Below are positions 1 through 64,000 of a DNA stretch of 64,000 bases, piece by piece. The DNA is from Octopus vulgaris (Eukaryota). The stretch's first letter is position 1. Each line of letters starts with the position of its first letter. Both the position numbers and the translations under genes were made by a program. The notes beneath the pieces were generated by a model. It was not told the origin of the DNA and searched no databases. It saw only the letters and a list, made by a program, of their open reading frames with translations. The DNA lies in assembly GCA_951406725.2 (NCBI GenBank), contig OX597821.1, positions 113,460,001-113,524,000 of the forward strand, given 5' to 3'.

Positions 1-703
1 ACTGCAGGCTGCAGTACATTGGACTAATGGACTAATGGTACAGCGTTGGAATAGCACAAGTTGAGAAATATTTTCCTCTTGTTTTTTTTTTCTCTTTTTT
101 TTTTCATGTCTCATAGTATGTTGAAGAATTGTTGAAAGAAACAAAGCTTCCCTACCATATAGATCTGGGTTCAGTCCCACTGCGGGGCACTTTGGGCAAA
201 TGTCTTCTGCTACTGCCCTGGGTTGACCAAAGCCTTCTGAGTGGATTTGACAGGTGGAAACTGAAAGAAGCCTGTCGCATGCATGTGTATATGTTATGTG
301 TGTGTGTATGTATGTGTGTATGTGATGTGTATGTATGTGTGTATGTGTTGTGTGTATATGTATATGTGTACATGTGTGTGTATATGTATGTGTGTGTATC
401 TGTGTGCATGTCTTCGTGTTTGCCTCGTCCTCACCCGTCTCACTACTAGTATTGGTTTGTATATGTCCCTATAACTTAGTAGTTCGGCAAAAGTTACCAA
501 TGAAGTAAGTACCAGGCTTGGTTTCTGCAAAAGGTTCCTAGGGGGTCTGTGAGAAAGAGTGAGATAAGCCAATGCTAATTTCATGATTGTAATATTACCA
601 TACATGCACAACATGTTATTGGTTATTGTAATATAGACATCATCCTATCTAACCTATTATGTTATCAAAAAAATATAACAACCATACATATATATGTGTG
701 TAT

Positions 704-763
<60 letters not shown>

Positions 764-1371
764 ATGTGAACTATGATGAAAAAACTGAGTATGATGTGGT
801 CTATAATTTCAGAGGTTCCTTGAGACGTGTAATTTATTTTAAGGGTTAAGCAAAGGGTAAAAAGGTTGAGAAACACTGCTTTAAAAAGGATAAGTACTTG
901 GGTAAAACCCTTCAAGGGGTGCCCCAGGATGGCCTCAGTCGAATGACTGAAACAAGTCGAAAAAATTCGGATGAAATAAAAATGCCGACTTGTGAGAGGA
1001 AATGTTCTCTCTGTGCACTAATTAAGATTGCAGTGGAGTTGGTGTTTCATGAAATATTTATTGTTTCTTCGAGTGATATCAGAATAAAGACACAAGCAGC
1101 TGCTGGTGAGATTTGCATTGAAAGAGCGCAGATTTAACTGTATAATATTCTTTGACTGGTTTCAGTCATTGGACTGCAGCCATGCTGGAGCACCACCTTT
1201 AGCCGAACAAATAAACGCCACAACTACTTCTTTGTAAACCTAGTACTTTGTCAGTTTCTTTTGCTGAACTGCTAAGTTACGGGGGACGTAAACACACCAA
1301 CATCACTTGTCAAGCAATGGTGGGGAGACAAACACAGACATACACACACACATATCTTTCTCTCTCTCTCT

Positions 1372-1435
<64 letters not shown>

Positions 1436-2155
1436 ATGTATATGCTAGCATGGAAAGCGGACGCTAAATGATGTTGATGATATATATACACAAACATACA
1501 GTTCTATTATTTACAGAGGAATCATGTACATTATTTACATTTGATGGATATTTGTCCTCATCTTGTTTGTTGTTAACATATTTCAGCTGATATACCCTCA
1601 CTTCATGTTGTTATTATTATTATTATTATTATTATCATTTAGGTGTGTAAAAAGATTCGAGCAAGGTCATTACCAGTACTGCCTGACTGGCCCTTGTGTT
1701 GGTGGCACGTAAAAAGCACCCACTACACTCTCGGAGTGGTTGGCGTTAGGAAGGGCATCCAGCTGTAGAAACTCTGCCAAATCAAGATTGGAGCCTGGTG
1801 CAGCCATCTGGTTCGCCAGCCCTCAGTCAAAATCGTCCAAGCGGACGTTAATGATGATAATGAGGTCACTGCCAGGAATTGAACTCGGAAACTTGGGGTT
1901 AGTAGCCTGCGCTCTTAACCACTATACCATATGCCTGTGGGCGATTATAGAGTGAATTTTCGGGCTTATAAATCTAATATTTTCCTATCCTACCAGGCAG
2001 TGATCTGAATAATAATAATAGTAATAATAATAATATCAAAAGATACCAGGTTCGAAATTTGCCCAAGAAACCTGATGAAGGCTGGAGGGTCTATCAGCCA
2101 AAATATCGTTTTAACAACAGGCAAGATGAGGACAAATATTCGTCAAATGTAAATA

Positions 2156-2231
<76 letters not shown>

Positions 2232-2392
2232 GATAGGCTTCTTTCAGTTTCCGTCTACCAAATCCACTCACAAGGATTTGGTCGGCCTGAGGTTTTAGTA
2301 GAATACGCTTGTCCAAGTTTCCACACAGTGGGACTTAAGCTGGGACCATGTGGTTGGTAGGCAAGCTACTTATCACACAGCCACTCCTGCAC

Positions 2393-2433
<41 letters not shown>

Positions 2434-2442
2434 CATATATAT

Positions 2443-2802
2443 ATCATCATCATCATCATCATCATCATCGTTTAACGTACATTTTCCATGCTAGCATGGG
2501 TTGGATGGTTTGACTGAGGACTGGCAAGCCAGTAGGCTGCACCAGGCTTCAATCCGATCTGGCAATGTTTCTGCAGCTGGATGCCCTTCCTAATGCCAAC
2601 CTCTGCAAGAGTGTAGTGGGTGCTTTTTACATGTCACCAGCATGTCAGTCAGTCAGGTGGCACTAGCATCAGCCATATTCGGATGGTGCATTTTACGTGC
2701 TACTGGCATGAGCCTGTCGGGACATGTGGGCTAGCATCGACCACGTTCAGGTGGTGGTTTTTACATGCCACCGGCATGGGGAGCCAGTCAGGCGGCACTG
2801 GC

Positions 2803-2803
<1 letters not shown>
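2443..2803 (-). mobile_element. RTE-3'-UTR-derived short repeat (other copies e.g. 1645-1862+, 3466-3790-, 8605-8810-, 9580-9845-, 26452-26700-, 28514-28667+, 32522-32800+, 40675-40823+, 55087-55400-)
   Basis: Shares TTTCCATGCTAGCATGGGTTGGA, GCTGGATGCCCTTCCTAATGCCAACC, GGTGCTTTTACGTG and the (ATC)n end with the RTE 3' UTR at 14705-14900. Confidence 0.8.
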
Positions 2804-2852
<49 letters not shown>

Positions 2853-3040
2853 AGTGTGTGTTTGCTCCAGCATGGCTGCAGTTAAATGACTGAAACAAGT
2901 AAAAGAATGTGTGTGTGTATATATATATATATATACAAACACACGTACACAAAAGTTGTAACTTAGTGTGCGCTTCCAACTGGTCAGGTCCCCACGCATT
3001 GCCCTCTTCTATTACCATAGAAGTTTGTTGATGGAATGAC

Positions 3041-3338
3041 TAATCTTTTCGCTTTGACCGTCAGATTTTTAAAATAATTACTTTGTAACTAAACACTTTT
3101 AAACTTCGTATACTGGTAGAATGTATTTATAAAACATATTTTTCTCTTGGCTTTCTTGAGAAAATTCTGTAGTTTGTAAGCTATTTCTTGTTTATTTTCT
3201 TGCATTTTGGCAATTTCAACCAGTCAATGACGTCTATTGAGGTGAATTCAATATCTCCAGAGTGTTGTCAACAACAGTAATTTCTGGTGTCATATGAAAT
3301 TGTCATATGAAATTTGCTGGTCAAAGCGAAAAGATCCA
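3041..3338. mobile_element. MITE with 17-bp terminal inverted repeats
   Basis: ATCTTTTCGCTTTGACC (3043-3059) / GGTCAAAGCGAAAAGAT (3319-3335); GAATGAC duplicated at 3034-3040 and 3339-3345; uninterrupted paralogous site at ~3854-3987. Confidence 0.8.
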
Positions 3339-3394
3339 GAATGACAAATGTGGTCACCATAAAGAGACATCTGTACATCATTGGAATATATATA

Positions 3395-3428
<34 letters not shown>

Positions 3429-5099
3429 CGTATGGTGATTGCCCCATCTCAGTTGATTGTCATCTCCATCATCATCATCTTTTAATGTCCGCTTTCCATG
3501 CTGGTATGGGTTTGACGTTTTGACTAAGGGCCAGTGAGCCAGAGGACTGCACCAGTCTCCAATCTGATCTGGCAAAGTTTCTACAGATGCACGCCCTTCC
3601 TAACGCCAACCGCTCAGAGTGTAGTGGGTACTTTTTACATGCCACCAGCACAAGAGTCTGTCAGGCAGTACTGGCATGGTACTTTTTACGTGCCACCTGC
3701 ACAGGAGCCAGTCAGCAGCCATAGCAATGATCATGTTTGAATGGTGCTTCTAACGTTTCACTGGCACAGGTGTCCAATGGCATTTCCAACTTTCCATCCA
3801 TGACCTCTCAGTCCCATTGCGGACCTGCATGGTTTGAAGTATAGGTGACCTATAAAAATTGTAACCTACTGTGCACTTCCAACTGGTTAGTCTCCACATA
3901 GTGCCCTCTTCTATTGCTGTAGGACTTTCAGTTGATGGAATTACAAATGTGGCCACCATAAAGAGACATCTGTACATCATTGGAATACAGTGATAAACGC
4001 TTGTATGACACAAACACCAGACTGGATAAATCGCTATTTGTTGTTTGGTCGTTTTTTTTAACTAAAATAGTCTTTTATTAATTTGAACTTTTTGGCTTGT
4101 CTTAATAGTGATAGAGCAAGGATTGCACCAATTCATGAGTTCCTTCATTTTGAGATTGTAAGGTGTGATTTAAAAGAGATTCGACTGCTATTTCTAAAGC
4201 TACAAGGTTGCTTTGCACTATATATAATGTAGCCACATGTAGCATATCTAAAAATAAGATCAGATGGTCACAGCTGGAATGCCTTGGCCTCTGGTTAAAC
4301 AAGAATTTATAGCGTTTTTATAGCTTTGTTTTTAAGTATTCAAATAATTCAGGGACGCCATCTGCATAAAAACTGTGTTAACATCTTAGACAGGAAACAT
4401 TGGGGGTTGCGGGGGAAACCTTATTGATTCTTGACTTACGTTATTGTAGAAGTTTCTCGCTGATGAATTCATAAGATTGAAACTTATCCAGATTTATTTG
4501 GCTGTGATTACCAAAATAATTTAAATATTCAATGGAATTTTTTATTTTATTTTATTTTTTTTACAGCTTAATAATTTTTAGTATTTTAATGCTTTCTGAT
4601 ATATGTAATGCTTATACATTGGTCTGCTTGTTTGGCCAGCGGGATGGCGTTATTCGAAAGCTAAAAAAAATAAACTATGCAAAAGGGCATTGTGGCCAGC
4701 GATGTATAACAACAGCCGATAGTCTGGTCGATCACGTGATACACAGACATACACTCGTTGAGTTATCTTGCTTGTTCTTTCTCTCTCACTCACTCCCTCC
4801 CCCTCTCTCTCTCTCCCTCTCTCTCTCGCTGTCCGCGGGCATGTTTACGAAGTGGTAGTGTTTACTACATCAGTAGTGGGTTTGTCCTTTTTTTTTTTTT
4901 TTTTCCTGTGGCCCACAAATCTGGAGACACTTTCATGAATTGAAAGTTATTTGCTATACTGAAAGGAATATGACAGGTGGTGTGTGTGGTAAAAGACAAA
5001 TGTACCTGATTTTATGTCGACTTAATGTAGTGAAGTTTAAACAAATGATAATTTTACCACGTGTCATCATCGTTGATGTCTGAAAAGGTTACATGAATG

Positions 5100-5136
<37 letters not shown>

Positions 5137-8100
5137 GATAGATTTGAGATGATGGTAGGTTGGTAGGTAGAAAGATAGACAGACAGACAGATAGATAGAT
5201 AGATAGACAGATAGATTGATTGATCAACATTTGTGAATTAAAGATGAGAACAGCCAATAAAAACCCAGCTGGATCTTCAGCTACTGACTCGACCGTCTTC
5301 TCTCAATGATACATCAATTTACAACGAGACGTGTCACTGACAAGACACTCTGTCTATACATTGTCATTCACTCTCTCCAACGATACACACTGACTGCTTT
5401 TAAGCAGCGAATAAATGACGTTCACAAGTCTTTCTTTCTTTCTGTCTTTGTTGCTTTCTTTTTCCAAGTCTGGCAGTCTATTATTATTATTTACTCCTTT
5501 TTCTTTTCGTTTCGTTTTCCCAGATCGTCGTCTTCGTTACTACTTGAAACATTTGTCGAAATGTTTTTGCTTTGTTTTGCATTTTAATTCATTTACCTAA
5601 TTTAAAAAAAAAAAAGATATTTTTTTTACTGCGCAACACAAATACTATATCTATCTGTATACCTATCTGTCTGTCTGTCTACCTCTCTGTGGATGTATGT
5701 GTGTAGATAGACATGAACTTGCATTATTTTTAGTGTCAGCTATTACATCGTTACATTTGAGTTTTGTTTCCATTCATATTGAATAAAACAAGCTGCCAAC
5801 CCACCAACTATTTTTTTCTAAGCGTGAATCTGCCTTCATTCATCGTTTGATTAAAAAAAAATTTATTTTCTTCTTTCATTGTTAAAAAAGCTGAGTTAAT
5901 TTTACTTCGAATGGTGTGAGTTTGTGGAGGTGAGGGTATTATAATTCACTGTAATCTCTCCTACAGCGTCGACTCTTTTTTTCTTTTCTTTTCTTTTTTT
6001 TTTTTCCGAGTTCAAACCTGACTCGAGTCGGCTTCTATCTTTTCTTTGTCTACAAGCATGTCTGTGTGGTTAAGAAGCTCTTTTGCAACCATGTGGTTTC
6101 GGGTTCAATCCCACTGCGTGGCACCTTGGGTAAGTGTCTCTTGAGTGTGTGTCTTTATTCCCACCACATCACTTGACAACCGATATTGGTTTGTTTACGT
6201 TATCGTAATCCAGCCGTTAAGCAAAAAACACATAGATACCAGACTTCGAAAATAAGTTCGACTAAACCAGTCAATGCAGTGCTCCAGCATGGCTGTAGTC
6301 CATTGATCGAAGAATACCAAAAAAAAAAAAAAGCCTAAAATAAATCGAAAATGGTTGGGTGGTTGAAGCAGCGGATAATCATGCAGCCGAGAGGTGTGGA
6401 GAGGCAGTCCTGACCCATTCATACGCCAGTGGGGTTGATCGATGTGAAACATGACCAAGGTTATTTCTTTGAGAGTTGATTCAAAGGAGAGGAGTTCCGA
6501 CTAGATGAAATCTCCAAGGAGTTTTAGTGGCCAAGTCTCCGATATCCATGGAGCTAAAAAGTGTCAGCAGAAGAGCTCCCAGGAGTCATAACCTGGACAC
6601 AGTACAGAGCCCTTAGAATGTAAAGAAGGGCCAAAACACTTGTCAGAGGGTGGTGGGATTCTTCTCTGAAGATCTGCTGTTCAACTCTCTCTCTTGGGAG
6701 TTTCTTACCACTCCACTCTTGACATTAAGGTGGTTCTGTGCCAATTCCTGGGTTGTAGCAGGGTGGAGGTGGATAACCAGTCACTGACCATTTCCTGTTG
6801 AAAGAGGAATTTTGTGAAATTGTTGATTCAGTGGCCAACTGCATCAATCATTTTCAAAATATGATGATGTGACTGATTGAAAGAAATCAATGACAGTTTG
6901 GAATTTCAATATTTAATTTTGCAATATTGAATTTAGATTTTCTTGTTTGATAGGAAATTAAGGGGTAGAGGGAAAGAATTAGTTTTACTTCAAAATAAAG
7001 ATACTTCAAAAGTTGCCTTGTGTAGTTTGACTTCTTTTAGTGGCGGCGGTGGTGGTGGTGGTGGGTGCTTTTTAAATCAAATAGGAATGGATTGATCTAA
7101 ATTCTTTAAGGGTGCATGTTATTAATATGTGCTTTTTGCATTGAATTCCTCATCATCACCGCCTGTTGTCACCATCATCTTTACTGTCATCAACGTCATC
7201 ACCATCATTGACACCCACCACCATCATCAATAAAATCATCACTATCATCATGGATCTTGATCAACAATCACCATTTAGTTCTAACAGACTTTTGATGGTG
7301 TAACAGAAAGCAGCCCTTATAAGCCTGTTAAACAAAAAAATTAAAAACCTGTAACACTTAATTGTTATTTGTCAAAGAGAAATCTCCATCTTGGTTGATT
7401 ACATATTTTCCCCCTCATTCATCTGATCTTGATAAGTTAGTAGAATTGTTTTGGTTTCTTTGATGTGAGTTTAGAAAATATCTTTTGATAAAAGAAACTT
7501 ATTTTGTTGTTCAGTTAAAACCACCACCATCTGGCACCTTCTGTACCTTTAGCAGATCCCTTCCTGTCTCAAGCATTCAGCCCAAGCCTCCAATTTGAGT
7601 ATCTCTCTCCTATTAGTCTTGAAGTGCTGGTTAAGGGTCATGGTTACTGCTTTCCCTCCTGACACTAAAAGATAAAGCAATATATATAAAATGTAATAAT
7701 ATTTACCATTTTTTTTAATGCTGGCATGGATTAGACTGTTTCATCAGAACCAACAAGCCAGTGGACTGCATCGATCTCTTACCTCTGCTTTAGCTCATAC
7801 TTTATGCCAGGGTGTCCTTCCTAATGCCAACCTCTTTGCAGTATGTAGGGTGCCTTTTTTTGTGGCACCAACACTGAGGTCACCAAGTAACTTGGAAAAC
7901 AAGACCTCCTCAAGTGAGTGGGGTTTGTAGTATTGTTGTACTACTGGTGTGATGTGTGATTGCCGTTGTGCTGTAGTTGCTGTTTTACGCTAGTAGCCAC
8001 AATAGTTACTAGTCATCGGATACCGTTGTATTTCTTCATACCAGAATAGTAAAACACTAATTTTTTCTGTCTTACTATTGTTGATAGGTCCACAAGATTC

Positions 8101-9954
8101 TGACTAGAACTATCAACTCTCAACTCATTGACTCTCGACCCTCTTTTGATGACCGGCTACTGGTCTATTTATAATGGCTGGATCCTACCACTTTTTACCG
8201 GGAAGGTTATACAGTTTCACTATACAACAAGTATTGGAGAAGGTGTTTTTATGCCAAGTGTTGAGAGGGATAGGGACAAGTGTCTTATTATGGAGGAAAT
8301 ACATGGCTATCCCAGTTGGGGAAAGAGAGAAGACGGTAATGATGAGGTGTCAGGGCAAACCTTTAAGGCACAGGATGGTCAATATGAGAGAAGTGGAATT
8401 GAGGATTGGATAGGGTGAGTGAAAAAGGGTGTGGCAGGTGGATAGAGATGGGGATAAAGGTGAACATGGTGGTCACATGGTCAGTGGTGAATATGAGTAA
8501 ATGGATATGTAACACCTTAAAACAGATGCTTAATTAGGGTGATAAGGGTTTTCTGCTTATTCTTAATAAATGAAATGACCCTAAATAGAGTTTAAAAGTA
8601 ATTATAATGTCTGTTTTCCTTGCTGGCATGGGTTGGACAGTTTGATAGGTGCTGGAAAGCCAGGGGTCTGCACTAGACCCCACTTGTCTGTTTTGGCATG
8701 GTTTCTACTGTTGGATGTCCTTTCCAATGCTAACCACTTTACAGAGTGGACTGGGTGCTTTTTATGTGGCACTAGCAAGAGTGCTTTTTACATGGCACCA
8801 AACAGGAAGTAGGTCATGTATCTATCTCCATTTTGATTTCCATTATCCTCCATCTAACTTTCTTCACTTTAAGAATTTATAGAACTTTTCTCAAGAGAAT
8901 CTAGAATAATGAAAATGAGAACTAGTTTCTTGTCAAAGAGAGAGAGAGAGAGAGAGAGAATTGGTCTTAGAGAAATTGTATTTGTTTGTCTGGAATAACT
9001 GTAATTGTATTTCTATAGTTATGGTAAGGGTAGGTTATCTATCAAATGTAATGTATTTTTGAAAGATTGTCCCAAAGAAATGCCATTTCCTTGACTCTAG
9101 GTCTCTTCTCTAAGTTCTGGTAACTATACACAACTTACACTGCAAAACTGACAGACAGCCCAAGTTCTGACATTACTGTTTTAATGTCCACTTTTCCACA
9201 CTTACATGGGTCGGACAGAATTTGTTGAGGTAGATTCCTATGACCAGGTGCCCTTCCTGTCACCAACCCTCACCTGTTTCCAAGGAAAGTTATATTTCCC
9301 CCATAACTAGACATGATTTTTCGTATAAGATTCAAAATGAACAACCTCACTTGTATGACAGTGATGCTCCTTTACAACCATCACATGATATCTTGGCAAG
9401 GGTACACACACACACACACGCACACACACACAAGTTTCCATCTCCCAAATCCACTTCCAAGGTTTTGATCGATCTGGGGCTATAATAGAAGACACTTGCC
9501 CAAGATGCCATATAGTGGGACTGAACCCAATACCACATGGTTGGGAAGCATGCTTCTCAACCACATAGTCATGTTTCAACATCATCATCATCACCATCAT
9601 CAACATTTAATGTCCGTTTTCCATGCTGGCACGAATTGAATAATTTGATAGGAACTGGTAAGGCCAGGAGCTGCACCAGGTTCCAACGGCTGTTTTTGGA
9701 AAGGTTTCTATGGTGGATGCCCTTCTTAACACCATCCACTTTACAGAGTGTTCTCGGTGCTTTTTACATGGCACCAGTATTGGTGCTTTTTACATGGCAC
9801 CAGTATTGGTGCTTTTTATGTGGCACCAGCACTGGCAGGGTCACCGTGTACAAAGTTAGGATATTTCATGAATCTGCTGTAAATGATGATTGTATTTCGC
9901 AATAAATTGAAATACTTAACCTACTGCTTTGAGATGTGTGTTATGACAGGGTTA

Positions 9955-10130
9955 ATGTTTGCCGACCCCATCACCTTCAAACGAAACCTGGACAAATTTT
10001 TTTGTAGGGACACCTGATAAGCTGCCCATACCTGCATACATCTTGGTCAACAACAACTCGCTACTCCAATGGGCCATGATACCACAAAACTTAACTTAAA
10101 AGATCCTATCAGGTGGTTAGACATGATCTG
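9955..10130 (+). mobile_element. 3' remnant of a CR1/L2-group LINE
   Basis: DPITFKRNLDKFF..PD....AY....NSLLQW C-terminal motif. Confidence 0.5.
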
Positions 10131-10860
10131 GGCCAATCTTTGAGCAGAATATATCTAGGTTACGTAGTTCATATCTAAATACATTTTAAAAATATTTATT
10201 TATCTTATTTTGCCAGCTGTCCTTCCAGTTGTGCTTGAGAGTGTGTGGGTGTACATTAGAGACCTACTAAACTATATGCTCTACAGCAGCTGTAAGCAGT
10301 TTGATGTCCAGAGGCCACATGTGCGTTGTAAACATTAATTGTATGACTCAGAAATAGGTCCCCAAAACTCATTTTTAAAAAAAAAATTTGATTCTAATAG
10401 GAACAGGAGATAAACAAGTGGAATGTATGATTTGGTGATGAGTGAAGCTAATGAACAAATCAAACCCCAGTACATATTTTTAGATTTTGTTACTCATCTT
10501 ATTTTATCACTTTCTTTCACCAAACGATTAAACAAACCAACACCAATTTTCTAGTTGTCAAGCAGTGGCAGGGGACACACACTATATATATATATATATA
10601 TATCCACACAGAGGCATAAGTGTGGCTGTGTGGTAAGAAGTTCACTTCTCAACAACATGATTCTGGTTTCAATCTCACTGACCACAGTCTTATAAGTGGA
10701 TTTGGTAGACAGAAGCTGAAAGAAATGCATTATGTGTGTGTATGCATGCGCATGGACAAATCAACCCAGTACTTATTTTTTAAACCTAATACTTATTCTG
10801 TTAGTCTCTTGCTGAACCACTAAGTTACAGAAACGTTAGACACCAACACCAGTTGTCAGT

Positions 10861-10914
<54 letters not shown>

Positions 10915-11136
10915 TACATACATATAGTTTCCATCTGCCAAATCCACTCACAAGGCTTTGGCCAGACCGAGGCTATAGCAGAAGACACTTGCCCAAGGTG
11001 CCACTCAGTGGGAATGAACCCGGAACCATATGGTTGGTAAGCAAGCTACTTGCCACACTGCCACTCCTGTGCCTGCTAGTGTCTTTTTTCTTTCTTTCTT
11101 TCTTTCTTTCACTTCTCTCTATTTCTGCAATTGCAG

Positions 11137-11229
11137 CATGACAACCGAGCTGTTCCTTCTATGGCTGATTTTGAGAGGAAGTTGTCAGAGTCCGATGTTT
11201 ATTTACAGATCCTTATTGAGCAAGTGAAG
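11137..11229 (+). CDS. OSBPL9: Internal coding exon of an OSBPL9/ORP9-like gene (HDNRAVPSMADFERKLSESDVYLQILIEQVK)
   Basis: Polypyrimidine tract + TTGCAG acceptor, AAG|GTAAGT donor, 93 bp phase 0-0. Peptide resembles the vertebrate ORP9 post-PH segment as recalled (VPS..DFDKKL.EAD.YLQILIEQLK). Confidence 0.85.
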
Positions 11230-12847
11230 GTAAGTGTATTCGGTTTCTTTACTCTAGAACCAGTCTACAGGAAATATTCATTCCTTCAACTCTTTCAGGT
11301 GAGAGAATTTTTTCAGGAGATGCGTTAAAATTTAGCTTGTTTATTTGTTTTCAAGAATTTCAAAACAGGAGCTTGAATTTCTTTTCATAAAATCTTTCTC
11401 TCTCTTCCCCCAATCTCTTTCTCTCTCTCTCTTTTTCCTTATCTCTCTCTCTCTCTCTCTCTTCCCCTTATTTCTCTCTCTCTCTCTGTTTTCTGTTCTC
11501 TCTCTCTCTCTTCTCCTTATCTCTCTCTTCTTATCTCTCTCTCTCTCTTCTCCTTATCCCTCTCTTATTTTTATCTCTCTATCTCCCCCTATCTCTCTCT
11601 CTCTTCCCCTATCTCTCTCTCTTCCCCTTATCTCTCTCTCTTCCCCCTACCTCCCCCCTCTCTCTCAGATCAACAGCAGTAGATAACTTGTCATTCATGA
11701 TCATCATAATCATCAGTGTTTTACAGCAACTTTTATATGCTGGTATGGGTCGGACAGCCTTTCTGAAGCAATGCTTTATAGACAGATGCCTTTCCTGTCA
11801 CCAACTTTCATCTGTTTCCAAGCAAGGTTATATTTCCTCATGGAGCTAAAATAGAAATTATTTATGAAAACTGTTAATTAGATTTGGCCCGTACTTTTTG
11901 CTAACTGTGATTTTTCTCTCTTGTTAAATCAGTTACTATGTATATATATAGTCTACTAGACTATATCTATGTGTGTATCTATGTTTATGTATTTATGTAT
12001 ATGACAACTGTCTATTCATTAGATGTGCATGACCATCGCTGACAAGTGTTAAACGTCAGCAATACCTGTGCAAGTTGAGTGCAGTTTGCACAACACTATG
12101 ATGACTCACACCAGCCATACCTGGCAGTGCAGTGACAAGCAAAGTGCAAGATATCTGGACCTGTAGAGCAGTGGGTTTTATACAGAGTTAGCCTTCTCTT
12201 TGAGGGATGCTTTGACAATGAGTTGGGGTCCCTTATTGCCAGTGAGCTTACTATATCCTTGGACACCAACCCATCTTTAAAATAATGATGGTGATATATT
12301 GTCTGTTAGAAAACTTGTTTGCTAAGTTCGTTCCAGTGTTTCCTAAATAACTCATGTAAATGTCCTTTTACTTAATGGTTTAATAAACTTCGAGATTGCT
12401 CGTTTGCTTGTATTGACTTTGGCTGGCCACTTGCTATTTTGTATTTATCTGTGTGTGAAACAGTGAAGGCCAGTCAAACATCTTTTACTACATCAAGCTT
12501 TCATCTTTACTCTCAGTCAGTGTTATCAATCAGCCTCTTTCTTCCCAATACCCTGTCAGATGCGTAACACCCTTGACGCCACATTAAGGTTTACATTCTT
12601 GGTTTTTCTTTTTTTTTTTTTTTTTTTTCAGGTTCACTTGCGTAAAATTACAAATTACAGCAGCATCTCTGTCACAGAACTCAAACTTGTTTCCGAATCG
12701 CTAAAATAATTTGATTGTTAGTCCAATTATTGATTCCAACAGACCTGAGTTATTTTCATCTCATTGGCACAGTCTTGTTTTATTGATCACAACCACTTTT
12801 TCTTCTTCTTTGCTGCTTTTTCTATTGACTTTACCTGAGCCACCTCT

Positions 12848-12888
<41 letters not shown>

Positions 12889-14102
12889 ACAGATGCAGGC
12901 ATGGCTGTGTGGTTAAGAAGCTTGCTTCCTAACTATTTGGTCTTGAGTTTAATCCAACATACAGCATCTTTGGCAAGTGTCTTCTACCATAGTTTTGGGC
13001 TGACCGAAGCCATGTCAGTGAGTTTCATTGACAGAAAGTAAAAGAGACCCATGTATATATATATATATATATATATATATGCATATTTGTGTGTGTTTGC
13101 ATGTAATCTTGTTTCTGATATCACATGACAGTTGTAAACAAGCACAACCCTTATACAAGTGGTGTTGTTTGTTTCCTGTGTTTCGTGGGAAACATTTCCT
13201 TTCATGGGAAAATATTACTTGGCTTGGAAACAGGTGAGAGTAGCAACAGAAAGGGCAGCTAGCCAAAGAAAACTTGCATCCACAAAGTCCATCTGACCCA
13301 TGCATGCATGGAAAAATATATGTTAAACAGATATAATGTTCACACATGTACGTGCATGAGTGAGGGAACATATGAAAGAAGGTAGCACTCAACACATTTA
13401 ATTGGATTTGCATGTAGTCAACAACGGTTTGACTCAGCCCCACATGACTTAGTTTCTTGAGCATGTAGTTCACAGATTTTTGACAGCGCACTCCACTTTC
13501 AATCACCTGATGAAATGGACTTGTTTGGCACACCCATCAATCTTTAAGACACATGGAGCCAAAAAACAGATTGTTATTAAATACATGTAACTCTGATCAT
13601 ATGGGTCAAGTGAGACTTTCTTTCCTTTCTTCATTTACATGTGTGTGTGAAGGTGTGCGGCCTAGTGATCAGGGTGTTGCACTCACAACTGCAAGATCAT
13701 GGGTTCAGTTCCTGGACTGAGCAGTAAAACACTTCATTTCACTCTGTTCTGTAATTATTTCAACATCTGGCATGTGGCACGCATGCGGCATGCTTGTTTA
13801 CCTGGACAGGCAATGTCAGTTTAATGGAAGCAGTGAGCTAATGTACAGTATATATGAATTTGATTGGTTTAAACAAACCGTTTTGTGTAGGTCATTCACC
13901 AAAAACTGAACAAACCTATCATCTTCAATGAGAAATTACATCACACACAAACACACACACACACACACACACAAGTAAGCACACACGCATAGCAAGGTTG
14001 AGTAACATGCTTTTTATTAAATCTGAAAAAAATCTGTCTCTGAGCAGTAATGTGAAACTCCGAGTAACAGTTTATGAACATGTGTTTTAGCTTTAATAAA
14101 AA

Positions 14103-14134
<32 letters not shown>

Positions 14135-14200
14135 GTGTGTGTGTGTATTTATGTGTGCATATATATATGCGTGCATTTATATATGTATGCATATATATAT

Positions 14201-14494
14201 ATAGAATGGTTGTATACTGTCAATCTAACGTGAACGTGACAGTAGGGGATTGCACCACCGCTGTTTAGCCCTAGGAAGCATCAACGCTTCCTGATGGCTT
14301 CGACACAGGTTTTTCCTGTGTCCTTATATATTTACGAAGGGGAGACAAACACCCCCTTCGTAAATATATAAAGACACAGGAAAAAAATGTGTCGAAGCCA
14401 TCAGGAAGCGTTGATGCTTCCTAGGGCTAAACAGCGGTGGTGTAACCCCCTACTGTCACGTTCACGTTAGATTGACAGTATACAACCATTCTAT
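14201..14494. repeat. Near-perfect ~294-bp fold-back palindrome (MITE-like)
   Basis: Arms ~14201-14343 and ~14352-14494 are reverse complements with few mismatches. Confidence 0.92.
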
Positions 14495-14596
14495 CGCCCC
14501 ACCACCGTACATATCTCTATGAGATATTTAGAAATTTAATATTTCTGATATATATATATATTTATATATGTATTCATATATGTATTTATATTTGTT

Positions 14597-14631
<35 letters not shown>

Positions 14632-14955
14632 TTATGTATGCATATGTATGTATGTATTTATGTATGCATATGTATGTATGTATGTATGTATTTATGTATG
14701 CATATCATCATCATCATCATCATCATCATCGTTTAACGTCCGCTTTCCGCGCTAGCACGGGTTGGACGGTTTGACCGGGTCTGGGAAGCCAGGGGCCGCT
14801 CCAGGCTCCAGTCTGAATCTGGCAGAGTTTCTACGGCTGGATGCCCTTCCTAACGCCAACCACTCCGTGAGTGGATTGGGTGCTTTTTACGTGCCACCTG
14901 CACAGGGGCCGGAGGGTCCGGCATCGTCACGATCGGATTCGAGCATTTTAACGTG

Positions 14956-17118
14956 TCAGCGGCACGGGGGCAACGAGGTCCGGGGTACTTTGGGGATTGG
15001 GGTATTTTGGGGATCCAGGGTACTTTGGGGATCCGGGGTACTTTGGGGATCCGGGGTACTTAGAATGGGTAGGGGGGTACTTAGAATGGGTAGGGGGGTA
15101 CTTAGAATGGGTAGGGGGTATGTGGAATTGCTGCAGAAAGCAGCCCGGGTCTTTGTAGTCACAGCATATCTCCAGAGATCTCGGTCCTTCGCCATTGCCT
15201 CAGTGAGGCCCAATGCTCTGAGGTCATGCTTGACCACCTCATCCCATGTCTTCCTGGGTCTACCTCTCCCCTGATACCTTCAACTGTTTGGGAGTGGCAC
15301 TTCTTCACACATCTCTCTTCATCCATCCGCAGCACATGACCATACCATCGCAAGCGTCGCTCTTGCACACCACATCTGATGCTTCTTATATCCAGCATTT
15401 CTCTCAGGATACTTACACTCTGTTTTGCGTGCACACTGACACTACACATCCAGCGGATCATGCTAGCTTCATTTCTTTCAAGTCTACGCATGTCTTCTGC
15501 AGTCACAGCCCATGTTTCATTACCGTGAAGCATGGCAGTTCGCACACATGCATCATATAATCTACCTTTTGCTCTGAGGGAGAGGCCTTTTGTTGCCAGT
15601 AGGGGTAGGAGCTTTCTGAACTTTGCCCAGGCTATTCGTATTCTAGTGGTGATACTCTCTGTGCATCCACCTCCGCTACTAACTTGGTCTCCCAGGTAGC
15701 GGAAACTATCAACTACTTCTAGTTTCTCTCCCTGGAGTGTGATGGAATCTGTTTTCTGAGTGTCTGTTGTGTCTATTGTCCCTGTGCATCTGCCGCACAT
15801 GAAAGCTATCTTATCTGTTAATTTCCCTTTAATGTTGCTGCACCTCTTATGTGTCCATAACTTACATTGGGTGCATCTTATGGAGTTTCTACCTGTACCT
15901 TTCCTACAGGTTGAGCAGGGCCACCTACCCGAGGGGATGTGTGTTGAGTACCTCTTGCTGCTTACTAATACTTTGGTCTTTGCTACATTTATTCTAAGGC
16001 CCTTTGATTCCAACCCTTGCTTCCATACCCGAAATTTCTCTTCTAGTTCCGGTAGTGATTCTGCTATGAGAGCTAGGTCATCGGCATAGAGGAGCTCCCA
16101 GGGGCATCCCGTTTTGAATTCCTCTGTTATTGCTTGAAGTACTATGATGAACAAAAGGGGACTGAGGGCTGAGCCCTGGTGCACACCTACTTCTACTCGG
16201 AATTCTTCACTATATTCGTTGCCAATCCTAACCTTGCTAACAGCCTCTCTGTATAGAGCCTGTACAGCCCTTATTAGCCATTCTTCAATCTCCAGTTTCC
16301 GCATCGACCACCAGATAAGGGAACGGGGAACCCTGTCAAAGGCTTTCTCCAAGTCTACAAAAGCTATGTAGAGGGGTTTATCTTTAGCTAGGTACTTCTC
16401 CTGCAGTTGTCGGACCAGGAATATAGCATCAGTGGTGCTTCTACCTGGTACAAAACCGAACTGCATTTCATCTAAACAAATTCTCTCCCTAATGAGATTG
16501 GTTATGACCTTCTCTGAGACCTTCATCACCTGGTCCAACAGTTTGATACCTCTGTAGTTATTTCTATCTAGAGCATCACCCTTACCCTTGTAGCAGTTGA
16601 CTATGGTACTGCTGCACCAGTCATTGGGTATGGCTCCATTGTGAACTACCTGGTTTACAATGCGGGTGACTATGGCATGGCCCACATAGCCAGCTGTTTT
16701 AAGCATCTCAGCAGTGATTCCTGATAGGCCAGGGGCTTTGCCTGGTTTCATATCCTTAATTGCCTTATCTACAAGGGAGCTGTCTATTCGGGTAGCTGGT
16801 CCCTCTACTGGGTCAACATTTGGCAGGCTCTCCTCCTCCCATTCATTCTCCTCATTTAGCAGTCTTTCATAATGGCTTCTCCAGGCCTCTTTCTTTTCAC
16901 TAGTAGTAAAAGCAAGTGCCCCATCATCCATGCGGACACATTTCTCTCCTATAACATCGCTATTTTCTCTGACACACTGTCTGGCAATCCGAAATACTTC
17001 AGCTCTTTGATCCTCGCGACGCTGGACATTGGCAAACTTCTTCTTTTCTGCTACATCTTTGGCAATGTATACCTGCCGCCCAGCCTCCCTTTTGGCTATC
17101 TGGTACAGTTCCCTGCTG
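14956..17118 (-). CDS. RTE ORF, RT domain with inserted PHD finger and C-terminus (one further frameshift at ~15268-15271)
   Basis: KGKGD..NYRGIKL, QFGF..GRST.DAIF, FVDLEKAFDRV, GVHQGSALSPLLF, LLYADD, FRYLG, RLRWYGHV; C-terminal GRPRKTW..DRDLWR lies in the shifted frame ending at 14956. Confidence 0.92.
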
Positions 17119-18280
17119 CCCCCTCCTTCCAGGCTTTCCAGGCCCGTCTCTTTTCACAGATGGCTTTATCTACTGCACTATTCCACCACCACGTAATTCT
17201 AGGTCTGGAAGGGACTTTGCACCATCCACAAACTTGGTCTGTGGCACTCAACAAGCTGTCCCGTAGGAATTCCCAGCTACCTTCTATGTCTGACGTCTGA
17301 AGCTCCTCTTCCCTCTCATCAAATTTCTTGATGAGTATGTCCCTAAATTTCTGACCATGCGAAGGGTTCTTTAGCCTCCAAATCCTTCTTTTCTGGATTG
17401 GTTTGTTTCTTGGAGTCCTTCTGGCCTCAAGCTTAAAGTCACTGATGATTAGTCTATGCTGAGGGATACATTCTTCACCCGGGAGGGTCTTTGTATTCAA
17501 GAGCAACCCTGCATCCCGTTGTCTGGTGAGGATGAAGTCTATTTGGCTAGCGGAGTCTCCTGACTGATAAGTTATAAGGTGGCAGACTGGCTTCTTGAAG
17601 TTAGTGTTGCAGATTGAAAGGTTACATGCATCACAGAATTCCAGTAGTCTAGTTCCCTCATCGTTTCTGGTGCCAATACCATATCCACCATGTACCCCAG
17701 TGAAGATACCCGATTCCCGCCCAACATGCCCGTTAAAATCTCCACCTACAAAGATGAGGTCCTTGTTACTAGTCTTTGAAGTAGCCTGCAGAAGGGTATC
17801 ATAAAAGTTGTCCTTCTGATCATTTGGTAGTCCCGCTTGTGGGGCATAGGCTGAGATAATCATAGCTGTGCCACTCTGTAGGACCAACCTGAGCTTAAGC
17901 ACTCTATCACAAACCCTGACAACCTCTATGACCTTATCCACCCATTCCTCCGCAAGGAGAATGCCTACACCCCCTACACCTTCCGCGTTACCTTGCCAGT
18001 AGAGTTTGTATCTAAGTGCCTTGCCCGTGAGGACCCTAGCCGAAGCATCTCTCCATCTTACCTCTTGTATGCAGCATACATCAACCTGTCTTCTCTCTAG
18101 CATCTCTACAATCTCACTAGACTTGCCTGTCAATGTACCAACATTGATAGTGCCAACTCTGAAAACTGGGAAGGAGATGTGGGGGGACAGGGGGATTCGG
18201 CACCTGAGAAGAGGAGGGTTGTAGTGGTGGTGATAGTTTTCGTGGTATTTTTCTTTTGATCTCTCTTCCAACCTGACCAC
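17096..18280 (-). CDS. RTE ORF, N-terminal part: apurinic-like endonuclease (APE) domain
   Basis: Motifs GTINVGTL, CIQEVRW, GVGIL, SAYAPQ, GDFNGHVG, IDFIL, QHRLI. Frame shifts at C5 run ~17119-17123 into the RT frame. The listed start is GTG, not ATG. Confidence 0.92.
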   Translation of the reverse strand: MVRLEERSKEKYHENYHHHYNPPLLRCRIPLSPHISFPVFRVGTINVGTLTGKSSEIVEMLERRQVDVCCIQEVRWRDASARVLTGKALRYKLYWQGNAEGVGGVGILLAEEWVDKVIEVVRVCDRVLKLRLVLQSGTAMIISAYAPQAGLPNDQKDNFYDTLLQATSKTSNKDLIFVGGDFNGHVGRESGIFTGVHGGYGIGTRNDEGTRLLEFCDACNLSICNTNFKKPVCHLITYQSGDSASQIDFILTRQRDAGLLLNTKTLPGEECIPQHRLIISDFKLEARRTPRNKPIQKRRIWRLKNPSHGQKFRDILIKKFDEREEELQTSDIEGSWEFLRDSLLSATDQVCGWCKVPSRPRITWWWNSAVDKAICEKRRAWKAWKEGAAGNCTR

Positions 18281-18970
18281 GCCGTGGGCAGGAGCTGGTG
18301 TTAGCAGTGGACATTTGTTATCGTCTCTGAGTAACGTAATTAGGTAGAGGAAAGAAATACAGATATTCTAGAGTTGAGTTGGGGAGGTCCAGTTGAGGCG
18401 GGTAATATAGGGGAGCAACCAGTGGGGAAGGTTGGGGTAAGGAGGAACGATGGCAGGAAGGGTTGGTGTAGGTTCCTAAGAAATAAAAACGTAGGATATT
18501 ACGAGGCGGGAGGGTACTAAAGGGGATGGTCGGATTGACGAGGCGGGAGGGTACTAAAAGGGGATGGTCGGATTGAGGCAGTAAGCGTAAGATCGGTGGG
18601 CAGTTGATGAGCTATGGCGCTAGCAGCTTGTCTTAAGCATATGAGGAGAAGGGTACTAAAAGGGGATGGTCGGATTGAGGCAGTGTCAGGAGGAAGCGTA
18701 AGATCGGTGGGCAGTTGATGAGCTATGGCGCTAGCAGCTTGTCTTAAGCATATGAGGAGAAGTGGTAGTGGGGGGAGGAGGAGGGAGTAGGGCGTACCCA
18801 GTGTAGATGAGTAAGGTGTATCCGGTGTAGATGGAGAGAACGGGGTATACTGGTATTGGTGGTGGGGGGGGGTGAGAACAGTGTTCAACGGTATTGGTGG
18901 TGGGGGTGAGAACAGTGTTCAACGGTATTGGTGGTGGGGGTGGGGGGGCGGGCGCACCGCAATGGCTGAA

Positions 18971-20797
18971 AGATGGGAAAAAGATGGGATTACGGCTTGA
19001 GGCAGCCTGCGGTTAAATATTGTAGAGAGAGAGATAGGAAGATAAATCAAGTTATGGCGAAGGCTTGAAAGTAGCCTAAAAAAGGTTAAATTTTCGTAAC
19101 AGTGTATGAATAAACGTATTAACAACGAATAAAAAATATAGTAAGATAAATTTTTTAAGAACTTGCTGCGGTCATCGAGCGGGAGTTGAAATTGAAGAAG
19201 AAAGTAGTTGAACTGGGAATTTAAATTGCAGAATCGTAATAGTAATAGTAATGGCGGTTTTCAAGTTTTAGCATATGAAGAAGAAGAGGAGGAAAAAGAA
19301 GACAGATGGGAAAAAGATGGGATTACGGCTTGAGGCAGCCTGCGGTTAAATATTGTAGAGAGAGAGATAGGAAGATAAATCAAGTTATGGCGAAGGCTTG
19401 AAAGTAGCCTAAAAAAGGTTAAATTTTCGTAACAGTGTATGAATAAACGTATTAACAACGAATAAAAAATATAGTAAGATAAATTTTTTAAGAACTTGCT
19501 GCGGTCATCGAGCGGGAGTTGAAATTGAAGAAGAAAGTAGTTGAACTGGGAATTTAAATTGCAGAATCGTAATAGTAATAGTAATGGCGGTTTTCAAGTT
19601 TTAGCATATGAAGAAGAAGAGGAGGAAAAAGAAGACAGATGGGAAAAAGATGGGATTACGGCTTGAGGCAGCCTGCGGTTAAATATTGTAGAGAGAGAGA
19701 TAGGAAGATAAATCAAGTTATGGCGAAGGCTTGAAAGTAGCCTAAAAAAGGTTAAATTTTCGTAACAGTGTATGAATAAACGTATTAACAACGAATAAAA
19801 AATATAGTAAGATAAATTTTTTAAGAACTTGCTGCGGTCATCGAGCGGGAGTTGAAATTGAAGAAGAAAGTAGTTGAACTGGGAATTTAAATTGCAGAAT
19901 CGTAATAGTAATAGTAATGGCGGTTTTCAAGTTTTAGCATATGAAGAAGAAGAGGAGGAAAAAGAAGACAGATGGGAAAAAGATGGGATTACGGCTTGAG
20001 GCAGCCTGCGGTTAAATATTGTAGAGAGAGAGATAGGAAGATAAATCAAGTTATGGCGAAGGCTTGAAAGTAGCCTAAAAAAGGTTAAATTTTCGTAACA
20101 GTGTATGAATAAACGTATTAACAACGAATAAAAAATATAGTAAGATAAATTTTTTAAGAACTTGCTGCGGTCATCGAGCGGGAGTTGAAATTGAAGAAGA
20201 AAGTAGTTGAACTGGGAATTTAAATTGCAGAATCGTAATAGTAATAGTAATGGCGGTTTTCAAGTTTTAGCATATGAAGAAGAAGAGGAGGAAAAAGAAG
20301 ACAGATGGGAAAAAGATGGGATTACGGCTTGAGGCAGCCTGCGGTTAAATATTGTAGAGAGAGAGATAGGAAGATAAATCAAGTTATGGCGAAGGCTTGA
20401 AAGTAGCCTAAAAAAGGTTAAATTTTCGTAACAGTGTATGAATAAACGTATTAACAACGAATAAAAAATATAGTAAGATAAATTTTTTAAGAACTTGCTG
20501 CGGTCATCGAGCGGGAGTTGAAATTGAAGAAGAAAGTAGTTGAACTGGGAATTTAAATTGCAGAATCGTAATAGTAATAGTAATGGCGGTTTTCAAGTTT
20601 TAGCATATGAAGAAGAAGAGGAGGAAAAAGAAGACAGATGGGAAAAAGATGGGATTACGGCTTGAGGCAGCCTGCGGTTAAATATTGTAGAGAGAGAGAT
20701 AGGAAGATAAATCAAGTTATGGCGAAGGCTTGAAAGTAGCCTAAAAAAGGTTAAATTTTCGTAACAGTGTATGAATAAACGTATTAACAACGAATAA
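18971..20797 (-). repeat. Tandem array of 333-bp monomers (~5.5 copies) forming the 5' end of the RTE
   Basis: AGATGGGAAAAAGATGGG recurs at 18971, 19304, 19637, 19970, 20303, 20636. An identical 65-aa ORF recurs every 333 bp in the track. Confidence 0.97.
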
Positions 20798-20906
20798 CAT
20801 ATGTATGTATGTATTTATGTATGCATATGTATGTATGTATTTATGTATGCATATGTATGTATGTATTTATATATGCATTTATATATGTATATATATATAT
20901 ATATGT

Positions 20907-22095
20907 CATCATCATCATCGTTTAACTTTCCGTTTTCCATGCTAGCATGAGTTGGATGGTTCAACCGGGATCTTGGAAGCCAGGAGGCTGCACCAGGCTC
21001 CAGCCTGATCTGGCAGTCTGACTACAGCTGGATGCCCTTCCTATCACCAACCACTCTGTGAGTGTGGTGCGTGCTTTTTACGTGCCGCTGGCACAGGGGC
21101 CAGGGGAGGCAGGCAACAGCCATGATCAGTTGGTGCTTTTTACGTGCCACCAGCATGGAAGCCGGCCAAGGCGGTGCTGGCATTGGCCATGTTTGGATGG
21201 TGCTTTTTACGTGCCACCGGCACAGGTATCATAACTACAATTTCCACTTGATTTTTATTTTGATGTTGATGTACTTGACTCAATAGGTCTCCTGAAGCAC
21301 AGCAGATCGCCCCACGATCCAAGGTACTTTGAATGGGCTAGGACTGGTTGTGTGAAGCTGGTGTAGGATATAGCCATGAACTCACTTTATTTGTCGGGTC
21401 TTCGCAGTCACAGTATATCTTCAGAGTTGAGGCCCAATTTTCGAAGGTCATGCTTGGCCATCTCATCCTATGTCTTCCTGGGTTTACCTCTACCCCGGAC
21501 TCCTTCAACTGTTTGGGAGTGGCACTTCTTCACACATCTCTCCTCATCCATCCATAGTACATGACCATACCAGTGCAAACGTCTCTCTTGAATGCCACAT
21601 CTGATGCTTCTTATATCCAACATTTCTCTCAGGGCAATTACACTCTGTCGTGTGTGCACACTGACATTACACATCCAGCGGATCATGCTAGCTTCATTTC
21701 TTTCAAGCCTACGCATGTCCTCTGCAGTCACAGCCCATGTTTCACTGCCGTGAAGCATGGCAGTTTCACTCTGAGCAAGAGACCCTTTGTCACCAATAGG
21801 GGTAGAAGCTTTCTAAACTTTGCCCAGGCTACTCTTATTCTAGTAGTAACACTCTCTGAGCATCCACCCCCACAACTAACTTGGTCACCTAGGTAGCGGA
21901 AGCTATCAACTACTTCTAGTTTCTTCCCCTGGAGTATGATGGAATCTGTTTTCTGAGTATCTGTGTGCGCCTGTGCATCTGTCACACATGAAAGCTATCT
22001 TCTCGGTTAATTTTCCTTTAATGTTGCTGCACCTCTTATGCGTCCATTGCTTACACTGGGTACATCTTATGGAGTTTCTACCTACACCTTTTCGA
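20907..22095 (-). mobile_element. 5'-truncated, decayed copy of the same RTE family
   Basis: Encodes CRKGVGRNSIRCTQCKQWTHKRC (PHD part), LEVVDSFRYLG, ETWAVT..RLERNE; same 3' UTR and (GAT)n tail; internal deletion and frameshifts. Confidence 0.9.
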
Positions 22096-22522
22096 CATTC
22101 ATTCAAAACCTGTGATTTTTTTTACCCCACCTCTACCTCTTTAATCCTAGCAAATTATTTGAACAAACTCAATCCGGTTGTGTGACTGTCCAATCAAAAT
22201 CTGTTTAGATATCTCATCTGTTGCATGTGGTCATTGTATTATTGTCACTAAGGTTCATCACAAAACGAGTATGAGTTGTGATCAATATTAATTACGTGTC
22301 TCTGCTGTTAGTCTCCTATGTAATCAGCAATCAATATTAAACTACAGGTAAATATTACCTGAAACCAGATTTTCAACAATTGATGCAATGAGTAAAAGAT
22401 GTAATTAGATTTTTGAGAGAGACGTGTTTGTGTACACATAATGCTTCTATTCCTTTGTGTTCCATTCCCAAAGCTGTGGCCATGCTTCAGCACCACTATT
22501 AGTCTACATGGATATGTATGTG

Positions 22523-22556
<34 letters not shown>

Positions 22557-23897
22557 AACATACACACAGATTTGTATATTTGTGTGTGTATATATACATA
22601 TATATACCGAAGATTCATAATATAATTGGTATTTTATGTTTTATTTTAATCAGTTATTTAATTAATGAAATATTCCAACATCAGTTGTCATATGTTTATC
22701 TCGTTTCATATTGTAGATTATAGATATATATGTATAATCATGCATACACACATACGGTAGAAAAAATAGTACTCGAATACCGAAGGTAGAGTAATAAACT
22801 TTTCATTAAAGCGGCAAAATTATGGCAAGATTGTTACTCAGTTTGTCGGACAATTTTTGATGAAAACTTAATGAAAACTGTGATTGTGCATGTAATATAG
22901 TGTGATGTTTATGCGTGGATGTTTCTATGTGTTTGTAGGTATAATATTGAGATTGTGCATATTTACATATGGTTATGTATGCATGTAATTATATATGTCT
23001 GTATATGTTTTTATCTATGTATATTTGCTTGTACACTGTAAATTTGTTATTGAATTTTCCTTTTATTTTAATGCCACTTATTTTTATCTCATTTTTTAAC
23101 ACCTGTACACCTGTCTTGTGATCCTACTTCATTATTAATTATTATCAGTTAGTTAATTCATTAATTTTGGTACTTCCCCCCCCCATTCTAAGCAAGGTTT
23201 TTTTTGTTGTTGTTTTTTTTATTAAAATGTGATTAAATGAAGCCAGCAAGCTGGCAGAATCATTAGCACACCAGGTGAAATGCTTAGTGGTATTTCACCT
23301 GTTGCTCCATTCTGAGTTCAAATTCCGCCTAGGTCGACTTTGCCTTTCATCCTTTCGGGGTCGATTAAATAAGTATCAGTTACACACTGGGATCGATATA
23401 ATCGACTTAATTCATTTGTCTGTCCTTGTTTGTCCCCTTTGTTTAGGTGGGTAGTAAAGAAATAGGTATTTCACCCGTTGCTCCGTTCTGAGTTCAAATT
23501 CCGCTAAGGTTGACTTTGCCTTTCATCCTTTCGGGGTCGATAAATTAAGTACCAGTGAAACGCTGGTATCGATGTGTTTTTATGTAGGTACAGTGTTAAG
23601 ATTATGCATATTTACATAAGTTACCCCCACCCACCCACCCAATTATATCATAATATATATATATATTTATACTTTACTGCTAATTTTCAAACACTCAGCT
23701 TGTAATGAAAATCAATCACCCAATCAAATTTAAAAGCTCATTCATTGATTTGAATTATATTGCATCACACTATATTACATATACAATCAGATTTTTAATT
23801 CAGTTTTTATCACAACCATCCAACAAATGAGAACATGAAACTCTAACAGTTTTGTGATAATTTTACAGCTTTAATAAAAGCATATATATATACATAC

Positions 23898-23941
<44 letters not shown>

Positions 23942-23952
23942 ATATATATACA

Positions 23953-24330
23953 GGCGCAGGAGTGGCTGTGTGGTAAGTAGCTTGCTAACCAACCACATGG
24001 TTCCAGGTTCAGTCCCACTGTGTGGCATCTTGGGCAAGTGTCTTCTGCCCTAGCCCTGGGCCAACCAATGCCTTGTGAATGGATTTGGTAGACGGAAACT
24101 GAAAGAAGCCTGTCGTATATATGTATGTGTGTGTTTGTGTTTGTTCCCCTAGCATTGCTTGACAACCGATGCTGGTATGTTTACATCCCCGTAACTTAGC
24201 GGTTCGGCAAAAGAGACCGATAGAATAAGTACTGGGCTTACAAAGAATAAGTCACGGGGTTGATTTGCTCGACTAAAGGCGGTGCTCCAGCATGGCCACA
24301 GTCAAATGACTGAAACAAGTAAAAGAGTAA
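23953..24330 (+). mobile_element. Full-length tRNA-derived SINE, family A (CORE-like central part); ~20 full or partial copies in window, e.g. 30999-31368+, 55893-56215+, 10755-11075-, 60500-60780-
   Basis: A-box TGGCTGTGTGG, B-box GGTTCAGTCC, CTTGGGCAAGTG core, internal (TG)n, 3' GGTGCTCCAGCATGGCC..GACTGAAACAAGTAAAAGA. Confidence 0.85.
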
Positions 24331-24559
24331 GACTATATACATATAGCTTAGATAACTTAGATTGGTTTCGGCCATGACTAACTCACCTGGAAAAGTCTTT
24401 TAGTTAATTATTTCACTACACCATGGACCACTCAAACAGAGAGTTGTTGGTTGAGACGAATCCAGGTGTAGGTGGTTTATCTGGTATTTCCAGGTATTGT
24501 TTGAAAGTTGTGGGGCTTTTTTTCTACTTTAATTTCTTTCAGGATAACATTGAAAAGAG

Positions 24560-24595
<36 letters not shown>

Positions 24596-24890
24596 CACAT
24601 ATATATAAGTGTGTATATGTATGTACATGCCTGTGAGGTACCCATCCATAGGAATATGACCAGGCTGCTTGAAATAGAGGGTTTAAAAATCTGAAGTCAG
24701 AGATTAACATTGTTCTTACAAAAGATTATTAAAAGTACAATTTATTTGTTTTAAATTTTAATTTTATCTATCAGTTAATCTCTTATACTAAATACTGGTT
24801 TCAAATTCTGGTACAAGGCTGGCAATTTTATGGACTGAAAGAATGAGAGGCAAAGTCAACTTTGGTAAAATTTGAATTCTGATCATGAAA

Positions 24891-25250
24891 ACAGAGGGAG
24901 CACTCCCAACAAAACAACAGAGGGAGCACTCCCAACAAAACAAAACACAGGGAGCTCTCCCAACAAAACAACAGAGGGAGCACTCCCAACAAAACAACAG
25001 AGGGAGCACTCCCAACAAAACAACAGAGGGAGCACTCCCAACAAAACAACAGAGGGAGCACTCCCAACAAAACAACAGAGGGAGCACTCCCAACAAAACA
25101 ACAGAGGGAGCACTCCCAACAAAACAACACAGGGAGCACTCCCAACAAAACAACACAGGGAGCACTCCCAACAAAACAACACAGGGAGCACTCCCAACAA
25201 AACAACACAGGGGTCACCCCCAACGAAACAACACTGAGGGCACCCAACTA
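24891..25250 (+). repeat. 26-bp minisatellite (ACAGAGGGAGCACTCCCAACAAAACA)n, ~13 units
   Basis: Direct reading; each unit holds the inverted repeat GGGAG-CA-CTCCC. Confidence 0.95.
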
Positions 25251-25530
25251 AACAATGGTTATATGGGAATGTACCAACTTTCTTATCAACCATCCAAGAC
25301 TAGAGATTGAAGTTTGCTGGCCACTGCTGGAGGAATATAGAAGAACTTGTGTTGCTGTGGTCACCAAGTAATGGCACCAGAACAGCTGGAAGACCACAGA
25401 AGATGCATATATAACAGCTTGCAGAAGATGTTGGATGCCAAGTTGAAGACCTAAGAGCATTAATGGAAGATCGGTAGGGATGGAGAGAAGTAGTCAGGCT
25501 GGATGCCTTGATAGAAAAAAAATAAAAATG
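25236..25530 (+). mobile_element. 3' fragment of a second RTE-type LINE family
   Basis: HPTKQWLYG..RLKFAGHCWR..LLWSP..GRP..DLRALMEDR.GWR translation with stops; A-rich end. Confidence 0.7.
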
Positions 25531-25741
25531 AAGACGGACGAAATGCCACTGAGCCTTTTGTCCAGCGTGCTACCGCTTATGCAAAATATTATTATCCCAA
25601 TTTAATCATGAATGTATTTAATGTTTCCAGTTATAAATTCAATCCCCATGTAGTGGTGATGATGACACAATGTGTTGTTTTTTGATTTATTGTTATTTGT
25701 TTATTTTATATTTAAAAGCAAAATGTTTTTGTGTTTTTCAG

Positions 25742-25819
25742 TCCCTTGAAGACAGGATTGAATTATGTGAGGACTTAACTGTCAAGGAAAAGTACAATGT
25801 TATCAAAGTCACGGCCGAG
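25742..25819 (+). CDS. OSBPL9: Internal coding exon of OSBPL9-like gene (SLEDRIELCEDLTVKEKYNVIKVTAE)
   Basis: T-rich tract + TTTTCAG acceptor, GAG|GTAATT donor, 78 bp phase 0-0, in frame with neighbours. Fits the helical segment following LIEQ(L/V)K in ORP9. Confidence 0.78.
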
Positions 25820-27428
25820 GTAATTATCTCAATTTAATTAGTCTATGTAATCAGTCGTAAAGGGTTAACGAGCAACCAATCTGTGAATGGCATGTGATAT
25901 TGATTACAAAATAATTGATTAATTTCATCCAGTGGATCAGTGGATGATTGTTCCTCTAATTCTGAGAATCTCAGTGTTGTGGACTGCGAGATGTTCTGGC
26001 ACACACGTCTTCACATCTCACTATTTCGCATCACCAATTTAATGCCAACCTCTTTCACATGAAATATTTTCATGTTTCTCCCATTCTCTCTATCTCTATA
26101 TCTCCTCTCTCTCTCTCACTCTATCTCTCCTCTCTCTCCCCTCCTCTCTCTCTCCTCTCCTCTCTCTCTCCCCTCCTCTCTCTCCTCTCCCCTTCTCACT
26201 CTTCCCTTCTCTCTCTGCCCTTCTCTCTGTCTCCCTTCTCTCTCTCCTTTTCTCTCTTTTCTCCTTCCTCCTTTCCTTCTCTCCTCTCTCCCCTCCCCCC
26301 TCTCTCAGAGGGAAAAGTGTTTGTCAGTCATGTGCAATTAATACATTGTAATCTCCCTCCCTTTCAACAGTTCATGGTTGACTAATTAGCACCTGAACAA
26401 TAATTGTTTCTAATTTTGGCACAAGGCCAGCAATTTTGGCACAATTAATCTTCATCGTTTAACATCTGCTTTCCATGCTGGCATGGGTTGGACAGTTTGA
26501 CAAGCTGTTGTCCAGACACCAGCTATCTGTTGGGTCATGGTTTGTATGGCTGGATGCCCTTCTTAATGCCAACCACTTAAGAGTGTGCTGGGTGCTTTTT
26601 ACGTGCCACCAGCCCATGTGCTTTAATGCAGCTCTGGCACAAGCGTTTTTTAAGTGGCACCAGCACCTGAAAAAATAAGCCTGTATGTGTGGAAGACAGC
26701 AATTTTATCAAGTACAGCAAATTGCTCCATCTCCTGGTAACTTAGTAATAATAATAATAATAGTGAGCTTGTTGCATACAGCACTCAAATGCATTACAAT
26801 AAAAGCTAGAGTTGGTCATCAGCCACACGTAAGTATGGCTTGGTAACATGTACCATGCTTTCATTAATCGTTTTAGGTGCCTGTGTAGTCCATAAGCAGA
26901 TATAGACCCATTCTCAACTTGCTTGCTTTGACCCAGTGGCATGTCCAGGATGTGTCATTTGGAGAGACAGACAGATGATGCTGACTGCATGAGCATGTAG
27001 CTGGTACTCATTTCCAGCTCAGTAGACTGGAGCTAATCAAGGTCACAATAGGAATGAAACCTACGACATAATGGTTATGATTGTGAGATAAACTCCCTAA
27101 CCCCTAACCCATATTGCAATATTGAATACTATGAACTGATCGGAACAGTTCAAATTCCTCCGAGGTTGGTTGACTTTGCCTTTCATCCTTTTGGGGTGGG
27201 GTCGATAAAATAAAAGTACTAATTGAGTCCTGAGGTCGATGTAATTAACTTGGCCCCTCCCCTGAAACTGCTGGCTTTGAGCTAAAATTTGAAATCCTTA
27301 TTTATCTGCCATGGTCGATTTGCCTTCCATCATGCTAGATAAAATTAGTATCAGTCAACTTCTAGGGTCTATGTAATTGACTTACCCCACTCCCCACAAA
27401 ATAATCCTTGTGTCTGTAGTAGAAAGGG

Positions 27429-27795
27429 TTATTACCTTCGTGAGGGTGGGGGTATTGTTTTAAGTTGTGTTGGTTTGTTTGTTTGTCCGTGGACAAGATA
27501 TCTCAAGAACCGCTGGATGGATTCAGATGAAACTTTCAGGAGTGTGTGGCCTCATGACTGGCATGAACTGATTAGATTCTGGGATAAATCCGGTACCAGA
27601 CAAGGATTCTGGATTATTTTTCCAGTTTTTTTACTTAATTTTTGAGAGTGGTCGGGTTCATTTTTAGTATTCTTATTTGTGAGAGCAGTTGAGTTTATTT
27701 CAGATATTGTCATTTTAAAAATTGTCTCCTGCTAATTCATTGCAAGGACATTGGTGTTACCTTGATTTAGGTTTGCATTCTCTGAGTGCACTTAT
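27429..27795 (+). mobile_element. Helentron-associated non-autonomous element (HINE/DINE-1-like)
   Basis: TTATTACCTTCG..GGTATTGTTTT, (GTTT)n, ATATCTCAAGAACCGCTGGATGGATTCAGATGAAACTT, terminal hairpin GCATTCTCTGAGTGC. Confidence 0.6.
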
Positions 27796-28691
27796 TATCA
27801 TCAAAATCATTGGATTGGTAGAATCATTAGTGTCGGACAAAATCCCTTGGGGCATTTTTTCCATGCCTTTATGTTCAGAGTTGCCTTTTGCTGACCCCCC
27901 CCCCACACACTCACTGCTGACGTGCCTAAACTAGAGACCACTACTACTGCTACATCAAACGAAGAAAAGCCTGTACATAGCAGTGACCTTTTCTTTTTAT
28001 GCTGGTTCCTAGTGTAGTCAGTGTTAATGATATGCTTTTGTGACAGAGACCATAATCTTCATGCTGGTCTTTTTATCAAACTATCTCCAACTATCTCCAT
28101 ATAAAACCAACCATTTACAACATCATTATCAGCTAACTTCATACATTTTAATTAATGACCTTTCGAGTGTTTTGTTATGTTTATTAACTTTTTTCTTTTC
28201 TTCCATTTTGTTATCAGAAACTGTAAGCTTATCAATTTAAACATGATTCTTGAGAACATTTAATGAAATAATGTGACTGACTGATAAATTAGTGTTTAGT
28301 CTTTGGCTATCAACTGATAACTGTTGTTTTATTTTGTTTTGTTTTTTTTTTGTGTTTTCTTTGCTGTGTGATAAGAAGCTTGCTTCCCAACCACTTGGTT
28401 CCAGGTTCAGTCCCACTGTATGGCACCTTGGGCAAGTGTCTTCTATTATAGTCTCAGGCCTACCAAAGCCTTGTGAGTGGATTTGGTAGAGGGGAAACTG
28501 AGAGAAACCCAGAGTTGTTGGTGTTAGGAAGGGCAAATAGCTGTAAAATCTCTGCCAAAACAGACATGGTGGCCTTGGATAGATTTTCTACCTGGCTGGC
28601 TCCTGTCAGACCATCCACCCCATGCCTGCATGGAAGGCGGATGTTAAACAATGATGATGATGATGATTATCTATATATATATATATATATA

Positions 28692-29065
28692 TCCTCCAGG
28701 CAAATGATGTAGGCCTCCATGTTGAGTCTGAGGCCATGTGGGAAGCATAACGTTGCCATCACTGCTGATCATTCCAAACACCATGATGTTGACTGGATGT
28801 TTGATTTTTATCACTCTTGGTACATGTCCTCAGACTGACACCCAAACGCCCTGAAATATTCGTACTGGAGCTTCCAGCATGAATGCCAAGCAGTACAGCA
28901 TGTTGTTTCCAAATTTCTGTTAGAGTGAATTGCATCATAATGCTATTTTTCTCACAGACGGTGCCCAACTGACCCTACTATACTGTATAGTCGAAAAAAT
29001 CAAAAACAAACAATTTGCATGCATGAAATGAAAAATATATGATGATGACAATTTACCCATCATAA
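28692..29065 (-). pseudogene. Deleted Tc1/mariner transposase relic
   Basis: HTH-like N-terminus (HAVLLGIHAG..ISGRLGVSLRT) and KHPVNIMVFGMISSDG..HGLRLNMEAYIICLE segment. Confidence 0.65.
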
Positions 29066-29114
29066 CCTATGTGTGTGTGTGTGTGTGTGTGTGTGATATA
29101 TATATATATATATA

Positions 29115-29757
29115 TCATCATTATCATTTAACATCCGTTTTCCTTGCTAGCATGGGTTGGATGGTTCGACTGGGGTCTGGGAAGCCAGGAGGCTGCACCA
29201 GGCACCAGTCTCATCTGGCAGTGTTTCTACAGCTGAATGCCCTTCCTAATGCCAACCACTCCGTGAGTATGGTGGGTGCTTTTTACATGCCACTGGCACA
29301 GGGGCCAGACGAGGCTGGCAAACGGCCACGGTCGGTTGGTGCTTTTACGTGTCACCAACACAGACGCCAGTCAGGCGGCGTTGGCATCTGCCACGTTCGG
29401 ACGGTGCTTTTAACGTGTCACCGGCATGGGTATCTTAACTACAATTTCCATTTGATTTTCATTTTGATGTTGGTGTTAATGTACTTGACTCAATAGGTCT
29501 CCTCAGGAACAGTGGGTCACTCTACAATCCAAGGTTAGCACAGCAGGCCATCCTGTGAGCCATAAACTCACTTTATTTGTCAGGTCTTCGAAGTCACATC
29601 ATATCTCCAGAGGTCTTGGTCTTTCGTCATAGCCTCTGTGAGGTTCAGTGCACGATGGTCATGCTTGACCACCTCGTCCCATGTCTTCCTGGGTCTACCT
29701 CTACCCTGGATTCCTTCAACAGTTTGGGAGTGGCACTTCTTCACACATCTCTCCTCA
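29115..29757 (-). mobile_element. Short 5'-truncated copy of the RTE family
   Basis: EERCVKKCHSQTVEGIQGRGRPRKTWDEVVKHD..DLWRY followed by the family 3' UTR. Confidence 0.88.
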
Positions 29758-30242
29758 AAGACAGATACAAAGGTACACACAGACACACACACATGCATGT
29801 GTATGTGTGTTTGTCTGTCTGTCTTTGTGTGTGTCTTTGCGACTGTTTGTCTTCCACCACCGCTTGACAACTGGCATTGGTGTGTTTATGTCCCTTGTAA
29901 CTTAGCAGTTCAGCCAAAGACACTGATAGAATAAGTACCAGGCTTTAAAAAATTAATACTGAGATCGAGTCATTGAGCAAAAAGAAAATATTCTTCAAAT
30001 CACTGCCCCAGCATGGCTGCAGTCTAATAGCTGAAACAAGTAAAAGATAAATAGTGTAAATAACTTTCATGGACACACAGACAGATTCAGATAAGAGATT
30101 AGAGATCAATAATAAAAACAAGATAATGCTGTAGAGATCGTATTTCCTGGTCTGAGACATTTTGGCACTGTCCCCTTGGCATCGCTGACTCAATGCTGAT
30201 TTACTTGGCAGCAGACATTTTCTCCTCTTTCTCTTCATCTTC

Positions 30243-30274
<32 letters not shown>

Positions 30275-31754
30275 AGTTATGTCTGCATGAATGTGTTATA
30301 TCTTTTCCCTCTGTCCTCCTCCTCCCCTATATATCTGGGCACTTATGTGTGTGTATATGTGTCTGTCTGTGTGTGTGTATATGTGTCTGTCTGTGTGTGT
30401 GTATATGTGTCTGTCTGTGTGTGTGTGTTAAACAGACTGAATGTCCAATCAGCCATGCCAAACCATTAGCACCGAAACAGCCGGGCCCAATCTTTTCGTT
30501 CCATCTTTCTCCTATTTATAGTTTTATTGTTTAACCTTAGGTCACTCCTTATCATGCAGAAGCCATGACTATCCAATCTTTATCTTTTTCTGACAAAGTG
30601 TCTACATTATCCAATATTGCTTTCCTCCTAGCTTTTTCTTCTTTCTTGCATGGTCTGATGTGATCTGAGGGAAATTTAGCTGCTACATTTAGACGGTCAA
30701 ACAACCACATACAGATTCTCTTACTTGGTTGCTCAAATGGCATTTGTATGATGGTTACATTTCAAGGATTTGGCTGGAATCATTTAACCCTAGGTCACTC
30801 TTTTGCTAGAAGACCTACAAAGAAAGGGAATCCTATCTGGACCTTCACTCCATCCCCCAGACATTGTATCTAGATCTTTCTAATCCAGTTTGTATATTCT
30901 GTTTTAGGATGGGATTCTAGAGTATTAGGAAGAATTGGCTGCTATTTTTAACAGGTCAAATTGTCACTGCAGAAATTTCAATTTGAAAGGTTTTTCTGAG
31001 TGGTCATGTGGTAAGAAGCTTGCTTCCCAACCACATGGTTCTGGGTCCAGACCCACTACATGGCTCCTTGGGCAAGTGTCTTTTTCAGTAGCCTCAGGCC
31101 AACCAAAGCCTTGTGAGTGAATTTGTTAGATGGAAACTGAAAGAACCCTGTCATGTGTGTGTGTGTTTGTCCTTCACTGCTGCTTGACAACCAGTGTTGG
31201 TGTGTTTACATCCCTGTAATGTAGCAGTTCAGCAAAAGACACCAATAAAATAAGAAACCAGGCTTTGGGGGGAAAAAGTACTTGTGTCAATTCATTCGAC
31301 TAAAATTCCTTAGAGTGGTGCCCCAGCATGGCCACAGTCTAATGACGGAAACAAGTAAAAGATAAAAGGCTGTCCTTCCTATCATGATACTAACCAGATG
31401 AGTGTATTATGGCTTCCACCAAACTAGGAGGCTGGTACCATTTCTAAATGAATGATCTCTTGTGTTGTCTTCAGCACAACACATGGACATGCAACCCATA
31501 AAGAAAACAAGATAACACGAGAGAGATAGTGGTGTCAGTGGCTGACACACATAAAATTGGGTGTATGAAATTTGCCTCTGTGATACGATCATAACCTTCT
31601 CAACAAAGGGAAGCAGATAGACTGGGCTGTGTTAGGAAAATTTTCTAGTAACTTGCTGTTGTAAGCTTATCAGAATATGTTTAAGGATCGTAAATTACTG
31701 ATAACTTTCTAGACTAGGTCATTATCTGTCTATTTCTCTCACTGCAACACTCAC

Positions 31755-31800
<46 letters not shown>

Positions 31801-33591
31801 AATAGCAAGTGTGTGTAGTGGTGTGTGCGCAAGCATTTGTAGGTTGCCATCTGCACTTCTGTGTGTGAGTGGATGCGTGCTCGTGTGCCTGCACAATTGA
31901 AAGAGAGAGAGAAAGAACACTAGTTATTACTGTGAGTGTTGCATTATTTTGTCAAATTAACATCAGTTATCAATAAAAGTGGGAGCCTTCGAGAGGCTTA
32001 CGTAGAACCTACATTTACACCTGTCTGTCTACACTGAGAAAATTTTTCCATGACAAAATATGTCTGTATGGTTTTCTTACTGATTCGAATATGCATCAAG
32101 CATATTTGAATTGGTAAACAAGTTTGTATTTGCTGATATTGCAGGTTATATAAAAGTAAAGGCAAATATTTAATCAATTCTGCAGCAATGTAGTTCCGTA
32201 GAGGAATGGTGAAGATCTCTGTTGGAGATAGGTTAACGTTGGGAATAACTCATCAGAAAACCTTAACAACATCAAAAGGAGCGAACAAAGTTCATTTGAC
32301 AAAACTTTGAACTAGTTAAGACTAGTTAAAACTGAAATGAAGAAGCTGGGTGTAGACAAGACACTTTGAGGTCTTACTGAAAGAATGAGGAACACGAGGG
32401 AGTGAATGATCAATGATTGTTGGGGCTTGTTGACACAGCATTTAAAGAAGCTGAAATTATTTCAATCAATGGTTTGAGAAGCCATTAAGAAGATAAAACA
32501 TACAGTAACATTCAAGCATAGTCGTTGTCAGTGCCACTGGACTGGCTCCTGTGCAGGTGGCACGTAAAAAATACCACTTGAGTGTGGTCGTTGGTACTGC
32601 CTAACTGGCCCTCATGCCAGTGGCATGTAAAAGCACCCACTACACTCTCGGAGTGGTTGGCATTAGGAAGGGCATCCAGCTGTAGAAACACTGCCAGATC
32701 AGATTGGAGCCTGGTGCAGCTTTCTGGCTTGCCAGTCCTCAGTCAAACTGTCCAACCCATGCCAGCATAGAAAGCGGATGTTAAACGACAATGATGATGG
32801 TGAGTAAACCCCCTTCTATCTGACACCACTGGAACTGGAACTGGAACATTGCTGGATAACTGAATTTTCCAGAACACCGCCTTTCAAATTGCCTCAACAC
32901 CTTACAAAACTCATGAGAGAGAGTTGAAATTTTACAGAAAAACAAAAGATGAAGACAGGTGTATCAGTCTGATGGTCAGGAAGGTGAGAAATTTTTTCAC
33001 GTTTCGAGCCCACGCTCTTCAACAGACAGGAACACAAGGATATAAACACATAGAGAGAGAGAATATATCAGTGTTACCATTAATATTCTGAACATAGTAG
33101 AAATGAAAGAAATAAAAATATGATTTAAGCAAAGAAGATTTTATTATCCTAATGAAATATACTGTAATTTCAGTAAAATGCTTTGAAACAGCTGTATTGC
33201 ACTTTGAGAAGCAACGATCCGTCTTAGATGCAGCAGAAACTTTCTTTTAATGGCAGTTAATTAACACAAATTCGCACTACCAATTACCAACACATTTTTT
33301 TTTATGAGTACCGGTTGGCTGAGAGATCTGATTTTCATGTGACCGACAAACATTTACTTTTATGTTATTGTTAGCGTGTCAGAAAAATGCTTAGCGACCT
33401 TTCTTTTGGATCTTTATGTTTTCGTTTCAATTCGTACTTTTGGGGTCAGTGGGAAAAGTATGAGTTTGGCACTGGAGTCGATGTAATCAACTTCCCCCTC
33501 CCCCGAAATTGCTGGCCTTGTGCCAAAATTTGAAACCATTCCGGCATTGAGCTGGCAGAATCCTTCGTGTGTCAAACAACATGCTTAACAG

Positions 33592-35777
33592 TGTAGCATA
33601 GCGAGGATAGCTGAATTATGTCCCTTTGCTGGCAAATACCACCAGGTAGCAAGGTTCCAGTCACTATGCTAAAAGTGGTGATCCCAACGAAAGAAGTCTC
33701 ACCCGCTAACGAAAGATACTTTTGCCTTCAGAAACAGAACACAAACATATATGCTTGCCAAAACACACAGACCTGGCTTCACTCAGGTTTAATTTTTCTG
33801 CTTGCCACCATTTGAACACTGCATCGAAGATGGCCTCCAATTTTTATCAACTGGATCAACTCACTGCTTCAACTTACTGAGTTTTTACAGCCCTGTGATG
33901 CCAACTCATTTCACCAGCTCAACTCTGGTTCATTTTACAGCACTGAACTGCACTCGTATTAGATCATCTCTCCTTGCTTCCTGTGTCTCTGATGCACAGC
34001 TTCGGCTGGTGGAATTGCATCAGAAACAGCAGGCACTGCTGTAATTTCTACTCTGATTCAGCCGCTGCCTCGACACCTTCAGGCATCTCACCTCCTTCGA
34101 ACTATCTTTATATGAACTGACCATTTTCAACATGGTGGATGACTTTCTCCTCCCATGCATGATGCCGTAGTCTTTCACACATGTGCACCAGTGCCATTCA
34201 TGGCCTAGCGGCAGCGGACTCGCAGTCGAATATCGCTGGTTCGAATCTCAGACTGGGTGATGTGTGTGTTTATGAGCGAAAACACCTAAGCTCCACGCAG
34301 ATCTGGCAGAAGGTAATGGCTAACTTCTGCTGACTCTTTCGCCACAACTTTCTCTCACTCTTTCCTCCTGCATCTTGCAGTTCATCTGCTACGGACTGGT
34401 GTCCCGTCCAGGTGGGGAACTTCTACGCCAAGGAAACTGGGAAACCGGCCCTTATGAGCCAGGCATGGCTCGAGAAGGAACAAACAACAACCAGTGCCAT
34501 TCACCTCGCTTTGACTAGAATTTTCCCACTCAATGTCTTTTTTGTTTTGTACCAGTTGTATGGACTGGTTTTCACACTGAAGAACAAACTTCTCAAAGTA
34601 TTTCTCCTTGCTTCATCATGTCTTGGATGTTTCCATTTTTGGCTCCTGCATTTTTTATTGGCAACTTTTGCTTGTACATCAATACATTCCTGCTTTCCTA
34701 GATTTGTACTTTAGACTACCAGTTTTAACTTTGAGCCATTCAGAGACCACTCTCTCTGCTCAACAAGTTGGAACAGATATTTTTCTTCCCACTGATGATA
34801 GAAAGTAGGTTTTTACATTCTTTTTCCTTTCCTCTGCCTTTTGTGCCGTTGCCTTACTCTACTCTACTACAAATTCTAGAAGCTACCAACATTGGTCTTG
34901 GAGGGGGATAATGTAGCACAGTAAAGATAGCTGAATTACGTCCCTTTGGTGGCAAACACCACCAGGTAGCAAGGATAGCTGAAGTACGTCCCTTTGTTGG
35001 TAAACGCCACCAGGTAGTGTGACAGCTGACACCTATATATTCCAGTGATTTCGGGTAGTTTTCCTCTTTATCTTGCCATTTCGACACCAAGGAGTATGAA
35101 TATCTCTCTTCTGCCTAAGGCCACAAACCATATGCAGTTACCTATTTCTTTACTACCCACAAGGGGCCAAACACAGAGAGGACAAACAAACGGATTAAAT
35201 CGATTATATCAACCCCAGTGCATAACTGGTACTTATTTAATCGAGCCCGAAAGGATGAAAGGCAAAGTCGACCTCGACGGAATTTGAACTCAGAACGTAG
35301 TGGCAGACGAAATACCACTGTGCATTTCGCCCGGCGTGCTAACGATTCTGCCAGCTCGCCGTCGTTCTAATGACGTTTGCCTAGCCAACTTCTTACTACC
35401 GTTGTTATAACGATGCCTGCCTAATAGATTTCAGACTACTCTCATTCTCCTGCTTTATGATGGCGACTTGTTCAGCAACTAACTTTATCATCTCACAAGA
35501 CCAGTAACTTCCCTAACACCTGCAATGAATTTGTTACAGTAAGCCCAAGCCATGAACTGAACATATTTTCTGACTAAACCTCACACGACACTGCACACGT
35601 GTTTCTGTTACCTTTACAATTTCTTCTCACGACTAGTTAGCTCTTACTTGTTATCTAAAAGGATCCAAGGCAATGTGGCTATTTGATTTCTTACATCATG
35701 TAAAAAGCTGTGTTTATACCATCTATTCTGAATAAATTTTATTTATTGTGGTAAACCATCTTCATCTTCTTATACAA
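33592..35777 (+). mobile_element. Possible decayed LTR-retrotransposon remnant with SINE insertions
   Basis: Direct repeats starting TGTAGCA..GATAGCTGAATTA.GTCCCTTTG at 33592 and 34912. The second is preceded by purine tract GGAGGGGGATA; AATAAA and a terminal CA near 35777. Confidence 0.4.
34201..34489 (+). mobile_element. tRNA-derived SINE related to family C, (AAC)n tail; older relatives at ~13650-13930+, 51979-52297+, 56237-56473-
   Basis: GGTTCGAATCT B-box; 14-bp TSD ACCAGTGCCATTCA at 34187-34200 and 34490-34503. Confidence 0.8.
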
Positions 35778-37172
35778 ACTTGACATGCTAAAACGATATT
35801 TCTGGCTTTATGTTCAGTGTTAAAATTCCGCCGATGTCAACATTGCCTTTCATTCTTTTGGGGTCGACGCAATCGACCTGTTCCCTTCCCTGAAATTTCA
35901 GGTCTTGTGCCTACAGCAGAAAGGATTATTTAAGTGGCAAAATGGCAGAATCGTTAGCATGTCAGACAAAATGTTTTGTGGTGTTTGCTCTTGGTGTTTG
36001 TAAGTTCAAATATCACTAAGGGTAACTTCACCTTTCATCCCTTCAGGGTAGATCAAATATGTACCAATCGAGTTCTGGCGTCGATGTAATCGATTTAACC
36101 CTTCTGGCCTTGTGCCAAAAATTAGAACCATTTATTGAAAAGAATTCTGGAAATATCAGTTTCTGTCAGATTGTTGAAGGCCTTACTGGATCAGTTCGAA
36201 ATTATATTTGTATATCCGGCCAATTGGAAACACTGTCGAGTTGTTTGGCATCTACCCAGCTGTCGTTGTTCTCAATCATCGATTATAATCTTTGTGCTAT
36301 AGGCACAGGCCCGAAATTTCAGGTGGCGGGGGGTGGGGTCTAGTCGATTACATCGATTCCAGTAATCAACTGATACGTTATTTTATCGACCACGAAAGGA
36401 AGAAAGATAAGGTCGACCCCGGCGGAATTTGAACTGAGAACGTCAAGAGCTGGAGGAAATTCCGCTGAGCATTCTGCCAATTCGCTGTCTTCCATTCAGT
36501 ATAGGGGAGACTACTCTTGATAAACAAAACTTTATAAAAAGTGATAATTTGGGAACCTGGCCGTTCTCTAAATTAATTCCGTTTGTCACAAAGAGAGATT
36601 TATGATAGGAATGGTTGTGGGTGGGGAACATTCTACTCACTGCTATCGGTCTTTTTTTTTTTTTTCTTTTTAAGTATAATGTATTTCGTGCTTATATTGT
36701 GGTAAGAAAGTTTAGCTGCTATTTTTAGCTCACCCGCACACAGTGGCACATAATCAATGTAGAATATGCTATCGACGAGAGCTATTTGTGCGTGATCCCG
36801 GTGCGCGTACTCGCGCATCCTCGCCAGCTAGTCATGACTAGTCGATCCTTACTTTGTGTTTTTGTGTGTTATTTACTTTGTTTAAAAAATTATTTACTTT
36901 GTGTTTTTGTGTTTTATTTGCTTTGTTTAACAAAAATTATTTAATTTGTGCAAAAAAAATTATTTATTTTGTGTTTTATTTACTTTGCTAGGTAGTCGTT
37001 GTAGGATCGACTACTTACGACTAGCTAGCGCGGATGCGCGTCAGTTCGCTAGTAGTAAAAAAAATTCCATGTGTTTGTCTGTGGACATGTGTGTGTGTAC
37101 ACACACAAATTTGTTAATTTAATTTTTAACAATATTATCGTTAGTGGTGGGTTCCTTCCATATAATAACACA

Positions 37173-37353
37173 TTCAGTATTTTGAGTATCATTACCAAAC
37201 AGGCATATCTGGTTAATGTAACGATCAAATTAAATTTATTGATATGATAATATAATAACGTATATATTCAGTTTATTTTTGTATCACTAAATTTAATTTG
37301 ACTGTTATATTAACCAGACATGCCTGTTTAGTAATGAGACTTAGAATACTGAA
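37173..37353. repeat. AT-rich fold-back (~65-bp imperfect inverted arms)
   Basis: TTCAGTATT..CATTACCAAACAGGCATATCTGGTTAAT mirrored by ATTAACCAGACATGCCTGTTTAGTAATG..AATACTGAA. Confidence 0.8.
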
Positions 37354-37699
37354 CTTCTGATGTGTGTTTGTGTCCTGACATTGTTTGATAGTTTATGAGT
37401 GTCTCTGTCCTTCATTTCCAGTCTCCTGTGAAAAGATATCCGACTACAGGGGGAAATAACACTGTACCTGGAAGTAGGTGAGGGTTAATGACAGGAAAAG
37501 CATCCAGCTATAGAAAACCTGCCTTGATAAATTCCATTTGAAAGTGGACGTTAAGACTATGATGATAAGAGTTTCGGATCAATTTATCACAACCTTATAG
37601 AAATCTACTGCTATTACTCATGTAATCCACTACCTGCTCATTGTCGAGTGGTTGTTCACTAAAACTGGCTCTGTATTAAGCTTATCTAGTGCTGGGTGT

Positions 37700-38330
37700 G
37701 TGAACATCCAACATGCTTTGAAAACCTGTCAAAGGTGAATAAGCACACCTTGAGTGCCAACAGCATGCATGTCTTGGAGAAGAGATAGGTGCCGTGAGGA
37801 TTACCAATCTCACGGAACACTTGAATGAAAATTCCCCCAATATTTAATTCTATACCAAATTGGTTGATTCCTGGGTTCATAAAAAATCCCTCAAGACTGA
37901 GAGGAGCAAGTGACAAAAACAATTCGGTGCCCCAACAACATAAAAGCTCCAAAAACAGACCTGACTTGATTTTTACCATCTTGAAATTTGTTAATGAAAT
38001 TGTTTATAATTGAGTATTTTACTAAGTATAATTTCCCTCCATCTACAATTGTTGTACTTCTGCCTTTATAGTTTTCTTCAGTATGGTACTGACAGCTTTG
38101 TTTTACAACCCCGTATCTTATTCTAAGGTTATTTGATAATTTTCTCGTTAACATTTGACACCTCCTCAATAATGTCTCCTTGCTGTCTTGAAAATTTAAA
38201 CAAAGTCTGATGTTAGACCAGAAGTTCAAACTTGTTCCTGATGAATAGCACTGAGTACATCAGGTACTCCATTTCTTGGAATTCTCTTTTCTGTAACCAT
38301 ATTTGCACCCCCACATAATTTCAAAATGTA
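37700..38330 (-). pseudogene. Possible decayed Penelope-like linker/GIY-YIG fragment
   Basis: IRLCLNF..LRRCQMLTRKL and KSGLFLELLCC.G.ELF segments resemble the Penelope C-terminus; heavily frameshifted. Confidence 0.4.
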
Positions 38331-39584
38331 TTGTGAGTTCAATCCTAGGTTAGTCCTAAAAACATAGAAATTTAAATTTGAGAATATAGACTCCTCGGCA
38401 ACCTATGCATTAACGTTCAATCTATGTCCATAGTGAATTGTTAGTGCCAGAGTATAAGGAAATGGTGTTACTCATCCAAACTATGCAACCAATATAGAAT
38501 TAGAATGTTATTTCACAGTCTCATGAAAATACCAACATGTTATAAATGGCAATAAAATCCAATTGAGTAGTTGTTATTTAGCCCCACATCAACCCTGACT
38601 TAGTAGACTTAGGATCAAAGGCATTCCAGCCCTGACCATTTCACTTGTCTCTCAGCCATTGCCTGTCTAGGACTACATTATCCAATGTATCTCTTTCTCT
38701 TCAAGACAACAGGCTTATAATTTCATGGAGATTTACTGCTATTTTTAGGATTTGGGACAACCACATGTAGGCTCCCTTGTTGGCTCTTCTATTTCATTAG
38801 TTAACACGCCACCAAAGCATCAACAAGTGGATATCTGTTTCCCTGCCAAGTATTCAGTTTAAATTTTCTTTCATACAACCCTAATGCCCACACCAGCACT
38901 CTTCTGAAACCCAAATTATTCAAGTCTAGACTAATCCCCAAGGAATTTTAATTTTTATGTTTTCTGTACTTTTTTCGCTTAGCATCTAATTTCAGTCACA
39001 AAACAAAAAAAAGAAAAAGTTCTTTACCCTATTCAGTAAATATTCATATCAAATACTCGTATCCTGCCAAAAGTTTTCACTTTACTTCTTGCTATCTTTT
39101 ATGTAGGATTTCATTCAACAGTGAAATATTTCAGCTGTTCTAAGTAATTTGTAACAAACTAATTTAAAGTTGACCTATTTGTGTTGTCCTAACGAGTTTT
39201 TTTTTTCATAAATATACAAAAATAATTATTGTTAATCACTGAACCTCCTGATAAGAAACTGCAGACAAGTTAACTGTTCTGACTGTGTAGCATTAAAATG
39301 TTGACCTATTAAAATTGCTTCTCGGTTCTTTCCACTACCACCTTAATCGTTGTCGTAGAATATAGACCGATGGTGTAGAGAATTGAACCACAGACACCTC
39401 TCTGACTTTTACTAATCAGGGTTCTTAGTACTCTCTCCCTCTCTCTCTCTCTCTCCCTCTCTTTATCTGTCTGTCTATCCTATTTGTTTGTGTGTCTATC
39501 CATCTATCAGTCTGTTTGTCTATCTGTCTATCTGTTCGTCTATCAGTCCATTTATCTCCCTATCCATCTATCTCCCTTTCTGTC

Positions 39585-40110
39585 TATCTCCCTGTCCGTC
39601 TGTCTCCCTGTCCGTCTGTCTCCCTGTCCGTCTGTCTCCCTGTCCGTCTATCTCCCTGTCCGTCTGTCTCCCTGTCCGTCTATCTCCCTGTCCGTCTGTC
39701 TCCCTGTCCGTCTGTCTCCCTGTCCGTCTGTCTCCCTGTCCGTCTGTCTCTCTGTCCATCTGTCTCTTTGTTCATCTGTCTCGTCTGTTTATCTCTCTAT
39801 CCATCTATCTCTTTGTCCATCTATCTCTCTGTCCATCTATCTCTCTGTCCATCTATCTCTCTGTCCATCTATCTCTCTGTCCATCTATCTCTCTGTCCAT
39901 CTATCTCTCTGTCCATCTATCTCTCTGTCCATCTATCTCTCTATCCATCTATCTCTCTGTCCATCTATCTCTCTGTCCATCTATCTCTCTGTCCATCTAT
40001 CTCTCTATCCATCTATCTCTCTATCCATCTATCTCTCTGTCCATCTATCTCTCTGTCCATCTATCTCTCTGTCCATCTATCTCTCTGTCCATCTATCTCT
40101 CAGTCCGTCT
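39585..40110 (+). repeat. 16-bp minisatellite, CTCCCTGTCCGTCTGT grading to CTCTCTGTCCATCTAT
   Basis: Direct reading; explains the three long low-complexity ORFs. Confidence 0.95.
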
Positions 40111-41051
40111 ATCTGTCTGTCTATCTATCCACATGTCTGTCTGTCTCTATCTCCATGGCTTTCCTAGCTGTACAATCCTTTGAGTTTTCTTACATATGTA
40201 ACCACTATGTGTACTAATGAAAGACATAAATTTATTTAAATCAAATTCTACTCCATTTGAATCACCATCTCCAGGTAATTGAAAACTTTTTCTTTTTGTT
40301 TTTTTGTTTCAGTATAATTTCCCAAGATAATGGGATGCCTTTTAGTCAGATAAAACAGCCTTATCTTCACAACATTCGAATGTGTCTTTGTTATATTACC
40401 ATCTTGGCAACTATTAAGTTCTAGCTGTTTAAGAAAATCCAAACTAAAGTATTATTTCGTAGGGCAGGGCTATTTATATTGCTTGGGTAAAGCAGGGCCT
40501 GTTAACCTTAAAGAGTTGAGGTTTTACCTGAAACCTCATAACCTGAAAGCTGTCTTGAACCACTTTACAAATTTCCCTCGGGGACCCTGAGATGACGAGA
40601 TATAGTTTTGTTAAATATATATCAATATATCAATATACATGTTCAATGGGTTGTATTGACTGGATTTTACTGCAGAGTGGTTGGTGCTAGGAAGAGTGTC
40701 CAGCCATAAAAACCCCGCCAAAACAGACGCAGTAGCCCAGGGTAGTTTTCTACCTGGCTGGCTCCTGTCGACTGTCCTACCCATGCATGCATGGAAGACC
40801 AGACATTAAATAATGATGATGATAAATAATTCTCTCTTCTAAAGACACAAGGCCAGAAATTTGGGGGGAGGGGAATAGTCGGTTACATGCTTAACTGGTA
40901 CTTATTTAATCGACCCCCAAAAGAAAGAAAGGTACAGTCAACCTCAGTGGAATTTGAACTCAGAATGTAAAGATGGACGAAATGCTGCTTAGCATTTTGT
41001 CTGGTGCACTAATGGTTCTGTCAACATGTTGCCTTGATAATAATAATAATG

Positions 41052-41084
<33 letters not shown>

Positions 41085-41812
41085 CACTGCTCTCTCACTC
41101 AATAATAATAATGGTAATGATGAGATATTTTTCTTTTGTTTTGTTTTGCTTATCTTCTATTTATAAATTCTATTCTGAAAAATATTCGATGCTCATAAAA
41201 TACAAAATGATGTCCTGTTTACATTTACTATTTTTAATAACAAACAGTAATGATATCAAGTTTTCTTAAACTAAACTTTGTTCAACTTGATTAGGATTTG
41301 TCTGTAGTTTGTTGATATTCCTAACTTCCTTTGGACCCTTTTGATATCAATCAACCTGAGATAACCCTGGTTTCTCTGATATACACTTCCTGTTTTAAAG
41401 TGATCTAGATTTAAAACTTTCACTGAAATTTCATGTTAATTTATGCTCCAAACACCATTTTACTAAAATTCTTCCTTATTTTCAAAATTGATTCATGCAA
41501 AGATATTGTATTTCATCAGAAATATGGTTAACAAAAGAATTAGTGATTTTAAATTAAAATCTATCATAAAAAAAATTTATGTCTGTTTATGTTCTAAGCA
41601 TAATAAAGGTAGTTATTTTACTGATTTCTTCATAGCAGCTTCATAGACTTGTCTCTCTGCATATCAGAGAGACAGAGGGATAGAAAGATGGAGACACAAT
41701 GTTAATTATATTAATAGATTTTGGTGAATGAAAGGATGTTGCTCTCGACAGGATTGGAAATCATATCTGTATGTTACTGAGATAATTCTTCAGTTTAAAT
41801 TGTTATTCTACC

Positions 41813-42046
41813 TATTTCTTTACTACCCACAAGGGGCTAAACACAGAGAGGACAAACAAGGACAGACAAATGGATTAAGTCGATTACATCGACCCCAGTG
41901 AGTAACTGGTACTTATTTAACCGACCCCGAAAGGACGAAAGGCAAAGTCGACCTCGGTGGAATTTGAACTCAGAACGTAGAGTCAGATGAAATACTGTTA
42001 AGCATTTCGCCCGGTGTGCTAACGTTTCTGCCAACTCGCCGCCTTC
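41813..42046 (-). mobile_element. tRNA-derived SINE, family B (GCCTTTCATCCTTTCGGGGTCGA central domain, reminiscent of Meta/Sauria-type SINE cores); other copies 23244-23575+, 35140-35363-, 55594-55830+, 50955-51165-, 59782-59985+, 62520-62890-
   Basis: Head GGCGGCGAGTTGGCAGAAACGTTAG..GAGTTCAAATTCC; 13-bp TSD TTGTTATTCTACC at 41800-41812 and 42047-42059. Confidence 0.85.
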
Positions 42047-43043
42047 TTGTTATTCTACCATTAAACGATATTTCTATCTTAAAATGTGTCAAACTGGGTT
42101 GAATGAATATAGTCAGACCTATTTATATCAGTTTGGGCATCTTTAATTTCCAAGGAGTGAAAACAAGTTTAGATTAAGGACCAGGTTTAAGTTGGTTGTA
42201 GTGTTAGATAATACACTGCTGCAGTCCATTAGATGAATCCTATAAAGTCTATAACATTTCTATGGTACATATAACAACTCATACATTGTTTGCTTTCCAG
42301 ACATTTGTACATTACTGCATGTACTTTATATGCACTTTCTGACAAGTTGTGGTGCACCTGAGCACTGTATACAATAATTTCATTATATCATTATATCATA
42401 TAATGTACTGTAGATATTTTCTGTAGTAGCAGCCCACAGCCACCAGGCTGCACACCAGTAGCATGCCAAGGATCATCTGATTCTGGGCTGCACAGAAAGA
42501 ATGCATTTGAAAAAATCTTAGTTTTATTTTAATAATGATCATAGTCTGCTGGGCCTGCATTATATATGTAACGATTACATTTTATCTCATGCATTTAATT
42601 GTGTTTTCTGAAGTGCATGGTTCCTTTATCCATGGAAAAATCGTCTTGCATGAAATCATTCTGATGCAAGAAAAAAATTTAGGCACTGCTCGCTTTTCTA
42701 TGGAACATATTATATACTATAGATATGTTATCTGGTATAATGCACTGTAGATATGTTCTATAGCACATACAATGGATTATAGATATGTCCCATGGTATTT
42801 TATAACAATGAAATGCCACCCTATAGGTACACTAGTAATTTAGTGTTGAATCTAATTGCTTAAGAAAGTGTTAAATATACAAACTGATCTATCCAGTTTA
42901 CTTTAACCATTATGATTAGGTGGGTTTATAAGCAATGTATTTGTGGATAATTAAAGAGAATACTCAGTTGCTAAGATTGTAAAAAGACTCAATAGAGTAT
43001 GTTTATAGACAAAAAAAGAGGAAACAGTTAACCATCACAGGTT

Positions 43044-43271
43044 TTAACCCTTTTGTTACCGTATTCCTGTTGAGATGCTATATGTTTCTTTCAATTATTT
43101 TTAAATATAACAAAGAATTTAGTAAAATAGCTTATTTATCATTCAGCAAGTGTTAGGAACATAAGTTCTGACTAAGGTTTGGTAGAAGATTTTAATTGAG
43201 AACTTTTGAAAACAAGACATTTGTACTAGAAGCCAGAAGCGGTTTCAGCCAGGTTGGTATCGAAAGGATTA
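43044..43271. mobile_element. TTAA-flanked (piggyBac-like) MITE; related ends at ~45304/46182 and ~62419
   Basis: TTAA|CCCTTTTGTTACC ... GGTATCGAAAGGA|TTAA. Confidence 0.55.
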
Positions 43272-43835
43272 ATGTATTATTTTACATTCCTCATATCACA
43301 TACTATTGACTAAAATCCTATGGATATGTTCCATAGTATATTATAGCAAATTATACTTTGGTGCATCATTAGTGTTCCTGCATGTTATCATTATAATTTA
43401 GCCTTGATAAAGGTCTTTAACTCCTAGACTGTCATAGGGTAACACATCTCAATCTCTTGTCAGCAGTTGGACACAGTATGATTATTCAGTTTTATTATCT
43501 TATGTTCAGTGACTCATTTGGGGGTTTTATGGGTGAATTATCATTCGTTAATAATTATCAATCATTAACAGATCATATTTTCTAGGAGCTTTGTTATTTG
43601 AAGTTCAACTTAGTTGTGACACTTGTTCACGTGTTTTTGTCCTTCAGTTCAAGTCTTTTACCCAATACTGATAAGGAATTATTTATGGCATTCTTTGCCT
43701 TGAGATCCCTACAAGGAGTTGTTTCACATTCATCTGGCATCAATATATCATCGTCAACATCGTTTTAATGTCCAGTTTTTCATGCTGGTAATACTTGCTT
43801 AAAACTATTTCAAGAGGTCAAGGCGAGGAGACAGC

Positions 43836-43872
<37 letters not shown>

Positions 43873-44196
43873 GCTCCTACTAGGTTTACACCTACAAAAT
43901 CCACTCACAAGGCTTTGGTTGGCCCAGTGCTGTAGCAGAAGACACTAGCCCAAAGTGCCGTGCTTTGGGATTGAACCTATAACTGTGTCATTGGGAAGCA
44001 AACTACATACTACGCAGTCATGCCTGCACCTCTGTGTGTAGAGAGAGATTGATGGGTGTCTGTATGTACATGATTGTGTGTGTATCATAAAACTATTAGA
44101 AGCCTAACCCATCCCATTATGGAAAAATAAACATAAAATGATAATCTTGTGGATTTATTTGAGATCATTTGTGATTCTAATAATATAATTAACATT

Positions 44197-44841
44197 GTAA
44201 AAGCACCATTCGCTCATGGCCGTTTGCCAGCTCTGCCTGGCCCCGTGTCGGTGGCACGAAAAAGCACCATCCGTTCGTGTTCGTTGCCAGCCTCGCCTAG
44301 CACCGTCCGTTCGTGGCCGTTTGCCAGCTCTGTCTGGCCCCGTGTCGGTGACACGTAAAAGCACCGTCCGCTCGTGGCCGTTTGCCAGCTCTGTCTGGCA
44401 ACCGTGTTGGTGGCACGTAAAAGCACCATCCGTTCGCGTCCGTTGCCAGCCTCGGCTGGCCCCCGTGCCGGTGACACGTAAAAGCACCGTCCGTTCGTGG
44501 CCGGTTGCCAGCTCTGTCTGGCCCCGTGTCGGTGGCACGTAAAAGCACCATCCGTTCGTGTCCGTTGCCAGCATCGCCTGGCCCCGTGCCGGTGACACGT
44601 AAAAGCACCATCCGTTCGTGGCCGTTCGCCAGCTCTGTCTGGCACCTGTGCAGGTGGCACGTAAAAAACACCCACTACACTCGAGGAGTGGTTGGCGTTA
44701 GGAAGGGCATCCAGCCGTAGAAACACTGCCAGATCTGACTGGGCCTGACGAAGCCTTCCAGCTTCACAGACCCCAGTTGACCCGTCCAACCCATGCTAGC
44801 ATGGAAAGCGGACGCTAAACGATGATGATGATGATGATGAT
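44197..44841 (+). mobile_element. RTE-3'-end-derived element with ~8 tandem ~60-bp modules
   Basis: GTAAAAGCACC recurs at ~61-bp spacing; ends ...GGAAAGCGGACGCTAAAC(GAT)n like the RTE tail. Confidence 0.85.
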
Positions 44842-45714
44842 TGTGAAATGAAATCTAAAACAACATTAAGGTTTATCTGGCTTTCAGTACTTTTCATATT
44901 TTTCAAAAAATGCTAATTATCAATACGTTTAATCTGCATTGGATTTAGACATAAACTAAACAAGTCACAGTTTAGTCTTTCAAACTGCAGCTGCCTTAAA
45001 AGACTGTATTTAATGGTGTAAAAGATACACAGAACTTTTGGATACATCATAGTTACACCAGCATATATTTAGAATGAAAAAAAAATAAACACCCTTTAAT
45101 GCTTTAAGGCATGTAACTTTGGCTCAGCTTTGCATATGGGACCTAGGGTAATATTTTTTTTAGATTTTTCTTTTGGAAAAAGTGCACCATATATGCTGCC
45201 AAATACAGTAATCAAACAGCGTTTCTAACTCAGAGACTTTTATGGTGTCATTTTTGTAACAAGGAGTTTTCAAGGCCTTATATAGCTTAACAACCCACCA
45301 AGTTTAACTCCTTAGCATTCAAATTAGTCTATCAAGTGTAATATCACATTATTTTGATTTGATCATGCCTTATCTCATAGCTTTGAGATTTTGATGTGAT
45401 TATTTATTTTTAGAATGACATTGTAGAGATGGTGTGAGAGGCCAGATCTGGTCAGTTTGAACGTAAAACAGGTAGAATATTTGGGATGAATATGGACATT
45501 TCAAATCAGGTGTGTGGAAACATTTTAGTGAGGCAAGCAAGAATTTCCAAAGAAAAAGGTCCGTGGGTGGGTCACAAGTTCTAACTCTTATATTTGTACA
45601 CTCGTGCGTCTTATAGGCCATCAAATACCGTACTTATGAGATATTCTATATTTTTCAGCTAGCGGATAGTTGGGTCCCAAGGGAGTGATACAAACCTAGC
45701 AATATATGTTTTAT

Positions 45715-45956
45715 CACACATGATCACATGACTGACCAGACCATCAGATGTTACTGCACATCGCTGGTCACAATGCATTCGCATTGTTTTAGCCTTCGAA
45801 TGATGCCACCCCGCTGGCTAAGCGAGCAGGCCAACAGACAAAAGAGTGAGAGAAAGAGTGGTGAATAAACACACACAACGCCCGGTCTGGGAATCGAAAC
45901 CGCGATCCTACGACCGCGAGTCCGCTGCCCTAACCACTGGGCCATTGCGCCTCCAC
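45715..45956 (-). mobile_element. tRNA-derived SINE, family C
   Basis: Head GGAGGCGCAATGGCCCAGTGGTTAGGGCAGCGGACTCGCG..GTTTCGATTCC; 11-bp TSD ATATGTTTTAT at 45704-45714 and 45957-45967. Confidence 0.85.
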
Positions 45957-46298
45957 ATATGTTTTATAGTGTTAACAAAATTTCCATTTAAATGGCAATT
46001 ACAGGGATGATTTTCTGTTTGAGTCAAACTGTTTTAAATCGTAGTTGAAGTGCAACCTATGTCACAAATAGGAAAACGAATATTGTATAAATTTTATAAT
46101 TAAAAAATTTACTATATTTTGAACATACGAGTACATCAAGCAGGGTTTTTTCCCACTGCTGGTTTAAATGCTAAAGGGTTAAATCTGCATTTGGTTAACT
46201 AAAAATGATTTTCTCTTTTTTTGTTTTTACTTTTCTTTTTCTAAGATTCTCTTGTTCTTCAGTTACTTCTCATGTTCTCTGTTCTGTTACTTTTGCAG

Positions 46299-46349
46299 GC
46301 AATGATTGAATCCATAAAACATACTATTGTGATGCTTCAGATCACTAAA
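46299..46349 (+). CDS. OSBPL9: Internal coding exon of OSBPL9-like gene (AMIESIKHTIVMLQITK)
   Basis: TTTTGCAG acceptor, AAA|GTAAGT donor, 51 bp phase 0-0. Matches the ORP9 motif M(V/I)ESIKH.IV.LQI.K. Confidence 0.85.
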
Positions 46350-46534
46350 GTAAGTTTTTCATTTTCTTATTGTTCTGTTTCAAAATCTTTCTTCAACTTG
46401 CTACAAACTTTTAAAACTTTTGAACTCCATTTTTATTCAAAACCCATCACATCATCATCATAAAAAAACTAAAGGGCCGCTGCAATAAGTGTGTGTATCT
46501 GAGAGGGGAATATGTTAAATGAAATCGTAGAAGT

Positions 46535-47085
46535 GCTAATCTCTAACTGTGGTGGGAACCTGTGGTGGAGGTAGACCCAGGAAGATATGTGATGAAGCAT
46601 GATCTTCGAACTTTGATCCTCACAGAGGCAATGATTGGTGACTGAGACCTTTGGCAATATGCTGTGCTTGAGAAGACCTGTCAAGCCAAGTGAGATCATA
46701 GTCATGACTGATACTGGTGGCACATAAAGAGCACCATTGGAGGGTTGCACTTCATAAAGTGGCTGAGTTCCTATCAAGTATTGGGTCTCACAGAAGCAAT
46801 GACCAAGACCTTTGACATTATGTCATTGCTTGAGAAGAAGACCCATCAAGCCGAGCAAAATTGCAGTTGTGACAGATACTGGTGTCATGCAAATGTCATC
46901 CATGCTGGTAGCACGTAAAAGCACCCATTACACTCTCAGAGTGGTTAGCGTTAGGAAGGGCACCCAGCTGTAGAAAACCATGCCAAATCAGACCGGAGTC
47001 TGGTGCAGCCTTCTAGCTTACCAGCCCTGGTCAAACCATCCAGCCTGTGTCAGCATGGACAGTGAACATTAAATGATGATGATAA
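46535..47085 (+). mobile_element. Decayed RTE 3' fragment (related subfamily)
   Basis: GRPRK..HDL..LTEAM..DLWQYAV-like remnant plus GGAAGGGCA..CCAGCTGTAGAAA and (GAT)n tail. Confidence 0.75.
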
Positions 47086-49232
47086 TTAACTGGTCCTCCT
47101 GTATTTTCTTTTGCCCAAAGCCAGGGACTTTTCAGCACCCCTTCGTATCAGTATGTGTGTGTGTGTGTGTGTGTGTGTGTATGCAGGTATCAAGAATAGA
47201 ATAGTTTTGGGTGAAGCATTGTTATCCACTGTAATATGTAATATAGTTGTAATATTCATTTCTATTAACTTTATGAAAATTAAAAGACAATTTGCTTTCA
47301 AGATAACAACTTCAAATTTAGAATATTTCTTGTTAAAGTGGGTTTTTTTGTTTTAGATTTTTAACTTGAGGTGTATTTTCACGACTTCTAATTACTGAAC
47401 ATATTTAAAGAATTTTTTTTGTCTTTACTCATAATTAGCTCCATCAACCTTTACTCTGATAAGCTGTGTTAATTCAGTAAATGGATGGGGGGGATGGATG
47501 GAGCGGGGAGGATAAGAAACGTTTATCAATAAAAGTCACTCTTCAATTCACTTTCTCATATCTTTTTGTTGTTGTTTTGGTTGAACTTCAAAAATATTTG
47601 TTTTCTAAAAACTCTTAAAATTTTTCATAATATACCTTTTGTTTTACTTGTTTCAATCGTTAGACTGTGGCCATACTAGAGCCCGGCCCCGAAGAATTTT
47701 TAGTCAAATGAATTGACCCCAGTATTTTTTTAAAATTTGATTTTCAAAGTCTAGTACGTATACTATTTGGTCTTTTTTGCCAAACCGCTAAGTTACAGGG
47801 ACATAAACACACCAACACTGGTTGCTAAGTAATGGTGGAGGCGAAGACATCCACGCGTACTCATATATAGATATATATTCTTTTATTCTTTTACTTGTTT
47901 CAGTCATTTGACTGTGGCCATGCTCGAGCACCAACTTAAAGGGTTTTAGTCGAAGAAATCGACCCCAGGACTTATTCTATCAATCTCATTTGCTGAACCG
48001 CTAAGTTATGGGAACGTAAACACACCAGCATGGATTGTCAAGTGATGTGGTAGGGAACAGACACACACACGCACACATACCTAAGGGATATTAAATATCC
48101 AAAGAATTTACTGATTTATATTACCTATATCAATAACAATGTTTTGATATTTTTGGTCGAATAGTTAAGAAGCTATGTTAATCTGATGAAGCATGATTAC
48201 ATATTTAAACAGATTCGATCATTCTTGAAAAACTTCATTTATGAATGAAGTGCAAACGGCTGCAATTTATGAGATGTGTTAGGAAGGGCAGTACTTTATT
48301 GTGTGTGTGTTTGTGTTGAGTTTGTCCCCCATTGCCACTTGACAGCTGATGTGGGTTTGTTTATGTCCCTGTAACTTGATGGTCTGGCCAAAGAGATCCA
48401 CAGAATAAGTGCTAAACTTAAGACAAATACAGGAGTTGATTTGCTTGACTAAATCCTTCAAGGTGATGCCCCAGTATGGCCACAGTCCAACGACTGAAAT
48501 CAGTAAAAGATAAAAGATAATGATGAAAATATTATATCAGGCTTATAATTGATAGATAACCTATCAATTTGGCCTTCTGTGACTCTTATATTAACTTGAT
48601 ATCAATAAATACCTGATAATTAGTTAAAAGTGCTACAACCTTGGTCCACGGGCCATTCTTTTCATTTTACTTCAGATTAATACATTAAAGTTTTTCTTCC
48701 TTCTGCTGTTAATGTTTTTTTTAATCGTCAACTAATTCCTTTTCTGCCAGTATGTGCCATCTTGTCTCCATGCATGTTTCAAGGTTTCTTCTCTCATCAG
48801 TTAAAGTTGTGCATCCAACGGTGAAGAAACAGGAATTAAACCTAATGATTGTAATTATCATAAACTTCATATACCACACACACACACACACACACACCAC
48901 TTCATATACCACACAAATAAACAGCACCATGTATACAACACACACACACACACACACCATGTGCAATTGTTAATCCAGGCATTTTTTTTCTCTTCCTCTC
49001 TCCATGTTTTTCCTTTCTCCATCTGTTTTCTCTCCTTATTCCTTCCTGTAGAAGAGCCTAGGCTCAAACTGTCAAACACTCTTCCTATTTTTTCTGAGAG
49101 TTTAGACTGATACACTCTATTTGTTGTTCCCTCACCCGTCTCTCTCTTTTGCTTTTTGTACAATTTTGAACTACATATATAGCTAGATAGATAAATAGAT
49201 AGATAACACCTATACAATATATACAACACCAC

Positions 49233-49266
<34 letters not shown>

Positions 49267-49570
49267 ATACACAACACATATGCAGTGTATGTATATATAT
49301 CGTGAAGAGTTTGGTTGAACAAACAAAAGTGTTAATAATTTTCAAAAATTCTGACTGCCTCCTTGATATACAATATCTGTACACCTCTTCAAACTCTCAC
49401 TCTCTCTCCCTCTCTCTCTAATATAGATACACACACACAATGCCGTATATACAATTTCTTATACAGCTTCAGTTGTATATGTGTTAGTGTGTGTTTTCAT
49501 TAATGGTTATTATTTATTTTTTTTAAATTTTGTTTTATGTTTTGACACATTTTTATTTTCATTCCAACAG

Positions 49571-49661
49571 GAAAGTTTAAAAGGTCCAGTTGTAAATAGT
49601 ACATTGTATGATTTAGTGCCCGCTGCACCACGTATCAAAATACATCCTGCCGAAGCGGCAA
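49571..49661 (+). CDS. OSBPL9: Probable next coding exon of OSBPL9-like gene (ESLKGPVVNSTLYDLVPAAPRIKIHPAEAA), low-conservation linker
   Basis: Long T-rich tract + CAACAG|G acceptor, A|GTAAGT donor, open in phase 0. Non-repetitive sequence; homology not recognisable by eye. Confidence 0.65.
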
Positions 49662-50099
49662 GTAAGTACCTCTTATCTCTCTTTCTCTCTGTTTGATTTT
49701 TCTCTTTTTCAATTTGAACCTCTTTATTTGGTATCATTGTTCTGTTAATATTATTGCATACATTTTTATGTTTTTACTTATGATTGAATATATTCAAGTT
49801 AGCTTCTAGTTCAATATAAAAGATTGGCCATTTTATTTAATGTAGAGAAGCACAAGGTTCTGTGAAGATTTGGTACCACTTGGAAGATGGTGTCTGACAT
49901 GTGTCAACATAAAATCCGGATTATCTCACACAGTGCTCACATATAACCTTAAAGAATGGGAGCAGATAGATAGATCACATGTGCATACGGCTTACATTTT
50001 CGTCAATTTAGGACTTTTTTTCATATTTGCTGAGTCATACTCAGGATGGTCTCTGGTAATTAGAATTAACAAATACAGAAAATAACAATGATAATAATT

Positions 50100-50275
50100 A
50101 GCAGTTTATCCAATGTAATAATGGTATCAATAGTAATTGGTGCTTTTGGCAGTATCAGCACTCAACTACCAACTTTGCTCAATAAGATTGGTACATATGT
50201 AAAGAAAGAACACCTAAATAAATCAGCATTGCTTGGAAGCACGAGATTTCTCCACAGGGTTCTTCAAGCAAGCAA
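50100..50275 (+). mobile_element. Short R4/Dong-like C-terminal fragment
   Basis: IVIGAFGSI..LNKIG..KSALLGSTRFLHRVL. Confidence 0.6.
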
Positions 50276-50564
50276 TCAGGATCAACAAACCAGTGTCTCC
50301 TTAGTCTACTATAGGCACAAGGCCTGAAAGTTTGGGGAAAGGGGCTAGCTGATTGCATCAAACCCAGTACTTGGGTTCATACCTATTTCATCAACCCCAA
50401 AAGGAGGCAAAGCAAAGTCAATCTCAGTAGAATTTGTACTTGTAGAGGGGGACAAAATTCTGCAAAGCATTTTGCCCAATGTGCTAATGATTCTGCCTGC
50501 TCACCATATTAATAATGTATAATAATAATAATAATAATGATAATAATAATCTTTTCTACAATAA

Positions 50565-50950
50565 GTGCAGAAGTGGCTGTGTGGTAAGAAGCTTGCTTCC
50601 CAACCACATGATTCTGGGTTCAGTCACACTGTATGGAACCTTGGGCAAGTGTCTTCTACTATAGCCTCGGACCGACCAAAGCCCTGTAAGTGGATTTGGT
50701 AGACGGAAACTGAAAGAAGCCCGTCGTGTGTGTGTGTGTGTGTATTTGTTTGTCTGTGTTTGTCCCCCCCACCATCGCTTGACAACTGATGTTGGTGTGT
50801 TTACAATACTGCAACTTAGCGGCTCAGCAAAAGTGAACAATAGTAAAAGTTCTAGGCTTACAAAGAATAAGTCCTGGGGCCGACTTGTTCGACTAAAAGC
50901 GGTGCTCCAGCATGGCCGCAGTCAAATGACTGAAACAAGTAAAAGAGTAA
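50565..50950 (+). mobile_element. Full-length SINE family A copy
   Basis: Colinear with 23953-24330 across head, core and tail. Confidence 0.85.
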
Positions 50951-51509
50951 AACAATAGGCACAAGGCCTGAAATTTGGTGAATGGGGTGGGGATCAGCCA
51001 ATTATATTGACCTCAGTGCGCAACTTGTATTTATTTCATCAACCCCGCAAAAGGATGAATGGCAAAGTTAACCTCAATGGAATTTGAACTCAGAATGTAA
51101 AGATGGTTGAAATGCCACTGAGCAGTTTTTCTGGTGTGCTGACAACTCTGCCAATTTGCTGCGTTAATGAAAATAATAATTTCATTTTTGTGTTTCGTTT
51201 GCAAGACTCTTTATGTGAATTCATGATTTGAAACACATTTTATGTTGGGAGAGTAATTACAGATATGCGCATGCATAACATAAACACCGGAACACACAGC
51301 CATGCACACATGCAAACATATGCTTGTACACACACTCAGGCATAAGTGCACATATATGCAGAGACACACAGACCATGCATAGACCATCCCCAAGGATGAA
51401 AGGCAAAGTCATTTTCAGTAGAACTTGAACTCAGAATGGAAAGACAGACAAAATACCTCTAAGCATTTCGCCCAGTGTGCTAACGAGTCTGCCAGTTTGG
51501 CACCTTAGG

Positions 51510-51829
51510 ATTGTAAAGAAAGAGGATGTAAAATGAAATGTAATCCCTTAAAATTTTGAATCACAAGAATTTGGAATATGAAGACTAAAGTTTGAGCCTG
51601 TGGTGATTGGTGCATTGGGAATTGTAAGTAAAAATATTGAGAAATGGTTGAAGGAGATTGGAATAGAATGTCCTGCAGAGCCTCTACAGAATGTTTACTC
51701 CTTAGGGACAGGAAAGATTATCAGGAGAGTCTTAGGCACTTGAAAGACTATTGAAAGATTGTGTATACCTCTGGTATACCACATAAATTCTAACAGGAAT
51801 AAGAACGAACCTGGGTCAAATCAATAATG

Positions 51830-51862
<33 letters not shown>
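51510..51862 (+). mobile_element. 3' end of an R4/Dong-like (REL endonuclease) non-LTR element with (TAA)n tail
   Basis: 51591-51743 reads FEPVVIGALGIVSKNIEKWLKEIGI..LQ....LGTGKIIRRVLGT*; (AAT)n at 51824-51862. Confidence 0.72.
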
Positions 51863-51864
<2 letters not shown>

Positions 51865-52299
51865 GAAGCAGAAATACGGATGATATCAAGAACTGTGTTT
51901 GCTAGAAATTGTGTTCTGGAAATATGTCTGACCATATTTTTGAATGTTGTATTAGTAACTTATTTATAGGACTTGGTTAGGATGCATAGCACAGTGGTTA
52001 GAGCATCTTGCTCACAATCATGAGGTAGAGTGTTCGATTCTCGGGCTGGGCTGTGTTTTGTGTTATTGAGTAAGACACTTTATTTCTCCTTGCTCCTGTT
52101 TGCTCAGCTGTAGAAGAGAGTTGTGATGCCACTGGTGCCAAGCTGTATCGACTTTCGCCTTTCCCTAGGTTAACATCGGTTGCATGGGTGACTGCCAGTC
52201 TTCCATAAACAACCTTGCCCAGACTTGTGCCCCGGAGGGGAACTTTCTAGGTGCAATCCCATCATCATTAATGACCAAAAGAGATCTTTACCCTTTACA

Positions 52300-52495
52300 T
52301 GACATAAGGTCAGCTATAAACCATCTTCATACCATCCAGAATCAAATGGAATTGCTGAAAGAATTGTGTGTTAAATTTGGATTTTAGAATATTTGCTAGG
52401 GGACTGGAAATGGTTCTATTAATGCTTTTTTGAGTTTTATGATTTTGACATTTTGGACAATGCCTCACTCAGGACAACTTCTTTGCCCATCTACC
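52300..52495 (+). pseudogene. Gypsy-type integrase core remnant
   Basis: 52321 onward reads PSSYHPESNGIAERIV, with a later F..T.PHS-like segment. Confidence 0.6.
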
Positions 52496-53141
52496 TTAAC
52501 CATCATCATCATTGCCACCATTATCATCATTATTGTTATTACGTGATGACCATTTTCCATGCTGGCATGAGTTGGACAGATTGATAGGATCCAACAGATC
52601 TAAGAACTGTATTGTGCTCCAGTGTCTGCTCTGCTATGGTTTGGTTTCTAAGGCCAAATGTCATTCCTAATGGCCATCACTTAATGGACACAAATATAAT
52701 TAACCATAACAGTGTCCTATGAAACCCCAGCTCTAGTTTCATATCAATTGAGAAGAACTGATGGGCTTTTAACAAACAGACTTAGATTTAAAGGAGGCAA
52801 TAAAACAGCTGTGATATTTAAGAGTGGACAAGGTATTTTATCTCATAGAGATCAAATAAACAATGGGCACAGGCATGGCCGTGTCACTAAGAACTTTCCT
52901 TCATAACCACATGGTTTCAGGTTCAGTCCTCCTGCATGGCACCTTGGACAATATCATAGTCCTGGGTCAACCAATGCCTTGTAAGTGGATTTGGTAGGTA
53001 AAAAATAAAAGAAATTGTGTGTGTGTGTGTTTTATCATTTAACATCCATTTTTTTCATGCTATCATACAATGGTCAGTTTGACAGAATTCAGGGACTGCT
53101 TCGTGTTCTTAATGTCTACTTTGATATAATTTCTACGATTA

Positions 53142-53866
53142 CCGTAAATCCTCGTGTATAATCCGCATTTTTTTTCCGAAAATTTAAAGGTCAAAATCCC
53201 CAGTGCATACCAAATACGAGGTTAAAAATGAAAATTATTTTCTGAGCAATGTCTGAGTTTCTATTTGCTGTCCAGCAATGTTTATTCAGACACGAAAATA
53301 CCTTAAGCTAAGGCTGAAAGCAATGAAATCATAAAAGAATCATCCATAACTTGCAGTAAGCAACATTTATTAAGCGTTATTACTGTTATTTCTTTAATAA
53401 ATCTTAGAGCAAGTTATAAACAGTAGCTGCAACACATCATGACATATATTTGCTATTTAAATATGGCTAACCCCTACGGGTGGATGCTACTGTAGTTTGT
53501 AGCCCCAGGAGGACACCAGATAGGGCACAGAAAGTGTGTCTAAAGCCAGCTGGAGGAGGTGTCCTCCTGGGGCTACAGTAGCATCCACCCTTGGGGGTTA
53601 GCCATATTTAAATGGCAAATATACATCACGATGTTTTTTCTTTATTTTCTGCAAACAAAATGCACAAAAAAGCTACACATTTGCATTATGTTATATATAC
53701 AATAATAATAAAGGATGTTACCATATACAGTTTTACAAACCAAGGATGTTATATAGACCTCCTTGACTCAAGTTAGAGAAGGGGTGCATATTATACACAA
53801 GGTTTAGGTTTTTCAAAGGTACAGCCCCCTAAAAATCCCCTGCGTATTATACTCAAGGATTTACGG
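53142..53866. mobile_element. Non-autonomous Tc1/pogo-type DNA transposon with a nested fold-back element (53434-53634)
   Basis: TA|CCGTAAATCCTCG..ATAAT.CGCA and TGCG.ATTATA..AAGGATTTACGG|TA termini. Confidence 0.75.
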
Positions 53867-56501
53867 TAAATGCTCTTCTAAATGTGACCCACTTTATAGA
53901 GTGTTCTGGGTGTTCTTTTTTTGTTTTTTGTTTTTGTGGCACCAGCACTAGTGAGGTTGCCATGTAACTTTCAAGGCTGAAGAATTGTTCTTAACTAGTT
54001 TGGAGTATAATTGAGAGGGGAGTTGTTTTATACTAAGTGTTGAATGGGTAAAGTGTTATTGAAGGAGCAGAAACAGATTTTTTTGTTACTTGGGAAATAC
54101 ATGCCTAGCCCACATTATATGAGGTTGGGAGGTGGGGAATAATGGGGATAAAGCTGGAAAGAGTGTTAAAGTTAACATTGTATACTCTTAAGGTACAAGA
54201 AAGTGAATAGAAAAGAGTATGGGATGTGGGGGTGAATGTAAAGAACGGTGAACAAAACTGGAGGAGTTGCCAATGGTAAATGTAAGCTTGTGGGAGGTGA
54301 TGGATGTCAATAGAAGTGACTCAGGGGAGAGGAAGGGATGACTGGCAATACAGAAAATAGGAAGAGCAGCAGAGTAATAGTGATAATAATACAGTAGATA
54401 GGGAAAGGATGAGAAACAGGAAGGGGATGGGCAGAGGTGAGTGAGTAAAATTTGTAAGAGGACAAGGGTAGGGTGAGATCCCTCTTGTGATTGAGGTGCA
54501 ACTAGGAGTGAATGCAGTGACAGGCAAACAAAGGGGAGGATGAGGTTCAGTGTTAGTTATGAGGCGTAGGTGTCAAAAGGAAGAGGTTGCAGTAGAGAGG
54601 AAGAGGTAACTGGTAGCACAGAAAGAGTAGTCAAAGGAAAATATGAATGGGAAGGAATAATGTTGAGAACAAAGGCTGAGTGTCAAAAGAAAGTCTTTGG
54701 AGAAGAGAGAGGTAAGTGGTAACACAGAAATATGTAGTTCTTCTTTAAATTGTAGAATAATGCAGTAACCAAAGTAATTGAAGAGATGAATGATAGGAAG
54801 ATGGATGGGGTGTGTGGATAGGGAAGGCTTGACAAGGACAAATTGGGCAAGGGTATCATTTGTGTGTATACACATTATGCATCCAGAACTTCAGTTTCAC
54901 CGTAATGCAGGTCTTCTCAAGCACTGCATATTGCCACTTATCTTGGTCCTTTGTCATGTCCTCGATGTGGCTTGAAACCCTGATCTTAACTATCACTGCC
55001 TTCTCCTACATTTTCCCAAGTCTCCCACTTCCACAGGTTCCATCCACATTAATTGGCCCTTCTTCATACAGCTCCTTTACTCCACATCATCATCATTTAA
55101 CATCCGTTTTCTATGCTGGCATGTGTTGGATGGTTTGACAGGAGCTGGTGAGCCAGAGTACTGCACCAGGCACCAGTTTTACACTTTAGCATGGTTTTTA
55201 CAGCTGAATTGCATTTCCTAATGCCTACAACTGTACTGGGTGCTTCTGACATGGCGCCAGCACAAGTAACTCGCAAGACAAAGACCACTTAGTTGAAAGA
55301 GGGAGTGGAGCTGATGGGAGTGGCTGTGTGCCAGGCAAGAGATTAGAATATGAGAGAGGGACAGACAATTGTTTTATTATAGAGGAAATACTTGGCTACC
55401 CACATTTGTCACGTTACCATATGGACATAGTGACACAACAACCAGTAAAGTCTGCGTAACTACAGAAACAAATTTGAGTGAAGATATGCGATAAAAAGTG
55501 TAAGGTCAGCTGACTGCAGGCATGGGAGTAATTCCTCAGTATCTGGTTTTTAATCAGCTATTATATTACAATTTTATTGTCAGTTTTTTCATGTGGTGGT
55601 GAGCTGGCAGAATCATTAGCACGCCGGGCGAAATGCTTAGAAGTATTTCGTCTGCTGCTACGTTCTGAGTTCAAATTCCGCTGAGGTCGACTTTGCTTTT
55701 CATCCTTTCGGGGTCAATTAAATAAGTACCAGTTATGCACTGGGGTCGATATAATTGACTTAATCCATTTGTCTGTCCTTGTTTGTCCTCTCTGTGTCTA
55801 GCCCCTTGTGGGTAGTAAAGAAATAGGTATTAAATGAAATATTTAACACCCACACTCTCTGACTTGTTTGTGAGATGATATACACACATGCACACAGGTG
55901 TATGGGAAGAACTTTACTTCCTGATCACATGGTTCCCGGTTCAGCCCCACTGTGTGGTACCTTGGGCAAATGTCTTCTACTATAACCTTAGGCTGACCAA
56001 AGCCTTGTAAATAGATTTGGTAGATGGAAACTGAAAGAAGCTCTTTGTACATATACATATATAAATATGTATATATTTGTGTGTGTGTGTATGTTTGTCC
56101 TCACATCATCACTTGACAACCAATGTTGGTGTGCTTATGTCCCCATAACTTAACAGTTCAACATAAGAGACTGATGCTCCAGCATGGCCGCAGTCAAATG
56201 ACTGAAACAAATAAAAGCATATATAAGTAAAAGTAAGGTTCCTTCTCAAATCATGCCAAATCCTAAGGACCAGTTTCCCAATTTGCATGACATATAAATT
56301 CCCCCGCCTGGATGGGACGCTTGTCCATCACAGGTTCAACGTATTTTTACCAGTTGAGTGAACTGGAGCAACATGAAATGAAGAACTCAACACGTTGCCT
56401 GGTCAAGGAATTGAAACCACAATCTTACAACCATGAATCCAACACCCCTAACCACTAAGCCACATACCTCCACGCATATATATACAGATATTAAAAAAGT
56501 A

Positions 56502-58403
56502 CAGTTGTCACTAAAGTGATGAAGGGTGCTAGTAGGCACCAGCATTCCTAGAAATAATAGTCAAAACAACTCTTAGCCATGTGAGAGCACTTTCCTAATG
56601 GCTGACAAGGGAAACAGGCTTTCTCCCTACGATAAGCAAGCTGGAGTCCTATCAGTGCTGATTTCAGATTTAATCAATATTCATCAGTGATCCATTACTC
56701 CAACGCTAAGGGTTAAAGAACCTAAATCCCCTCATCAGCCTTATGGAGAACACCATAGAAAACATTGACTGGTTTCAAAAATGGTGAAGTGAGAATTATA
56801 AATTTCTTGCAGGAGTACCTGGCGTTGCTCGGGTATTAAATATTCAGCAATGTTCTTAATAGGTTCTACCATTTTTTTTTTGTTGTACATCTCTTTGAGT
56901 ATTTTTTGCATTATGTTGCAAATATTGACATTGAGGAAGAAGTGCTTTTTCCCAAGTGGCATATATTAGTTGAACAATCAAACGCCGGAGGAAGTGCTCG
57001 AAGTTTGGGTAATGGTGGTGGAGGGAAATGTTTACAAATCCCACAATATCTTGCCATCACAAGCATTTTATCCTATTAGATTGGTATTGAGAGGATATTG
57101 TCTAATTATGGGGGGATTAGTATGAACGACGCGAACTAAGTGCCATTAGTCATTTTCGCACACAGAGGAGTAAGTGAGAGTGGAAGGTTGACCTAGACCT
57201 AGCCCTCTGCAAAAAAGGTGAAGCTGTTAGAGCGGGAGGAGTGTCCATATTTTGCAGTGTTCTGTAGAACCCAGATGCACAAGTACAAAGAGGAAATAAT
57301 TTCCAGAAATGATGCAACACAGTGGTTCTTTACAACAAAAAGCAAAAGAAAAAAAAAAGAAATCGGACATTCCTTGAAACAGCTTTCTTGGGTGTAACTG
57401 CAAAAATGTGAAAAGGTGATGTTTCACTGTATTTTGTTGATCTGTCGCAAGTTAAAGAATATTAACCAAAAATAGTTTTAAACCATTGTTGAGTCATCTG
57501 TACTGTTCATGTGAGATTTGGACGAATTTGGTCAAAAATGAGGGCTTTAAGGGCAAAAAACCGGTTTTCTACTCAGTTTTTCACAATTGTTGGTCATACA
57601 CAGATGAATTCTGTGCAAATTGGAGTCTCCTAACATTATCCTTAGGATGAGTAAATAGTGTGTAAAGTTTGTATGCAATCCACCGAAGCAGTGAGAAGTT
57701 TTTGAAGATTTAAAGGGGGGGAAAAGTGTATAAAATCAATTTAAAGATTTTTTTTTTCCTTTTTTTGTCGCACAGGGATGCCTTTGGACATAGAACAGAT
57801 ACTTGGTAGAACCGCCATTACATGGTGGTATTTTAGCTGTAAAAACCAAGGAAATCAAACTTTCCAGTAAAAAGTTTTCTATCTTGTAACTTTGCAAAAA
57901 TGCGAAAAATGGATTTTTTAAAAAAGTTTTTCACAATTTTCTTGGGAATCAGAGGCCTCAAGTCAGTGCCAAAATATTTGTCTGAAATGTTGCAACATGA
58001 CAGTCCTTTTGACACTAAAATTATAAAAATCGGATGTTTCTGCAAAAACTTTTCTTGTATGCAACTTTTGCTTTTCTTTTGCAAAAAGTGGGCGGGGTCC
58101 CTTGAGTTTTATCGATTTTTCTCCTAGAAGTGGGTATCTCTAGGCATTGGTAACACAGCAGTGACCAGCCTGAGTAAATTTACCACTTAATAAAACAAAT
58201 TTCATCAAAATTGGATGAAAAATGTGGAAACGCATAAAAAGCATACACACACACACACACACAGACATTTTGAGTTTTATAGATTAAGGTGGTTATTTGC
58301 AATTTAGAAACGATAGGCAACAAATACATTTGTCACTGAAGTGCTCTCACATGGCTAAGAGTTATTTTGACTCTTATTTCTAGCAATGCTTTAATGACAG
58401 CTG
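56502..58403. mobile_element. TA-flanked TIR element (Tc1/mariner-like) with nested insertions
   Basis: TA|CAGTTGTCACTAAAG..CTAGAAATAATAGTCAAAACAACTCTTAGCCATGTGAGAGCACTT at left mirrors AAGTGCTCTCACATGGCTAAGAG..CTTTAATGACAGCTG|TA at right. Confidence 0.72.
57116..58283 (-). mobile_element. Possible non-autonomous Helitron-like element nested in the TIR element
   Basis: Minus-strand start TCTATAAAACTCAAAATGTCTGTGTGTG, then CCAATTTTGATGAAATTTG-type motifs; 3' end uncertain. Confidence 0.4.
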
Positions 58404-59214
58404 TACTTGTTGCGTGTCGGTTCTAAATTGCGAATAGCCACCTTAATAATTTTATATATGTTCATTCTTTCTTGTCCTGGAGAAAGGATGTACTTTGATT
58501 TATTATCTGTCATTACTTTAATCTGTGTTTGTGGGAGTGGCGGGAGGGGGGGGGTTGTAAGAGGAGATTGAAAGGGTTGTTGACATCAAGAAAGGCATTT
58601 AGTGGGGTATAAAGGGCTGCCTCTTAAAGTGGACTGCAAGGAGTGCAATACAGACCTCTGCTTTGGCAGCGCAATTGCATAGAAACATTTTGATGGGTGT
58701 GTGTGTGTGCAAACGTACACGTGTGTTTATATATGGAGATATATATATATATATACATATACATACATGAACTTTATTGTTCCAAAGTAAACATAACAAG
58801 CTAATAAGTATCATAAATCGTTAATAAGCAAAATCATATATGAGAACAACAGTGCTTCCTATGCCAAAGATCAATGAAACACACACACACATGTTCGTCT
58901 TATCCTATTTTTGCCAATATCGTGGCTTGTATGTATTTATGTATTTTTAGTTTTAAACTTGGTCTTCATCCCAAATTAGTAACATGGAAAGAATACAGGG
59001 TCTGTAAATACAAGCATTTTTTTTTTTCTTTTGAAGTTGTGAACAAATTTTAGAATAGAAAAAATTTTTCCCAAAATGTGGCCATATTCAAATAATAATT
59101 TCTCTATATTTTCAGTTACATAAAAATTGAGCCACATTACAGAATATACTGTAATGGTCCTGGAAGACTTGGCTCGTCTACCTTTTATGTTTTACTCGTT
59201 TCAATCATTAGACT

Positions 59215-59780
59215 GTAGCACTATTCATTCAGGTTTTCAGATCTCTGTGGTGCATTCGTGCAGTTTCAAGCAACACTCTATTCTCTCGATGTTTCATCTT
59301 CACGTTTACTTCTATCTTTTCAATCCAGTTTGTAAGCTTCCTACTTATAGTTCCTAACACTCCAACAACAGATATGATGCTCACCTTCTTCATTGACAAC
59401 AGATTTTTTCATCTTCCACATCAAATCCTCATATCTGACCTGCTTCTCTTTTTCTCTCTCTGATTCTCTGTCATCACCAGGGCATGCAATATTTATGATG
59501 AAACAGGCCGTTTCCTCTTCATCCTCTTTAACCACTGTATCTGGCTTTTGATAGTCAATTTCTTGATCACAATGCATCACTACCATATCTTTACTTTGTC
59601 GCCCCTAATTACTCCTAGTGCTTGACCATGACACATCTTCGCTCTATCCAATCCATATATGACACACAACTCCCAATAAATTCTTCTTGCAACATTGTGT
59701 CTTCTTTGGAATTCTTTTTGGGATAACAACATTCATTCATTTACAATATGCTATAACAGTCTCACCTTTATCACTGCACA
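59215..59780 (-). mobile_element. Decayed R4/Dong-like REL endonuclease fragment
   Basis: KRHNVARRIYWELC, KPDTVV..CFIINIACPGD..EKEKQVRYEDL motifs. Confidence 0.7.
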
Positions 59781-60127
59781 TTGGCAGAATCGTTAGCATG
59801 CGGGCAAAAAGCTTAGCAGCATTTCGTGTCTTTATAATCTGAGCTCAAATTTCACCAAGGTTGACTTTGCCTTCCATCCTTTCACAGTTGATACAATAAA
59901 TACTAGTTGTGCACTGGAGTCAATGTAATTGACTTACCCCGTTCCTCTAACTTGCTGGCCTTGTGCCAAAATTTGAAATTATTATTATATCAATGTGACA
60001 AACCGGAAGAATCATTAAGCGTGCTGGGGAGTATTTTAATGGTATTTTGTCCATTTTTTTTTAAACAAGTAAAAATGTTAATTCTAAAATCCCTCCAAGA
60101 GATCAACACAGTAGTTGTACTGACAAA

Positions 60128-60494
60128 TAATATTTGTAGCCACTTTAACATAACTGTCCATTCAAGTGGACTCTACTGTGATGTTTTAACCCCAAGAGGA
60201 CATCTCCTCTAGCTGATTAACGATGCACACCCGCATCCGATAAATGCAAGCAGGGCAGTGAACCCCTACCATCTCCTAGCAATGGGACCAGTAGACCAGT
60301 TCTGGTTTCAGGCTATTTCTGCCACTCTTCAGTACTGGACATTTCTGCCGTAGGGGTTTGCTCCTCTGCTCGCAATTTTATCAGAAGCAGCTGTGCATTG
60401 TTAACCAGTTCGGGGAGATGTCCTCTTGGGGTTAAAAAAATCATTGTAGAGTCCGCTTGAATGGACAGCCATGTCAAAGTGGCTACGAATATTA
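60128..60494. repeat. Fold-back element with ~100-bp inverted arms
   Basis: TAATATTTGTAGCCACTTT..TGTCCATTCAAG..AACCCCAAGAGGACATCTCC mirrored at 60395-60494. Confidence 0.85.
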
Positions 60495-61819
60495 CTTTCT
60501 TTTGAAAATTTGGTGCTTATTCATTTTGCCTAACTGCTAAGTTAATGGGAGATATAAACAAACCAACACCAGTTGTCAGGTGATGGTAGTGGGACAAACA
60601 CAAAGGCACACATACATGGTGGGCCTTCTTCAGTTTCCGTCTACCAGATCCACTCACAAGGCTTGGGTCAGCCCAAGGCTATAGTAGAAGACACTTACCC
60701 AAGGTGCCACACAGTGGTATTGAACTTGGAACCACGTGGTTGGGAAGCAAACCTCTTACCCCACTTCCACACTTGTGCCTTACAAACTTAACAAATCAAA
60801 GATAGTCCAGTCGTAATCATCTTTTTTTTTCTCCTCTACATGTAGGAAACACACGACCACATTGTTCAAATTGTCCCTTTTTTTTTTGTCTTGATGTAAG
60901 ACAATTGGGTATGGTATTTGAGCAATTTGGCTACTATTTCTAGCTGCCACACTGACTGTGTCGAAGGTCTCTCTCTCTCTCTCTCTCTCTCATTGGTTTG
61001 TCATATTTCAAAATATTTTATCAGGTGACAACAATCACACGTAATAGCCTAATAGCCGTGATCACATTAAAAAACGAAATCATCCACTTAACCAACCAAC
61101 ACAATATAAGCAGACCATTTTCCCTTTAGAAAGCTTTGTCATTTGTAACGACCCAATAAATAGAGTACACGTCTTTTTCTTTTCTGCAGTTTTTATTGTT
61201 CGTTTCTGTCTTTAAGCTGGTCTGCTGATATTAAGTTTCAGTTATATAAACTTTATAAACCTGAATGAACTGTCATCCTTCTATGGTGTTAGTATCTTCT
61301 GAGCTAAGTGGGACTAAATTCGTCTTTCTCTATAAACTGGTTTGGGTTTCCGTTTCATTTTTATTATTTTCTTTTATTATATAGAAAATCCCAAATGGAA
61401 CAGGCCCTCTGTATTTCTATTGGGTTTATAAGTTTCATATATATAGGTGCTGGGGTGGCTGTGTGGTAGGTAACTTGCTCACCAACCACATGGTTCTGGG
61501 TTCAGTCCCACTGCGTGGCACCTTGGGCAAGTGGGCCGACCAAAGCCTTGTGAGTGGATTTGGTAGACGGAAACTGATAAGAAGCCCATTGTGTGTGTGT
61601 GTATAAACGTTTAGTAGATGAAACTTCAGCGACTGAAGAAGGGGATTTTTCGTTGTGCTTATTGTCCTGTATCTCCCTTTTTTTTGCCTGTCTTGTTCCT
61701 TGGTTTGTGTCTATGTTTTTCGTCTCTCTGTGTGTTCGACGTCTTTTTGGTGTCCTGTACACATATATGCGTGTATATGTACATGTAGAGGTAGGTACGT
61801 ACATATATGTTTATATATA

Positions 61820-61885
<66 letters not shown>

Positions 61886-64000
61886 TAATTTAAAATGAGG
61901 GTGAGAAATTGGATATTAATTTAATTAACATCAATTTAACACCAGTGGTCTAGCATATTACTGAACTTTCAGATTTTATATGTTTGTGTGTCTGTGTTTG
62001 TCCCCCCACCATTGCTTGACAACCGATGCTGGTGTGTTTACGTCACTGTAACTTAGCGGTTCGGCAAAAGAGATTAATGGAATAAGTACTAGGCTTACAA
62101 AGAATAAGTTCTAGGGTAGATTTGTTTGACTAAAGGCGGTGTTCCAGCATGGCCGCAGTAAAATGACTGAAACGAATAAAAGAATATAATGTATTTATTC
62201 ATATATAAGTAATTCCCCTAATTTAGTGCGAAATCTTGATACAAAATTTTCTCTTCATATTCAAGCTTGATATGAGCCATGCCCCATGTATAAGCTGCAC
62301 ACCAGCTTTTTGTCGTTTTTTTTCAGAGAAAATTAAGTGGTAAACAGTTTATTTGTTCATTGCCATTAAACTTAACACAGCTGACAATGAAGTGGAGTGT
62401 TGGGGGATGTAGGTCACTTTAACCCCTTTTGTTATCATATTTCTGATGAAATACACTGCCTTTCTTTCAATTAATTTGGAAAATAAGAATTAAGTTGGTG
62501 TTTGGAACTTACATCCTGGAGGAGAGCGGGGAAAGTCCAGCACTTAACTGGTACTTTATTTTGTTGACCACTGGAGGATGAACAGCAAGGTTGACCTGGG
62601 CAGAATTTGAACTCAGAATATAGAAAGCTGGCAGAAATGCTGCTAGGCATTTTGTCCACCTTGCCTTCTAACATTTATTAATTTCAAATTTTGGCACCAG
62701 GCCAGCAATTTGGGCGTGGGGTAAGCCGATTTCACTGACCCCAGTATTCAACTGGTACTTATTTCATCAACCCCTAAAGAATTAAAGGCAAAGTCGACCT
62801 CAGCAGAATTTGAACCCAGAATGTAAAGATGAATGGGATACCACTAAGCATGTTACATGTAGGGTAACAGTCCTGCCATGTCACTGCCTCTCAGCCCTGT
62901 CACATTATATTAACATGGAATTTTGATTTAGATCACTTGAAAAACAAAAAAAGAGGGTGAATTTGTATCATAGAATTAGGGGCAGTCTCGGGTATGGCTA
63001 AAGGATAAAAATAAATATCTGAATAACAAGACTAATACAATATTTTCCTGTTCTATATCGAGTTAGAGATGGCCTTTTGTCATTGTTTTCTGTCGTATTA
63101 ATAGTATGTTGGTTACTACTATGTACAGGACTTGTAAAAGTAGTTCACTCTAATTGTCAGTAAAGCTGAACCTGTACCAGGCTATAGTACTTTGTTGCTT
63201 GGTTAGTTTTCGTGGTATTATACTCTCAATTTATTCTTCTCATTCTATTTTTTACAACCTTTCCACTCTCACCTATTTATTCTTCTTGGCTCTATCGTTC
63301 TTTTTTCTTTCTTTCTGTGAGACTAATATACAATACTGTGTGATAGACAGTAAATGGTTCGATAATAGTAATAACAATGATATGTAGAAATTAACCATGT
63401 TGATATCAGCTCACCTGTGGCTGCTCATACAAAAGTATTCATATTCAAATTAAAATCTCATGATAAAATGAATGGAAACGTGAGCTTTCAGTTTGTCAAC
63501 ACCAGCATGATACACATGCACACACACATACACACACGTGTATTTAAAGTTACAGACATTCACTAAAAAGTCTTCTGGAAGCCTCGGTTATATTGATATT
63601 TAATTGAAGTTCATAGTGTAAAGTCGTTAGATATATACAATCATGAGAGGCTTAAAGAATTACGGATCAATATTTTTACACGGACAACCATTTTATTCTT
63701 TTATGGAACAATGTAACTCAATGCAGATAAAGCTATGAAGAATAGCGTGTAAACCTTAGCTTTAAAAAAACTCCTTTGGATAGAAAAAGTCAAATGCTGC
63801 TTTGAAGCTGTTAGAATTAATTTCCCTTTCTCATGGGTGTAACTAGTGAGTATACTTTTATTGTTTGTCTAACTAAATTTTTTTTTTTTAAATTACATTT
63901 TACTCGCCCTAATTTTGTGCCTGGTTTTTTTATATTTTAATTTATTTTTTACTTCTATAATTCAATATCACATTTCACAACATAACACCTCATTTGTAAC

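Follow-up and report, generated by a model that had tools for sequence, protein, structure and literature searches.

A tandem array of 333-bp units at the 5' end of an RTE-type LINE in Octopus vulgaris, a putative monomer promoter of the rodent L1 kind

The closest described systems are the L1 elements of mouse and rat, in which an array of monomers is followed by a tether; shorter duplications are found in other mammals and none in the lizard, according to the available part of PMC5381506. A 5' array with a high number of monomers has been singled out as a special trait of mouse L1, the truncation sites of which cluster and agree with CAGE data, and the mechanism of duplication is called unclear (PMC6454616, in part). 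Young mouse L1 subfamilies carry a mean of 1.5-3.7 monomers, with antisense activity too; the activity of the monomers is complex and nonlinear, and strict additivity is not the rule (PMC9022269, in part). Further octopus, mollusc and RTE literature comprises PMC12988792, PMC10294476 and PMC6007223 (all in part). Titles and the openings of abstracts contained no report of RTE or cephalopod LINEs with a monomer array at the 5' end; Repbase, Dfam and most subscription journals lay outside this scope. The A-module of the Dictyostelium element TRE5-A can be tandemly repeated. This 5' module of ~200 bp has promoter activity in a non-LTR element from outside the mammals (PMC3159450, in part).

The window, i.e., the whole stretch of DNA analysed here, has a length of 64,000 nucleotides and originates from Octopus vulgaris. 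It contains a young 6.1-kb single-ORF LINE on the minus strand with endonuclease, reverse transcriptase (RT), PHD-like finger and (GAT)n tail, the 5' leader of which is continued by a tandem array. That this array is the LINE's own 5' end, so that an RTE-type LINE would have a monomer promoter like that of rodent L1, is the most likely reading, at about even odds. The features are summarized in Table 1.

Table 1. Position of the array, the LINE, its flanks and the neighbouring host exons in the window
Feature	Position	Strand	Remarks
Host exon upstream of the insertion	11137..11229	+	OSBPL9/ORP9-like
Flanking minisatellite, 26-bp unit	14616..14703	.	element's 3' side
3' UTR	14704..14955	-	also carried by at least 10 older fragments within the window
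Single coding region: AP endonuclease, RT (YADD), PHD-like finger	14956..18314	-	~3.35 kb
Unique 5' leader (tether-like)	18315..18956	-	~54% GC, GC-rich stretch first
ORF-proximal partial unit	18957..19132	-	162 bp same as full units, plus ~14 bp more
Five full 333-bp units	19133..20797	-	TRF and lag comparison; mutually identical
Full units, from the element's 5' end	20797-20465, 20464-20132, 20131-19799, 19798-19466, 19465-19133	-	
Matching flanking minisatellite	20798..20906	.	element's 5' side
Following host exon	25742..25819	+	OSBPL9/ORP9-like

The array was detected by TRF at 18971-20797 (period 333, 5.5 copies, 100% matches). Comparison at lag 333 gave 0 mismatches over the 1,494 positions of 18971-20464, with mismatches beginning at 18970 and at 20465. 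Both results bear out the ~5.5 identical 333-bp units described in an earlier note on this DNA. The element start proposed there was also recovered: on its sense strand (minus) the array opens with TTATTCGTT at 20797, and each of the five full units starts likewise. The sixth unit breaks off after 162 bp and is followed by the unique GC-rich leader, with no spacer between array and leader. Homology of this ORF-proximal partial unit extends ~14 bp beyond 18971, to ~18957; the additional segment (18957-18970) is missing from the window's five full units. A full unit has a G+C content of 35%, is 66% pyrimidine on the sense strand and contains 11 CpG. The end of the proximal unit (18965-18990, minus strand) has the look of a strong splice acceptor, a pyrimidine tract being followed by CAG at 18966. 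In the five full units, the deletion of 14 bp takes out the acceptor AG together with a CCAAT word, both of which would be retained in the 347-354-bp units that are common in other data sets (see below).

The coding region starts with an ATG at 18314 and contains no stops; its end at ~14956 was counted by hand. One-base frame breaks are located near 17118 and 15267. They may be consensus errors, because both sit in G/C runs in which the contigs of other copies have one more base. Profile matches gave the domain order PF03372/PF14529, then PF00078, and both frames are covered by alignments with full-length homologues of ~1,050 aa. Upstream frames in the leader are short ones only, and ORF1 is absent. 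The leader contains internal duplications of 34, 24, ~111 and 38 bp. The (GAT)9 tail is located at 14704-14730. A PHD-like finger was observed at 15820-15900 (RT frame residues 412-456), after the RT core. It is common to many of the ~1,050-aa homologues, which suggests that these could form a widespread sub-lineage of RTE-type LINEs. In the RT frame, the part from residue 480 to position 15270 contains no pattern of a C-terminal CCHC knuckle.

The element is probably an RTE-type LINE, a label given by its architecture (single ORF, tail); none of the protein matches bears the name RTE. Identity with RTE-2_OV was considered and rejected, as each of the four published primers tested has 6-7 mismatches in 20 positions at best. 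No Rfam ribozyme was found at E<=1 in 14000-23000 in a search for self-cleaving ribozymes; the output for this interval consisted of low-complexity, miRNA-like chance matches only. A loose custom pattern for HDV-like ribozymes, which had no positive control, gave 0 matches, and neither unit nor leader has a stable fold (folding z -0.19 and 0.03). Distant relatives comprise 31 metagenome loci and one locus from a viral collection, 27-57% identical in the best endonuclease segment. None of the 31 distant-relative loci tested matches unit or leader, and a 5' array of units >150 bp is present in 0 of the 32 relatives, which are mostly short contigs that would collapse one. A scan of genome contigs found no relative.

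Some further copies and pieces of the family were observed. An older 5'-truncated copy, 80-84% identical, is located on the same strand at 20906-22097, just past the 5' flank, and several family copies in the window adjoin TA-rich microsatellites. A joint of 15167 to 18318, observed in two of the runs described below, fuses the leader to the 3' end (depth 2,452 in X1 and 6.8 in X19) and shows an ORF-less bipartite non-autonomous derivative, with very roughly 50 copies in X1. An O. vulgaris gene model contains a 67% identical piece of the element's endonuclease; the O. vulgaris MAP3K5 gene model (P0082) starts with ~33 endonuclease residues, by exonisation or gene-model error.

The 26-bp unit of the flanking minisatellites occurs at 14644, 14678, 20801 and 20827, i.e., twice per side, and has no further copy in the window. 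Array and LINE have therefore split a single minisatellite, most simply through one insertion event that brought in at least part of the array. Any target-site duplication of 17-29 bp is compatible with the data, the minisatellite flanks leaving its size indefinite. Of the flank duplication postulated earlier, the shared flanks with the array inside the insertion stand, and the duplicated sequence turned out to be the 26-bp minisatellite unit, compatible with that whole range of sizes. The claim that the array belongs inside the element's insertion is supported by these shared flanks and by its joining the leader without a spacer. The host is an OSBPL9/ORP9-like gene on the plus strand with very long introns (11137-49661). 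Its exons at 11137-11229, 25742-25819, ~46299 and 49571-49661 match bivalve ORP9 proteins in order; the LINE is therefore intronic, lying between the first two of these exons, and antisense to the host gene. The orientation is thus as the earlier note had it, and antisense transcription into the host gene would follow from the orientation only. The same intron contains a minisatellite at 24890-25233 (13 copies of a 26-bp unit, 95% matches). At 14201-14494, at a distance of 120 bp from the 3' flank of the LINE, there is a near-perfect palindrome with a 10-bp loop and 142-bp arms that are 96% complementary; it probably represents a MITE or foldback element.

The unit with its junctions is present in 20 of 24 listed runs (10 studies, 5 organisms), at shares of 0.72-0.86. 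None of these runs is on record as RNA. They include runs with just 24-41 million letters of contigs, and the unit is therefore high-copy. Contigs of four of the 20 runs were compared with 15130-19303 at 90% likeness, and the results below refer to the pieces and joints listed. Head-to-tail closure of the unit was found in all four, which represent three organisms (joint from 19300 back to 18960). The unit closes as a 354-bp cycle in X4 and X19, and junction variants in X1 give 347 bp; these common 347-354-bp units hold the segment 18957-18970. A monomer length of 333 bp accordingly applies to the window copy, and units of 347-354 bp to the other data sets. The 333-bp junction is not among the joints listed in the four runs compared. 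Its absence from X1 fits the share of this run, 0.86, as compared with 0.87 expected for a run that lacks the words of junction and leader.

Since head-to-tail closure was found in four of four independent runs, the tandem form is no assembly artefact, a possibility that had been raised earlier, and it is common to at least three organisms. It is very improbable that array length or perfect identity is an artefact of assembly or polishing. The frame breaks in G/C runs do resemble long-read consensus errors, but the tandem form occurs in independent runs, and polishing would presumably favour the common 347-354-bp type, not five identical 14-bp deletions. An artefact of this kind could alter the unit count, not the architecture.

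Linkage between the unit and the remainder of the element was assessed in the same four runs. Among the contig pieces and joints listed at 90% likeness there is no bridge from unit to leader. The listed pieces end at 18897-18905 and at 18960, flanking a G-run (18905-18956), and in one X4 contig the unit gives way at 19301 to at least 255 unlike bases. Unit depth is 0.65-1.17 times RT 3' depth in the three runs with a computed ratio, i.e., within a factor of 1.6. Raw unit depth exceeds that of the endonuclease 17-fold in X1 and 10-fold in X19, and that of the leader 41-fold and 36-fold, respectively, and in X2 the unit is present with zero cover on leader and endonuclease; in all of these ratios summed contig depth is not copy number. 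The raw excess over the endonuclease is larger than 5.5 units per element, so part of the units could be free satellite. A truncation fit on RT bins only, which is the version quoted, gives 3.3 units per 5' end in X1 (the deepest run), 16 in X19 and 19 in X2. Such values of 3-19 units fit element-borne arrays, long ones too, and also a share of free satellite. The fit over all bins (~80 units per 5' end) was set aside; the abrupt drop near 17000 is likely an effect of the 90% filter.

Seventeen of the 26 differences between the X1 majority and the window copy are silent, where 28% are expected (P=7e-5, among the 40 rows listed, with 163 more beyond them), so the window copy would be a coding-constrained minor lineage. 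The listed endonuclease pieces have ~90% likeness, i.e., they are at the filter limit. Because of this and of the silent-site divergence, the 90% filter likely removes the main lineage's 5' parts, so that the numbers of endonuclease and leader copies come out too low. A very rough estimate for X1 is ~8,600 units versus 200-500 element copies, if 47.5 is the single-copy depth and with leader and endonuclease counts as lower bounds.

These data bear on the view that most of the units belong to an independent satellite, and that part of it became fused to the 5' end of a LINE copy or small sub-lineage by template switch during reverse transcription or by recombination. We consider this somewhat unlikely. 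The depth of the unit, far above that of leader and endonuclease, and the lack of a unit-leader bridge among the contigs listed speak for it, and the tandem cycle is compatible with it as well. Satellites are also abundant: 80 families account for 3.12% of the O. vulgaris assembly (PMC13282606, in part). However, summed contig depth is no copy number, the counts that make the excess so large are lower bounds from pieces at ~90% likeness, and unit depth follows RT depth closely in three runs. The proximal unit, moreover, is unlike the other five.

Signs of a promoter were sought in the unit. The CpG observed/expected ratio is 1.45 in the unit, as compared with 0.84 for the leader, 0.34 for the ORF and 0.40 for the remainder of the window; this CpG richness has P=3e-4, with one of 516 windows equally rich. 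ATGGCGG occurs at 19251+333n and ATGGCG at 19054+333n. Two ATGGCG per unit exceed the expectation from dinucleotide shuffles (P=0.003, 3,000 shuffles, for a motif picked after the fact). The full YY1 site AANATGGC has 0 occurrences per unit, and the nearest ATGGCG core is located ~75 bp downstream of the element's 5' end. The YY1-like cores claimed earlier are therefore present at the positions given, every 333 bp, but as the core hexamer only. With no full site, and with a 5' end that does not adjoin a core, they make a weak case for YY1.

It is unlikely that the unit is a part of the 5' UTR with neutral repetition, expanded at the locus after insertion, with the promoter in the GC-rich leader or with transcription by read-through. 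Both UTRs are duplication-prone (34, 24, ~111, 38, 21 and 18 bp), small leader duplications are also found in the relatives L003, L010, L021 and L025, and a GC-rich stretch is located at the start of the leader. With the 333-bp junction absent among the joints listed and the X1 share close to that expected without it, the variant may be private to the locus. The tandem form, however, is not private, given the tandem junction in four of four other runs from three organisms, and CpG is richer in the unit than in the leader.

If the array is the LINE's own 5' end, the CpG-rich units would constitute a repeated RNA polymerase II promoter ahead of the unique leader and the endonuclease-RT frame, each unit contributing a polymerase II start and the elements upstream of it. 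Transcripts would begin within a unit, perhaps at TTATTCGTT, the first bases of the window copy; the 5' phase of element starts is known from this one copy (n=1). Whatever part of the array precedes the start would be lost from a daughter copy, which would retain working units downstream, and unequal exchange or slippage could restore the lost units. The linkage of unit and LINE would in this case extend to the whole family. The loss of 14 bp from all five full units is likely the trace of such a regrowth, a recent one, at the locus or in the source element. Five full units sharing the deletion, next to a proximal unit without it, point to a very recent sweep of the deletion variant, which fills five positions without any later change. 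With the rate given in PMC13282606 (in part), 0.0036 substitutions per site per million years, the homogeneity of the array corresponds to less than about 0.3 million years, provided that the assembly has not homogenised the units. Taken further, an RTE-type LINE in several related cephalopods could have independently evolved self-regenerating promoter monomers of ~350 bp, with the locus representing a 333-bp variant just after a sweep; this extended scenario is possible and is put forward tentatively.

If true, convergent monomers in a single-ORF mollusc LINE would point to a general answer to 5' erosion, and the unit would be a candidate promoter for the active octopus LINEs, whose expression in the brain is debated. 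It would also draw attention to LINE 5' ends that are listed separately, as 'satellite', in repeat libraries built from short reads. The marked deletion variant could separate regrowth in place from regrowth during retrotransposition. If the unit is merely a captured satellite, the locus is a minor chimera.

Compared with known systems, the octopus element shares with the RTE-clade LINEs, including RTE-2_OV, a single endonuclease-RT ORF of ~3.3 kb with a zinc-binding motif (PMC9115989, in part), and with the clade, as partly described, a unique leader of ~600 bp, repeats into the ORF end and a microsatellite tail. RTE families make ORF-less derivatives (PMC5786205, in part), as does the octopus element with its joint 15167-18318. 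For RTE-2_OV, the available part of PMC9115989 mentions no 5' monomer array ('monomer' has 0 occurrences). TRE5-A differs as an amoeba element with two ORFs that targets tRNA genes. Satellites joined to retrotransposon UTRs or derived from them are similar in being high-copy tandem units of a few hundred bases, common to related species and rapidly homogenised; unlike these, the octopus array is short and located exactly at the 5' end of a LINE, inside shared flanks. L1 belongs to a different clade: the octopus element has one ORF, no ORF1 and a (GAT)n tail, and L1 ORF2p matches it over the RT core only (E 2e-23). Its unit has 333-354 bp with 35% GC, versus ~200 bp in mouse, and the copy carries 5.5 units, versus a mean of 1.5-3.7 (PMC9022269, in part). 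Unlike the mouse T and G monomers, the octopus unit is without the full YY1 site and its 5' end is off the core (PMC5381506, PMC6454616, both in part), yet the ATGGC cores are oriented as in their GCCATCTT YY1 site (PMC6454616, in part). In common with mouse and rat L1 (L1Md A, Tf, Gf), the window copy has tandem CpG-containing 5' units and a unique tether to the coding region, and the element starts mid-unit; as in mouse L1, the proximal unit differs from the upstream units (PMC9022269, PMC6454616, both in part). By analogy, the element would most likely work like a rodent L1 monomer promoter, yet outside that family.
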